Shown piece after piece: positions 1-64,000 of a stretch of DNA of 64,000 nt. The notes beneath the pieces were generated by a model. The model had not been told where the DNA came from, did not search any database, and worked only from the letters and a program-made list of their open reading frames with translations. The first letter of the stretch is position 1, and the number at the start of each line of letters is the position of its first letter. The stretch lies in sequence record PQ471515.1; one strand, written 5' to 3'. The translations under genes were made by a program, and so were the position numbers.

Positions 1-2073
1 ACCACGTTGAGAATACCCAGTACCGATAGTTTTAATTTTAGTTGTTACAACTAATTCATCACTATCAACAGAAGGTTGAACAACAGCTTTCGGTGCTGCT
101 TGGTTCGTTGCTTGTCCTGCAATTAATGTTTTATTTCCCGCTTCAGAACCTGTACCAGTCTGCGATGCGTAGAATAATCCAGGGTCAACTGAACCACTAA
201 ATCCTAGTACGTTGGCAGAGGTAACTCTTATTTCAAATTGAATAACACCATTAGCTTTACCGATAACTTGACCTTTTTGAACAACGTCTTTATTGAGCAA
301 ATCTGATTGAATATTATAAAATACAGATTTATATCCAGACTTATGTTGAACCAATAAAGCACCATTAGTGATAACAACTACACCGCCATCTGGAGCTACA
401 ACATCACCCTTGCACTGTATTTCCCAGCCACTTCTATCAGCTTTACCACCACCACTAGTCGGGACACCTTTCCCCCAATAACCGTATTGGCGAATGGTTC
501 CACTACACGGCATGAACATATGAAGACCTTCATACGTAATGCTATAACCAGTCATACCAGGATCAGAAGTCATTAAATCTTGTGTTTGAACTTGTTCTGT
601 TTCTGTTGTATAATTTACATATTGAATTGCTTCAGTGTCCTGTACTGGAGCTAAAGTTGGTGCTACATCATTAGCAGGTTCAGGTTGAACTGGGGATTCA
701 CTATTACCACTACCACCACCTTGACGTGGAGGTTCAACAGTACTGCCGTGATTCTCAGCATCAACCCAAGCCGATATATCATGTATATGATCATTCAAGC
801 CAGCAGATGGGGTGCGGAAGTTTGGTGCATTAAATTCAGCAGTACCACTATTACCACCACTGTTAACAGTAAGAGTTTGACCACCACCACTAATAATAGC
901 TGATGAAGAACCAATAAGATTAGCACTGGTAGCAGCAGAGATTGACGCATTAGAACCAGCAGTTATATCAGTACTGCTACCACTTTGCATACGTAATGAA
1001 GCTGCTGTTACTAAACGTAAATCTGCTCCAGCGTTAATAACAACCTGACCACCAACTTTAGCATCCAATGCACCAACCAAATCTAGTTTAGTGTTTGCAC
1101 CAACACGAGCATTGAAGTCTGCTCCACTTTCAATATTATATGAGCGTCCAGCAACCATGTTAATATCTTGACCTGCACGAATGTTAATATTCTTATCACA
1201 GTGCATTTCAATATCACCTTCACCAGTGAATTTAATACGTGCAGTACCATCACGGTTAATTAAAAGAACATCACCAGAGGCTTCAGATAACAACAACTGT
1301 GCACCACTACGTGTTTTAATTACAACGCCTTCATTTTTACGAGAACCAACACGAGTATCGTTCACTGGGTTATTGAATTGGGTATCCTGATAACCATCTG
1401 GATCTTGATCCCATGTAGGTGCTGTTAATTCTTCTTCTGTGTAACCATCATCAATAATAAAACTGTTACCACGAGGTGAGGAAAGACCATAAACAGTACT
1501 GGTAGTTTGGCGAGTACTACTACGGTTTGCGACACCAGCTTCCTCATCATAAAGTAAGTTTTGTTTTTTCAGACCTGCAATAATTGGCACGTTTGCATAT
1601 TTGTCTTGAGTACTGGTAGAAATTGTATTACGGTCATAATCAGTTACGGGTAATGGCATATCAGTACCAGCATAGTTGCTTATTTCAGTAGCCATCCCAG
1701 GAACCATCGTATTCATACGTTGGTCATAAACACAACCAATCCAATACGCTTGGAATGTTCTTGCTTGTGCAAATATAACAACAACGGTACACCCAACATC
1801 AGGTGGAACCGCCCAAAAACCATATCCCTTTGGATATTGACCATAAGCATCAGCACTTGGTATCCCTGGAGTTTTACCAGCGAATGGAGACATGTATGAT
1901 GCTTCAATCCATGACTCTTTTGAATTTTTATCACTTTGTGAACCTTGAATCCACACTTTTAGCTTACCGGATTTAGTTGGGTCACGGTTATCCATCACGG
2001 TTGCTAGTTGTGGATACGAAGGGTCAAAACGACCCAACTGTTGTTGGGCATATTTCTTACTTGTATCTGCCAT
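1..2073 (-). CDS. gp5-like baseplate hub/spike protein with a degenerate M23-peptidase-like domain (3' end runs off the window)
   Basis: Hand-translated open frame from ATG at 2073 (MADTSKKYAQQQLGRFDP...) to base 1; absent from the ORF track because no stop falls in the window. It has the gp5/VgrG OB-fold signature (V.DNRDPTKSGKLKVWI...GFWAVPPDVGCTVVVIF), beta-helix-like repeats and an M23-like segment. Confidence 0.75.
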   Translation of the reverse strand, partial: MADTSKKYAQQQLGRFDPSYPQLATVMDNRDPTKSGKLKVWIQGSQSDKNSKESWIEASYMSPFAGKTPGIPSADAYGQYPKGYGFWAVPPDVGCTVVVIFAQARTFQAYWIGCVYDQRMNTMVPGMATEISNYAGTDMPLPVTDYDRNTISTSTQDKYANVPIIAGLKKQNLLYDEEAGVANRSSTRQTTSTVYGLSSPRGNSFIIDDGYTEEELTAPTWDQDPDGYQDTQFNNPVNDTRVGSRKNEGVVIKTRSGAQLLLSEASGDVLLINRDGTARIKFTGEGDIEMHCDKNINIRAGQDINMVAGRSYNIESGADFNARVGANTKLDLVGALDAKVGGQVVINAGADLRLVTAASLRMQSGSSTDITAGSNASISAATSANLIGSSSAIISGGGQTLTVNSGGNSGTAEFNAPNFRTPSAGLNDHIHDISAWVDAENHGSTVEPPRQGGGSGNSESPVQPEPANDVAPTLAPVQDTEAIQYVNYTTETEQVQTQDLMTSDPGMTGYSITYEGLHMFMPCSGTIRQYGYWGKGVPTSGGGKADRSGWEIQCKGDVVAPDGGVVVITNGALLVQHKSGYKSVFYNIQSDLLNKDVVQKGQVIGKANGVIQFEIRVTSANVLGFSGSVDPGLFYASQTGTGSEAGNKTLIAGQATNQAAPKAVVQPSVDSDELVVTTKIKTIGTGYSQRG

Positions 2074-2086
2074 CTTAAATTATTCC

Positions 2087-4342
2087 TTATTCAATTATAC
2101 TATCGTGACGTTTGAGTGCACGAATTACAATTGCAGCCTGAATTTGTTGTGTAAATGAACCACCTGCACCAAAATCATGAACAATTTTGTTTACACGATA
2201 AACAGTTTGGTTAAATGTAGTTGGGGTATTAATATCAAGAACACCAGTGTTATCATTTATAGAAACTACAGGTTGTAATTTCAATAAAAGATATGCTTCA
2301 GATGTAATGTAGTTTGCTACATGGTAATCTTCTGGATTAATTTCCATATCTTCTCCATTAATTACCTGTTCAAGATATTGGATATATGGATAATCACTCC
2401 AACCTAACCAATATGGGTCACCAACTACACGCATATCCAATTTACACAAGAATGGACGATTGTAATAGTTGTCACGAATTTTACGGCGGTCCATTTCATA
2501 TGTACTACTGTTATCGTTCAATGATGCAGATAATGTTGTTTCATTATTGGTTGCTTCAGTTGGCATTGTGAACACTTCACCATATCGATGACCAATTCCA
2601 TCGGTTCCACCGTCATTTTCTTCATATGTGGTTACATAATCTTCAATATACTGTGGTAGAACGTTTACTTGATAGTTATTATAACGATCCTGTTCTTCAG
2701 CATTACCAACTTGCATTTGTTCTTTTGCTAAAGTTTCAACTTGATTGAGTAGTTGTTCCTGGGCCTGTGTTAACATACCACCAAGATCACGTGTAACGCG
2801 TAAATCACTTGTTTTTGCCCATGCATCTGGTATACTGTTGTACTGAACCCCTTGTATATTCAATTCTTGGGAGGTATGAGTACCAGCGTGGTTAGCAACA
2901 TCCTGTATTGGTCCAGGGTTACGAGTTGTAGCCACAAAGAATTGCTGGTCAAACTTCAAATCAAGGTCTAGAATCTCACTATTGAGTCCACTAAACTGAT
3001 AATTGTAAGTTTTCATGTTAATCTTTGGTTTTTGGTCATTTGGGTCTACATATTTCTCGGCATTTTCAAAGAAATACTCAAATGTAAAGTTTTCTGGCTG
3101 TAAATCGGATTCATGAACAATATCACCAATTTTAAAACGAACTATATAGAAAACAACTTTATAAACTGACGTGTTTCGGTAATTATCAAATCCAACATAC
3201 TGTTTAAGTGGGATTATATTAACAAATTGACGAACACTAGTACTATCATCAGCCTGTACAGTACAGGTATCTATTACGTCATCGATAATTCGAGAAATTG
3301 GAGTACTTGGATTCCATGAAAAGTTTTTAGAACCCTGTGCACCACTTTTTGTAGCTCCAGCTTCTGCCATCTGTTTAGAATCATAGTTTATAAACAAATC
3401 CTGTAAATCTGGTGCAACTTTAAATTCAAAGAACTTCCCTTCTGCTAACTCACCAAATTTATAACGCAAATAACCATATTGTTGGTCTGCCATTTGATTC
3501 AATTTATCTTCCAAATCAAAACAAAAATCACCAAAGTTTTCTGCTGTGCAGTTAAATGGTTCTTTAAGAGTCCATTCAACGTTATCCACTAGAGCCGTGC
3601 GGTTATGAACAAGACTCATAGAATACATCATAGTACTACCACTTTGTGATGCACTAGCGGTAACACTGTTAATCTTCACGGACCATTTACGAGTTGTTTC
3701 TGGTATAGTTTCAGGTACACCATTAGTATTGAATCCAATAAATTTCAATTCTAATATTAAAGGTAAGTCCATGAACTTATGATACCTTAGTTTATTACTT
3801 AAAGAAATTAGTTCATCATATAAACTCATACTATTGTTTTCTGAAAGGTTCAGTACTGCTGTGTTGAAGCAATAGTTGGTTGTCATCCCTGGAGTTGAAG
3901 GACCAGCTTGCGTCATCTGAACACTTGTGATATTATACTTTCCAGTTACACCACTTTCAGAGATGACATGACGTTGAACTTCAGCATCTGGGTAAAGCCA
4001 GAAGTTTTTGAAATCATCCTTGTCTAATGCGAAAAGGGAAAAGTGCCAAGTTGGATTGTCATACTTTAACAATTTATTGTCATAAGGAATAACAAACTCA
4101 CTTAGATCCAAGTCTTCATACACTTGGTCAACGCTTGCACTTTGCTTTGGTAAAGACTGTACGTTACTAACCTTAGCTTTAAAATTGTTTTTTACTTTTT
4201 CAAGATCATTTTGCAAAGTATTAGCAGTTGCTTTTAAGCTTTCAATAGTACTTGTTGCAGTTTCTTTTGCTGCCTTTGCAGAACTTGTGATGTTTGAAAT
4301 ATCATTTTTAAAATTATCAACAGAACTTTGTAAATCTGCCAT
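2087..4342 (-). CDS. Large baseplate/tail structural protein (hub-like, 751 aa)
   Basis: Long ORF between gp5-like and gp53-like genes in the same operon; function inferred from position. Confidence 0.5.
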   Translation of the reverse strand: MADLQSSVDNFKNDISNITSSAKAAKETATSTIESLKATANTLQNDLEKVKNNFKAKVSNVQSLPKQSASVDQVYEDLDLSEFVIPYDNKLLKYDNPTWHFSLFALDKDDFKNFWLYPDAEVQRHVISESGVTGKYNITSVQMTQAGPSTPGMTTNYCFNTAVLNLSENNSMSLYDELISLSNKLRYHKFMDLPLILELKFIGFNTNGVPETIPETTRKWSVKINSVTASASQSGSTMMYSMSLVHNRTALVDNVEWTLKEPFNCTAENFGDFCFDLEDKLNQMADQQYGYLRYKFGELAEGKFFEFKVAPDLQDLFINYDSKQMAEAGATKSGAQGSKNFSWNPSTPISRIIDDVIDTCTVQADDSTSVRQFVNIIPLKQYVGFDNYRNTSVYKVVFYIVRFKIGDIVHESDLQPENFTFEYFFENAEKYVDPNDQKPKINMKTYNYQFSGLNSEILDLDLKFDQQFFVATTRNPGPIQDVANHAGTHTSQELNIQGVQYNSIPDAWAKTSDLRVTRDLGGMLTQAQEQLLNQVETLAKEQMQVGNAEEQDRYNNYQVNVLPQYIEDYVTTYEENDGGTDGIGHRYGEVFTMPTEATNNETTLSASLNDNSSTYEMDRRKIRDNYYNRPFLCKLDMRVVGDPYWLGWSDYPYIQYLEQVINGEDMEINPEDYHVANYITSEAYLLLKLQPVVSINDNTGVLDINTPTTFNQTVYRVNKIVHDFGAGGSFTQQIQAAIVIRALKRHDSIIE

Positions 4343-4353
4343 ACTTTACTCCA

Positions 4354-4668
4354 TTAACCTATGTTACGAGTACCGTTCAAATAGTTTTGCACTCGTTGAT
4401 TTGAGGGAACACGAATTGTGATACCACTATTAAAATTGTATATTGGGTCTTCTCCTAATATATCAGGATTCAATAGGGCAAATACATAATACAGACGTTC
4501 ATTACCATACATTTCGTATGCTAAACGCCAAGGTTGATGCTCATACTTCAATGGAATTACATAGAAGTCGTCAGTATCAGCAGGAACCATATCACGTGGT
4601 AAATTGTAACCAAGATACCACGTTTGTTTAACCTTTGCATAAGGAGAGTATTGACTATAATTGGACAT
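4354..4668 (-). CDS. Baseplate wedge protein, T4 gp53/LysM-like
   Basis: Motif PWRLAYEMYGNERLYYVFALLNP...G.TIRVP is typical of gp53/LysM-like wedge proteins. Confidence 0.7.
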   Translation of the reverse strand: MSNYSQYSPYAKVKQTWYLGYNLPRDMVPADTDDFYVIPLKYEHQPWRLAYEMYGNERLYYVFALLNPDILGEDPIYNFNSGITIRVPSNQRVQNYLNGTRNIG

Positions 4669-5399
4669 TAGATAAATCCTCCATTACGTAATAGTTCACC
4701 ACGCTTAAATGCATTTAGGTTGAACTTTTTAGTCATGTAATCAGATGTTGGTTGTTCTTCAAGTTGAAGCGTTACCGATATTTTCTGTGGAACCCATACC
4801 TCATCTTGTGGATTCATATATCCAGTACTTCTAAGCTGTTCGAAGAATTTACGACTATCCATATCAGATAAATTAAAAGTACTATCACTACTATTCAATG
4901 GAACCTGAATGTAAGAAACATCATTTGGATATGTAAAATTATATGCTTTCAAAATAACAGGAATATCATTATATGTATAACGACCATACCCACTTAATAG
5001 TAAAATTGGCGGTGGTGCACCTGCAATTGCTAGTTCGGGATTATTAGCAGATGCTGCTTGACGACCAAAGTCCATTAAGGACACGGAACGAATAAAATGA
5101 ACACAAGCCAATGCATACATTGCTTCAGCAGCAGTGTTTGCATAAAACTCACCTTGGATAGTGAAAATTGTGTTTGTTGTATTCTTGTAGTTGTTGTAGT
5201 TACTGTTAGTATGTATAGGGGACTGTGTTTCATATTGAACCGACCTTTGTTCAGTTACAGTTGGGGTTACAGTCCAAACCAAACCATTTGTTGGACGCAG
5301 AAACGATAGCAATGTTGGTTCTGAACTGTTGCCAAAATCACCATACACATAGTTAGCACCTGCGGTTTTAGGTCTTAATCGGATTCTACGATCAATCAT
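4668..5399 (-). CDS. Tail-tube initiator/baseplate-tube junction protein (gp48/gp54-like)
   Basis: Likely start ATG 5399 (MIDRRIRLRPK); tube-fold-like pattern (FTIQGEF, PPPILLLSGYG, ISVTLQLEE); baseplate operon. Confidence 0.5.
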   Translation of the reverse strand: MIDRRIRLRPKTAGANYVYGDFGNSSEPTLLSFLRPTNGLVWTVTPTVTEQRSVQYETQSPIHTNSNYNNYKNTTNTIFTIQGEFYANTAAEAMYALACVHFIRSVSLMDFGRQAASANNPELAIAGAPPPILLLSGYGRYTYNDIPVILKAYNFTYPNDVSYIQVPLNSSDSTFNLSDMDSRKFFEQLRSTGYMNPQDEVWVPQKISVTLQLEEQPTSDYMTKKFNLNAFKRGELLRNGGFI

Positions 5400-5434
5400 C
5401 TTTTTGATTCTCCATAAGAAGGGAACATTTGATG

Positions 5435-5442
5435 TATTTATA
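5435..5442 (-). promoter_or_regulatory. T4-type late promoter TATAAATA driving the baseplate operon
   Basis: Exact T4 late consensus on the minus strand ~35 nt upstream of ATG 5399. Confidence 0.65.
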
Positions 5443-5445
5443 CGT

Positions 5446-5473
5446 GGGACAAAGACGTTTTTGGTGCTATAAT
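5446..5473 (+). promoter_or_regulatory. RRGACA-N16-TATAAT class promoter (upstream of late sigma gene)
   Basis: GGGACA-16 nt-TATAAT with TG extension; one of 10 copies in the window. Confidence 0.7.
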
Positions 5474-5530
5474 AACATTGATGGTACAAGGAATGTACCT
5501 ATTGGATTTAAAACATGGAGAGTTGAAATA

Positions 5531-6370
5531 ATGACAAATAGGCCGAAGCGTAAAAAGTATCTTAACAATGCTGATTTACTTCGTGAGATACAAAAAAGTA
5601 AAATCTCATATTGCTGGTTACTTGATAAGTGCTACAGTATGTACGATTATATCGTTTTTGATGAATCCGAAATTACAGCAGAACTTTTAGATAAAGCTAA
5701 AGCAGCACGTATTAAACGTCTCAACAATGAAATGCTTGATGCAATTCGTGAAAAAGAAGGTATGAGTGCGAAGAAAGCGAAGGAATACGCAGATGAGCAC
5801 AATTTAGTACTGACTGATGTACCTATCGATGAGGTGGTTATTCGTGTAATTACCGATGAACATATCCCAGCAGATACAAGAGTTAATTTTGAACCATTCA
5901 AACATTACATTGTAGATGAAGAAGGTATTCTGTACGAAGTCGTTCGTTCTCACTGGAAAGGTGATCTTGAAGACGGAGAATTCAGTACTGTTCATGGTAA
6001 AATCACTAATGAACTAGGTAAAATGTTCATTAAACTGGCAGAGGAAATCTCACACAAATCCAACTATAGAAACTATACATATTTGGATGAAATGATGGGT
6101 GATGCCAGAATACAATTAGTAAAAAACGCACTTCTCTTTAAAGAGAGTATTCTTTACAAAAAAGATAAACCAGCAGTACAGTTGAATCCTTTCTCTTACT
6201 ATACTTCGTTCGTTAACAATAGTTTCCGTTCGATTCTTAATAGTGAGAAAAATGTTCGTAACATCCGAGACGATTTACTTGAGATGCATGGTTTTACACC
6301 ATCACACACTCGTCAAATCGAAATTGAAATGAACATGATTGAAAGGAAAAACGAAGATGGCTCTATTTGA
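5531..6370 (+). CDS. Late-transcription sigma factor, T4 gp55-like
   Basis: YLNNADLLREI; ITNELGKMFIKLAEEISHKSNYRNYTYLDEMMGD; NPFSYYT motifs. Confidence 0.85.
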   Translation: MTNRPKRKKYLNNADLLREIQKSKISYCWLLDKCYSMYDYIVFDESEITAELLDKAKAARIKRLNNEMLDAIREKEGMSAKKAKEYADEHNLVLTDVPIDEVVIRVITDEHIPADTRVNFEPFKHYIVDEEGILYEVVRSHWKGDLEDGEFSTVHGKITNELGKMFIKLAEEISHKSNYRNYTYLDEMMGDARIQLVKNALLFKESILYKKDKPAVQLNPFSYYTSFVNNSFRSILNSEKNVRNIRDDLLEMHGFTPSHTRQIEIEMNMIERKNEDGSI

Positions 6371-7388
6371 TAAAGCAATTACATTTACTGATATTCATTT
6401 AGGATTAAAGAATAACAGCAAGCAGCACAACGAAGATTGTTTGAACTTCATCAAGTTTATGATTGAACTTGCTAAGAAAAATGGTATTACTGTATGCGTG
6501 TTTATGGGAGATTACTTCCATAACCGCAGTAATATTAACATTCAAACATTAAACTATGGTTTACAAATTCTACAATTACTAAATGACAACTTTGATAAGG
6601 TTTACTTCTTAGTTGGGAACCATGACATGTATCATAAAAATAAACGTGACATTACTAGTATTAATATGGCACAAGTTTATGAGAACATCGAGTTCATTAA
6701 TGAAATCACAACATTTGATGATTGTACTTTCATTCCATTTATGATTGAAGATGAATACAAAGTTCTACCTCAACTTAAAAGTAAGTATGTTTTTGGTCAC
6801 TTAGAGTTACCTGGATACTTGCTCAATAAAATGGTTGAGATGCCAGATCATGGTAAAGAGACTGAAGGTTCTTTTGGTGGTTGTGAGTATGTTTTTAGTG
6901 GGCATTTCCACAAGAGACAAGCAAAAACAACATCTAAAGGAACTCGTGTAATTTACACAGGTAACTGTTTCCCACATAACTTTTCTGATACATGGGATGA
7001 TGCAAGAGGTGTGATGATTTTAGAACATGGTAAAGAACCAACTTTCCATTCTTGGTCAGAAGCACCAAAATATAGAACATTTACACTTTCAGAACTATTA
7101 ACAGATCCAAGTTACTATCTTCAAGACAATACTATTTCAAAGGTTCAAGTTGATATTGCTATCACTACTGATGAGATTAGTTTTATTCGTGATACTTTTA
7201 CTAAACTTTATAACATTCGTGAGTTTAACGTTGTTACTAGCAAGCAAAGTATCAAAGAACTTATTGAAGATGGTGAAAGCTTTGAAAGTACTGAGTCAGT
7301 TGATGAGATTGTGTTACAACAAATCATGGAAATTGATTCACCTATGTTCGATAAAAATCTTCTAATCCAAATTTACAGATCACTATAA
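6357..7388 (+). CDS. Recombination nuclease subunit, gp47/Mre11/SbcD-like
   Basis: Metallophosphoesterase motifs DIHLG, GDYFH, GNHD, GHFH. Confidence 0.9.
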   Translation: MALFDKAITFTDIHLGLKNNSKQHNEDCLNFIKFMIELAKKNGITVCVFMGDYFHNRSNINIQTLNYGLQILQLLNDNFDKVYFLVGNHDMYHKNKRDITSINMAQVYENIEFINEITTFDDCTFIPFMIEDEYKVLPQLKSKYVFGHLELPGYLLNKMVEMPDHGKETEGSFGGCEYVFSGHFHKRQAKTTSKGTRVIYTGNCFPHNFSDTWDDARGVMILEHGKEPTFHSWSEAPKYRTFTLSELLTDPSYYLQDNTISKVQVDIAITTDEISFIRDTFTKLYNIREFNVVTSKQSIKELIEDGESFESTESVDEIVLQQIMEIDSPMFDKNLLIQIYRSL

Positions 7389-7400
7389 GGGAAATTTATT

Positions 7401-9548
7401 GTGCTAAACATTACACGTATATCAATGAGGAACTTCTTTTCATTTGGCAATGCACCACAAGTAATTGATTTGTCTGGTGCTGATATATCGTTAGTTCTTG
7501 GTCAAAACAATGATGCAGTTATTGAAGGTGGTGATAGTTCCGGTCGCCGTAATGGTGTTGGTAAAAGTGCCATCATTCAAGGTTTAGTTTTTGGTTTGTT
7601 TGGTAAAAGTATTGGTAACGATATCAAAATTCCAAACTTAGTTAATAAAACTAATGCTAAAAACTGTGAAGTATCTGTTGAATTCGAGAAAGATGGTGTA
7701 CAATATCTCGTCGAGCGTGGGAGAAGTCCCACGTATTTCAACTTTATTACATTAGGTAAAGATAATAAGGTCGAAGATGAGTCAAGAGGGGAGAAGAAAG
7801 ATACACAAGAAGATCTAAACGAGATTCTTGGGATTTCTCAACTACTATTTGAACATATTGTAGTACTTAATGCTAACGTAGAGCCGTTTCTTGCATTATC
7901 ATCACAGAAACAACGTGATATGATTGAGGAACTTCTGGGTATCACACAATTAACAGAGAAAGCTGAACTATTAAAGGATATGTATAAAGATTCTAAACGT
8001 TTAGCTGAACAAGAAAAGTTCAAAAATGAAACTGTGGCTGCAAGTAATGAACGTATTCAAAAAAGTATTGAATCATTACAAGAACAAGCTAACCAATTTG
8101 AGATTGATAAAAATAATAGAGTATCTAAGTTGACTGAAGAATTGAATATCTACAAAACTTTAGACTTCAACGATCTCTATGATTTGGCAGAAGTGAAAGA
8201 GAAAGCTCTTATTCATAATGCTGCTCGTGATCAAATAGAAAGACGTGTGCAAGAGTTAGCTTTGAAGTATGATGCATATGACCGTGAACTAGCAACAGCA
8301 AAATTAGCATTAAATGTAAGTATTGATAAGCTAAAAACTATTGATATCAGTACTGAATTAGAAAATCACAATGAGTTGGAGATATGGAAACAGTTGGAGG
8401 GTATTCTAAAAGAGAATAATAACCAAAAACGTTTCAAAGAACAAAAACTTAACGCATTAAAGGTGGCTTTAAATGGTCATGAGAGTTCGTTACGTGCTGA
8501 GGTGGACAAATTAGCAACAGTGGAGAGTAGTAAATGTCCACTTTGTATGTCCGAATTAGAACATAATGAACATACTTCGTCTATTAAAGATAAAATTCAA
8601 AATACTATTAATGAACTTCAATCGAAAATTGATAGTTCCGCTTCTGAAATTGAAACAATACTTCAGGAAATTGATAGTATTGAGATTTTTGATATGCCAC
8701 CTAAGCCTGTGACATTCTATTCTACACTAACTGAAGCACAAATGCATGAGCATAAGCTTCAAGAACTTATTAAAAAGAGTGAAGAAGAGCAAATTAACAT
8801 CTATGCTAATGAACTTATGTCATCATATGAAGAACTGAACGCACATGTTCTTCAAGAAGTACCAGATACATTGAATAAATCTGAAGTAAAAGAGTTAGAA
8901 ATGACAGTAACTTCATTATCGCAGCAATTAGATCGTGAATTGAAAACTACTAACACATTTATTGGACAAATTAATACACTTACGACCGATTCATTAGTAC
9001 CAATCGACTATAGTGACTATAATAACCTTGATAAGATGGCAAATCACCAAGATTTCTTGGTTAAATTGTTGTTAAACAAGGATTCTTATGTCCGTAAGCG
9101 TATTATTGAACAAAACATTTCGTATCTGAATACACGTCTTCAATATTACATTGATATGTGTGGTTCTGAACATAATGTTGTGTTCTTGAATGATTTGAGT
9201 GTAGAAATTGAGAAAAGTGGTCAGTACTTTGACTATAAACAGCTTAGTCGTGGTGAGCGTACAAGGGTAAACATTGCTTTATCTTGTGCTTTCCGTGATA
9301 CATATGAGTCATTGTATCAAAGTATCAATATTCTTATCATTGATGAGATGATTGACCAAGGTCTTGATTCAAGTGGTGTTCTTCGCGTGTGGTCTATCTT
9401 CCAAGATATGGCTGCTGTGCGTGGTAAGAATGTATATGCCATTTCTCACAGAGAAGAATTGCTTTCTAAGACTGAGAAAATCCTAAAAGTAGTTAAAGAG
9501 GATGGTTTCAGTACTGTTGAGTATACAACTCTTGATGATGTATTCTAA
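7401..9548 (+). CDS. Recombination ATPase, gp46/Rad50/SbcC-like
   Basis: Walker A NGVGKS, coiled coil with CPLC zinc hook, LSRGE signature, Walker B IIDE. Confidence 0.92.
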   Translation: MLNITRISMRNFFSFGNAPQVIDLSGADISLVLGQNNDAVIEGGDSSGRRNGVGKSAIIQGLVFGLFGKSIGNDIKIPNLVNKTNAKNCEVSVEFEKDGVQYLVERGRSPTYFNFITLGKDNKVEDESRGEKKDTQEDLNEILGISQLLFEHIVVLNANVEPFLALSSQKQRDMIEELLGITQLTEKAELLKDMYKDSKRLAEQEKFKNETVAASNERIQKSIESLQEQANQFEIDKNNRVSKLTEELNIYKTLDFNDLYDLAEVKEKALIHNAARDQIERRVQELALKYDAYDRELATAKLALNVSIDKLKTIDISTELENHNELEIWKQLEGILKENNNQKRFKEQKLNALKVALNGHESSLRAEVDKLATVESSKCPLCMSELEHNEHTSSIKDKIQNTINELQSKIDSSASEIETILQEIDSIEIFDMPPKPVTFYSTLTEAQMHEHKLQELIKKSEEEQINIYANELMSSYEELNAHVLQEVPDTLNKSEVKELEMTVTSLSQQLDRELKTTNTFIGQINTLTTDSLVPIDYSDYNNLDKMANHQDFLVKLLLNKDSYVRKRIIEQNISYLNTRLQYYIDMCGSEHNVVFLNDLSVEIEKSGQYFDYKQLSRGERTRVNIALSCAFRDTYESLYQSINILIIDEMIDQGLDSSGVLRVWSIFQDMAAVRGKNVYAISHREELLSKTEKILKVVKEDGFSTVEYTTLDDVF

Positions 9549-9556
9549 TTAAAAGG

Positions 9557-9583
9557 AAAGGGAGCCTTAGCTCCCTTTTTTTA
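9557..9583. terminator. Bidirectional intrinsic terminator between convergent genes
   Basis: AAAGGGAGC-CTTA-GCTCCCTTT with A and T tracts; the endonuclease VII stop codon lies in the loop. Confidence 0.8.
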
Positions 9584-10058
9584 CATCTACCATATTTAAT
9601 TTGCCTTCCTTGATAAGCTTTCTGGCTTGCTTAACACGAGCAGCATTGTTTGCACCAGGGATAACACCTAACTCTTCCAGTATTGCATTCTGTTGTCCTG
9701 CTGGGAGCCTTTTAAACTTATTCGTATCGATTGTTAGTGCAGTGTGATGTATAACTTGCTCATCTTCAGGAATGCTGTTATTACGCTCCAGATAATCCGC
9801 AAGATTTCGTAGTACCTCGTATAAGGGTTTATCGGTTAAGTGCTTCATATAGCGATTAAAGCTGTTCTGTACTTTACCTTCCCATGCGTTCACTTCGTTC
9901 TGGAGAACTTCACGACAGTGTTGATTCTCGAAGTGATAGTGATCAAGTACTGGCTTAGTTATTGGTTCCTTAATTATAGGATCAATTCCTTTTTGCTTCT
10001 TTAGTAATTCATTTCGATAGTTTGCAGCTTCTTTACTATCTTTTAATCTTTTCTTCAT
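9567..10058 (-). CDS. Endonuclease VII (gp49-like Holliday junction resolvase)
   Basis: VLDHYH...R.VL...VN..EGK His-Asn motif; lacks the Zn-binding CxxC pairs of the T4 enzyme. Confidence 0.75.
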   Translation of the reverse strand: MKKRLKDSKEAANYRNELLKKQKGIDPIIKEPITKPVLDHYHFENQHCREVLQNEVNAWEGKVQNSFNRYMKHLTDKPLYEVLRNLADYLERNNSIPEDEQVIHHTALTIDTNKFKRLPAGQQNAILEELGVIPGANNAARVKQARKLIKEGKLNMVDVKKGS

Positions 10059-10152
10059 AAATCCCCACTAAACTAATTCTTATCAAAATATTTATGCGTT
10101 ACTTCAATGTTCAAGAATTATGTACTTTTTATAATTTTTTTATCATAATAGT

Positions 10153-10180
10153 GAGACACTTTTGAATTTGGTGCTATAAT
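10153..10180 (+). promoter_or_regulatory. RRGACA-N16-TATAAT promoter with no downstream ORF
   Basis: GAGACA-16 nt-TATAAT (TG-extended). Confidence 0.7.
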
Positions 10181-10186
10181 GTTAAT

Positions 10187-10639
10187 TGTAGTGATGACAA
10201 TCCTGTTGAATGCAGAAATGCATATAAATTAGAACCTGATCCTATCGAAAATGTAGATGGCAGATGAGCAGTTCAACAGTGCGATGAGCAGAAGAAACCC
10301 GTTAGATGTGGGCATAGTTTGAACCCCTCACGGCGACACGGCTCAATAAAGAACTCCGATAAGCATACAGAGAGTTCCTCGATAGATGTATAAGGATCGC
10401 ACCTTACCAGATTTGCTAAGGGAGTTTATTAAGTGATTTAATAAACAGCCTGAAGTTTGATTGTATAGACTTTCAGGTGAGTGTCAGGATGATTAAGACT
10501 GACGACCGTTGCACATGACTGCGATAGAGAGAAACAGAGCAACCCGCTTTCGTTCTTAATGAATTTTAAGAAATTCGCAATACAATAAATGCTGAAACCA
10601 TCAGCGTCAAGAATTAAGAGACTTAATTGTCTCTTTTTT
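10187..10639 (+). ncRNA. Candidate ~450-nt structured non-coding RNA
   Basis: Promoter upstream, terminator downstream, no credible ORF, at least 8 local stems; family not recognised. Confidence 0.5.
10616..10639 (+). terminator. Intrinsic terminator ending the candidate ncRNA
   Basis: AAGAGAC-TTAATT-GTCTCTT followed by a T tract. Confidence 0.7.
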
Positions 10640-10856
10640 ATTGTCTTCATTCCCCTGCGGGGGGATGAAAATGTCTTCAACAAATCCCGTCAAGTATTAA
10701 ATCTTTTAAAGTTCTTTATAATTAATTATAAGAAATGAATATGAGTTACGTAGTAACGAATATTCTTCAGCTAACGAATGAAATGAGTTAGATGAGTTCA
10801 CTATAAAATAATTAATTCCTTTCATAATTCAATTCAATCAATTCTGTAGTTTAAAA

Positions 10857-10885
10857 CCAAAAAAAAACCAGCAACAATGTGCTGG
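10857..10885 (-). terminator. Intrinsic terminator of the gp26/gp51-like operon
   Basis: CCAGCA-ACAATG-TGCTGG preceded by an A run (U tract on the minus strand). Confidence 0.65.
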
Positions 10886-10896
10886 CTCCTTGTGAG

Positions 10897-11106
10897 TTAG
10901 TGCTTCTCGTTTTGTTTTTTAATTTTCTTATTAAAAGACTTAACTAATAAGTCTCTATCAATTAGTGGCATATTAAGTAGTGTTCCGTAATCAACACTTT
11001 CCATATAAACAGAACACTCCATTAATGCAGTTTTAATATCTGACTTATTCAACTCAAATTCCTTAAGTACTTCTTGTATTTCTTCAGGAGATGAGTGGAG
11101 AAGCAT
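10897..11106 (-). CDS. Small baseplate hub assembly protein (gp51-like)
   Basis: 69 aa, coupled by TAATG to the gp26-like gene; LLNMPLIDRDLL motif. Confidence 0.5.
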   Translation of the reverse strand: MLLHSSPEEIQEVLKEFELNKSDIKTALMECSVYMESVDYGTLLNMPLIDRDLLVKSFNKKIKKQNEKH

Positions 11107-11942
11107 TATGCGAAAAAATGACTTGGGTCATATTTCAGTCCATTAATTTCCCATTGATGATTACAGTCACTGCATTCAACTTCCATAGTATGGGAAACAC
11201 CAATTTCAAGTACTTCATCCATTTTTTCACGAATTATTTTAAGTGTTCCTTTGGACTGCTGGCCTAGCCATTCAGAAATGAATTCGTTTTCAGTTACTTC
11301 ATCACCTTCAGGAGTAATTACTTTAGCAATAACTCCTGCGATCATATCAAAGTTGAGTTGTGCCATACTTTCAAATACTTCACCAAAAACTTTAACTTTT
11401 TCTTCCTGCTCCATTTCGGCAGTTTCAAGGAATTTAGTTTTTTGTTGTTCTGTAAACATTCTTTCTGCGAAGTTAGAATATTCCTTCCAAGTAAGTGGTC
11501 TAAACTCTAAACTTAGTCCATTATCCAATTGTACAGTAGGAACTTCACTGAAAGTTTGTGCTGTTTCTAGTAGATATGATAAGCTACGCTCAAAACGGCC
11601 TTCTTTGTTACATTCAGGGCATGTCACATTAATATCATATGATTCTTCTTTAGAAGCTACTTTAATAGCGATAAGTAGTTGCTCTACGTCATTTACATAA
11701 AGTTCATCTGCATCAAGTACGTTAGGTACGCAGTTTTCAATAACACGAGCAATTGCATCACCATTTAGAAGCATATCTGGTGTATTGAGTGTCATTTCAT
11801 CACGTGCACTACGAGCACAAATGCCACATTTGATACCTTTAGAGCCAAGAACTCCTTCTTTATAAGGAATCACGCCATTTGTGACCAATTTTGTACCAAG
11901 TTCTTCAATTTTAGTATACTTAGCTAGTGGGTTCATTGCCAT
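11106..11942 (-). CDS. Baseplate hub assembly chaperone, gp26-like
   Basis: Start ATG 11942 with GGAG SD; DEMTL, AIKVAS, CPEC and CSDC motifs; divergent from the tape measure gene. Confidence 0.65.
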   Translation of the reverse strand: MAMNPLAKYTKIEELGTKLVTNGVIPYKEGVLGSKGIKCGICARSARDEMTLNTPDMLLNGDAIARVIENCVPNVLDADELYVNDVEQLLIAIKVASKEESYDINVTCPECNKEGRFERSLSYLLETAQTFSEVPTVQLDNGLSLEFRPLTWKEYSNFAERMFTEQQKTKFLETAEMEQEEKVKVFGEVFESMAQLNFDMIAGVIAKVITPEGDEVTENEFISEWLGQQSKGTLKIIREKMDEVLEIGVSHTMEVECSDCNHQWEINGLKYDPSHFFA

Positions 11943-12048
11943 TTTATTAAATCTCCATGTAATAAATGTCTCTGTAGTATTTATTACCAAAAAAATGGGA
12001 CAAATTGGACAAATGTTATAGATGGGTCTTTTTTATTCGTTATAGATT

Positions 12049-12056
12049 CATAAATA
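12049..12056 (+). promoter_or_regulatory. Late promoter (CATAAATA); same NTAAATA core at 16041, 16390, 17273, 17935, 19144, 22337, 28870, 33845, 35541, 45943, 50466
   Basis: TAAATA core recurs 20-70 nt upstream of structural genes, consistent with the gp55-like sigma; the motif is short and AT-rich, so single sites are uncertain. Confidence 0.6.
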
Positions 12057-12088
12057 TTTCTATAATACATCTATTAAAAGGGAATGTT

Positions 12089-14290
12089 ATGGCTGTCAAT
12101 ACAAGTGATTACCTACTACAGCAGTTGGTTAATCAAACTAAAGATAACAATGATAGTTTGACTGCTATCCGTGAGTTATTAGCTGAAAATATAAAGAATG
12201 ATAAGAAAAAATCAGGTTCAAATAGTAAAAAGAATGGTTCCAGTTCCAGTTCTTCCAGTAATCGTGGAACTCGTGGAAGTGCACAAGCCGATGACGGGAA
12301 AGCATTTGGTAAATTGTTCAAATCACTATCTTCTGAAGTTTCTAATGTAAGCAAAACAATGATGAACTCCAGTAACAACGTAAGTACTGTAGTAAACTCA
12401 TTAGGCGTTAGTGCATCCTCATTTGCTGGTTCATTAGCAATGATGCCAGGTCCAATTGGTGCAGCGGCAGCAGCATTTAAACTCGTTACTGGTGCTGGTC
12501 TTGCTGTATACAATGCCCTTAATGCACAATTGGAAGTATACACCAGAATTAACAGTGCTGGTGTTGCATTGGCTGAAGGTTATGGTTCAGTACTGAAAGG
12601 TGCTGGTGCAGCGATGATGAGTGTTGATCAGTTTTCTGAGGCAGTATCAGTTCATGCCCAAGCAGTAAACCAGTTGGGTGCGTTGTATGGCGATGGAACA
12701 ATGGCATTCGCAAACTTAGTTGGTAATGTCCAACTTGCACAGAAAGAACTTGGTTTATATGGCATATCTCAAAAAACACTAATTGATCTAACTGCTAGGA
12801 ATATTAAAGTTCAAAAATTATTGGGCGGTAAAGAATTACTACAGCGTGCTAACCAAGAACGCAGTACTGAACAATTTATAAAAACAATAACCACTTTCAG
12901 TAAAGCAATGGGTGAGTCGGTAGATTCACTGTTGAATAAAACTAGTTCTCTTGATGATTCACTTGACGCAAAATCAATTGCAATATCACTTGAACATGTA
13001 GGTGGACTGACTTCTGATGCAGCAGCAACTGCGGCAAAGAATATAGTTGAAGCTTCCGCAGCAATGGGTGACTTTGGACCAAAACTTCTAAGCATAGTAA
13101 ACTCCAAAATCACAACTGGAGCACTTCCTGATGATATATTAGCTCCTGAATTGTTCGATCTTAGTAATTACGTTTCTGAACTTGTTAGATCTGGGACCAG
13201 TTCCGTTGATTTACAACGCAAAATAATGGAATATACCAAGAAGAATAAAAGTGAATTGGAAATGGAGTTGTATTATCAACAACAACGTGGTTCTGAAGGG
13301 GCTGCTGCTGCTGCTGCACTTAAAGAACTTCTAGCCGCAGAATCCAGATTCAATGCTGCACAAAATAATCCGGCTGATAAATTAACTCAATTTACTAACC
13401 GCTTCAATATGTGGATTAGTAAAGAATTCACTGAACCATTTAATATAATGTATGCTAATACACAAAATTCAATTGTGGATTATCTTTCTGACATTGCAGA
13501 CAGAACTGATGGTGCATGGGAGTTTATTGGGGAATTGGCTCTTGATGGATTTGGGTTAGTACCTATTGCTAAAGATGCAATTGCTTACCTTGATCGTATT
13601 GGTGCTGAATTTACAGCTTGGTTGGATGGATTGGGTGCAGATATATTCGGTTCAGGTTACTCTAAAGTGTCAGAAGCATTTGATACCTTTATGAATAACT
13701 TAATGGATTTACCTGGTAACCTATGGAATTCTGTTAAAAGTTGGTTCGGTGGTGGTTCTGATAATGATATAAAACTCAATAACAGTACTGAAACCCCAGC
13801 AGAAAGCGTAAACAACATCATTGACAACGGTGTAAATAGTGTTAGTGATTATTTTGCAGGGATGTGGGATAAGTTCAACAAATGGAACACCTCACGTAAC
13901 TACAAAGAACCAAAACCACTACCATCTGATTATGCTGACAGTTTATTCAACCGTCCAGGAGTAGAACGTATTCGTCCTGTTATTGAAAAAACCAATAACG
14001 TTGCTCCAGAAATAACTGTATCTCGTAAAGATTTTGATAAAACTGCATGGGCACCAGGTGAACCACCAGTTCCACCAAAACCTGACGATACAGAGGCAAT
14101 TAAGAAGATGATAAATAATGGTAGTGCAGTGACATCGAGAACTGGACCACCAGCACCGATTTCTGATGAAATGAAAGAAATACTCAAAAAGCTTGCCGAT
14201 GTTAATGAACAATCACTATCTGCTGTACAACAGACAAATAATTATCTAAGAACTATCTCTGAAAACACCCAAGGTGAGAGAAACAGTTAA
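12089..14290 (+). CDS. Probable tape measure protein
   Basis: Ala/Gly-rich helical 733-aa protein next to hub chaperones and upstream of the portal. Confidence 0.6.
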   Translation: MAVNTSDYLLQQLVNQTKDNNDSLTAIRELLAENIKNDKKKSGSNSKKNGSSSSSSSNRGTRGSAQADDGKAFGKLFKSLSSEVSNVSKTMMNSSNNVSTVVNSLGVSASSFAGSLAMMPGPIGAAAAAFKLVTGAGLAVYNALNAQLEVYTRINSAGVALAEGYGSVLKGAGAAMMSVDQFSEAVSVHAQAVNQLGALYGDGTMAFANLVGNVQLAQKELGLYGISQKTLIDLTARNIKVQKLLGGKELLQRANQERSTEQFIKTITTFSKAMGESVDSLLNKTSSLDDSLDAKSIAISLEHVGGLTSDAAATAAKNIVEASAAMGDFGPKLLSIVNSKITTGALPDDILAPELFDLSNYVSELVRSGTSSVDLQRKIMEYTKKNKSELEMELYYQQQRGSEGAAAAAALKELLAAESRFNAAQNNPADKLTQFTNRFNMWISKEFTEPFNIMYANTQNSIVDYLSDIADRTDGAWEFIGELALDGFGLVPIAKDAIAYLDRIGAEFTAWLDGLGADIFGSGYSKVSEAFDTFMNNLMDLPGNLWNSVKSWFGGGSDNDIKLNNSTETPAESVNNIIDNGVNSVSDYFAGMWDKFNKWNTSRNYKEPKPLPSDYADSLFNRPGVERIRPVIEKTNNVAPEITVSRKDFDKTAWAPGEPPVPPKPDDTEAIKKMINNGSAVTSRTGPPAPISDEMKEILKKLADVNEQSLSAVQQTNNYLRTISENTQGERNS

Positions 14291-14302
14291 GGACGAACAA
14301 TA

Positions 14303-16039
14303 ATGAGTTGGAAACGACATATGACAATGGGGAGATCGAAGTTATCGGTCGTCCCTAATCAGTCCAGTAATAGCAACAAATCAACAGGAACGAAAACCAA
14401 TTTCGCTTCCTATCTTCCAGTAGTATACAATGGTTTAGCTAACCGTACTGAACGTTATAGTCAGTATGAACAGATGGACCAAGATCCTGAAATTAGAACA
14501 GCACTTAATATCATTGCTGACTTCTGTACACAAAGTACTGAAGATTTTGGTCTTCCATATAAAATCAAATATAAAGATGATATTGGTGATACAGAAGTAA
14601 CTACTATTGAAGACCGTTTGGATGCATGGACTGAACAAAATGATTTTAAAACCAGAATGTATGAAATTGTACGTGGCCTATTAAAATACGGTGACCAATT
14701 CTTCATTCGTGACCCAGAAACATTTGACTGGTACTGGGTAAGCCCAAAAAACGTTGAACAAGTATTCGTTAACGAAGCAACCGGAAAAACCCCTGTAATT
14801 TATTATATCCGTGACGTATCTTTGAATCTTAAAGATAAAGTGTTTAGTAACTTGCAAGTTGGTTTTGACAAAACTGCATATCCTGGTGCAATCCCTACCA
14901 CATTAGGTGGCGGTGGTTCAGTAGCAGCAGGTGGTGCATCTGGCTTTACTAACCAAGGAAACTCTGCTGACCCATTCAGTACTAACGGTCGTCTTGATGT
15001 TATTCCAGTTGGTGCAGAACACGTAATTCATCTAACCCTAAATACAGGACAAGATGGAGTTTGGCCTTTTGGTACTAGTATACTTGAAGATGTTTTCAAA
15101 GTCTATAAACAAAAAGAATTACTTGAAGATAGTATTATTATCTATCGTGTTCAACGTGCTCCAGAGCGTCGTGTATTTAAAATCGACGTTGGTGATATGC
15201 AAACTCACCAAGCAATGGCATACGTAGAACGATTCAAAAATGAAATTCACCAAAGACGTATTCCTTCAAATAAAGGTGGCAGTACTTCTCTAATGGATGC
15301 AGCATATAATCCATTAAGTATTCTAGAAGATTACTTCTTCCCACAAACTTCTGAAGGTCGTGGTTCAGATGTACAAACACTTCCAGGTGGTGATAACTTA
15401 GGTCAGATTGATGACTTGCGTTACTTCAACAATAAATTGATTCGTGGATTGCAAATTCCAGCTTCATATCTACCGCAAGGTCCAGATGATGGTGGTGTAT
15501 CACTATTCGGTGATGGTGCAACACAAGCAATGGCAAGTGAATTACGTTTTAATAACCAATGTATGCGTTATCAACGTTTAGTTGCAAAACTATTTGATGC
15601 AGAATTTAAACGTTTTATGGTTAAAAATGGATATAACATTAGTACTTCATCTTTTGAAGTAATTATGAATCCACCTATTAACTTGGCTTCTTATCGTAAA
15701 GCGGAACTAGATGCTAAACTAATTAACACCTATCTCCCACTTAACGATCTGCCATATATGGCAAAACAAACTATTCTTGAAAAAATGGGCTTCTCTAAAG
15801 CTGATATTGTTAAGAATGAGCAAATGTGGCTCCAAGAAAATCCACAAGATGGTTCCGCTCCGTCAAGTGGTGAAGAAGATGCTGCTGGGTTGCAATCTGT
15901 TGGTATAGATGCTCCTAACGACCCTGGTATGGATTTAGGTATTGATGGTGACGGTAACTTAGAAAGTGCCGATGCTGAATACCAAAACCAACAAGGAAGT
16001 GCAGGTTTTAACCCGAATAATTTAGGCGATTCTTTTTAA
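14303..16039 (+). CDS. Portal protein (gp20-like)
   Basis: LLEDSIIIYRVQRAPERRVFKIDVG, LEDYFFP, GSDVQTLPGGDNLGQIDDLRYF motifs. Confidence 0.95.
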   Translation: MSWKRHMTMGRSKLSVVPNQSSNSNKSTGTKTNFASYLPVVYNGLANRTERYSQYEQMDQDPEIRTALNIIADFCTQSTEDFGLPYKIKYKDDIGDTEVTTIEDRLDAWTEQNDFKTRMYEIVRGLLKYGDQFFIRDPETFDWYWVSPKNVEQVFVNEATGKTPVIYYIRDVSLNLKDKVFSNLQVGFDKTAYPGAIPTTLGGGGSVAAGGASGFTNQGNSADPFSTNGRLDVIPVGAEHVIHLTLNTGQDGVWPFGTSILEDVFKVYKQKELLEDSIIIYRVQRAPERRVFKIDVGDMQTHQAMAYVERFKNEIHQRRIPSNKGGSTSLMDAAYNPLSILEDYFFPQTSEGRGSDVQTLPGGDNLGQIDDLRYFNNKLIRGLQIPASYLPQGPDDGGVSLFGDGATQAMASELRFNNQCMRYQRLVAKLFDAEFKRFMVKNGYNISTSSFEVIMNPPINLASYRKAELDAKLINTYLPLNDLPYMAKQTILEKMGFSKADIVKNEQMWLQENPQDGSAPSSGEEDAAGLQSVGIDAPNDPGMDLGIDGDGNLESADAEYQNQQGSAGFNPNNLGDSF

Positions 16040-16112
16040 TCATAAATAACAATGTATAAGAATGAGGGTACATTAGTTGCCCTCATTATAATGCATATTC
16101 AAAGGAGATGAA

Positions 16113-16340
16113 ATGTTAAAGGACATCTTTGAATCTAGCAGTGATTCTTTATACGACCCTGAAGATGATCAGAACGTATATAAAATTACTGATTCCAGAA
16201 AACCAAAACTAACATTACAAGTACTTAATAATTTAAGAAAGTACCGTGAATTTAAAGCTAATGAAGAACAACGACGCAAAAATGTTGTCGCTGTTGTTTA
16301 TGCAGCAGCACCATCCGGTGATGGTTCAGGATTAATGTAA
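16113..16340 (+). CDS. Small head-module protein
   Basis: 75 aa, SD AAGGAG, own late promoter; RKPKLTLQVLNNLRK motif. Confidence 0.6.
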   Translation: MLKDIFESSSDSLYDPEDDQNVYKITDSRKPKLTLQVLNNLRKYREFKANEEQRRKNVVAVVYAAAPSGDGSGLM

Positions 16341-16440
16341 ACAAAAATCGCACTTTTTAAAGCTTTTAAAAATGGCGAAATTTTTCAGTACTAAATAATA
16401 TCATACTTTATATGAATGTAATATATCTATGGAGGATATA

Positions 16441-17271
16441 ATGGCGAATTTAAAACTACTACAAGAAGCAATTGAAGCGTTTGCAAACGGCGAACAAGAT
16501 GTTGCTGATAAAAAAATGCGTAAGTACTTTGTTGAGCAAGCTCAAGAAATCAATAAAGAACTAGAAGAAAGCATGGACGAAGAAGAATGTGAAGTTGAAG
16601 TCAAAGACGAAGAAAAACTTGACGAAGACTTTGATGTTCAACCAGACGCTGGTCTAAATGCTGAAATCGAATACACCCTAGGTGAAGAAGATGAAAGTGC
16701 AGAAGAAGAAGTTGAATTCTCTGCTGATGCTGATGGCGAAGAAGTTGACGCTGAAGCAGAAGTTGGTGCAGAAGTTCCTTCCGAAGACCAATGGGAATCT
16801 ATTCAAGATGCTTTCCGTGGCCTACAACAAATGTTTGACGAAATCGGCGGTGATGATGTTGACCTAGGTTCTGACGACGAAGTTGAAGTTGGTGCGGAAG
16901 AAGAATTCGGTGCTGATGGTGAAGAATCTGAAGACGAATTTGCTGATGTACAATTCGGTGATGAGAAAGTTGGTGAGTCTTTCAAACTTAAGCAAGTTGC
17001 TGCGGTTGATAAGAAAGAAAAAGCTGGCGTTAATACCAAGTCTCCAGTTGCTCCAGAAGCTAAATCTCCAGTTCAAGGTGTTGCTCCAGTGAAATTCGCT
17101 AAAGCTTCCGAAAAACAAGTAGATTATGATTTTGAAAACGAAGATGCTATGTCTCACACTGATGAAGACCTAGGTAAAAATGCTCGTGGCGAAATGAAAG
17201 ATGTTGCGAAGCCAAAAAATACCGCTTCTAAATCTCGTTCTCCACTACCAAAATCACAACCAAAAATCTAA
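16441..17271 (+). CDS. Acidic prohead core protein (gp67/68-like position)
   Basis: Very D/E-rich; GGAGG SD; between portal and protease. Confidence 0.6.
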   Translation: MANLKLLQEAIEAFANGEQDVADKKMRKYFVEQAQEINKELEESMDEEECEVEVKDEEKLDEDFDVQPDAGLNAEIEYTLGEEDESAEEEVEFSADADGEEVDAEAEVGAEVPSEDQWESIQDAFRGLQQMFDEIGGDDVDLGSDDEVEVGAEEEFGADGEESEDEFADVQFGDEKVGESFKLKQVAAVDKKEKAGVNTKSPVAPEAKSPVQGVAPVKFAKASEKQVDYDFENEDAMSHTDEDLGKNARGEMKDVAKPKNTASKSRSPLPKSQPKI

Positions 17272-17302
17272 CACTAAATAAAGAAAAGGAAAGGAGATCA
17301 TT

Positions 17303-17923
17303 ATGAGTATGATTCGTGAATGGTCTTCATTCAATGATTCTAAAGTTGTTTTGGAACATCGTGATAATGGACTTGGTGGGCGTGATTGCTATCTTCGTGG
17401 TATTGCTATTCAAGCCGATCAAAGAAATTTAAATGAGAGAATTTACCCTTTAGCCGAAATTACTAAAGCTGTTAATAATATGGCTCAACGTTTGGCTAAA
17501 GGTGAAAGTATTCTAGTTGAATGTGACCACCCTGAAACACTAACAATTAACCTTGACCGTGTAGCAGCAATGATTACTAAGGTCTGGATGGAAGGTGCTA
17601 ACGGCATGGCAGAAATCAAACTACTTGATACTGCTCATGGTACTAATATTCGTAAAATGCTAGAAGCTGGTGTGAAACTTGGTGTAAGTTCTCGTGGTTC
17701 CGGTAACGTGGATTACAATGGAATAGTTTCTGATTTTGAAATTATCACAATTGATATTGTTGCTCAACCTAGTGCTCCAGAGGCATACCCTACTGCGGTT
17801 TTTGAATCTCTGATGAGTAAGTACGGATCACCTTGTAATAGTCCTAAAAAAATCACAGAATCTAAAACAGTAAATAATGTAGATTCTGAAATTTACGATT
17901 TTTTCAAGAAATTAAAAGGTTAA
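17303..17923 (+). CDS. Prohead protease (gp21-like)
   Basis: ECDHP, LGVSSRGSG and DIVAQPSAPEAY motifs. Confidence 0.93.
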   Translation: MSMIREWSSFNDSKVVLEHRDNGLGGRDCYLRGIAIQADQRNLNERIYPLAEITKAVNNMAQRLAKGESILVECDHPETLTINLDRVAAMITKVWMEGANGMAEIKLLDTAHGTNIRKMLEAGVKLGVSSRGSGNVDYNGIVSDFEIITIDIVAQPSAPEAYPTAVFESLMSKYGSPCNSPKKITESKTVNNVDSEIYDFFKKLKG

Positions 17924-17989
17924 CATTTTAAAAATATAAATATTTGTATGTTGAAGTACAGATATTTCAGTACTTAAAGGAGAGAACGA

Positions 17990-19105
17990 ATGTCTAAATT
18001 AGAAAAGCTTCTAAAAGAATCATCTCTTTCTGATGAGGCAAAACAGCTAATTCAGGAAGCATGGAATGAAGAAAAAAACACACTTGCCGCAGAAATGCGT
18101 GAAGAAATGAAAGGCCGCTACAAACAAGATTTGTCTGAGCTAACCGAAGGTCTAAATACTATGGTTACTCAAGTTATCGCTGAAGAAATGGGTGCAGTAT
18201 ATGAAGAGAAAAAACGTCTTGTAGAAGATCGTGTAACTCTCCGCAAAACCCTAAGTAATTTCTCTGCGTTTTCTAACTCTGTTTTGGCTGAAGAAGTTAA
18301 ACAAATGCGTAAAGAACGTAAGCATCTTCAAGAATGCATGGGTAAATTCGTTAATTTCTCTAACGGTATCCTAGCAGAAGAGCTAAAAGAATTCCACATC
18401 GAGAAACGTCAACTAGTTGAAACTCGCGTTAAACTACTAGCTGAAGGCTCCCGTCAAATTGCTGAAGCACGTAACAACTTCATCAAACGTACCTCTGAAA
18501 GTGCTGCTAAATACATTGCAGAAACTACTCAGAAAAACCTATACGCTTTGAAAGAAGATCTTGTTGAAGCAAAACAAAATATGTTTGGTCGTAAAATCTT
18601 TGAAGCATTTGCTCAAGAGTTTAATGTCAAACAATTTAATGAGAATTCACTACTACGTTCCCTAACTGAATCAATCAAGTCTAAAGAAGACGAAATTGCT
18701 CAAGTTAAGCAAGAACTAAATGAAACTGTAAGTGAAGTTAAAGCTGCTAAAACCAAACTACGTATTATGGAAGATTCACAAGCTCGTAATGCGATTATGT
18801 CTGAACTAGTTAAGCCACTAACTACACAACAGAAACAAATTATGGAATCCCTTCTAGCTACTTCTCCTACAGAAAAGCTTAAAGACGATTTCAGCAAGTA
18901 CCATAAGTCAGTACTTAACGGTACTAAAGTAAATGAATCTGCTACCACTCGTCAAGCAGTTCAGTCTTCCGCTAAGAGAACTCTTGCAGAAGGTAAAGTA
19001 ATCACTGGCAACCGTCAGGCTATTGTTGAAAGCGAAGAAATGACCGCTGACGATATGGCATTCCTAAAAGAACTCGATGTTCTTTCTGGTATCAATAAAA
19101 AATAA
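17990..19105 (+). CDS. Prohead scaffold protein (gp22-like)
   Basis: Coiled-coil, E/K-rich, between protease and capsid. Confidence 0.85.
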   Translation: MSKLEKLLKESSLSDEAKQLIQEAWNEEKNTLAAEMREEMKGRYKQDLSELTEGLNTMVTQVIAEEMGAVYEEKKRLVEDRVTLRKTLSNFSAFSNSVLAEEVKQMRKERKHLQECMGKFVNFSNGILAEELKEFHIEKRQLVETRVKLLAEGSRQIAEARNNFIKRTSESAAKYIAETTQKNLYALKEDLVEAKQNMFGRKIFEAFAQEFNVKQFNENSLLRSLTESIKSKEDEIAQVKQELNETVSEVKAAKTKLRIMEDSQARNAIMSELVKPLTTQQKQIMESLLATSPTEKLKDDFSKYHKSVLNGTKVNESATTRQAVQSSAKRTLAEGKVITGNRQAIVESEEMTADDMAFLKELDVLSGINKK

Positions 19106-19195
19106 ACATTTTAAAGCATTTTAATAATCAAATTTTTCAGTTCTATAAATAATATCATACTGAAAAACGAATATAACATCTTTAAGGAGATAATA

Positions 19196-20371
19196 ATGTC
19201 ACAACTACTAAATGAATCCAAATGGGTAGCAGTTAAAGAGAAACTAGTTGAAGGTCTACAAGGTACTCGTAAGTCCGTAATGGAAACCGTACTTGATAAC
19301 CATCGTAAACTAATGCTAAACGAATCTGCTACTTCTGGTGCAACCACCGCTGGTAACATCGCTACTCTAAACAAAGTGATTCTACCAATTATGCGTCGTG
19401 TTATGCCAACCGTAATCGCTAACGAAATCATCGGTGTTCAGCCAATGACTGGCCCAGTTGGTCAGATCCACACCCTACGTGTTCAATATGCTGACAACGC
19501 TCCTGGTGTCATCGCTGGTGAAGAAATGCTTTCTCCATACAAAATCGCTAAGTCTTATACTGGTGACCTAAACGCAGACAACAGCAACCCACAAGCTGCT
19601 CCTACTAGTCAACTAGAAGGTGCTATGGGTCGTCGCGTTAACATCCGTATTCTACGTGAAACTGTTGAAGCGAAATCTCGTCGTCTATCTGCACGCTGGA
19701 CTGTTGAATCTGCACAAGATGCACAATCCCAACATGGTATCGACGTTGAAGCTGAACTAATGGCTGCAATCGCTCAAGAAGTTACCGTTGAAATCGACCA
19801 AGAGCTACTAAGCCGTCTACGTGCACTACCTGGTGCTGCTGCTGTAACTTATGACCAATCTAAAGTTACTGGTGTTGCGACCTTCGTTGGTGACGAGCAC
19901 GCTGCTCTAGCTACCCTAATCAACCGTCAAGCGAACGAAGTTGCTCGTCGTACCAAACGTGGTGCTGCGAACTGGGCTGTTGTTTCTCCAACCGCTCTAA
20001 CCATTCTACAGTCTGCAACTACTTCTAGTTTTGCACGTACTACTGAAGGTACTTTCGAAGCTCCAACTAACGTTAAATTTGTTGGTACTCTAAACAGCAC
20101 CATGCGTATCTTCGTTGATACTTATGCTTCAGACGTAGAAGATATTCTAATTGGTTATAAAGGTAATGCAGAAACTGATGCTGGTGTGTTCTATTGCCCA
20201 TACATCCCACTAATGGCTTCCGGTACTGTAATGGACCCTAACACTGGGGAATTGGTCACAACTTTCTTAACCAGATATGGTTATGTTCAGTTGACCGATA
20301 GCACCAGTTCACTAGGTAACGCTGCTGACTACTACAGCAAAATCGCTATCAAAAACGTTACTTTCATGTAA
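19196..20371 (+). CDS. Major capsid protein (gp23-like)
   Basis: IIGVQPMTGPVGQIHTLR, EIDQE, FYCPYIPL, TRYG motifs; strong high-expression codon bias. Confidence 0.96.
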   Translation: MSQLLNESKWVAVKEKLVEGLQGTRKSVMETVLDNHRKLMLNESATSGATTAGNIATLNKVILPIMRRVMPTVIANEIIGVQPMTGPVGQIHTLRVQYADNAPGVIAGEEMLSPYKIAKSYTGDLNADNSNPQAAPTSQLEGAMGRRVNIRILRETVEAKSRRLSARWTVESAQDAQSQHGIDVEAELMAAIAQEVTVEIDQELLSRLRALPGAAAVTYDQSKVTGVATFVGDEHAALATLINRQANEVARRTKRGAANWAVVSPTALTILQSATTSSFARTTEGTFEAPTNVKFVGTLNSTMRIFVDTYASDVEDILIGYKGNAETDAGVFYCPYIPLMASGTVMDPNTGELVTTFLTRYGYVQLTDSTSSLGNAADYYSKIAIKNVTFM

Positions 20372-20414
20372 TTGTAATCGATTTAAAAGATTTAATAAAG
20401 AAATTAAAAACAAT

Positions 20415-20441
20415 AGGGACTCTTCGGAGTCCCTTTTCTTT
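20415..20441 (+). terminator. Intrinsic terminator after the capsid gene
   Basis: AGGGACTC-TTCG-GAGTCCCT followed by a T tract. Confidence 0.88.
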
Positions 20442-20454
20442 TTATTAAAAACCC

Positions 20455-20483
20455 TTGACAAAATATTATTGGATGTGTATAAT
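20455..20483 (+). promoter_or_regulatory. Canonical sigma70 promoter
   Basis: TTGACA-17 nt-TATAAT, exact consensus. Confidence 0.85.
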
Positions 20484-20515
20484 ACGCACATACACGCAAA
20501 CAAAGAGACAGAATT

Positions 20516-21613
20516 ATGCCAAATGTAAGTATCAACAAAGAAGAGTTTATCAACCAAATGACTGCTAAGTATGGAGAATTCGATTTCAGTACTTTAGTAT
20601 TCAAGGCAAGTAAGACAACAGTGAAATGTAACAAGTGTGGAAAAGAAAACACCAAACCTGCACTTCGTCACATTGCATGTACATGTGCATCATGTTATTC
20701 AAACATGTCACAACGTTCAAACAACGACACATTCATCAGTACTGTAGAAACTAAATTTGGAAAAGATAAATTCAAATTTGATAAACTAAATTACACTAAT
20801 GCTATATCAAAAGTAACAATTTTCTGCACAGATGAAGATCACAATGATTACTTTGAAATTACACCAAATAAATTTCTTTCTGGTAAAGGATGCCCCGTAT
20901 GTAATAAAAATGAAGCATACAGTACTGAAGAGTTCAAAGAAAAAGTAAAAGATAATTATGGTGATTTATTGGATTTAACTAACACGGTGTATGTAAATCA
21001 AAAAACTAAAGTAACTGTGTATTGTAAAGCAGGTAATCATGAATGGACAGTTGATCCAAAAACTTTACTTGTTGGCAAGACTGGATGTGGTACATGCTCC
21101 GGTAAAGGCGGTCGAAGTACTGAACGTTTCATTGAACTTGTGTCGCCTATCCATAACCATAAGTATGATTATAGCTTGGTGGATTACAAGACTAGTGATG
21201 AACATGTGGATATTATTTGTCCTGAACATGGTGTCTTTAAACAAATACCCAAATCTCATATGGCAGGAAGAGGATGTCCATCATGTGGTGAGTATGGTTA
21301 TCAACCATCAAAGCCTGGATATTTCTATGTACAAAAACTATCTAATAACTCAAAAGTCGTTTACAAATACGGAATTACTGGTGACATGAAGAGGCGAATT
21401 CATGAACAAAGCCGTGATTCTGATTTTGAACACACTGTACTGGTAGAACGTTACTTTGAGGATGGTAACAAACCATTATTATTGGAAAAGTTCATCAAGC
21501 AATACATTGAAAGTGGTGTTGTAAGTACTGAAGAGTTACCATCAGGATTTACTGAAACTTTTGATGCTAAGTATCTTGAAAGTGTTTTGGAAATCGTAAA
21601 TACTTTTAAGTAA
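20516..21613 (+). mobile_element. Free-standing homing-endonuclease-like gene (Zn-finger repeats plus C-terminal GIY-YIG-like domain)
   Basis: Repeated Y.....V.I.C..HG.F...P..HL.G.GCP.C units; C-terminal GYFYV...YKYGITGD..RR; own promoter; inserted after the capsid gene. Confidence 0.72.
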
Positions 21614-21636
21614 ACAACCATAAGGAGTTGACACGG

Positions 21637-21987
21637 ATGTTAACTGTATACATTTTTAAGAAAGAAGAGTACTTAAAGAGTCAGTACTCAAAAATTGAGA
21701 TTAATGTTCCATACGGAACTTTAGTTGGTTATGATGAAGCTAGTGAAACTTTGTATTATAATGATGATAGACTGGACTATAGTATTGATTCATTTATTGA
21801 AGACATACTTGATAGTAACACTGAAGATATGTTATATGAAGAATACTTAGATAAGTACAAAGAACGTATGTCAAAGTTACATGCTGATGCTCCAGTACTG
21901 AACATTTCAAAAACTCCTTCTGAATTCGAGCCACAAAACCCATTCCAACGCCTAATTGATGCTGGGGTAAATTTCCGAATTACTTGA
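21637..21987 (+). CDS. Hypothetical protein
   Basis: AAGGAG SD 9 nt before ATG 21637. Confidence 0.6.
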   Translation: MLTVYIFKKEEYLKSQYSKIEINVPYGTLVGYDEASETLYYNDDRLDYSIDSFIEDILDSNTEDMLYEEYLDKYKERMSKLHADAPVLNISKTPSEFEPQNPFQRLIDAGVNFRIT

Positions 21988-22026
21988 TTAATAAATATCT
22001 TCATATTACTGATGGAGATATTTTCT

Positions 22027-22335
22027 ATGTCACAGATATGTTATGTTATAGTAAATGATGCGTGGCCTGATTATGTTAAGATAGGATTTACCAGTAAATC
22101 TGAAATGACAGAACGTTTAAGGACATATCAAACTGCTACACCTTTTAGAGATTTTGTGGTATACCATGAAGTACACTTTGAAGATGCACGTTTAGCAGAG
22201 AAAGAAATTCACAAAAGACTAAAACAAATGAACGCAGTAAGGCAACCTAACACCGAGTGGTTCAAGATGCCTAAGAAGATAGCAGCGAACATCGTCGATT
22301 CTGTTCTTGACGATATGGAAAACGACTTGCTATAG
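22027..22335 (+). CDS. T5orf172/GIY-YIG-like domain protein
   Basis: YVI...VKIGFT...ERL..YQT, AEKEIH, EWF motifs. Confidence 0.75.
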   Translation: MSQICYVIVNDAWPDYVKIGFTSKSEMTERLRTYQTATPFRDFVVYHEVHFEDARLAEKEIHKRLKQMNAVRQPNTEWFKMPKKIAANIVDSVLDDMENDLL

Positions 22336-22376
22336 TAATAAATATAGTATATATTAATCATTAAAGGGATTTATAC

Positions 22377-24086
22377 ATGAGCATAAGTTTTAATAACCCA
22401 CTGGATACTATGACTAGTACTGGTGCTAATGGATCTTTAGAACTAATAGTGCTTGGTGGTACACCAACTAATCCAAGACCTATTCGTTTTAATTCATCTT
22501 CTGTCATTTTACCAGTACAGGCATTGCCAGCAGGTGAGCAAGGTGCTATGGTATTTGATAGAAATGAGTTGGTGTTAAAATACCACAACGGGACAAGTTG
22601 GATTGCAGTATACGATACTGATACAATTCTTGAACCAATCCGTATTTCACTCGATGAAGTGAACCGCAAACTGAATTTAAAAGTTGAAACAGTAACATAT
22701 AGTAGTAGTGCTGTTCCAAGTGCGAGCATTAGTGGTACGAATTTAAATATCGTATTCCCTACTCAATCAAGTAGCGGTACTGGTCCAACAGGTCTTTACA
22801 CTTCAATGAAGCCTGGTGCAATTACCCAGTACTCATTGACTTCTGGACAAACTGTTGCTAGTATTCGTGAACAGATGTCTGGAGTAACCAATGGTCAAAG
22901 TGGTCGTAATGGTTCACAAGGTTCTCCGTGGAAAACTTCTGATGGTTGGTGTTTTGCTGATGGAATGTGGTGGACATGGGATGGTGAAAATGGTACAATC
23001 ACAAAACAAGTTCCAAATCTTAACCAAGAAGCATACTTGAAAGGTATTACCACATCAGGCGTAACTAAAACTGATAGTGTGATTGCAAGTAGTGCATCAA
23101 TTAGTGGTACTGCGATATCAATTGATCAACTTCCACCGCACTCATTTAGTTTCAGTGGAACTACTGGTGCTGCTGGTCGTCATAGTCATAGCCAAGCACT
23201 AAAAGGTATGGACAGAAGTGGTCTTAATGCGTTAACATCCAGTAACGACAACGGAATCCCAACTGTAATTAATAACATTAACGAAGCACCTAATCACGTG
23301 CATAGTTTCAGTGGTTCAACCAATACCGTTGGTAGTGGACAAGCACATACCCACGGAATTAGCAATATTGACGTACCACACTTTAATGTGGCATACTTAT
23401 ATAACATTGCTGAGTCTAACGTTGCATTGAGTGAAAAAGTTGCAAACACCCGTTATGTACTTAAAACTGGTGATGTAATGACTGGTTCATTGACTATTGC
23501 TAACAGTGCTTCTATACGTTCAAATGACACTTCATTAGTACTTTACTTCCGTAATGCTACTAATGGTGAACGTGCAGCAATTTATCATAGTTCATCTAAC
23601 AATACATTACGTTTGAGAAGTAATGGTGGTTCTGAAGTTTCTATCAACTCTTCAGGTGTACTAACTTCCCCATCGTTAGTTGTTAGTTCTAACTCTGCAA
23701 CAGTTTCTGGTAAAAACATTGTACGTTCAGTTAACGGTACAGCGGCAGATGCCAGTGGTAATGTTACTATATCTACCACAACAACTTCTGCGTCTTTGAC
23801 ACAAAATGGCTGGTATAAAGATAACAATACTGGTATGATAACTCAGTGGGGATACTTGGCAGTAGGGGATGATTCTTATGTAACTGTAACATTACCTATA
23901 CCATACCCAAATGCTTGTTTAAATCTACAAGTAACTGGTAGAGTATCAGGTCGTCCAGATAATGATGCTGCATGGGCATCACATGGTAATATTTTAAGTA
24001 ACTCGCAAATTGCTGTTGGTGCAGCTAACCCAAATGATGATAATCCACGTGGACTAGGTGTTTACTGGACAACAATCGGTTATTAA
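22377..24086 (+). CDS. Tail fibre-like protein with collar domain and C-terminal receptor-binding-type domain
   Basis: Collar-like GWCFADG...VPNL; His repeats (HSFSFSG, HSHS, HVHSFSG, HTHG); C-terminal GWYKD..TGMITQWG...FPIPYPNAC-like domain. Confidence 0.7.
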   Translation: MSISFNNPLDTMTSTGANGSLELIVLGGTPTNPRPIRFNSSSVILPVQALPAGEQGAMVFDRNELVLKYHNGTSWIAVYDTDTILEPIRISLDEVNRKLNLKVETVTYSSSAVPSASISGTNLNIVFPTQSSSGTGPTGLYTSMKPGAITQYSLTSGQTVASIREQMSGVTNGQSGRNGSQGSPWKTSDGWCFADGMWWTWDGENGTITKQVPNLNQEAYLKGITTSGVTKTDSVIASSASISGTAISIDQLPPHSFSFSGTTGAAGRHSHSQALKGMDRSGLNALTSSNDNGIPTVINNINEAPNHVHSFSGSTNTVGSGQAHTHGISNIDVPHFNVAYLYNIAESNVALSEKVANTRYVLKTGDVMTGSLTIANSASIRSNDTSLVLYFRNATNGERAAIYHSSSNNTLRLRSNGGSEVSINSSGVLTSPSLVVSSNSATVSGKNIVRSVNGTAADASGNVTISTTTTSASLTQNGWYKDNNTGMITQWGYLAVGDDSYVTVTLPIPYPNACLNLQVTGRVSGRPDNDAAWASHGNILSNSQIAVGAANPNDDNPRGLGVYWTTIGY

Positions 24087-24094
24087 AAAATATT

Positions 24095-24122
24095 GAGACA
24101 AATTTTAAAGTAGTGATACAAT
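24095..24122 (+). promoter_or_regulatory. RRGACA-N16-TA(C)AAT promoter of the polymerase operon
   Basis: GAGACA-16 nt-TACAAT, TG-extended. Confidence 0.65.
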
Positions 24123-24184
24123 GTAGTCATCTTACAGAGGTTGTGAGATGACATTTTTTTCAAAACACATGGAGAAGCAAACAA

Positions 24185-24490
24185 ATGGCAAAAGCTAAAA
24201 AAGAAGTTAAAGTTGAAATTCGTGACCTAAATGATGAACAACGTAAACGTCTAGGTGATGCACTAAACAACGCAGTAGTACAACTTACTTTTATTGACGA
24301 CACCAAAGCATCCTATGCAGATTTCATTAGTTCCATCTCTGATGAACTAGGTATTGATGCATCCGATATCAAACAAGCCGCTCAACGTATCTACAAAGGC
24401 GATTACTTTGATAAACAAAACAAACTCGATAACATCGAAACTATCCTAAGTGTTACTAACAATTTGCCACAAGCAGATGACGATTACTAA
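24185..24490 (+). CDS. dsDNA-binding protein, T4 DsbA-like
   Basis: Size and pattern (DELGID...K...YK.D) resemble DsbA; high-expression codon usage. Confidence 0.5.
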   Translation: MAKAKKEVKVEIRDLNDEQRKRLGDALNNAVVQLTFIDDTKASYADFISSISDELGIDASDIKQAAQRIYKGDYFDKQNKLDNIETILSVTNNLPQADDDY

Positions 24491-24572
24491 TAAGTACTAA
24501 AAACTAAACTTTATAGCCTCCAATGAATGGGGGCTTTATTTTTAACTTAATAAACGTAAAGGAATACAAACG

Positions 24573-27500
24573 ATGTATATCGATGCTTATATGGAACGTA
24601 AACGTACTGGTGATATTTTGCACGTAGCAGAACGTAAAAACGGTAAACGTATTCTACGTCAGTTGGACCCAGTATATGAATATTATGTTGAATCTCCTAC
24701 TGGTGAACACAAAACAATTTATGGAACTAACGCAAAGCATTTGGAGTTTGAAACTCAATCACAGATGAATAAAAGCGTTGAGCAACATAAAAATGAAGGT
24801 CTGCGTATTTTTGAAAGTGATTGCAACATTACCTTCAAGACGTTGGCTAGAGAATACATGGGTAAAGGTTCGCCGGATTTGAACGTAGCATTTTTCGATA
24901 TCGAAACCGACTTCCATAAGAAGTTTGGTTATGCTCCACCATCAGATCCATTCAACCGTGTAACTGCAATTTCTCTATATCAATCATGGACTGGTAAGGA
25001 TTATGTACTTACTTTACCACCTGCTGATATGGAAATGTACGAAGCACAAGATATTGTTCGTCAGTTAAACGAAGAAACTAACGACCCTAACAGTACTGTC
25101 ATCCTTTATACGGATGAGAAAGAAATGTTTATGGAGTTCTTTAGTCTAATCGATGACTCTGATGTAATTTCAGGTTGGAACAGTGAATTCTTTGATATTC
25201 CATATATGGTCAACCGTACCAAGAAAATCTTCAACGAAGCAACTACTGCTCGTTGGTGCTTGTGGAATAAAAAACCAAATGCTCGTGAAGCTGATAACTT
25301 TGGTAAAACTGTAGTAACATATGATCTTATTGGTCGTGTACACTTAGACTATCTTGCTCTTTATAAGAAACATGCTGGTCAAGTTGAACAGTCGTACAAA
25401 CTAGATTATATTGCTGAAAAAGTAACTAAAGAAAACAAAGTATCCTATGAAGGTTCATTGGATAAACTATACCGTGAAGATTACATTACATTCTTGCGTT
25501 ATTCTAAGCAGGATAGTATTCTTCTAAAGAAAATTGATGCTAAATGTGACTTTATCAACCTACACAACCGTCTTGCTCATAAAGAATGTGTACTAATTAG
25601 TACTACAATGGGTTCGGTTGCACTAATCGACACTGCTATCATCAACCTTGCTCACAGTCGCGGTGAAGTTGTTTTTAACAAAGCACCGAAAGATGATATT
25701 GAGTTAGATCCAGAGATGGAGTACTATGGTGAAGAAGGTGATGAAGAAGATGAGAAAATCAGTGCAAAAGCTGCTGGTGCATGGGTTCAAGATCCAGTTC
25801 TTGGCCTTGTTAGCGATTTGGGATGTACAGACTTTAACTCATTGTATCCAACTGTACTACGTACACTTGGCATGAGTACTGAATGTATTCTTGGACAACT
25901 TCGTCAAGACTACACTGATGCATATCTTGCTGCTAAAGTACAAGAGCAAAAAGCTAAATCCAAATCTAAAGCGTTTGAACCTGATTGGACCGCTGCATGG
26001 CATGGTTTATTTGCTGCTGTAGAATTTACAATGGTTCATGAAAAATCTGACAAAACTTTGATTGTTGATTTAGAAGATGGTAGTTCGTTCAATGCAACTG
26101 GTAAAGAATTGTATGATATTATCTTTGCTGAAGACAGTACTATTGTACTAAGTGCTAACGGAACACTTTTTGATAAGTCTAAGTATGGTGTAATTCCAGA
26201 TATTCTTACTCAATGGTATTCTGAGCGTAAAGCACAACAAAAAATGGTAATCGACTACAAACACATGTATAGTGATGGGTGGGAATTCAATGGTTCTGAG
26301 AAGGTTGAACCTTTGCTATCTAACTACACAAGTGGTACAATGTTCCGTACAAACTTACATGACAATGATCCTGTTTATCTATTACGTATTGCTATTGGTA
26401 AAGGTCAATGGGAAGAAGTTGCAAAACTCATTGTGGAAAATGGTTTAGTACTGAAAGATGGTCGTATTTTCTGTGCAACGGAAGATAAGAATTACTTCAA
26501 ACAGCAAAGTGCATTCTGGAAACAGAACCAGCAAATTCGTAAGATTCTTCTAAACAGTCTATATGGTGCACTATTGAACAAAGGTTCACGTTTCTTTGAT
26601 AAGCGTTTAGGTCAGTCCGTTACCTTAACTGGTCGTTCTATGACTAAACATATGGCAAGCCGTATCAATGAAATCACTACTGGTGTTTATAATCACCAAG
26701 GTGGCTCTGTAATTTACGGTGATACTGACTCCGTTTACTTCAGTGTAACTCATTACCTGAAAGAACAAGGTATTCCATATAATCTTTCGAAAGAAGAAAT
26801 CGTTGACATGTATATCAAAATCGGTGATGAAGTTGGTGAATCATTCCCTTCATTCATGAACGAAATGTTCAATACTGGTATTGAGAAAGGTAAGATTGTT
26901 GGTGCAGACCTAGAGATGGTCGGTTCCCGTGGTCTATTCCTGAAGAAAAAGCGTTATGCAATTCTCAAGTACTGGGAAGATGGTTTCCGTAAAGATGTTG
27001 ATGGAAAGCCTGGTGAAATTAAAGCGATGGGTCTTGAAATTAAACGTTCAGACACGCCAAAATACATCCAGAACTTCCTAGAAGAGACTCTAATTGCATT
27101 GCTGGTGGGTGAGTCTGAAGCTCAACTTAAACAGCGTGTACGTGACTTTAAAGAGGTATTTAAAGACATGCCTGTACACGAAAAGGGTTCACCGAAAACT
27201 GTTAAGAACTATACCAACTTAGAAGCAGAATATGAAGTTTCTGGTAAATGTAAAGTTGGTCACGTATTAGCAGGTATTCAATGGAACCGTCTACGTGAAG
27301 TATATGATGACAAAACTGTACCTGAAGTAACTGACGGTACAAAAGTAATTGTATGTAACTTAAAAGATAACCCGATGGGTATCAAAGCAGTAGGTTACCC
27401 AATTGACTGTGTGGAATATCTACCTGAATGGTTCTTAGAACTACCATTTGATACAGAGAAAATGGAAGAAATAGTTCTAACTAAAAAATTAGAAAACATT

Positions 27501-27578
27501 TTTGGTATTCTGGATATGGATATTGGTATTCATGAGAAAAGCACAGCAGCCGTTAATAACGGATTCTTCACCTGGTAA
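24573..27578 (+). CDS. Family B DNA polymerase (gp43-like), no intein or intron
   Basis: Exonuclease motifs DIETD, GWNSEFFDIPY, YSKQD; polymerase motifs DFNSLYP, KILLNSLYG, YGDTDS. Confidence 0.96.
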   Translation: MYIDAYMERKRTGDILHVAERKNGKRILRQLDPVYEYYVESPTGEHKTIYGTNAKHLEFETQSQMNKSVEQHKNEGLRIFESDCNITFKTLAREYMGKGSPDLNVAFFDIETDFHKKFGYAPPSDPFNRVTAISLYQSWTGKDYVLTLPPADMEMYEAQDIVRQLNEETNDPNSTVILYTDEKEMFMEFFSLIDDSDVISGWNSEFFDIPYMVNRTKKIFNEATTARWCLWNKKPNAREADNFGKTVVTYDLIGRVHLDYLALYKKHAGQVEQSYKLDYIAEKVTKENKVSYEGSLDKLYREDYITFLRYSKQDSILLKKIDAKCDFINLHNRLAHKECVLISTTMGSVALIDTAIINLAHSRGEVVFNKAPKDDIELDPEMEYYGEEGDEEDEKISAKAAGAWVQDPVLGLVSDLGCTDFNSLYPTVLRTLGMSTECILGQLRQDYTDAYLAAKVQEQKAKSKSKAFEPDWTAAWHGLFAAVEFTMVHEKSDKTLIVDLEDGSSFNATGKELYDIIFAEDSTIVLSANGTLFDKSKYGVIPDILTQWYSERKAQQKMVIDYKHMYSDGWEFNGSEKVEPLLSNYTSGTMFRTNLHDNDPVYLLRIAIGKGQWEEVAKLIVENGLVLKDGRIFCATEDKNYFKQQSAFWKQNQQIRKILLNSLYGALLNKGSRFFDKRLGQSVTLTGRSMTKHMASRINEITTGVYNHQGGSVIYGDTDSVYFSVTHYLKEQGIPYNLSKEEIVDMYIKIGDEVGESFPSFMNEMFNTGIEKGKIVGADLEMVGSRGLFLKKKRYAILKYWEDGFRKDVDGKPGEIKAMGLEIKRSDTPKYIQNFLEETLIALLVGESEAQLKQRVRDFKEVFKDMPVHEKGSPKTVKNYTNLEAEYEVSGKCKVGHVLAGIQWNRLREVYDDKTVPEVTDGTKVIVCNLKDNPMGIKAVGYPIDCVEYLPEWFLELPFDTEKMEEIVLTKKLENIFGILDMDIGIHEKSTAAVNNGFFTW

Positions 27579-27588
27579 GGAAAATATT

Positions 27589-27729
27589 ATGATTATTGCA
27601 GACGAAACTAAACTAAAATATGACGAAGTAAATGACGTATTCTCTGATGAATCACTAGCACTGTCTGAGGACAGTGTTAACGAGGCGTGGGAACAGTACG
27701 TTTTATGGAGTGCATCCCAAGGAGAGTAA
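27589..27729 (+). CDS. Small acidic hypothetical protein
   Basis: AAGGA SD, 46 aa. Confidence 0.5.
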   Translation: MIIADETKLKYDEVNDVFSDESLALSEDSVNEAWEQYVLWSASQGE

Positions 27730-27730
27730 T

Positions 27731-28033
27731 ATGGAAAATATCTATAAGCGTGTTGGTGCAGTACTGGAAGATAGTACTATCGTAAATTCAGTACTTGCAT
27801 ACAATAATGATGATGAAGTTGTTCTAATGTCTGCTGGTTTCACCAGAACTGGTTCTGTTGAAATTGACGGTGAGATTGTTGACGTCTATTCTATTGAAAA
27901 GAAACGCAAAGTTGTCATTGTTGAAGATGTTAACACGTTAAAAGACTTAGAACATCTACGTTACAAATTCAACATTGGTGCAGGTGCAAACGCTGATAAG
28001 CCGTACCTTAAACGTTGGAACACAAAATACTGA
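27731..28033 (+). CDS. Hypothetical protein
   Basis: GGAG SD, 100 aa. Confidence 0.6.
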   Translation: MENIYKRVGAVLEDSTIVNSVLAYNNDDEVVLMSAGFTRTGSVEIDGEIVDVYSIEKKRKVVIVEDVNTLKDLEHLRYKFNIGAGANADKPYLKRWNTKY

Positions 28034-28042
28034 TAAAAAATT

Positions 28043-28070
28043 GAGACAAGCATCATTCACGAGATATAAT
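28043..28070 (+). promoter_or_regulatory. RRGACA-N16-TATAAT promoter
   Basis: GAGACA-16 nt-TATAAT. Confidence 0.65.
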
Positions 28071-28137
28071 GGTGCTTGTAGTAATCTGAAGCATACAAAA
28101 ACATTTTTGATTAACAAATAAAACGGAGAATTATATA

Positions 28138-28869
28138 ATGGATCTACGCAACGTACTACGTGACCTAGTTAACACTACCAACGGCATCGACTTTTCTTGT
28201 ATCGCAGTTAGCAGTGAAGACCGTGGTGATGGACAGCGTGTTTACATGGAAGCATACACCGATGACCGCACCCTAGTTATGCGTGCTCACACTAAAGAAG
28301 ACGTACCAGAAGTTCAAGGTCGTTTTGGTCTTGGTAACCTAGGTCTTCTACAGGGTCTAATGTCTCTAAAAACTTATAGTACTGAAGGAACTACTATCAC
28401 TTCTAACTTGAAAGATGGTGCAGTTAAGAGCCTAGCATTCAAAGCAGAAGATGCAAGTACTACTTTCATGGTTCAACCAGAAAAACTAATTCCAGCCCAG
28501 CCTCGTTTCCACGAACAACCATATGACGTACAGGTTACACCTAGTGCAGCTAAAGTTCAGGAACTAAAAAGCTTCTCTGGTGTGTTTAAATCTTTCAGTT
28601 CTCTAGTAACTCCATACACTGAAGGTGATACTCTTTACTTCCACGTTGGTGAGAAGAACAAAAGTAACCACGTTGGTGCACTAGCATTCTCTAAAACTGA
28701 AGGTGAACTAGGTCTTGGTTTTGGTTATAACATTGACCGTGTTCTACAAGCTCTATCCCGCGTTTCTAACGCAGAATCTGTTACCCTTGGTATTACCAAA
28801 ACTGGTATGCTAAACGTAACTCTAGACACTGGTATTGCGGTATACAAGATTTACGTAACAGGTTGCTAA
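28138..28869 (+). CDS. Probable sliding clamp (gp45-like)
   Basis: 243 aa, two-domain alpha/beta pattern, high-expression codons, near the polymerase. Confidence 0.55.
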   Translation: MDLRNVLRDLVNTTNGIDFSCIAVSSEDRGDGQRVYMEAYTDDRTLVMRAHTKEDVPEVQGRFGLGNLGLLQGLMSLKTYSTEGTTITSNLKDGAVKSLAFKAEDASTTFMVQPEKLIPAQPRFHEQPYDVQVTPSAAKVQELKSFSGVFKSFSSLVTPYTEGDTLYFHVGEKNKSNHVGALAFSKTEGELGLGFGYNIDRVLQALSRVSNAESVTLGITKTGMLNVTLDTGIAVYKIYVTGC

Positions 28870-28936
28870 TATAAATAATGGGGAACATGGAGTTCCCCAA
28901 ATTTTTGATTTAAAAATAAGTAAAGGAAGACAAAAA

Positions 28937-29143
28937 ATGCCATTATATACATATCGTTGTGAAAAAGAAGAATGTAAACACAGTTTAGAAAAGATTGTAA
29001 AAATTGCCAATCGTGAAGAACCTCATGATTGTCCTCAATGTAATGGTGAGAAGACTATGAAGTTGGAAGTTTTTACCCCTGGTGATAAAGGTGCTAATCT
29101 TTATTTCCGTGGTAAATGGTTTGCAAACACTGGAGGTTACTGA
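28937..29143 (+). CDS. FmdB-family zinc-ribbon protein
   Basis: MPLYTYRC..C...CPQC...F.G.W..TGGY. Confidence 0.85.
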   Translation: MPLYTYRCEKEECKHSLEKIVKIANREEPHDCPQCNGEKTMKLEVFTPGDKGANLYFRGKWFANTGGY

Positions 29144-29144
29144 T

Positions 29145-29447
29145 ATGAAAATTAAAATGATTAACGATTATGTACTGGTTCGTCAAATTGAAGCACAGAA
29201 TAAAAGTACTGGTGGTATTATCCTAGGAAACGTGGAACCACCATGTGTTGGTATGGTGATTTCAGTTGGTGAAGGTAAAGTACTACCTAATGGGCAAATT
29301 GCAGAACATAATATTTGTGTTGGTGATATGGTTGTATTCGGTCGTTCATCACTAAACACTCCTATCACTGAAGATCTTGGTGGTGGTGAAGACACATATT
29401 ATGTGATGAAAATTGAAGAAATTTTTGGTAAGAAATCAAATGGCTAA
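29145..29447 (+). CDS. GroES-like co-chaperonin (gp31 analogue)
   Basis: DYVLVR, STGGIIL, G.VISVGEGK, V.VGD.VVF motifs. Confidence 0.9.
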   Translation: MKIKMINDYVLVRQIEAQNKSTGGIILGNVEPPCVGMVISVGEGKVLPNGQIAEHNICVGDMVVFGRSSLNTPITEDLGGGEDTYYVMKIEEIFGKKSNG

Positions 29448-30165
29448 AAAAAGGTTTATTCCTTTCTGGATGGTCCCCGCTCATTGGGGACTTTCTGGTA
29501 AAGCGAAAGAGATTGCGAAAGCATACTACTATAACGATGATTATGAAGCTGATATGTTAGTTGCAGAACTTACATATCTAACACCATATGAAGTTGATGT
29601 AGCACAGTTGGATATCAAAAAGAAATACAATGTATTAGAAACTCTTGATTATCTAATAGCACAGGCAGATGTACAATTGAAGTATTCCAAGATTACCCGT
29701 GATGAGTATAATGTAAAATTACTTGATGCTAAATTAAGTACTGGTGCAATTACTCAAAAAGAGTATGATATGGAAGTAATCGAACTAATGCCTGATGGTG
29801 ATGACAAACGTCTTAAAGCTATCGAGTTTGCATATCGTTATGAAGAGATTACACAACAAGAGTATTCAAAGGAAATCTTTACTTTACGTAAAGAACCTTG
29901 GATTGATTTGGATGTAGTACTTAATCCAGAAACAAATGAAGTTGAATTTGTTTTTGATTATAATGAATACTTTTGGAAAAAGTTAAAAGCGGAAGGTCAT
30001 CCAGGCAATGACGAAGAAGAAATTATTGACAACTTCGTTAGAGACATGGGGCGTAAACTAGCTACGGATGATTTCAGTGATGATTATGACGTAAAGCTAG
30101 TGAATGCGAACGAAGGGTTAGAGAATCTACCTGGTTTACCTGAAGGGTTCCGTTCATACAAATAA
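29440..30165 (+). CDS. Hypothetical protein
   Basis: 241-aa ORF coupled to the co-chaperonin. Confidence 0.65.
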   Translation: MAKKRFIPFWMVPAHWGLSGKAKEIAKAYYYNDDYEADMLVAELTYLTPYEVDVAQLDIKKKYNVLETLDYLIAQADVQLKYSKITRDEYNVKLLDAKLSTGAITQKEYDMEVIELMPDGDDKRLKAIEFAYRYEEITQQEYSKEIFTLRKEPWIDLDVVLNPETNEVEFVFDYNEYFWKKLKAEGHPGNDEEEIIDNFVRDMGRKLATDDFSDDYDVKLVNANEGLENLPGLPEGFRSYK

Positions 30166-30197
30166 AAAAAGGAGAGCAAAAGCTCTCCTTTTCTTTT
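30165..30197. terminator. Bidirectional terminator
   Basis: AAAAGGAGAGC-AAAA-GCTCTCCTTTT between convergent genes. Confidence 0.85.
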
Positions 30198-30209
30198 ATC
30201 TTTAATTTA

Positions 30210-30899
30210 TTAAACCATCGCTGGGATGAATTTGAATAGTTTGATACCGAAGTCACCAGCAGCATCAGCAGCTTGGGAACGTAGAACAACTTCAGTAACA
30301 CCATCTTTAGCGAGTAGTGGAACTGCGGTTAGGTCATCAATTAGTAGACGGCCTTCTTCGATCTCAGTACTTGGAACGCCTTGGAAAGATTGAATATCTT
30401 TATCAAATACGTTAGCACGTTCAACGAGGAAAGTAACTACTGAAGCACTAGCGATATCAACAGACCCAACACTTAGGATACCGTCAGCAGCGTTGGTAAA
30501 ACCAGTAACTGCAAATGGCTCAACGTCGTTGCCAGCGATTTCGGAAGTAGCGATGATAACTGCACGTTGTTGAACAACATCAACGATTCGTTTAACGTTA
30601 GTTTGTGCAGCGTAAGCAGCGTTATAATCAGCTTCTAGAGTTGCTGCTTCAAATGGAGTACCATCGATACGGATGATACCTTTTTCGTTTAGATATGCAA
30701 CGATTTCATCAGCTACGTCAGTGTTTAGGAAACGTTGTAGACCAGCGAAAGAACCAACTGCACCAGTAACACGCACGTTAACATTACCAATTTTACTAAT
30801 TGCGATAGATGCTAGGGCGTTTTTGCCACAGAAGTAACCTAGAATTTTATCAAAGGAATAACCATTGATACGTTCAAAAGAAGTATTAGTATTAGACAT
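30210..30899 (-). CDS. Probable abundant virion protein (paralogue A)
   Basis: High-expression codons, late promoter at 31561-31568; shares QQRAV..TS and F..ER..VFDK with its neighbour. Confidence 0.55.
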   Translation of the reverse strand: MSNTNTSFERINGYSFDKILGYFCGKNALASIAISKIGNVNVRVTGAVGSFAGLQRFLNTDVADEIVAYLNEKGIIRIDGTPFEAATLEADYNAAYAAQTNVKRIVDVVQQRAVIIATSEIAGNDVEPFAVTGFTNAADGILSVGSVDIASASVVTFLVERANVFDKDIQSFQGVPSTEIEEGRLLIDDLTAVPLLAKDGVTEVVLRSQAADAAGDFGIKLFKFIPAMV

Positions 30900-30914
30900 A
30901 TTGTAGTCCCCCTA

Positions 30915-31514
30915 TTATAGTTGTACTGGTAGAGCAGCACGAACTTTAATTGCAACAGCGTCAGCGGCAGCAGCATCACCAACACCATCAGTACCTAGAG
31001 CAACATAAGATTTGGTACGGAAGAATTTAGCTTGTGCAATAGCTTTAGCTAGTTCAACAGTTGGATCAACTGGAACAGAGTAAGCAGCACCTGGGCGAAC
31101 TTCTTGTTTGTCAAATACGTCTTGACGTTCACAGATGAAGGTTAGAGCAACAGAACCAGCACCACCTGTAACATCAGCACCACTAGTACCAAACGCGATT
31201 ACGTTACCACCAACGGTTTTAAAGTCAGCAGGGATAACAACAGCGGTGTCTAGAGCTAGTACGGAAGTAGTAACTAGTACTGCACGTTGTTGTAGTAGTT
31301 GGGTAATCATGAATTGGTTGTATTGAGCATTGCTGATTGCAGTTTGTAGTGCTTCATCTTGAATTTCGGAACCGTCAGAAGTAACAGCGGTAGTACCAAC
31401 TTCAACATCTGCTGGTAGATCAACAACGATGGTTACGAAACCATTGTTACCACCCCAGTATTCACGAGCAGTAGCAGACATACCATAGTTACGGTTAAAA
31501 GAATTAAGACTCAT
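30915..31514 (-). CDS. Probable abundant virion protein (paralogue B)
   Basis: Same evidence as paralogue A. Confidence 0.55.
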   Translation of the reverse strand: MSLNSFNRNYGMSATAREYWGGNNGFVTIVVDLPADVEVGTTAVTSDGSEIQDEALQTAISNAQYNQFMITQLLQQRAVLVTTSVLALDTAVVIPADFKTVGGNVIAFGTSGADVTGGAGSVALTFICERQDVFDKQEVRPGAAYSVPVDPTVELAKAIAQAKFFRTKSYVALGTDGVGDAAAADAVAIKVRAALPVQL

Positions 31515-31647
31515 AAAAATCTCCTTGTCAAATTTTGTGCAGGAACACCCTGCTTAATATTATTTATCAAAAAATATAAACCACATTTAAATTTAAGGCA
31601 ATATTCCCTGATCTCTATGATATTATTTATCAAATCTGGGAAAGTGA

Positions 31648-36969
<5,322 letters not shown>

Positions 36970-37056
36970 GTAAATTGTTGATGAGTCAATGAAGACAAAT
37001 CAACGTTAATAGCCCGTTAAAACTTAACAAACAAACTAATGACAAGGAAGCCCAAT

Positions 37057-38106
37057 ATGCAAACTCTAGCTGAAATTCGTGCAAAACTAAAAGCTGAACA
37101 AGAAAAAGCAGAAGCACAGAAGAATGGTACATTTACAGGTGAACGTAAAGCCGATTCTTTCCTAGCTTTCTGGAATGTCCCTTACAATGAACCACTAAAC
37201 CTACGTTTTCTACCAGATGCTGATGAGTCTAACCCATTCTTCTGGCGTGAACGCGATATGATCAACCTAACGTTCCAAGGTATTGTTGGTATGCACACCG
37301 ATAAAGTTACCGTTCAAGTACCATGTAACGAAATGTGGGTTCCTAAATCATGTCCAATTCTTAAAGAAGTACGTCAATGGTTCCAAAGTGCGAATGAAAC
37401 TGGAAACGAAGAACTGAAAGCAATGGCTGGTCGTTACTGGAAAAAGAAAACCTATCTAATGCAATGTTTCGTTGCTCCTGATAGCGTAGCAGTAAAAGAC
37501 GATATTGCTCCAGAAAACCCAATCCGTCGTATCCTAGCTAACAAAGATATCTTTGATAAAGTTAAATCTATCCTGCTAAACCCAGGCATCAAAGAACTAC
37601 CAACTCACTACATTCACGGTCGTGACTTTGGTATTGTTAAAACTAAGAATGGTGGTGGTTACAATAGCTATGACATGTCTCAATTCTCCATGTCCGAGCG
37701 TCCACTCAATGAAGAAGAACTGGCAGCGATTGAAAAGTTTGGTCTATATAATCTAAATGATTTTATGCCAAAACAACCAACTCCAGAAGAGCTAAAAGCT
37801 ATCGAAGAAATGTTCGAAGCATCTGTTGATGGTAAACCTTATGACCCTGCACGTTGGGCTTTCGCTTACCGTCCAGCAGGTGTACAAAAACCAACAACTG
37901 GTACTATTAGTGAAAACAAACCTGCTCCACAAGCTCCAGTACAACAACCTGCTCCTGCACAAACTCCTGCACCGCAAGCACCAGTAGCTACTCCTACTCC
38001 TGCTGCTGAACCAGTAGCTGCTGCACCAGCACCAGTAGCTGAAGCTCCAAAAGAACAACTTTCTGCATCTGCACTAGTTGCTCGTTTGAAACAACAAGGT
38101 AAGTAA
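37057..38106 (+). CDS. Single-stranded DNA-binding protein (gp32-like)
   Basis: LRFLPDAD, CPIL, RYWKKKTY, GRDF...K....Y.SYD motifs; Pro/Ala-rich tail. Confidence 0.85.
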   Translation: MQTLAEIRAKLKAEQEKAEAQKNGTFTGERKADSFLAFWNVPYNEPLNLRFLPDADESNPFFWRERDMINLTFQGIVGMHTDKVTVQVPCNEMWVPKSCPILKEVRQWFQSANETGNEELKAMAGRYWKKKTYLMQCFVAPDSVAVKDDIAPENPIRRILANKDIFDKVKSILLNPGIKELPTHYIHGRDFGIVKTKNGGGYNSYDMSQFSMSERPLNEEELAAIEKFGLYNLNDFMPKQPTPEELKAIEEMFEASVDGKPYDPARWAFAYRPAGVQKPTTGTISENKPAPQAPVQQPAPAQTPAPQAPVATPTPAAEPVAAAPAPVAEAPKEQLSASALVARLKQQGK

Positions 38107-38123
38107 TAGTATTTGAAAAGTTA

Positions 38124-38152
38124 AGGGGCAACGGAGTTTGCCCCGTTTTATT
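38124..38152 (+). terminator. Intrinsic terminator
   Basis: GGGGCAA-CGGAGT-TTGCCCC followed by T-rich tail. Confidence 0.7.
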
Positions 38153-38175
38153 TCATAAAATTCAAGGAGCGAATT

Positions 38176-39294
38176 ATGAAAATGACAAGTGGTTTTGCAA
38201 ACATTCTAAAAAATAGTACTGGTAGTGTTAAAAAGAATACTGGTGTTAGCGTAGGCTTTCATGATCCTGATACATGGATTAGTACTGGTAACTTTGCTTT
38301 GAACTATCGTATTAGTGGTTATTTTGACCGTGGCATTCCACTGGGTAAAGTAACAATGTTTGCTGGTGAATCTGGTTCTGGTAAATCATTTATCGTTTCT
38401 GGAAACATCGCCCGTGAAGCACAACAACAAGGTATCTTTGTTGTTATGATTGATTCCGAGAACGCATTGGATTCAGATTGGCTACAAGCACTAGGTGTAG
38501 ACACTTCAGAAGAAAAACTACTAAAAGTAAACATGGGTATGATTGGTGATGTTGCTAAATTTACCTATGAGTTCATCGAAGGGTATCGTAAAGAATACGA
38601 AAATACTCCTAAAGAAGAACGTCAAAAAGTATTATTCATTATCGACTCAATTGGTATGTTGAATACTGAAGTTGCTAATGACCAGATGAAAGCTGGTAAC
38701 TTGAAAGGTGATATGGGTCACAAACCTAAACAGCTTAAAGCTTACATCACCAACTGCGTAAACTCGATTGGTTCACTTAACATTGGTATGGTTTGTGTAA
38801 ACCATAGTTATGAATCCCAAGATATGTTCAACCCTGATCCAAAAGTATCTGGTGGTAGTGGTTTGATTTATGCATCTTCTATGGTTATCGCAATGGGTAA
38901 ACTAAAACTTAAAGAAGATGAAGAAGGCAACAAGACTTCAGATGTAAGTGGTATTCGTTCTAAATGTAAAGTCATGAAGACTCGTTACAATAAACCATTT
39001 GAAGATGTTGAGATTAAAATTCCTTGGGATAAAGGTATGGACCCACGCAGTGGTCTACTAGATATGTTCGAGAAATATGAACTTATCGTTAAATCTGGTA
39101 ACCGTCTAATGTACGTTGATATTGACACTGGTGAACAGATTCTAAAATATCGTAAAGAATGGATGCGTAACGAAGATTCTTGCCTTGATTTAGTTATGAA
39201 TCAATTCAAACGTCACCCTTTGATTGAAGAAGTCAAAGAAGAAGAAAAAGGTGATGAATCATTTGGTACTGATATTGGAAGTAGTGAGGAATAA
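38176..39294 (+). CDS. uvsX: RecA-like recombinase UvsX
   Basis: GESGSGKS Walker A, IDSENALD, IDSIG, VSGGSG motifs. Confidence 0.93.
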   Translation: MKMTSGFANILKNSTGSVKKNTGVSVGFHDPDTWISTGNFALNYRISGYFDRGIPLGKVTMFAGESGSGKSFIVSGNIAREAQQQGIFVVMIDSENALDSDWLQALGVDTSEEKLLKVNMGMIGDVAKFTYEFIEGYRKEYENTPKEERQKVLFIIDSIGMLNTEVANDQMKAGNLKGDMGHKPKQLKAYITNCVNSIGSLNIGMVCVNHSYESQDMFNPDPKVSGGSGLIYASSMVIAMGKLKLKEDEEGNKTSDVSGIRSKCKVMKTRYNKPFEDVEIKIPWDKGMDPRSGLLDMFEKYELIVKSGNRLMYVDIDTGEQILKYRKEWMRNEDSCLDLVMNQFKRHPLIEEVKEEEKGDESFGTDIGSSEE

Positions 39295-39755
39295 TGAAAC
39301 CTTGGCATTGGATCATCAAAGATGATAAATCTAAAATAATCGACATGATTGAACACTTCGAAAAGGAAACGGAAGAAGCTCGTCGTGAAGTTAAAAAGAT
39401 TGGCATCATTGAAAAGATTGCTCAGGAGATTCCAGGCTGGCATGAGACTCGTCTCAGTCAGCTTCAAGAACTAGAAGCAGTACTTGAAATGCTAGAAATT
39501 GAAATGCGTCAACTACAAGCTGAAAAGTTTAAATATTTCCTTGAAGCATATCGTCGAGCACTATCATCTTCTGACTGTAAAAAGTATGTTGAAGGTGATA
39601 AAGAAGTTTGTGAATTATCCGAACTAATAAATGAAGTATCATATATCCGTAATACGTTTTCCAGTATTGTTAAATCCTTAGAGATGAAAGCTTTTCAGTT
39701 AAACAATATTGTGAGACTACGTGCTGCTGGTATTGAAGATGCACGTTTAGAATAA
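39294..39755 (+). CDS. uvsY: Recombination mediator UvsY-like
   Basis: Helical 153 aa after uvsX; KKYVEGD, KAFQLNNIVRLR.AG motifs. Confidence 0.75.
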   Translation: MKPWHWIIKDDKSKIIDMIEHFEKETEEARREVKKIGIIEKIAQEIPGWHETRLSQLQELEAVLEMLEIEMRQLQAEKFKYFLEAYRRALSSSDCKKYVEGDKEVCELSELINEVSYIRNTFSSIVKSLEMKAFQLNNIVRLRAAGIEDARLE

Positions 39756-39763
39756 CTATCCAT

Positions 39764-39790
39764 AAGGACGCATTACGCGTCCTTTTTCTA
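39764..39790 (+). terminator. Intrinsic terminator
   Basis: AAGGACGC-ATTAC-GCGTCCTT followed by TTTC. Confidence 0.75.
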
Positions 39791-39802
39791 TGCGAGAATA
39801 AA

Positions 39803-40621
39803 ATGACAAAATTAGATGAGTTCCTATCAAACGTATCAGTACTAGACACCGAAACAACTGGTGTCGAAAGTGAAGATGATATTATTGAATTTAGTATTTC
39901 ATATCCTCACGATGCACATGAGAATATTGATACTATTGATAACTACACTTTGCGTTATAAACCACTAAAAGATATACCACCAGAAGCAAGTGCTGTGCAT
40001 TTTATCAGTACTGAAGATGTAGCAAACTGCATTGGTTATAAAGATGACTTAGAAAACATTGACGCACTAATGGGGTGTCGTAATTATTTTATTGGACACA
40101 ACGTTCAATTTGACCGCCGAATGATGGTAGATAACGAATATAAATATCGTAACTCAGTTTCGCAGTACTTGCTCGATGAAGATAAATGGATTTGTACCCT
40201 TCGTTTAGCTAAGAAGATGTTTGCAGAAGACACTGAATTCAAAAACTTAACTCTAAGTTATTTGTGGTATAAATTTGGTTGCTATCGTGATGTACATCGT
40301 GCAGTCAATGCTCACGCAGCAAAAGATGACGTGTTTATGTGTTATCAAGTTCTAATCAAATTGATTGAAGTTGCGATTGAACGTGGACATATTGACCCTA
40401 ATGGTGACATTGGTGAACAAATCGTAACATTCTGTAATACACCAATGCGTTATAAATTCATGCCATTTGGTAAACACAAAGGCGAACCAATGGAAACTGT
40501 TCCATTGAACTATATTGAATGGATGATTACTAACAGTGATATTCTTGATGCAAGTAACCCAAACTGTGATAAAGATTTAGTATATACATTTGAGTACGAA
40601 TATAATACTCGAACTAATTAA
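39803..40621 (+). CDS. DEDDh 3'-5' exonuclease (DnaQ/ExoX-like)
   Basis: LDTETTG, GHNVQFD, HAAKDD; C-terminal MPFGKHKG motif. Confidence 0.9.
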   Translation: MTKLDEFLSNVSVLDTETTGVESEDDIIEFSISYPHDAHENIDTIDNYTLRYKPLKDIPPEASAVHFISTEDVANCIGYKDDLENIDALMGCRNYFIGHNVQFDRRMMVDNEYKYRNSVSQYLLDEDKWICTLRLAKKMFAEDTEFKNLTLSYLWYKFGCYRDVHRAVNAHAAKDDVFMCYQVLIKLIEVAIERGHIDPNGDIGEQIVTFCNTPMRYKFMPFGKHKGEPMETVPLNYIEWMITNSDILDASNPNCDKDLVYTFEYEYNTRTN

Positions 40622-40636
40622 TAAAGGTATTCATGG

Positions 40637-42121
40637 ATGAAAACTTGTAAGCTAACCTTACTGGACGAGGTTAATTGTAAATTTGAGGGACTAGATCCCT
40701 CAATTCGTCAGAAGATGATTCGTGCAACAGAATATGTACTTCCATACGCTAAGTTCACCCCTGCTGGTCGTATTGGTCGTTGGGATGGTAAGGTACAGTT
40801 TATGAACTTAGGTGGTAGTACTTACTACCACATGTTGGATAAGTTGTTGCCAATCTTAGATGAAGCAAAAATTGATATTGAACTTGAAGATCATCGTGTC
40901 AATTACGGATTCAATTTTGAACCAATTGATGAAGATATTTTTAGTGATGTTGTGTTTGGTGCTGGACACCACATGGAAGGTAAGTCAATCAAGCTCAGGG
41001 AGCATCAGGTGAACGCAGTTAATGCTTGCCTTGCAAACCCACATGGTTTATTATTAGCAGCTACAGGGGCTGGTAAAACGCTCATCACAGCGGCATTATC
41101 CAAGAAGGTACAGGAGTATGGACGTTCTGTGATTATCGTACCCAGTACTGATTTGGTGCAGCAAACATATGATGACTATGTTATGTGTGGTCTTGACACT
41201 GGAGTGTTCTATGGTGCACAGAAAGACTTTGGTCACCAACACACAATCACTACATGGCAGTCATTCAACTCTTTGTGGAAGAAAACAAAGAAAGGTGAAA
41301 TTGAACTGACTGAACAAGACGTTCATGACTTTATTGATGGTGTGGTTTGTGTGATTGTCGATGAGTGTCAAGGTGCTGGTGGTGATGCATTAGTTCAAGT
41401 ACTCTCTAAAGTTATGAATAACGTCCCACTTCGCTGGGGATTAACTGGTACAATCCCTAAAGACCAAGTTGTCGCAGCGAAGATTAAATGTAACGTTGGT
41501 GATGTGATATTTAAAATCACAGCTAAAGAATTACAAGATAAAAAAATACTAAGCACATGTAATGTGAACTGTATTAAACTTAAAAGTAATTTAAAGTTCG
41601 CGTCATATGCAGAAGAATTGAAGTACTTAGTTACTGACCGTGATAGAATGGCATATGTAGCATCACTGATAGGTGCGTTAGCAGAATCTGGAAACACGTT
41701 AGTACTGGTTGATAGACTTGAAGCTGGTGAATTGCTTTGTGAATTTTTGGGTATTCCTAAGTCAGAATTTGTTCGTGGGGAAACCAAAAAGAAAGACCGT
41801 GAATCTTCATATGGTGAAATTCGCTGGGCTGATAACAAAATACTCATTGCAACCTATGGGGTAGCAAGTACTGGTATCAGTATTTCTCGTTTGTATAATG
41901 TCGTTCTAATCGAACCAGGAAAAAGCTTCGTTCGTACAATACAGTCCATTGGTCGTGGGTTGCGTCGTGCAGAAGACAAAGACCACGTGGAAATCTTTGA
42001 TATCAGTGGTACAAACAAATATAGTGCAAAACACTTACGTGAACGTTTACAATACTATAAGGAAGCACAATATCCTCATAGTATCATAGATGTTAAGGAT
42101 TGGGAAAATACAGCGGGATAA
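40637..42121 (+). CDS. uvsW: SF2 DNA helicase UvsW
   Basis: ATGAGKT, IVDECQ, GLTGT, QSIGRGLR motifs. Confidence 0.92.
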   Translation: MKTCKLTLLDEVNCKFEGLDPSIRQKMIRATEYVLPYAKFTPAGRIGRWDGKVQFMNLGGSTYYHMLDKLLPILDEAKIDIELEDHRVNYGFNFEPIDEDIFSDVVFGAGHHMEGKSIKLREHQVNAVNACLANPHGLLLAATGAGKTLITAALSKKVQEYGRSVIIVPSTDLVQQTYDDYVMCGLDTGVFYGAQKDFGHQHTITTWQSFNSLWKKTKKGEIELTEQDVHDFIDGVVCVIVDECQGAGGDALVQVLSKVMNNVPLRWGLTGTIPKDQVVAAKIKCNVGDVIFKITAKELQDKKILSTCNVNCIKLKSNLKFASYAEELKYLVTDRDRMAYVASLIGALAESGNTLVLVDRLEAGELLCEFLGIPKSEFVRGETKKKDRESSYGEIRWADNKILIATYGVASTGISISRLYNVVLIEPGKSFVRTIQSIGRGLRRAEDKDHVEIFDISGTNKYSAKHLRERLQYYKEAQYPHSIIDVKDWENTAG

Positions 42122-42142
42122 TCCCGCTGTACATGATATAAT
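42115..42142 (+). promoter_or_regulatory. RRGA(T)A-N16-TATAAT promoter overlapping a hairpin (CAGCGGGAT-A-ATCCCGCTG)
   Basis: GGGATA-16 nt-TATAAT, TG-extended. Confidence 0.55.
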
Positions 42143-42177
42143 GTGTCGTATGACAACAACAAGGAAGTAAAATAAAA

Positions 42178-42606
42178 ATGGAATTAAGATCTAGTATTGC
42201 TTTTATCTGTGACCAAGAAACGTTAGATGTAATTGATGTATTGTTGAATGATGATGGTATTATGGATGACATGGTATCTTCACTTGACTATATACCTGAA
42301 CTAGAAACTGACGATACTAATGTTTGGAGATGTAATATTGACACTAATTCATGGATTAATATCTATGAATTGCAAACCAGAATTGACTCGAAAGTTGAAT
42401 CATTAAAATATGATATCATCTATGCAAGTACTGATACTACAACGTTTATTGATGTTGTTAGTCTTAGTGGTAATTTTGATTCTTACTTAGATACCGATGT
42501 TGATAAGATTCAAGAAATGTGTGAAACGTATGGTCTTGAATTCTATGGTACATCCGATGAAGATGAAGAAGATTACTACGATGAAGATGAAGATTCCCAG
42601 TACTAA
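42178..42606 (+). CDS. Acidic hypothetical protein
   Basis: ORF with SD. Confidence 0.6.
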   Translation: MELRSSIAFICDQETLDVIDVLLNDDGIMDDMVSSLDYIPELETDDTNVWRCNIDTNSWINIYELQTRIDSKVESLKYDIIYASTDTTTFIDVVSLSGNFDSYLDTDVDKIQEMCETYGLEFYGTSDEDEEDYYDEDEDSQY

Positions 42607-42615
42607 GGAGATGAG

Positions 42616-43113
42616 ATGAACGTATTAACCCCAGAAAATAATTCATTTGATATGGATTTAGTAACTGAACACATTCCATCAGAAATGTATTGTGTTTTAG
42701 ATTTGAGTCCAAACGGTGACTCTGACTTTTATTTTCGCCACATTTTGAACACTGTATCATTTAATAGTATCAGTGCTGATTTGCAGATTGGTGAAAAGGT
42801 TATCCAAGTACCATTGGGTTGGCAAATCATGTTGGGTGATGAAGAGACGGGTATGGTTGAGATGTGTACCATTGAAAACATTCTTAATATGAAAGAACCA
42901 AAAGCTTTTGTTTACAATCCAATCCGTTCGATGTATCCTAAGTTCGAACCTGTAAAAGTACTGCGTGTATTCGCACTCACTACTAAGTGGCAGATCCCTA
43001 TGCTGCCTAAGAAGAACTTACTATGTGTTCCTCTGCACAGTGGTGATAATCCACCTTGTGTTTACTTTGCAGATGAGAACGAGAAAATTCAAGATTTGTA
43101 TCTAGGAGTGTAA
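42616..43113 (+). CDS. Hypothetical protein
   Basis: ORF with AAGGAG SD. Confidence 0.65.
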   Translation: MNVLTPENNSFDMDLVTEHIPSEMYCVLDLSPNGDSDFYFRHILNTVSFNSISADLQIGEKVIQVPLGWQIMLGDEETGMVEMCTIENILNMKEPKAFVYNPIRSMYPKFEPVKVLRVFALTTKWQIPMLPKKNLLCVPLHSGDNPPCVYFADENEKIQDLYLGV

Positions 43114-43115
43114 TA

Positions 43116-43961
43116 GTGTTAGATTTCAGTAATATTAAAGCTAAGTCAGTAGACGAAAACGATAAACCAACCCAGCATACATTTTCTATTGCTGAATTTC
43201 TAAAACATATTGACCGTGCAGATTACAAATACTATAATGACATGACCGAAGATGAGCGTAAGGAATTTACGCCTTATACTGTACTTCGTTGGGTAAGTTC
43301 ACTTGATGACTCACTTCAAGTAACTTTCCCTAGTAGTAAAGTGGAAAACGTATTTGGTAAGTGGAAAGCTGGTGGCAAAGAAGCACTCACTGAACTTGTC
43401 AAAGAACTCAATAGTACTGGTGTTAATGTAACATCAGTTACTAAGTACTGTCACAGTGACTATGATTGGCGTATCAAGTTTGCCGTACAAAGCAATGATG
43501 ATGCTAACAAGTTGATTGCAGCAATGACTGAATTTAGTATTGCTGGTGGACAGATCATCTCATTGGTTGACAGTGACGTTGTACGTTATCAGTTGATTAT
43601 GTTGAATGATATGGTTAATGATGGGTTCTGGGACATGAAAGAACACCCTGAACTTGTATATCAACTACTATGTTCTGTTCATGATATGTTGGGTGGTAAG
43701 GAATTGCCACGAAACTGGTTAAACTTTTCCAAGAGTTTTAAGCGTGCTAATAATGAATTATTTGAACTCATTAAAAGTACACAGCCAGATTCAATCGCAA
43801 CTCAAATGAACGAAGATGAATATAAAATTGTTTTGTTGCAATATAACAAAAAAACATTCGAGTCTTTCCTTGAAGACATAGGTTTACAAGAGAAAGAAAT
43901 GAAATCAATGATGAAATTATTTAAAGAAGAATGTAAGAAATATGGCAAAGAAATCAAGTAG
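43116..43961 (+). CDS. Hypothetical protein, possibly clamp-loader small subunit-like
   Basis: GTG start with AGGAG SD; weak gp62-like N-terminal pattern (F.PY...RW.S). Confidence 0.45.
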   Translation: MLDFSNIKAKSVDENDKPTQHTFSIAEFLKHIDRADYKYYNDMTEDERKEFTPYTVLRWVSSLDDSLQVTFPSSKVENVFGKWKAGGKEALTELVKELNSTGVNVTSVTKYCHSDYDWRIKFAVQSNDDANKLIAAMTEFSIAGGQIISLVDSDVVRYQLIMLNDMVNDGFWDMKEHPELVYQLLCSVHDMLGGKELPRNWLNFSKSFKRANNELFELIKSTQPDSIATQMNEDEYKIVLLQYNKKTFESFLEDIGLQEKEMKSMMKLFKEECKKYGKEIK

Positions 43962-44652
43962 TCCCGTATACAAATGTAAGTTCTGTGATAAAGAATTTAA
44001 ACGCGAAGACACAGTTAACACACATAAGTGTGTTAAACGTGACCGCTATGAAGATCGTGATAGCCGCCCCATGAGGGAGGCTTTTCGCATTTATATGCAA
44101 TTCATGGAGTTAAACCATTTCCCTTTCAAGAAGGGAGTTGAACCATTAATGGCTTTTATAAAATCAAAGTACTTTAGTGATTTTTATGATTTTGCAATTT
44201 ATTATTTGAACAACCGTGATATTTTAGATATTGATGGTTTTGTAAAAAGTCTAATTGTAAGAAACCGTCCTATTATGGAATGGAGTACTTATAAAGCAAA
44301 GGATGAATGGATATTAGATTGTATTCGTTCAGAATCTCCCAATGCTGCGGTTTCCCGTAGTGTTGTTGCGATGGTGGAATGGGGTCAGAATCTGAACTTG
44401 GAGTGGAATAAGTTTTTTTCCAATGTGAGTTCTGCCCGTGCAATTGCATGGATTGAGAGTGGTAAGATTTCACCTTGGATTATCTGGTTAGCACCAAAAG
44501 AAAGTACTAATAAGTTTTTCAAGAATCTCTCTAACTCTGAAATCGAGTATATACTTAAATACATTGATCCTAGTTACTTTGAGGTTAAAACTATAAAGTA
44601 CAAAAAGGAATGTGATGAAATAAAAAGTATGCTACGTGAGGCTGGATTATGA
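43942..44652 (+). CDS. Protein with N-terminal C2H2-like zinc finger
   Basis: YKCKFCDKEFKREDTVNTHKC. Confidence 0.65.
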   Translation: MAKKSSSPVYKCKFCDKEFKREDTVNTHKCVKRDRYEDRDSRPMREAFRIYMQFMELNHFPFKKGVEPLMAFIKSKYFSDFYDFAIYYLNNRDILDIDGFVKSLIVRNRPIMEWSTYKAKDEWILDCIRSESPNAAVSRSVVAMVEWGQNLNLEWNKFFSNVSSARAIAWIESGKISPWIIWLAPKESTNKFFKNLSNSEIEYILKYIDPSYFEVKTIKYKKECDEIKSMLREAGL

Positions 44653-44978
44653 ATGGAAAAAGTATATATAATAAAATACCAGAAGGGTATGTACCTGTGC
44701 CAAAAGCAGATAAATCTAAATCTTTATCATTGCTTAGACAGGGTTCTATAACTGAAATTACACTTGATGGTAAAACCTTTCAGGTGCACGATCCTGTTCG
44801 TGTAGAAAAAATTATCAGTATGGTTGAAAGACATGAGGAAAGATTCTTTGGTCTAAGTCAAGAGTTGTCAAAGACCAAACAAAAGTGTACAATGTTAGAA
44901 AATCAGGTAACCAAATTATCTAACACTGTAAACAAATTGCAGGAGCAAATCAAAAATGCAGGATTCGACAAATTCTAA
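44649..44978 (+). CDS. Coiled-coil hypothetical protein
   Basis: C-terminal heptad pattern. Confidence 0.55.
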   Translation: MNGKSIYNKIPEGYVPVPKADKSKSLSLLRQGSITEITLDGKTFQVHDPVRVEKIISMVERHEERFFGLSQELSKTKQKCTMLENQVTKLSNTVNKLQEQIKNAGFDKF

Positions 44979-45594
44979 TTCGTACCGTAAAGCACGAACA
45001 GATATCGACATTGACTTTAAAGATAGTAAGTCAGTGATTGCACAGCTTCCTTGTGTGCGAAGTACAGAAAAAATTACGGAGGATGGTTTAATCCCCCATA
45101 ACAGTGGTGTTCATTTTGATAATATACCAATTGACCCTATCACTGGTTTAGCCAGCATACAATATAAAGAAGCCGAACGCTTGGGATATCAAAAGGTAGA
45201 TATCCTGTCACAATCGGCTTACCAGTATGTTCGTGATAGAGCACATTTAAAAGAACTAATGAATCAGGAACCTAATTGGGATCTTCTGTTAGAACCAGAA
45301 ATAGTTGAACATCTTTCACAGATTAAAAAACATGTTACATTATTAAATGTGTGGAAACCTAAATCCATTGATGAACTTGCAATGTTTATTGCAATGATTC
45401 GTCCTGGAAAAAGGCAGTGCCAAAGTATGAATACATGGAGTGAAGTTGAATCCACTATATGGGATTACAGTACTATTGGCACAGACCAAGCAGGAAATAA
45501 GTTACGATATTTCAAAAAGCCACATGCTTATGCATACAGCTTAATGATTGTAGTTCAACTTAACGCTTTAGTTGAACATCTTACTTCTTCTTAA
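44956..45594 (+). CDS. Minimal DnaE (Pol III alpha)-like polymerase core, 212 aa
   Basis: TDIDIDF, HNSGV, KVDILS, AMIRPG, YFKKPHAYAY match DnaE motifs in order. Confidence 0.75.
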   Translation: MQDSTNSNSYRKARTDIDIDFKDSKSVIAQLPCVRSTEKITEDGLIPHNSGVHFDNIPIDPITGLASIQYKEAERLGYQKVDILSQSAYQYVRDRAHLKELMNQEPNWDLLLEPEIVEHLSQIKKHVTLLNVWKPKSIDELAMFIAMIRPGKRQCQSMNTWSEVESTIWDYSTIGTDQAGNKLRYFKKPHAYAYSLMIVVQLNALVEHLTSS

Positions 45595-45934
45595 GAGCCA
45601 CATTACGACGCTTGATGCGTTTTTGTGGCAAATCACTTAAAGAAACTACTGGACCACAAACGAAATTCACCGCAGGGGTATCGAATCTCTGTGTGTAAGG
45701 TTCAAATTTCTCCATCTCTTCTTGGAAGAATAGACAGACTGGAATTGACCTGTTGCTTTGCCACCACCAATCATGTGCTATACCCAACAATTCATCTTGC
45801 ATTGGTTCATCCATATCATCAAAGCAGTAAAGAGTAGTATACTGTTTACTTTTTATCTTGATAATACCAATGAAAGTTTTACCATCACACTGAACTACCG
45901 TGATAAATGGTGGAATAGTATTATATTGATTCAT
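45581..45934 (-). CDS. Hypothetical protein
   Basis: 117 aa; late-like promoter at 45972-45979 on the minus strand. Confidence 0.55.
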   Translation of the reverse strand: MNQYNTIPPFITVVQCDGKTFIGIIKIKSKQYTTLYCFDDMDEPMQDELLGIAHDWWWQSNRSIPVCLFFQEEMEKFEPYTQRFDTPAVNFVCGPVVSLSDLPQKRIKRRNVALKKK

Positions 45935-45991
45935 ATGAGTTCCATAAATATTAGTATAAATTTATACCTATTATTTATGGAAGGAAAAACT

Positions 45992-46969
45992 ATGGCTCAT
46001 CACGGCGTGTTTATGTACCCTTATAACCAAGAAGTATCATTGGGCAATTTTAATATGCCATACAGCAATGAGAAACTTACAATATACAGAGGTGCAAATA
46101 ACAATTTATCATTCACAGTGCATAACGCTGATGGAAAATATACATTACTAAAAGATAACGAATATCTAACATTCATGATTTTTGATGCTAGAAACAATAC
46201 TAAATTATTCGATGTAGTTTTGGATAAACAAAAACCATCATGGCTATCAGAAAGTGGACAAGCAAGACAAACATTAGGTAATAGTAAAAAAGTATATTAT
46301 GGATGTATTGTTCCTGCTGGTGTAATTCAGGATACTAGTCCTGGTTCAAAATATAGATGGAGTATTACTAAAGTAACAATGGATGGTTCCTTGATTGAAC
46401 CTACACAGTACTTATACACTGGTCTTGATTATGAAGCCTCTGCTGAATTGATCATTTCCGACCAAGCTGCTCCTGTGTTTGTACCAAGTATTGAAGTATC
46501 TGTTAATAAAAACCCAGCATGGACTACCATCAAACGTTTATATCATGAACCAATCGCTCGTGGCGTTATTGGTGAATTTGATATAATGGCAACATCTCCC
46601 CTTCCTGCACAAATGCAGTACGGATTAGTTGATGGTCTTAGTACTATTGCAATGTACTTTGATAAATTTATTGGTAGAATTCAATTACAAGGATGTTTGT
46701 GTAATAACGTACCAACTGATAACGAAAACTATAAATGGTTTATTGTTAAATTGGATGGTAAAGAATATATTGAAAATGATATTGATGAAAATGGATTCCC
46801 TAAAGCGTTAGATGGGATTCAAGCATTTAATTTTAAAGGTAATTACATGTGGTTGCGATTGGTTGTTTGTATTCATCCTAAGATCGTTCCAGTTCCTTAT
46901 GACTATGCGGCAGTAAGAAAAGTCTATGACCCACTACTGTCAGTTCCTAAAATTTTGATTCGCAGGTGA
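45992..46969 (+). CDS. Probable virion structural protein
   Basis: Late promoter at 45943; beta-rich; IYRGANNNLSFTVHNAD motif. Confidence 0.5.
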   Translation: MAHHGVFMYPYNQEVSLGNFNMPYSNEKLTIYRGANNNLSFTVHNADGKYTLLKDNEYLTFMIFDARNNTKLFDVVLDKQKPSWLSESGQARQTLGNSKKVYYGCIVPAGVIQDTSPGSKYRWSITKVTMDGSLIEPTQYLYTGLDYEASAELIISDQAAPVFVPSIEVSVNKNPAWTTIKRLYHEPIARGVIGEFDIMATSPLPAQMQYGLVDGLSTIAMYFDKFIGRIQLQGCLCNNVPTDNENYKWFIVKLDGKEYIENDIDENGFPKALDGIQAFNFKGNYMWLRLVVCIHPKIVPVPYDYAAVRKVYDPLLSVPKILIRR

Positions 46970-46995
46970 GACAAAACAAGTGTTTGTGCTATAAT
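46968..46995 (+). promoter_or_regulatory. RRGACA-N16-TATAAT promoter of the primase-helicase operon
   Basis: GAGACA-16 nt-TATAAT, TG-extended. Confidence 0.7.
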
Positions 46996-47024
46996 CATTT
47001 GTGAGAAATAACAAGGATTAAATT

Positions 47025-48080
47025 ATGAACGCTGTACAAAACATCATGGCACAAATCATGAATGACCCAGTACCAGGAATTGGTATGTGGACACATCACA
47101 ATTGTCCTGCTTGTGTGTTCCGTGGTCATTCACGCCCCGATACTAAAAATCGCGGCAATCATATGTTTAACGCAGATGGTTCTGTTTCTTATAACTGTTT
47201 TAACTGTAGTCTAAAAACTGGGTGGCAACCTGGAAAATATATGAGCAAAGATATGGAGTCTTTGCTCATTTCTTTTGGTGCACAGGATAAGGAAATAGAA
47301 CTAGCTAAATTTTACATTAAAGAAATGGTTGATAGTGGAGACTTTGCAGAACAAGAAACTACTGCATCTAAACTATATCAACGTGTAACTGTTCGTGAAT
47401 TACCACCGAACTCAAAAACATTCTGGGAATGGGCATCGTTGCCAGAAGAGCAAATACCACAAGAATTTATTAGTGTTCTGAATCATGTGAATGAGCGAAA
47501 TCCATATCTATTAGATTTAGAATTGTATTGGAGTCCAGCTAAAGAACATAAAATGTATGACCGATTTATCATACCATATGTTATGAACGGTAAAATTATC
47601 GGGTATACTGCTAGACACAAACTTAAAGACCCAGGAAGTACCTATCGTTTTATTAATCAGGTCAGTACTAATATTCTATATAATTATGATCTGTTACAAG
47701 ATGAACGAATTAAAACTATATTAGTTTGTGAAGGTCCAATGGATGCAGCACTAATGGGTGGTGTTTCTGCAAATAACTTTAAATTGTCAGCAGTACAAAT
47801 AGATGTACTTAAAGCTGCACAAGAAAAAGGTAAAAAGATTGTTATAGTACCTGACCGTGATAAGGATGGATTACAAACAATAGAACAAGCACTAGAATAT
47901 GGATTTAGTGTTTCTTTCCCAGATTTTGGGGCAGTACGTGTTGGAAGTACTATACGTCACATTAAAGATTTTGACGAAGCATGTGCTAGATTTGGAAGAT
48001 TATTTTGTTTACAACTGATACATGATAGTATAGTTGACGAGCCTTTCTATATTAAAGCACAAACGGATAAGTGGATGTAA
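47025..48080 (+). CDS. DNA primase (gp61-like)
   Basis: Zn finger CPAC...CFNC; TOPRIM CEGPMDA and PDRDKDG. Confidence 0.85.
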   Translation: MNAVQNIMAQIMNDPVPGIGMWTHHNCPACVFRGHSRPDTKNRGNHMFNADGSVSYNCFNCSLKTGWQPGKYMSKDMESLLISFGAQDKEIELAKFYIKEMVDSGDFAEQETTASKLYQRVTVRELPPNSKTFWEWASLPEEQIPQEFISVLNHVNERNPYLLDLELYWSPAKEHKMYDRFIIPYVMNGKIIGYTARHKLKDPGSTYRFINQVSTNILYNYDLLQDERIKTILVCEGPMDAALMGGVSANNFKLSAVQIDVLKAAQEKGKKIVIVPDRDKDGLQTIEQALEYGFSVSFPDFGAVRVGSTIRHIKDFDEACARFGRLFCLQLIHDSIVDEPFYIKAQTDKWM

Positions 48081-48106
48081 CACAGGATATAAATGAGGGA
48101 ACATAA

Positions 48107-49627
48107 ATGATTCAAAGCACAGTGGACGTCAAACAGTATGGGATTAATGCACAACAATACTTACTATCCCAAGTTTTCAGTAATCCAGATTTATTTGTAC
48201 GTTGTAAAAATATTCTAAAGCCAGAATATTTCGATAAAACATTTCATGAAAGTATTCAGTACGTTCATGATTATGCAGCAAAATATAGTTCATCCCCTAC
48301 ACTGAAAGATATCGAAGTGAAAGGTGGTTATCAGTATGATCAGTATGAAGTACAAGAACTTCATAAACAGGCAGTACTGGATACTTGTAGTGAGTTTTGC
48401 CGTCACAAAGCTCTAGCTCTAGCAGTAGAGAAAGGTATGGAATTAGTACATCAGAAAAAATATGGCGGCATCGAAGAACTCATTCGTGAAGCTATGTTAG
48501 TATCTGTACAGAATGAGTTGGGTCTTGATATCTTTGAAAATCCAGAAGATACCATTCGTTCATTGAGCACTATGCAAGGTTCATTCAAGAGTGGATGGGA
48601 AACCCTTGACTATAAACTATTCGGTGGTTTTGGTCGCCGTGAACTTGAAATCTTTGCAGCAGCGTCTGGTGGTGGTAAATCAGTAGTACTACAGAACTTA
48701 GCAGTTAACTTTGCTAAGGCTGGTATGAATGGTGCATACATTTCACTAGAACTAGCAGAAGAGTTGGTAGCCGTTCGTATCTATGGTATGATGACTGAAT
48801 CTAAGCTAAGTAACGTTAAGAACGAAGCTGAAAAGATTGGTCTACGAGTTCAAATGGAAGGCAAGGATAGTGGTATATTGCGTATTAAACGTTTGCCAGA
48901 ATCCGTAACAACCACTGATGATATTGAAAGTTATCTTCGTGAATTGCAAATTAAAATGGAAGTCAAATTAGATTATGTTTGTGTGGACTACCTTGACCTA
49001 TTAACATCAAATCGTCTTGGTCCTAATGATAAATCTAATACATTTACAAAAGATAAATTTGTATCTGAAGAATTGCGTGCACTAGCAACCAAAATGGATT
49101 TGACAGTCTTCACTGCGTCACAGTTTAACCGTAGTGGTATGGATGAAGATAAGAAAAGTCAAAGTCAGATTGCTGGTGGTATTTCTAAAATCTATACTGC
49201 GGATAACGTTATCTACATTGAAGCACGTAAAGAAACTGGCGAACTTTGGTTTGACTTCCAGAAAACACGTAACAGTAGTGCAGTTGGTTCACGTTTGCGT
49301 ATGTCATATGATATCGATTCACTTCGTGTACTAGACCACGCAACCACAATCCAACAATTCGAAACTGATGGGTCAGGATTCCGTCACAGTGGCATCTCTA
49401 AGGTCGGCGGTGGTAACATGGCAATGCCACCAAGTACAATGCAAACACTGCGACATACGCTTTCTGGTGCTCCTAAACCAAGCACTACACCGAGTGTTGA
49501 AAGCGTAACACTAAATACAGATAGTGATCCAATCACTTCTACACAAACTGAATCCCAGCCTCAACAGCCTCACATTGGTACTGATCGTGTAAATGCAATG
49601 AAGCAATGGTTAAATCAAAGGAAATAA
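48107..49627 (+). CDS. Replicative helicase (gp41/DnaB-like)
   Basis: AASGGGKS, SLELAE, VDYLDL, TASQFNR motifs. Confidence 0.93.
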   Translation: MIQSTVDVKQYGINAQQYLLSQVFSNPDLFVRCKNILKPEYFDKTFHESIQYVHDYAAKYSSSPTLKDIEVKGGYQYDQYEVQELHKQAVLDTCSEFCRHKALALAVEKGMELVHQKKYGGIEELIREAMLVSVQNELGLDIFENPEDTIRSLSTMQGSFKSGWETLDYKLFGGFGRRELEIFAAASGGGKSVVLQNLAVNFAKAGMNGAYISLELAEELVAVRIYGMMTESKLSNVKNEAEKIGLRVQMEGKDSGILRIKRLPESVTTTDDIESYLRELQIKMEVKLDYVCVDYLDLLTSNRLGPNDKSNTFTKDKFVSEELRALATKMDLTVFTASQFNRSGMDEDKKSQSQIAGGISKIYTADNVIYIEARKETGELWFDFQKTRNSSAVGSRLRMSYDIDSLRVLDHATTIQQFETDGSGFRHSGISKVGGGNMAMPPSTMQTLRHTLSGAPKPSTTPSVESVTLNTDSDPITSTQTESQPQQPHIGTDRVNAMKQWLNQRK

Positions 49628-49630
49628 TGA

Positions 49631-49903
49631 ATGTCTAGTAAATCCAATAAAAAGAATCTACTTGATAGTATAGTTGACTATACACCAGAGAAAGATACAT
49701 TACAGAGTTTTGGTAATCGTGCAGATCATGCAATCAACTCTGTTATTCATTTATTGGAGAGTATCGAAGATGAATTTAACCAAACTGATGCTGAAGATTT
49801 GAAGAAACGTTTATTTCTTAGTATTAAGAACCGAGATTATAAAAAGTTTCAGAAGGGCTTGGAGAACATAGCACTTGATGAAAAACGTAATAAAGGGAAT
49901 TGA
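49631..49903 (+). CDS. Hypothetical protein
   Basis: 90-aa ORF. Confidence 0.6.
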   Translation: MSSKSNKKNLLDSIVDYTPEKDTLQSFGNRADHAINSVIHLLESIEDEFNQTDAEDLKKRLFLSIKNRDYKKFQKGLENIALDEKRNKGN

Positions 49904-49904
49904 T

Positions 49905-50072
49905 ATGAAGAAGAAAACTAAACTAAAAGAAAATGCTTCTGCTGGTGCAACATCAGCAGGTGCAGTAGCATCAGTCAGTACTGGATTAAATTACCCATTA
50001 CTTCGAAGAATGCCTCCTACAAATTTCTTTGGATATAAAGTTGTTGAGACTAAAAATAAGGATAATGAATGA
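49905..50072 (+). CDS. Small putative head protein
   Basis: LKE-NASAGATSAGAVA resembles the capsid protein processing site LNE-SATSGATTAG. Confidence 0.5.
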   Translation: MKKKTKLKENASAGATSAGAVASVSTGLNYPLLRRMPPTNFFGYKVVETKNKDNE

Positions 50073-50461
50073 AACCATATACTTTCTACACAATTAATAC
50101 TGTTGTAGATATAGGTGATGGTACAACTCCAACAATCATCGATTCTAAGTTCACAGGTGCTATGAATTTGTCGAGATTGTTGGAGGCTATTATGGTACAT
50201 GATTATCCCATGATGGTAAGTGTAGTAAAAACTGAAATAGATCTATATAAAGATAACAATGCATCTTTCTATAATCTTCCAGTTTCATGGGGTAAATGTA
50301 CTCTTAGTACTTTCAAATTCGCAATACCAATGGATGTTGATTTGCGTTTGAATGGAATACCATTAGTTTTACCGACAGAATTAAATGGTAAAAGAATTAC
50401 AAAATTTATCACAACAGGTAATGATACAAATATTAGCATCAGCAAACAGACCTTTTCTTAA
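50069..50461 (+). CDS. Hypothetical protein
   Basis: 130-aa ORF. Confidence 0.55.
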   Translation: MKPYTFYTINTVVDIGDGTTPTIIDSKFTGAMNLSRLLEAIMVHDYPMMVSVVKTEIDLYKDNNASFYNLPVSWGKCTLSTFKFAIPMDVDLRLNGIPLVLPTELNGKRITKFITTGNDTNISISKQTFS

Positions 50462-50518
50462 TTGTGATAAATATCATAAAGCAAGACAGAGGTCTTTTTT
50501 ATTTTATATGGAGTAATT

Positions 50519-51481
50519 ATGGATATAAACCAAACAGCAGCGGAGCTACAGAAGTTTGCTGACGCACATAATTTGAATGTTGATGTTTCTGTTGTACTGG
50601 ATAATATGGATGCAGGTGATTTCATCACTTTAAATACAGCAATGGATAATTCAGATAATCGTGAAATTTTTCAAATTCTACAAAAGTACAAAGCACAAAT
50701 GAGTGAAAGTTTCTCATACTTCAGTACTGACAATGTAACTAAACATATTGTTGAAAGTTCTGATTGGCATAAGACAGTTGATTCTATGACAATGAAAGAC
50801 TTAGTTGAAGCATACAAAAGTAACTTCACATACTCTGATGTTTCTAAGTTGAGTATTCAAGAATTAAAAACTATTGTGTTTGAAGATTTATCCTCTAACT
50901 TGGAAAATCCTGAAAACCAATTGAAATCTACACAGATTGCTAAGATGAATGTGTCCCAGCAACAACAGCAAGTTAATCCACAAACCCAAGCAAAACTTAA
51001 ACAAGCAGAACTACAACGTAATGCTAATAACATTAAAGTTAGTGTTCCTGGTAGTCAAAGCGGTACTGATTCAATTGAACCAGTTGTTGGTATTGATGCT
51101 GGACAAAATCCACAACAATCATTAGTAGTAACCAAAAGTGGCACTAAGCCAAACGAATTGAATGTTTTCCCTTTGGATGATGTAACTCCAGTTGACAATC
51201 AAAATCAAAGTACTACAATTCGTGAAGAGAAATCACCACAAGAAATTAATAGTGAAGTGATGGGTGAGCCTGGTATGGAACCAGACGGTAATCCAAATTC
51301 ACCATCTCCACTAACACAACACGCACCAGGCATGGGTGAAATGATTCATGCAATCGCTGATATCGAAAAAGAAGATGATATCTATGGTGATGAAAGTGTA
51401 ATGGCAAACTCTGCACAACAAGAGAATGATGAGATGGTAGATCAAATCATTGATTTCTGTCACCGTATGCGAGGCCGATAA
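50519..51481 (+). CDS. Putative head-internal protein
   Basis: Late promoter at 50466; MSES/IVES motifs; Q-rich. Confidence 0.5.
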   Translation: MDINQTAAELQKFADAHNLNVDVSVVLDNMDAGDFITLNTAMDNSDNREIFQILQKYKAQMSESFSYFSTDNVTKHIVESSDWHKTVDSMTMKDLVEAYKSNFTYSDVSKLSIQELKTIVFEDLSSNLENPENQLKSTQIAKMNVSQQQQQVNPQTQAKLKQAELQRNANNIKVSVPGSQSGTDSIEPVVGIDAGQNPQQSLVVTKSGTKPNELNVFPLDDVTPVDNQNQSTTIREEKSPQEINSEVMGEPGMEPDGNPNSPSPLTQHAPGMGEMIHAIADIEKEDDIYGDESVMANSAQQENDEMVDQIIDFCHRMRGR

Positions 51482-51699
51482 TGAGAACTGTACCTAATGT
51501 TCATGGTCACAACACTATGGTTTCCAACGAAGAATACAGACTATTACAGAAAATAAAGGCACGAGGTTCCGTGCCAGTTGAAAAAGTAAACGAATACTAT
51601 CAGGAACTAGCGGATAAAATGGTATCTCGTGGAGTCCTAAATATTGTTGAGAAAGATGACGGTACTGAAGAGTATTCAACTGTTAGGAGTAATAAATGA
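51481..51699 (+). CDS. Hypothetical protein
   Basis: Coupled ORF, 72 aa. Confidence 0.6.
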   Translation: MRTVPNVHGHNTMVSNEEYRLLQKIKARGSVPVEKVNEYYQELADKMVSRGVLNIVEKDDGTEEYSTVRSNK

Positions 51700-52373
51700 A
51701 TTACGAGTACGATCAACAATCAGTTAATCAGATGGCTGATTTGTTAAGCGGTTTGAATGACATTGAAGCTGGTGCAACCCATAATGCGTCTGGTGTTCCT
51801 TACAAGTCAGGTGGTGATATCGGTGCAATGACCGACATTTTGACATCATTAAATGAAGCTGGTATGAATTATGGTGTTGATCCAGAACAGACACATCCAC
51901 ATGTTGTTCCATTCCACGCCCCATACAATGAACACATGCTTGGTCACCAACCAGCACAACCTGTTGTACAACGTGCACCTGCTAAACCTAAAACTAACTG
52001 GAGTTTAGTAGAAGAAAAAATTCAAGGTACTAAATCAACAAAAGTATACAGTGTTAAATGTAATCATAGTTCTCAAGTTATCATGAATAATATTATGATG
52101 TATGAAGCTGCACTAACACTAGTAAACCTTCTAAACGAAGGAAGAATGTTGACAGATGCAAAAGTTCTTGGTATCATCAGTTCCGGTTTACAATACACCA
52201 ATGTAATTACCGAAGCATTGAAGGCTGCACAGAAACGTCAACGTGTTCTGAATGAGTCGAAGTACGATGAAGCAAAAGATTTAGATATCATCATCGCTGA
52301 AAAGAAAGCTGAAGCATACAAACTCAAAGAGCGTGTACTGAACTTTCTAAAGAGTGAAGGTTATATAAAGTAA
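51696..52373 (+). CDS. Hypothetical (putative head) protein
   Basis: Coupled ORF, 225 aa. Confidence 0.55.
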   Translation: MNYEYDQQSVNQMADLLSGLNDIEAGATHNASGVPYKSGGDIGAMTDILTSLNEAGMNYGVDPEQTHPHVVPFHAPYNEHMLGHQPAQPVVQRAPAKPKTNWSLVEEKIQGTKSTKVYSVKCNHSSQVIMNNIMMYEAALTLVNLLNEGRMLTDAKVLGIISSGLQYTNVITEALKAAQKRQRVLNESKYDEAKDLDIIIAEKKAEAYKLKERVLNFLKSEGYIK

Positions 52374-52406
52374 ATAAATTTAGTGATATTTTATAAGGAA
52401 ATTCAA

Positions 52407-53039
52407 ATGTCTAACTACAAAAAACTAATGGAATCTGCTTCACGTGTTGAAGCAATGAAGTTCATCAAATTGAACGAATCTAACATCGAGAAAGCTGAAA
52501 TCGTTCTCTCTGTTAAAGGTGAAATCGTTGACAAACTACAACGTCAGTCTGAAGTAATCAATAACATGGGCGTTGACGTTCTAGGTCCACTACTTGACCG
52601 TATCAAAGCGGAACAAGGTCTTGATGCTGCACAGAACTTTAGTGATAGCGTTCGCCACCTACTTCAACATGCAGTTACTACTCTAATGGATGTTAAAGAC
52701 AAAATCAGTACTGAAACTTTAAAACTAACTGGTGATATCACTGATGGTCCAGCAGTTTCTGATATTGGTAGTGAAGATGTTGATATCGACATTGCTGCTG
52801 ACACCCCAACGTTCGACATGGGTGCTGATGCTGATTTCGAAGAAGATATTATTTCTGAGCCAGTACCAACTGAGCGTGAAATGAAAGAATCTGTAAAACC
52901 AACTCAAATTGGTATTAAGATGGAAAGTGTTCGCGGGACTGTAGGTACTAAATTCTTCAAAAACAAAGAAGAAATGAAAACTTGGCTATCTGAGAACGAG
53001 AAGAAAGTTAAACGTGTACTAGGATACGTTAAAAAATAA
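52407..53039 (+). CDS. Putative head-internal protein
   Basis: LMES, LNES, MKES motifs; high-expression codons. Confidence 0.55.
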   Translation: MSNYKKLMESASRVEAMKFIKLNESNIEKAEIVLSVKGEIVDKLQRQSEVINNMGVDVLGPLLDRIKAEQGLDAAQNFSDSVRHLLQHAVTTLMDVKDKISTETLKLTGDITDGPAVSDIGSEDVDIDIAADTPTFDMGADADFEEDIISEPVPTEREMKESVKPTQIGIKMESVRGTVGTKFFKNKEEMKTWLSENEKKVKRVLGYVKK

Positions 53040-53055
53040 TTAAGGATGAATCTAA

Positions 53056-53385
53056 ATGAGATTTCAAGATCTTACAGAAGAGGCTCCTGGTAAAGACATA
53101 CGCAATATGATTACTACTATTGCGTTGTCTTTAGTATCATCGGGTCGCGAAGAAGTGAACCTACAATCTTTAATCGCTGAAATCAAAAAGCGAACCAACA
53201 TTGATGTTCCTTATAATGTTATGATGGATATTCTAAACTCTTTGCCATTTGTGCAAGATGCGAATTCGGATGTTGTAACATTTACTGGTAATGATTCAGA
53301 AAGTACTGGTGAAGTTGAACAGAACTCTGAAGACCAAGTTGAAGATTGGGCAACAAAAGCTGCTGTTGCAGCAAATAAGCAATAA
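53056..53385 (+). CDS. Hypothetical protein
   Basis: MRFQDLTEE N-terminus, similar to protease-processed head proteins. Confidence 0.55.
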   Translation: MRFQDLTEEAPGKDIRNMITTIALSLVSSGREEVNLQSLIAEIKKRTNIDVPYNVMMDILNSLPFVQDANSDVVTFTGNDSESTGEVEQNSEDQVEDWATKAAVAANKQ

Positions 53386-53390
53386 AAACT

Positions 53391-53418
53391 GAGACAAACA
53401 AAAATACGATGCTATAAT
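53391..53418 (+). promoter_or_regulatory. RRGACA-N16-TATAAT promoter
   Basis: GAGACA-16 nt-TATAAT, TG-extended. Confidence 0.7.
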
Positions 53419-53431
53419 TAGGAGTACACGG

Positions 53432-54151
53432 ATGTACACACCACCAATTGTTAGCAGATATACATACGTTGATTACAAAAGAATTGAAGGCGGCCCCGAA
53501 GGTCGCCTTTATTCAACTCCAACAGGGAATCTGCCGTCAGTAACAACAATTCTTAGTGCCACCTCTGACAATGAGGGGTTGAAAAAATGGAGAGAATTTG
53601 TTGGTGAAGAGAAAGCTAATGAGATTACATTAGAAGCATGTACTGTTGGTACTTTTATGCACGAGAACTTAGAATATCGTCTGGATGGAAAGCCAGACCA
53701 CCAAGGTGGTATGCCGATACGAGTTCTGGCCCGTAGAATGGCTGACAAAATTCAAGAAGAAGCATGGCCTAGAATCAATGAAGTGTGGGGTCAGGAAGTT
53801 CCATTATTCTATGAAGGATTATGGGCTGGAACAACTGACTTAGTTGGAGTTCATGATGGTATTCCTTCTATCATGGACTATAAGAATTCCCGTAAATTAA
53901 AGACATGGGAACATATCGAAAATTACCGTATGCAAATCGCTGCATATGCACTATCGCATAATCAAATGTTTGGAACAAATATTGAGCGTGGTGTAATTTT
54001 CATCTGTGTAAGAAAAGATCCTAACAATTTACAATATCAAGAATTCGTTATTGAAGGACAAGACTTCAAAGATGCGGTTGATATGTGGATTGGTAGAGTT
54101 GAACAATACTATATTTTACGTGGAGAAATTGAATCAAATGGAACAGCATAA
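53432..54151 (+). CDS. PD-(D/E)XK exonuclease
   Basis: PSVTTIL, GTFMH, AGTTDL, IMDYK, QIAAY motifs. Confidence 0.85.
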   Translation: MYTPPIVSRYTYVDYKRIEGGPEGRLYSTPTGNLPSVTTILSATSDNEGLKKWREFVGEEKANEITLEACTVGTFMHENLEYRLDGKPDHQGGMPIRVLARRMADKIQEEAWPRINEVWGQEVPLFYEGLWAGTTDLVGVHDGIPSIMDYKNSRKLKTWEHIENYRMQIAAYALSHNQMFGTNIERGVIFICVRKDPNNLQYQEFVIEGQDFKDAVDMWIGRVEQYYILRGEIESNGTA

Positions 54152-54695
54152 ACAAATGAAACAAGACCTATATACAATTCGTGCACTAGAAAGTAAAGGC
54201 TACTCCTTAGATGAAGTAATCAAACTAAGTGATGAAGAAATTGACAAACTACAACTTTCAAATAAACTTCTAGTTAATATTAAAGATTATAAATCTCGCG
54301 GTGCAAAACCAGTAGAAGTAATCAAAGAGAAAATTGCTGAAGATATTAGTGTTGACGAAGTATCTCGTAATGTTGCACCAGAAGTAATCGAATCATATGT
54401 AGTAGATACTGAAGAACAAATTAAAGTATCTGAAGAAGTACAAGTAATCGCTGAAGAACTAGCACCTGTTGTTGAAGAAGAAGACGTTGTTGTTATTGAA
54501 CGTGTTGAAGCTTCAAAAGAAGATTTGGATATTATCAAAGAAGCACTAAAAACCAAAGAACTAAAAAGTGTTGCAAACTATGTAAAACACTTGAAATCCC
54601 TAGTTCCTGAATCAATTCTTTCTTCCGTTGATAGCTCTGTTGTATCTCAACTAATCAATGAGCGTATTGCTGAAGTTAAAGAAAACGCTAAATAA
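54138..54695 (+). CDS. Acidic hypothetical protein
   Basis: 185 aa, E/V-rich. Confidence 0.6.
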   Translation: MEQHKQMKQDLYTIRALESKGYSLDEVIKLSDEEIDKLQLSNKLLVNIKDYKSRGAKPVEVIKEKIAEDISVDEVSRNVAPEVIESYVVDTEEQIKVSEEVQVIAEELAPVVEEEDVVVIERVEASKEDLDIIKEALKTKELKSVANYVKHLKSLVPESILSSVDSSVVSQLINERIAEVKENAK

Positions 54696-54723
54696 TCCTA
54701 TAATACTATAGGAGATAGTTTTT

Positions 54724-55305
54724 ATGGCACAACAACAAATTGCGTTACAGCAAGTAAGAACTGGTAAGCAACGTGACTTACCAGACGCGTTGGAAAAAGG
54801 CCAGATAGGATTCAGTACTGATGTGGGTCGTGTATTCATCGGCCTACCTTCCTCATCAGACCCAGCAAGCTTAGTTGCTGGGCGTACATGGGAAACTGAT
54901 CCAAACTCTGGTAAAGAGAACGTGGAAATAATTACCGAATTCTCACCGTGGAGAACGGTATCCAAAATCATCAACCGTCCATTTGAAGTAGACATTCCAC
55001 AAAACCAAGAGAGTGTTGAAGTTATTATTGAAAGTGAAAGTCGTGTATTCATCGACTACATCGCGTATAATAGCAATGAGACTATTTTAGAATCAGGCAC
55101 AGTGCAAATTGTTGCTGCTGGTTCTTCAACTATGATTGCACAGTCAAATAACACAAACCGTACTGATGCAATTTTATCTATTCTGTTTAGTAATCCAGTT
55201 TATGATTCAAGTACTGGAAATATGCAATTTGACATAGTTAATGCGGATTATTTAAATTCAGGATACCACATAGAATTTGTATATCGTGGGTGGGACAAAC
55301 CTTAA
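54724..55305 (+). CDS. Probable virion structural protein
   Basis: N-terminal QVRTG....LP..LEKGQIGFSTD.GRVFIG motif of fibre/neck-type proteins; late-like CTAAATA upstream. Confidence 0.55.
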   Translation: MAQQQIALQQVRTGKQRDLPDALEKGQIGFSTDVGRVFIGLPSSSDPASLVAGRTWETDPNSGKENVEIITEFSPWRTVSKIINRPFEVDIPQNQESVEVIIESESRVFIDYIAYNSNETILESGTVQIVAAGSSTMIAQSNNTNRTDAILSILFSNPVYDSSTGNMQFDIVNADYLNSGYHIEFVYRGWDKP

Positions 55306-55326
55306 AAGGCGTCCCGCCTTTTTCTT
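55306..55326 (+). terminator. Intrinsic terminator
   Basis: AAAAGGCG-TCC-CGCCTTTT followed by T tract. Confidence 0.65.
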
Positions 55327-55371
55327 CCACAAAATTTAAGAACTGTATAAACAATATAACAAGGATGACAC

Positions 55372-57690
55372 ATGATTAACGTAACCAAGCGTAATGGAAA
55401 AAAAGAACCGTTATCTTTGGATAAGATCCATCAAATTTTATTTTTTGCTGCCGAAGGGCTGAGTGGTGTATCTGTTTCCGAAATTGAAATTCGTGCACAA
55501 CTTCAATTCTTTGAAGGTATTGAAACCAATACTATTCATGATATTCTGATTAAATCAGCAGCAGAACTTATTTCTGAAGATACACCAAACTACCAATACG
55601 TTGCTGGTCGCTTACTAAATTATAGTATCCGTAAGCAAGTGTATGGCGACTATGACCCTATCAAATACACTGCACATCTACAAGAAATGGTAGATACAAA
55701 AATCTATGATCCAGAAATTCTTGAGAAATACACACTTCAAGAAATTGAAGAGCTTGGACGTTACATCAAACATAAACGTGATGATAAATTCACTTATGTT
55801 GCTATGCGTCAGTGGGAAGGAAAGTATCTATATAAGAATCGCGTAACTAAGAAAATCTACGAAACTCCACAAATGGCATATATGACCATTGCAGCAATCA
55901 TCTTTATGGAGTATGATCGCTCTGTACGTATGTCTTATGTTAAGAAGTTTTATGATGCTGTTAGTAACTTTGATATCAGTCTCCCGACTCCTATCATGGC
56001 TGGTCTACGTACCAATACACGTCAGTTTAGTTCTTGTGTAGTACTAAACGTTGGAGATAGTCTAGATAGTATTGGTTCTTCTAACCACGCTATACTACGT
56101 TATATTTCCCGTAAAGCTGGACTTGGTATCAATATGGGCCGCATTCGTGCTCTGGACTCCGAGATTCGTTCAGGTGATGCAGTACACACTGGTTTGATTC
56201 CTTTCATTGCATCAACTGCTAAGACCGTTAAAAGCTGCTCTCAAGGTGGTGTGCGTGGTGGTGCAGCAACCGTCCACTTCCCATTGTGGCATTTGGAATT
56301 TGACAATCTTGTAGTACTGAAAAATAACAAAGGTACTGAGTTCAACCGTGTTCGACAACTTGACTATTGTTTCCAAGTGAACAAAACACTATATCAACGT
56401 TTAGTTGATGGCAAGAATATTACATTCTTTAGTCCTAATGAAGTTCCTGGGCTATATGAAGCATTCTGTTCTAACCAAAAAGAATTTGAAAAGCTGTACA
56501 AGAAGTATGAAGCTGATCCAAGCATTCGTAAAAAATCTGTATCTGCTGTTGAAGTATTCAGTACTCTAATGACTGAGCGTGCAGAAACTGGTCGTATCTA
56601 TATTCAAAACATTGACCATGCAAACACACACTCAACCTTTATTGAATCAATTGCACCAATTGAACAATCCAACTTGTGTCAAGAAATCGCACTACCATCT
56701 GTGCCATTTGATGATATTAATACTGGCGAAGGTTTGATTAGTCTATGTACTTTGAGTGCAATCAACTGGGGTAACTTTGATCGTCCAGAAGATATGGAAA
56801 CTGCTTGTGATCTTTCTGTACGTGCTCTTGATTCTCTATTGGATTATCAAGACTACCCAGTAGTTCATGCAGATCGTGCAACAAAAATGTACCGCCCATT
56901 AGGTGTTGGTATCATTAACTTTGCATACTTCCTTGCTAAACGTGGTTTACGTTATAATGAAGCAGCATTAGAAACAGTTAACGAGTGGGCTGAAGCATGG
57001 TCTTACTATCTAATTAAATCTTCTGTACAGCTTGCTAAAGAGAAAGGTAAGTGTGAAGGTTTTGACACACTAAAATATGCTAAAGGTATTTTACCAATTG
57101 ATACCTATAAAGAAGATATTGATGCGTTGGTATCTCCTGAACTAAAACAAGATTGGGAAACATTGCGTCAGGATATCAAACAATATGGTATTCGTAACGC
57201 AACAACTATGGCACTGATGCCAGCAGAAACTAGTGCACAAATCAGTAACAGTACTAATGGTATTGAGAAACCTCGTTCACTTGTAACTAAGAAACTATCT
57301 AAAGATGGTATTCTGAAACAAGTAGTTCCTGAAATCAATAAGTTGAAAAACAAATATGATTTATTGTGGGACCAGAAAGATAACATCGGTTATCTACAAA
57401 TCTGTGGTGTTCTTCAGAAATACATTGACCAAAGTATCAGTGTGAATACCAGTTACAATCCAGCACACTTCCCTGATGGTAAGTTGCCAATGTCAACACT
57501 ACTAACTGAATTAATGTATGCATACAAAGTTGGTTTGAAAAATCTGTACTATCATAATACTAATGATGGTTCTGATGAAGTTGATGTTGAGAAAGTACTA
57601 AAAGAAGCTGCAAAACCAGAATCAGGACAGTTTGTGTTACCCACACTACCTGACTTAGATGAAGGTGATTGTGATAGTTGTAAGATCTAA
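55372..57690 (+). CDS. nrdA: Class Ia ribonucleotide reductase alpha subunit
   Basis: ATP cone; QFSSC, SNLCQE, LMPAETS, C-terminal CDSCKI. Confidence 0.97.
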   Translation: MINVTKRNGKKEPLSLDKIHQILFFAAEGLSGVSVSEIEIRAQLQFFEGIETNTIHDILIKSAAELISEDTPNYQYVAGRLLNYSIRKQVYGDYDPIKYTAHLQEMVDTKIYDPEILEKYTLQEIEELGRYIKHKRDDKFTYVAMRQWEGKYLYKNRVTKKIYETPQMAYMTIAAIIFMEYDRSVRMSYVKKFYDAVSNFDISLPTPIMAGLRTNTRQFSSCVVLNVGDSLDSIGSSNHAILRYISRKAGLGINMGRIRALDSEIRSGDAVHTGLIPFIASTAKTVKSCSQGGVRGGAATVHFPLWHLEFDNLVVLKNNKGTEFNRVRQLDYCFQVNKTLYQRLVDGKNITFFSPNEVPGLYEAFCSNQKEFEKLYKKYEADPSIRKKSVSAVEVFSTLMTERAETGRIYIQNIDHANTHSTFIESIAPIEQSNLCQEIALPSVPFDDINTGEGLISLCTLSAINWGNFDRPEDMETACDLSVRALDSLLDYQDYPVVHADRATKMYRPLGVGIINFAYFLAKRGLRYNEAALETVNEWAEAWSYYLIKSSVQLAKEKGKCEGFDTLKYAKGILPIDTYKEDIDALVSPELKQDWETLRQDIKQYGIRNATTMALMPAETSAQISNSTNGIEKPRSLVTKKLSKDGILKQVVPEINKLKNKYDLLWDQKDNIGYLQICGVLQKYIDQSISVNTSYNPAHFPDGKLPMSTLLTELMYAYKVGLKNLYYHNTNDGSDEVDVEKVLKEAAKPESGQFVLPTLPDLDEGDCDSCKI

Positions 57691-57692
57691 TT

Positions 57693-57720
57693 AAAGATCC
57701 CGCTTCGGCGGGATTTATTT
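57693..57720 (+). terminator. Intrinsic terminator
   Basis: ATCCCGC-TTCG-GCGGGAT followed by TTATTT. Confidence 0.8.
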
Positions 57721-57735
57721 CATAGGAGTGATATA

Positions 57736-58509
57736 ATGAAAGTTGACTATCGTAGTCCAATAGATATTGGATTCATAGAAGAATTTTGGGATGATCTTGA
57801 TATGGATATGATTGTTCGCTATCAAAAACTCCCACAAGACTTTATAAAAAAACATTTTGATAAAATGAACCCTAATATGTTAGCTCGATATCAAACAATG
57901 ACAACTGATTTTCTTAAAGAAAAGTGGGAGTGGTTTGATAAAAATGTTATTGCACAATATGTAGTCATGCCAATGGAATTGATTATGGAAAAATGGAATG
58001 ACTTCAAAGATAACTTTCTGGATACTGTTGCTAAGTATCAAAAACTAACACAAGATTTTATTCAAGACAAATGGAATGACCTTGTTGAATTTAGAGATGG
58101 TGTAATGTCGGAAATTTCCAGATACCAAAAACTAACACTTGATTTCATTAAAGATAAATGGGATTATATTGATAAGAACTATATTTCATATTATCAAACT
58201 TTAACGGTTGATTTTATCAAAGATAATATTACTGCATTAAATGTTGCAGCAGTATCCGCATTTCAAATACTATCGGATGATATACGCTCATCGATGGGGT
58301 TAGAAGCACCAGCAAAAACTATTACGGGTAATCAAATACTCGCGTTGGACCCATGTGCCGATGGTATGGCTCGATACAATGCTCATACACCTGACAATAA
58401 TACAGTTTTGACATGGAATGAACTACTTACACTACACTTGGGTTCACAAGAAGGAATTAGTGATATCCATTGGCTATCATATAAATTGGGTCATAAAATT
58501 AATACATAA
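57736..58509 (+). CDS. Tandem ~22-aa Trp/Gln repeat protein between nrdA and nrdB
   Basis: About 7 repeats of I.RYQ.L..DFI...W...D. Confidence 0.75.
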   Translation: MKVDYRSPIDIGFIEEFWDDLDMDMIVRYQKLPQDFIKKHFDKMNPNMLARYQTMTTDFLKEKWEWFDKNVIAQYVVMPMELIMEKWNDFKDNFLDTVAKYQKLTQDFIQDKWNDLVEFRDGVMSEISRYQKLTLDFIKDKWDYIDKNYISYYQTLTVDFIKDNITALNVAAVSAFQILSDDIRSSMGLEAPAKTITGNQILALDPCADGMARYNAHTPDNNTVLTWNELLTLHLGSQEGISDIHWLSYKLGHKINT

Positions 58510-58521
58510 AGGAATATATAT

Positions 58522-59646
58522 ATGTCAGTTTTCAAAATTAATGAGAAGTCTCACCTAGAAAAGAATATGTTTTTTGATGAAAGTGTTGATATTCAACGAT
58601 TTGAAAGTAACAAATACTCTACACTTGAAAAACTAACTGAACAACAGAAAAGTTTCTTCTGGACACCAGGTGAAGTTGACGTATCTAAAGATAAAATTGA
58701 TTTTGCTAACCTCAATGATTCTGAGAAGCATATCTTTACATCAAACTTAAAACGTCAAATCCTTCTTGATTCAGTTCAAGGTCGTGGTCCTAATCTAATG
58801 CTACTGCCATATGCATCTCTACCTGAACTTGAAAACTTTATTGAAACATGGGCGTTCTTTGAAGGTGCTATTCATAGTAAATCATATACACATATTATTC
58901 GTAACATTTATCCTAATCCATCTGAAGTTTTTGATACTATGTTGGACATTCCAGAAATCACTGATTGTGCTGCTGATGTTTCAAAATACTATGATGACCT
59001 TGATGAACTAGGAACATTGTATCGTGCATTAGGTGAAGGCACTCATACTGTTAATGGTAAAACTATTGAAATTAATATGTATGATCTAAAGAAAAAACTA
59101 TGGTTATGTTTGAATAGTATTAACATTCTTGAAGGTGTTCGTTTTTATGCTAGTTTTGCTTGTTCATGGGCATTTGCAGAGAACAACCTCATGGAAGGTA
59201 ATGCAAAGATTATTCGTCTAATTTGTCGTGATGAAAACCTTCATCTCGCAGCAACACAAATGATTTTACGTCTTCTAAAGAAAGAAGATCCAGATATGGT
59301 AAAAATTGCCGAAGAGTGCTATGATGAAGTACTGGAAATGTTTATGTCTGCTATTCGCCAAGAAGAAGCATGGGCAGATTTCCTCTTTAAAGATGGTTCT
59401 ATTATTGGATTGAACTCTGAAATTCTTAAACAGTATGTTCGCTGGATTGGTTCTAAGCGTATGACTGCACTTGGTATCAAATGTCCATATACTGTATCCA
59501 AGAGTAACCCACTACCGTGGACTGAACACTGGGTAAGTGGTAGTTCTGTACAGGTAGCACCACAAGAAACTGAAATCAGTTCTTATATCATTGGTGGTAT
59601 TGTGAATGATATCCAAGGTGATACATTCTCACCATTTAAACTATAA
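58522..59646 (+). CDS. nrdB: Ribonucleotide reductase beta subunit
   Basis: FFWTPGE, DSVQGRGP, E..HSKSY, LEGVRFY, RDENLH, APQETEISSY. Confidence 0.97.
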   Translation: MSVFKINEKSHLEKNMFFDESVDIQRFESNKYSTLEKLTEQQKSFFWTPGEVDVSKDKIDFANLNDSEKHIFTSNLKRQILLDSVQGRGPNLMLLPYASLPELENFIETWAFFEGAIHSKSYTHIIRNIYPNPSEVFDTMLDIPEITDCAADVSKYYDDLDELGTLYRALGEGTHTVNGKTIEINMYDLKKKLWLCLNSINILEGVRFYASFACSWAFAENNLMEGNAKIIRLICRDENLHLAATQMILRLLKKEDPDMVKIAEECYDEVLEMFMSAIRQEEAWADFLFKDGSIIGLNSEILKQYVRWIGSKRMTALGIKCPYTVSKSNPLPWTEHWVSGSSVQVAPQETEISSYIIGGIVNDIQGDTFSPFKL

Positions 59647-59658
59647 AATAAAACTAAC

Positions 59659-59682
59659 AGGGATTCTATGAATCCCTTTTCT
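59659..59682 (+). terminator. Intrinsic terminator after nrdB
   Basis: AGGGATTC-TAT-GAATCCCT followed by TTTC. Confidence 0.65.
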
Positions 59683-59694
59683 TATGGAATTTAT

Positions 59695-59862
59695 ATGAGT
59701 GATATTTTTACAATTGAGCGTAATGTTATCTATGACTTTTACCTAACTGGTGGATTTAAGGTAACTGGTGCAGTATCTGATGTTTGTCCCAATGGCCTTG
59801 TACTTGTAGATGGTACTAGAGTCGTTCAGGCACACATTGTCATGTTTGTACCAACCGAATAA
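59695..59862 (+). CDS. Small Sm/Hfq-like protein (55 aa)
   Basis: FYLTGGFKVTG.V......LVL......V...HI...VP follows the Hfq Sm1/Sm2 pattern. Confidence 0.45.
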   Translation: MSDIFTIERNVIYDFYLTGGFKVTGAVSDVCPNGLVLVDGTRVVQAHIVMFVPTE

Positions 59863-59867
59863 AATTT

Positions 59868-59895
59868 AGGACAAACACCAGAACTGTGCTATAAT
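59868..59895 (+). promoter_or_regulatory. RRGACA-N16-TATAAT promoter
   Basis: AGGACA-16 nt-TATAAT, TG-extended. Confidence 0.65.
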
Positions 59896-59897
59896 GA

Positions 59898-62758
<2,861 letters not shown>

Positions 62759-62782
62759 AATCTTATTGTTATTTTTATAAAG

Positions 62783-62789
62783 TATTTAC
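62783..62789 (-). promoter_or_regulatory. Late-like promoter (GTAAATA) for the holin-like pair
   Basis: TAAATA core ~40 nt upstream of ATG 62742. Confidence 0.5.
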
Positions 62790-62835
62790 CCAAATTTACG
62801 TTTTTTTGATAGTTTATATGGAGTTAAAGTAATAA

Positions 62836-64000
<1,165 letters not shown>

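Follow-up and report, generated by a model that had tools for sequence, protein, structure and literature searches.

Within the 64-kb window analysed here (the whole 64,000-nt stretch taken from sequence record PQ471515.1), positions 10059-10897 form an 841-nt gap between open reading frames (ORFs), and the question is what this gap encodes. It is bordered by an endonuclease VII gene on one side and by a small hypothetical gene plus a baseplate hub gene on the other. A preliminary description had proposed a novel structured RNA, enclosed by a promoter and a terminator. From its sequence the window is an Asteriusvirus (121Q/PBECO4-like), i.e. a Rak2-like jumbo phage with a genome of ~350 kb, because its DNA matches that of Escherichia phage Turkey3 with 100% identity and those of 121Q and PBECO4 with ~93-97%.

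Transcription signals and coding potential

The following elements frame the gap.

9567-10058, - strand: endonuclease VII gene, left border of the gap
10151-10180, + strand: sigma-70-type promoter with a -35-like hexamer, a 16-18 nt spacer and a TG-extended -10
10616-10640, + strand: intrinsic terminator with a 7-bp stem (10616-10635), a 6-nt loop and a T-run; 6/6 tested stem pairs covary
10695-10903, no strand assigned: AT-rich spacer (23% GC) ending in a bidirectional terminator at 10862-10903
10897-11990, - strand: small hypothetical gene and baseplate hub gene, right border of the gap, convergent with the RNA

The GC content of the RNA region is 40%, compared with 36% for the whole window and 21-23% for the flanks. 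A signal scan found the promoter (10/12 match), with a -10 element (TATAAT) at 10175-10180, a TG at 10172-10173 and a -35-like hexamer starting at 10151 or 10153, in agreement with the consensus promoter that had been proposed at 10153-10180. The TG and -10 columns are near-invariant in 62 homologues, including the chromosomal island copies described below. Transcription would start at ~10187. The intrinsic terminator proposed at 10616-10639 was likewise recovered as a stem with a T-run. It is present in 35 of the 62 non-redundant members of the family and missing in 27; among the members that have the hairpin, its stem pairs covary (6/6).

The hairpin at 10862-10903 has T-runs on both strands and ends the + strand RNA unit as well as the - strand baseplate hub genes. 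A weak match to the Rfam family Arrc14 at this position reflects the terminator hairpin only. The spacer in front of it (10695-10860; 165 nt, 23% GC) contains several AT-only palindromes and no ORF, and is unconserved beyond close relatives.

The earlier statement that the region holds no credible ORF was borne out. On the + strand the longest ORF has at most 24 codons. An 81-codon ORF on the - strand (10438-10683) is stop-free in none of 61 homologues, and the indels among the homologues are mostly not multiples of three. We rejected a protein-coding gene because no set of homologues keeps an ORF open in frame and because of these indels. GenBank records of close relatives nevertheless annotate short hypothetical coding sequences (CDSs) on the - strand over 10438-10650 and 10706-10825 (g340 and g341 of fEgEco12; others in Turkey5, Hallingskeid and Yen9-04). 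Over-calling on the RNA gene and its spacer almost certainly accounts for these annotations, and one further GenBank record labels part of the RNA region as a repeat_region. A small-protein gene, as these annotations would have it, or a merely conserved intergenic regulatory region without RNA function is barely conceivable, since the annotated ORFs are lost in homologues and the substitutions are compensatory inside helices.

Conserved fold and the tail beyond the terminator

The minimum free energy fold of 10187-10645 was only mildly better than that of shuffled sequences, on either strand (z=-2.51 for + and -2.56 for -). Stems visible in a single sequence are therefore no proof of a structured RNA, and the proof has to be comparative. 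RNAalifold predicted 72 pairs from 30 sequences, of which 42 showed compensatory double changes. We also ran our own all-against-all column scan on 36 sequences and calculated per-helix statistics on 62 non-redundant sequences, using shuffled partners and slid registers as controls. Shuffled partners were canonical at a fraction of 0.6-0.8 (variable helices) and slid registers at 0.2-0.5. About 20 helices are kept in the 62 non-redundant homologues, four of them pseudoknot or tertiary pairings with many compensatory changes. Both the covariation check suggested earlier and its central claim, a discrete, non-coding, structured promoter-to-terminator RNA, thus came out positive.

The core helices were canonical in 95.4% of cases when read as + strand versus 92.0% when read as - strand, and the core pairs contained 214 G-U cells on the + strand versus 68 on the - strand. 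This excess agrees with the orientation of promoter and terminator. The alignment is not structure-aware outside the core, which is why the peripheral helices P1, P7 and P8 score poorly in the broad 62-sequence set. The predicted fold consists of the following parts.

10203-10282, + strand: 5' domain, comprising P1, a variable hairpin, P2 and PK-a
10203-10210/10272-10279, + strand: P1; covariation seen by eye in alignments A1 and A3
10210-10223, + strand: variable hairpin within the 5' domain
10236-10263, + strand: P2, with a conserved GAAAAUGUA loop; 95% canonical, 7/8 pairs covary
10268-10270/10280-10282, + strand: PK-a, a 3-bp pseudoknot; 100% canonical, 42 compensatory cells
10285-10289/10341-10345, + strand: P3, closing the domain 10285-10345; 100% canonical, 51 compensatory cells
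10290-10298 and 10334-10340, + strand: near-invariant internal loop enclosed by P3, with AGAAGAAAC at 10290-10298 (conservation profile)
10299-10302/10330-10333, + strand: P4; 100% canonical
10303-10329, + strand: variable, expandable hairpin inside P3/P4
10336-10338/10387-10389, + strand: PK-b, a tertiary pairing (10336-10389) that spans P5; 98% canonical, 19 compensatory cells
10351-10356/10372-10377, + strand: P5 (GAACTC/GAGTTC); 6/6 pairs covary, 126 compensatory cells
10391-10395/10402-10406, + strand: P6, in the segment 10391-10446
10416-10424, + strand: CUAAGGGAG, near-invariant and single-stranded
10424-10446, + strand: P7 hairpin, lineage-specific; longer insert modules stand in for it in relatives
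10449-10586, + strand: 3' core, comprising P8-P12, PK-c and PK-d
10449-10459/10466-10478, + strand: P8; its loop 10460-10466 enters PK-c
10460-10466/10580-10586, + strand: PK-c, a 7-bp pseudoknot; 7/7 pairs covary, 100% canonical, 120 compensatory cells
10482-10487/10499-10504, + strand: P9
10508-10512/10539-10543, + strand: PK-d (GUUGC/GCAAC), interleaving with P10 and P11; 100% canonical, 6 compensatory cells
10520-10524/10575-10579, + strand: P10; 99% canonical, 74 compensatory cells
10527-10531/10547-10551, + strand: P11; 100% canonical, 31 compensatory cells
10553-10559/10566-10572, + strand: P12; 90% canonical, 68 compensatory cells
10590-10595/10601-10606, + strand: P13 hairpin as formed in this lineage, in the segment 10590-10611

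The arms of PK-a bracket the 3' strand of P1. By pattern search, the 3' core motif occurs once in the window. PK-c could in principle form within or between molecules, and the covariation fits both. Small hairpin modules (a UACAA/UUGUA-type stem with AAAUU flanks) come and go at the peripheral sites P7 and P12 (alignment A3 columns ~700-735 and 510-570; loci L008, L011, L012, L019, L035 and others). Their stems resemble the PK-c pairing, as if the PK-c helix had been duplicated.

Most of the stems that had been picked out by eye are supported by covariation, namely the hairpin 10210-10223, which is variable, GAACTC/GAGTTC (P5), CCTGAAGTT/GACTTTCAGG, GTCAG/CTGAC and GTTGC/GCAAC, the last being one arm of the pseudoknot PK-d. 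The direct repeat noted earlier, GATGAGCAG at 10264 and 10283, lies inside the conserved core. Three other stems need qualification. The hairpin 10424-10446 holds in this lineage and fails elsewhere, and GCTGA/TCAGC is likewise confined to this lineage, relatives using a shifted helix that includes CGUC. CCTTA was assigned the wrong partner: its pairing with 10417-10421 has no compensatory cells, and the TAAGG on its upstream side (10391-10395; 18 compensatory cells) is the likelier partner. The stem GAATTT/AAATTC (10561-10576) has to be given up, being 55% canonical and clashing with the covarying helices P10 and P12.

The 3' limit first proposed (10639) was too short: conservation runs past the terminator to ~10695. 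The elements concerned are these.

10605-10611, + strand: box 1 (CGUCAAG), just 5' of the terminator
10646-10694, + strand: conserved tail, a C4/G6 hairpin and then a 17-mer ending in box 2
10646-10655/10660-10669, + strand: arms of the C4/G6 hairpin, loop UGCG; the stem changes from C-G to U-G only
10678-10694, + strand: 17-mer ending in box 2 (CGUCAAG, 10688-10694), a second copy of box 1

The tail sequence is unique in the window, and in IMG/VR the tail pattern matched only directly behind full-length copies of the RNA. We therefore rejected the idea that the tail is a DNA repeat in its own right, for instance a promoter or operator. Because the hairpin stem changes only from C-G to U-G, it appears to be selected as a + strand single strand. 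In the 27 of 62 members without a terminator, the RNA has to continue across the hairpin and box 2.

Box 1 forms the 3' strand of P13 in relatives (GAUGC/GCGUC or GACGA/UCGUC; UUCG/CGAA in a divergent subfamily), and box 2 mirrors it across subfamilies, with CGUCAAG, CGUCAG, CUUCAAG or ACGAAG in both boxes. Box 1 and box 2 of the same member were identical at 7.0 of 11 positions versus 5.95±0.12 for shuffled partners, figures that are approximate since a minority of the box 1 assignments (CGACA rows) are wrong. The 5' strand of P13 paired with its own box 1 at -5.3 kcal/mol versus -4.3±0.17 kcal/mol with the box 1 of others; with its own box 2 the energy was slightly better than with others' (-4.55 versus -4.12±0.16 kcal/mol). 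Possible reasons for this mirrored evolution are alternative pairing, strand exchange, or a site of recognition or processing that both boxes share. Consistent complementarity between the tail and the 5' leader that would close the molecule was not found by eye.

Copies in phage genomes and chromosomal islands

All genera of Rak2-like phages (Asteriusvirus, Mimasvirus, Eneladusvirus, Alcyoneusvirus, Munch and XbC2/XaC1) conserve the RNA region, with nucleotide identities of 67-76%; its gene neighbourhood in Eneladusvirus is wholly different. A strict core pattern matched at two to four places per jumbo genome, and blastn at four to five places per record in most genera and at one to two in the Alcyoneusvirus records. 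Judged from these matches, the RNA is one of several paralogues, about 3-5 of them in each Rak2-like genome, whose gene contexts are unrelated. In 121Q the copies lie at ~193, 248 and 327 kb, all on the same strand, each with its own promoter and different neighbours. Searches, among them those with the core and tail patterns, found no second copy in the window. Copies can also stand in tandem: on one strand of a metagenomic contig (L125), a full copy (1027-1535) is followed ~740 nt downstream by the start of a second copy (148-291). Other large metagenomic phages carry a further subfamily with a different 5' domain and the same 3' core. The large metagenomic phage with the divergent RNA subfamily (locus L134) encodes a Thg1-like tRNA-His guanylyltransferase (PHROG 4717) at 3246-3995.

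Wherever the RNA occurs, its promoter is conserved along with it; the neighbouring genes are not. The immediate downstream genes fall into at least 15 different clusters, none common across contexts. A co-oriented ORF begins 28-170 nt downstream in 37 of 62 members, and a convergent gene follows in 22 (59 of the 62 have a called neighbour), this copy and the island copies among them. The RNA thus lacks the consistent co-oriented downstream gene that a put/EAR-type leader or a riboswitch would control, the clusters being unrelated. The RNA had also been suggested as a partner of an Hfq-like protein. Adjacency pointed to no consistent partner protein, Hfq-like or otherwise, and no protein family is common to the neighbourhoods.

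We searched bacterial assemblies and metagenomes with a relaxed core pattern and an nhmmer profile. Full-length members were found, among other assemblies, in the complete chromosome of Serratia fonticola GTA-SR07, on large contigs of Citrobacter amalonaticus, Enterobacter chinensis and Silvania, and at 60-odd metagenomic loci. Two of 5,426 complete E. coli genomes carry the RNA, in an island of ~11 kb adjoining ffs. The island copies keep the promoter, the core, the hairpin and box 2. They always lie where accessory genes are typically found, with a convergent cI-like S24 repressor on one side and an integrase on the other; some islands have a large serine recombinase in this role, others a tyrosine integrase. 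After the repressor follow genes for a Ner/SfsB-like regulator, a 286-aa unknown protein, an LprI-like protein and a Hin-type invertase. No phage homologue of the 286-aa backbone protein was found, and no recognizable replication initiator in the sequenced parts of the islands. Islands of ~10 kb in Enterobacterales (L084, 3733-14625; L152, 9997-20341; L065, L070 and L072) are inserted next to ffs, ppdD/hofB, rlmI or tilS/rof. Their cargo varies; L084 carries the Kiwa defence pair KwaA/KwaB.

In a tree of the RNA, island copies form at least two clades nested among the jumbo-phage paralogues, and a few jumbo-phage copies stand among the island copies. We conclude from this interleaving that the cassette has been exchanged repeatedly and moves horizontally as a functional unit. 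The multi-copy state, the conserved element behind the terminator and the chromosomal island copies had all been missed in the preliminary description.

Its claim of novelty was supported by covariance-model searches. At the gathering threshold, Rfam 15 gave no match to the RNA in the whole window or in three island loci; at E≤10, three divergent members gave chance matches only, none of them common. The candidates dismissed in this way include ROOL, GOLLD, HEARO, group I and II introns, RNase P, tmRNA, 6S, RNAI and riboswitches, none of which provided a matching model. As had been judged by eye, the RNA is thus neither tRNA, tmRNA, RNase P nor a group I intron: ARAGORN found no tRNA or tmRNA gene in the window, and the RNA is intergenic, has its own promoter in every context and lacks a match to Intron_gpI. 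The short words ACGACC, AGAGAG, GCAACCC, ACGUCAAG and UACAAU, which we take to be shared with the RNase P RNA or 16S rRNA of E. coli, are not collinear and the covariance models are silent, so this kinship was put down to chance.

In the literature on non-coding RNAs of jumbo and Rak2 phages, ROOL/GOLLD in jumbo phages, Asteriusvirus transcriptomes and catalogues of structured phage RNAs, we found no description of the family. The 10,006 unnamed candidates for structured RNAs that have been catalogued in bulk from IMG/VR (PMC10690425) may include fragments of it. Taken together, the comparative sequence data indicate that this RNA is a real, conserved and previously undescribed family of large structured RNAs.

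Proposed mode of action and likeness to known RNAs

Near-invariant nucleotides cluster in junctions and internal loops, and the peripheral hairpins vary and take insertions. By analogy, this is the pattern of ribozymes, of scaffolds of ribonucleoproteins and of the self-assembling RNAs ROOL and GOLLD. Together with the lack of a variable single-stranded 'seed', it argues for a pre-organized particle rather than an antisense regulator. That the RNA does not depend on its neighbouring genes and occupies an accessory-gene position in the islands speaks for action in trans on a target common to enterobacterial cells. Our best reading of the comparative data, held with moderate confidence, is that the RNA may be a self-contained, trans-acting, tertiary-folded non-coding RNA of the ROOL/GOLLD type. 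Host sigma-70 RNA polymerase would transcribe 10187-~10640, with read-through to ~10695, from the RNA's own extended -10 promoter, giving an RNA of roughly 450-520 nt; in jumbo phages this would probably take place early during infection, and in the chromosomal islands constitutively. The transcript would fold into two compact domains locked by the four pseudoknot or tertiary pairings. This particle would then act in trans by binding a partner common to enterobacterial cells or by assembling with itself or its paralogues; antisense pairing or action on a neighbouring gene is not what we propose.

Three observations stand against a trans-acting particle. The conserved hairpin and box 2 sit beyond the terminator. 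In the 27 of 62 members without a terminator the RNA continues towards a downstream ORF, and a leader or a DNA-level element accounts for this at least equally well. Replication origins, too, would be expected as several copies scattered over a genome of 350 kb.

In the main rival, which we consider rather unlikely, the cassette would be an RNA-primed replication origin in the style of ColE1 RNA II or the R-loop origins oriF/oriG of T4. Its promoter would drive synthesis of a pre-primer that folds, and the hybrid would persist at the tail, which comprises the T-run, box 2 and, in the displaced + strand, a G-rich hairpin; DNA synthesis or helicase loading would begin there. Jumbo phages would carry several such origins, and the islands would replicate from one, perhaps riding on the jumbo-phage replisome. 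This would explain why conservation extends past the terminator into sequence absent from many transcripts, and the + strand hairpin, with its C-G to U-G changes, could be displaced DNA. The dispersal of the copies in 121Q, the promoter that travels with the cassette, the lack of a recognizable initiator in the sequenced island parts, the AT-rich stretch behind the tail and the T4-type replisome and RNase H-like exonuclease of the phage are all consistent with an origin. However, four covarying pseudoknots and invariant junctions exceed the needs of any known primer RNA, and in 27 of 62 members transcription passes straight through the tail. No antisense regulator was found: there was no Rfam RNAI match, and the promoter-like sites of the - strand (10487-10460 and 10610-10582) coincide with helix strands that differ in sequence among relatives. 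GC skew shows gene orientation and nothing further.

A cis-acting leader is an unlikely explanation. The RNA would be a giant 5' element that modifies the polymerase (processive antitermination, as with HK022 put or EAR) or decides between termination and read-through at 10616-10640, with box 1 and box 2 as alternative partners of one strand. The resemblance of the two boxes (approximate, as stated above) and the slightly better pairing of the P13 5' strand with its own box 2 suggest such a switch; box 2 is, however, transcribed after the terminator and thus powerless over that termination. In 35 members the terminator stands between the RNA and the genes, and in the 27 terminator-less members the RNA is physically the 5' part of an mRNA; the 37 members with a co-oriented ORF point the same way. 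Yet the copy in the window and the island copies face convergent genes and would have nothing to regulate, the downstream genes are mutually unrelated, and known antitermination RNAs measure 70-120 nt.

Slightly less likely again, in our judgement, is a self-processing ribozyme with the invariant junctions as its active site, cutting at or near the CGUCAAG boxes so as to define the 3' end or to free the segment with terminator and hairpin. The size, the pseudoknotted core and the invariant unpaired nucleotides would suit a ribozyme, an 80-nt segment has an identical box on either side, the two changing in step, and the terminator-less members need some form of 3'-end formation. Against this, no known self-cleaving motif in Rfam matches. 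The words GAUGAG...GAAAC are suggestive of a hammerhead, which we rejected because the core deviates and varies among members (GUUGAG in some). The positions at which the GAUGAG-type motifs deviate are essential in the hammerhead core.

Beyond the trans-acting particle as such, we tentatively propose a new class of mobile, protein-independent functional RNA common to virulent jumbo phages and small chromosomal islands. It would be either a catalytic or self-assembling particle acting on a conserved host process, or a portable RNA replicator that makes the islands satellites of Rak2-like phages, and in both cases the identical boxes 1 and 2 would mark a processing or strand-exchange step without known precedent. 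The islands could be jumbo-phage satellites. If the link to origins or to a satellite-helper relationship is true, it bears on the replication of 350-kb phage genomes and on satellites of jumbo phages.

Large intricate RNAs of bacteria and phages are rare (RNase P, group I and II introns, tmRNA, OLE, ROOL, GOLLD, HEARO and raiA), and each has either opened new biochemistry or stayed a prominent orphan. The present RNA is new as a family and, broadly, joins the orphan large RNAs of phages. It is tractable: E. coli phages that can be cultured (121Q, PBECO4, phAPEC6 and many therapy candidates) carry it, as do chromosomes of E. coli, Serratia and Citrobacter, and there is enough covariation to define its fold. 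Genetically it is unusual, with several paralogues and repeated exchange between virulent jumbo phages and integrative islands with defence cargo. The spurious small CDSs that several GenBank records carry over the RNA can now be corrected.

How does the family compare with known systems? The transcripts ncRNA001 and ncRNA002 of phage PA5oct, long non-coding RNAs of 236 and 451 nt defined by RNA-seq, are abundant in infection, at 2-5% of phage reads (PMC7318152). They resemble our RNA in being ORF-free transcripts of a phage related to the Rak2 group. The nhmmer family profile found nothing at their locus and the core motifs were absent by eye; the two transcripts (L043, 764-999 and 14452-14902) are unrelated in sequence to the family. 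Related jumbo phages therefore carry different large ORF-free transcripts.

The processive-antitermination RNAs HK022 put and EAR lie directly downstream of an early promoter, are often followed by a terminator and then co-oriented genes, and occur more than once per phage genome, all of which recalls the RNA described here. The latter is five to seven times larger and shows no similarity to them, and many of its copies, including that in the window, lack a co-oriented gene downstream.

With ColE1 RNA II and T4 oriF/oriG the RNA shares its own sigma-70-type promoter, a transcript of ~500 nt whose folding is functional, conserved DNA at and beyond the 3' end, and the lack of an initiator gene nearby. 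T4-like phages have several transcript-primed origins. Unlike ColE1 RNA II, the RNA has no counterpart to the antisense RNA I that could be found by the Rfam RNAI model or from the - strand promoter-like sites. Its tertiary structure is also far more elaborate than that of these origins, and 35 of the 62 members have a canonical terminator ahead of the candidate origin site.

The closest parallels are ROOL and GOLLD, large ornate RNAs of phages and prophages that are both Rfam families. The present RNA matches neither covariance model, and its hosts are Enterobacterales, as opposed to the Lactobacillales or rumen taxa that host ROOL and GOLLD. It lies away from tRNA genes, of which the window has none (ARAGORN), has several paralogues per genome and is accompanied by a conserved element beyond its terminator. 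Cryo-EM has shown that ROOL and GOLLD form RNA-only multimers (bioRxiv 10.1101/2024.12.08.627333). Like ROOL and GOLLD, our RNA exceeds 400 nt and is a large, stand-alone, structured non-coding gene of lytic phages and integrated elements, with many helices and pseudoknots, an invariant core, a variable periphery and no dedicated partner protein gene.
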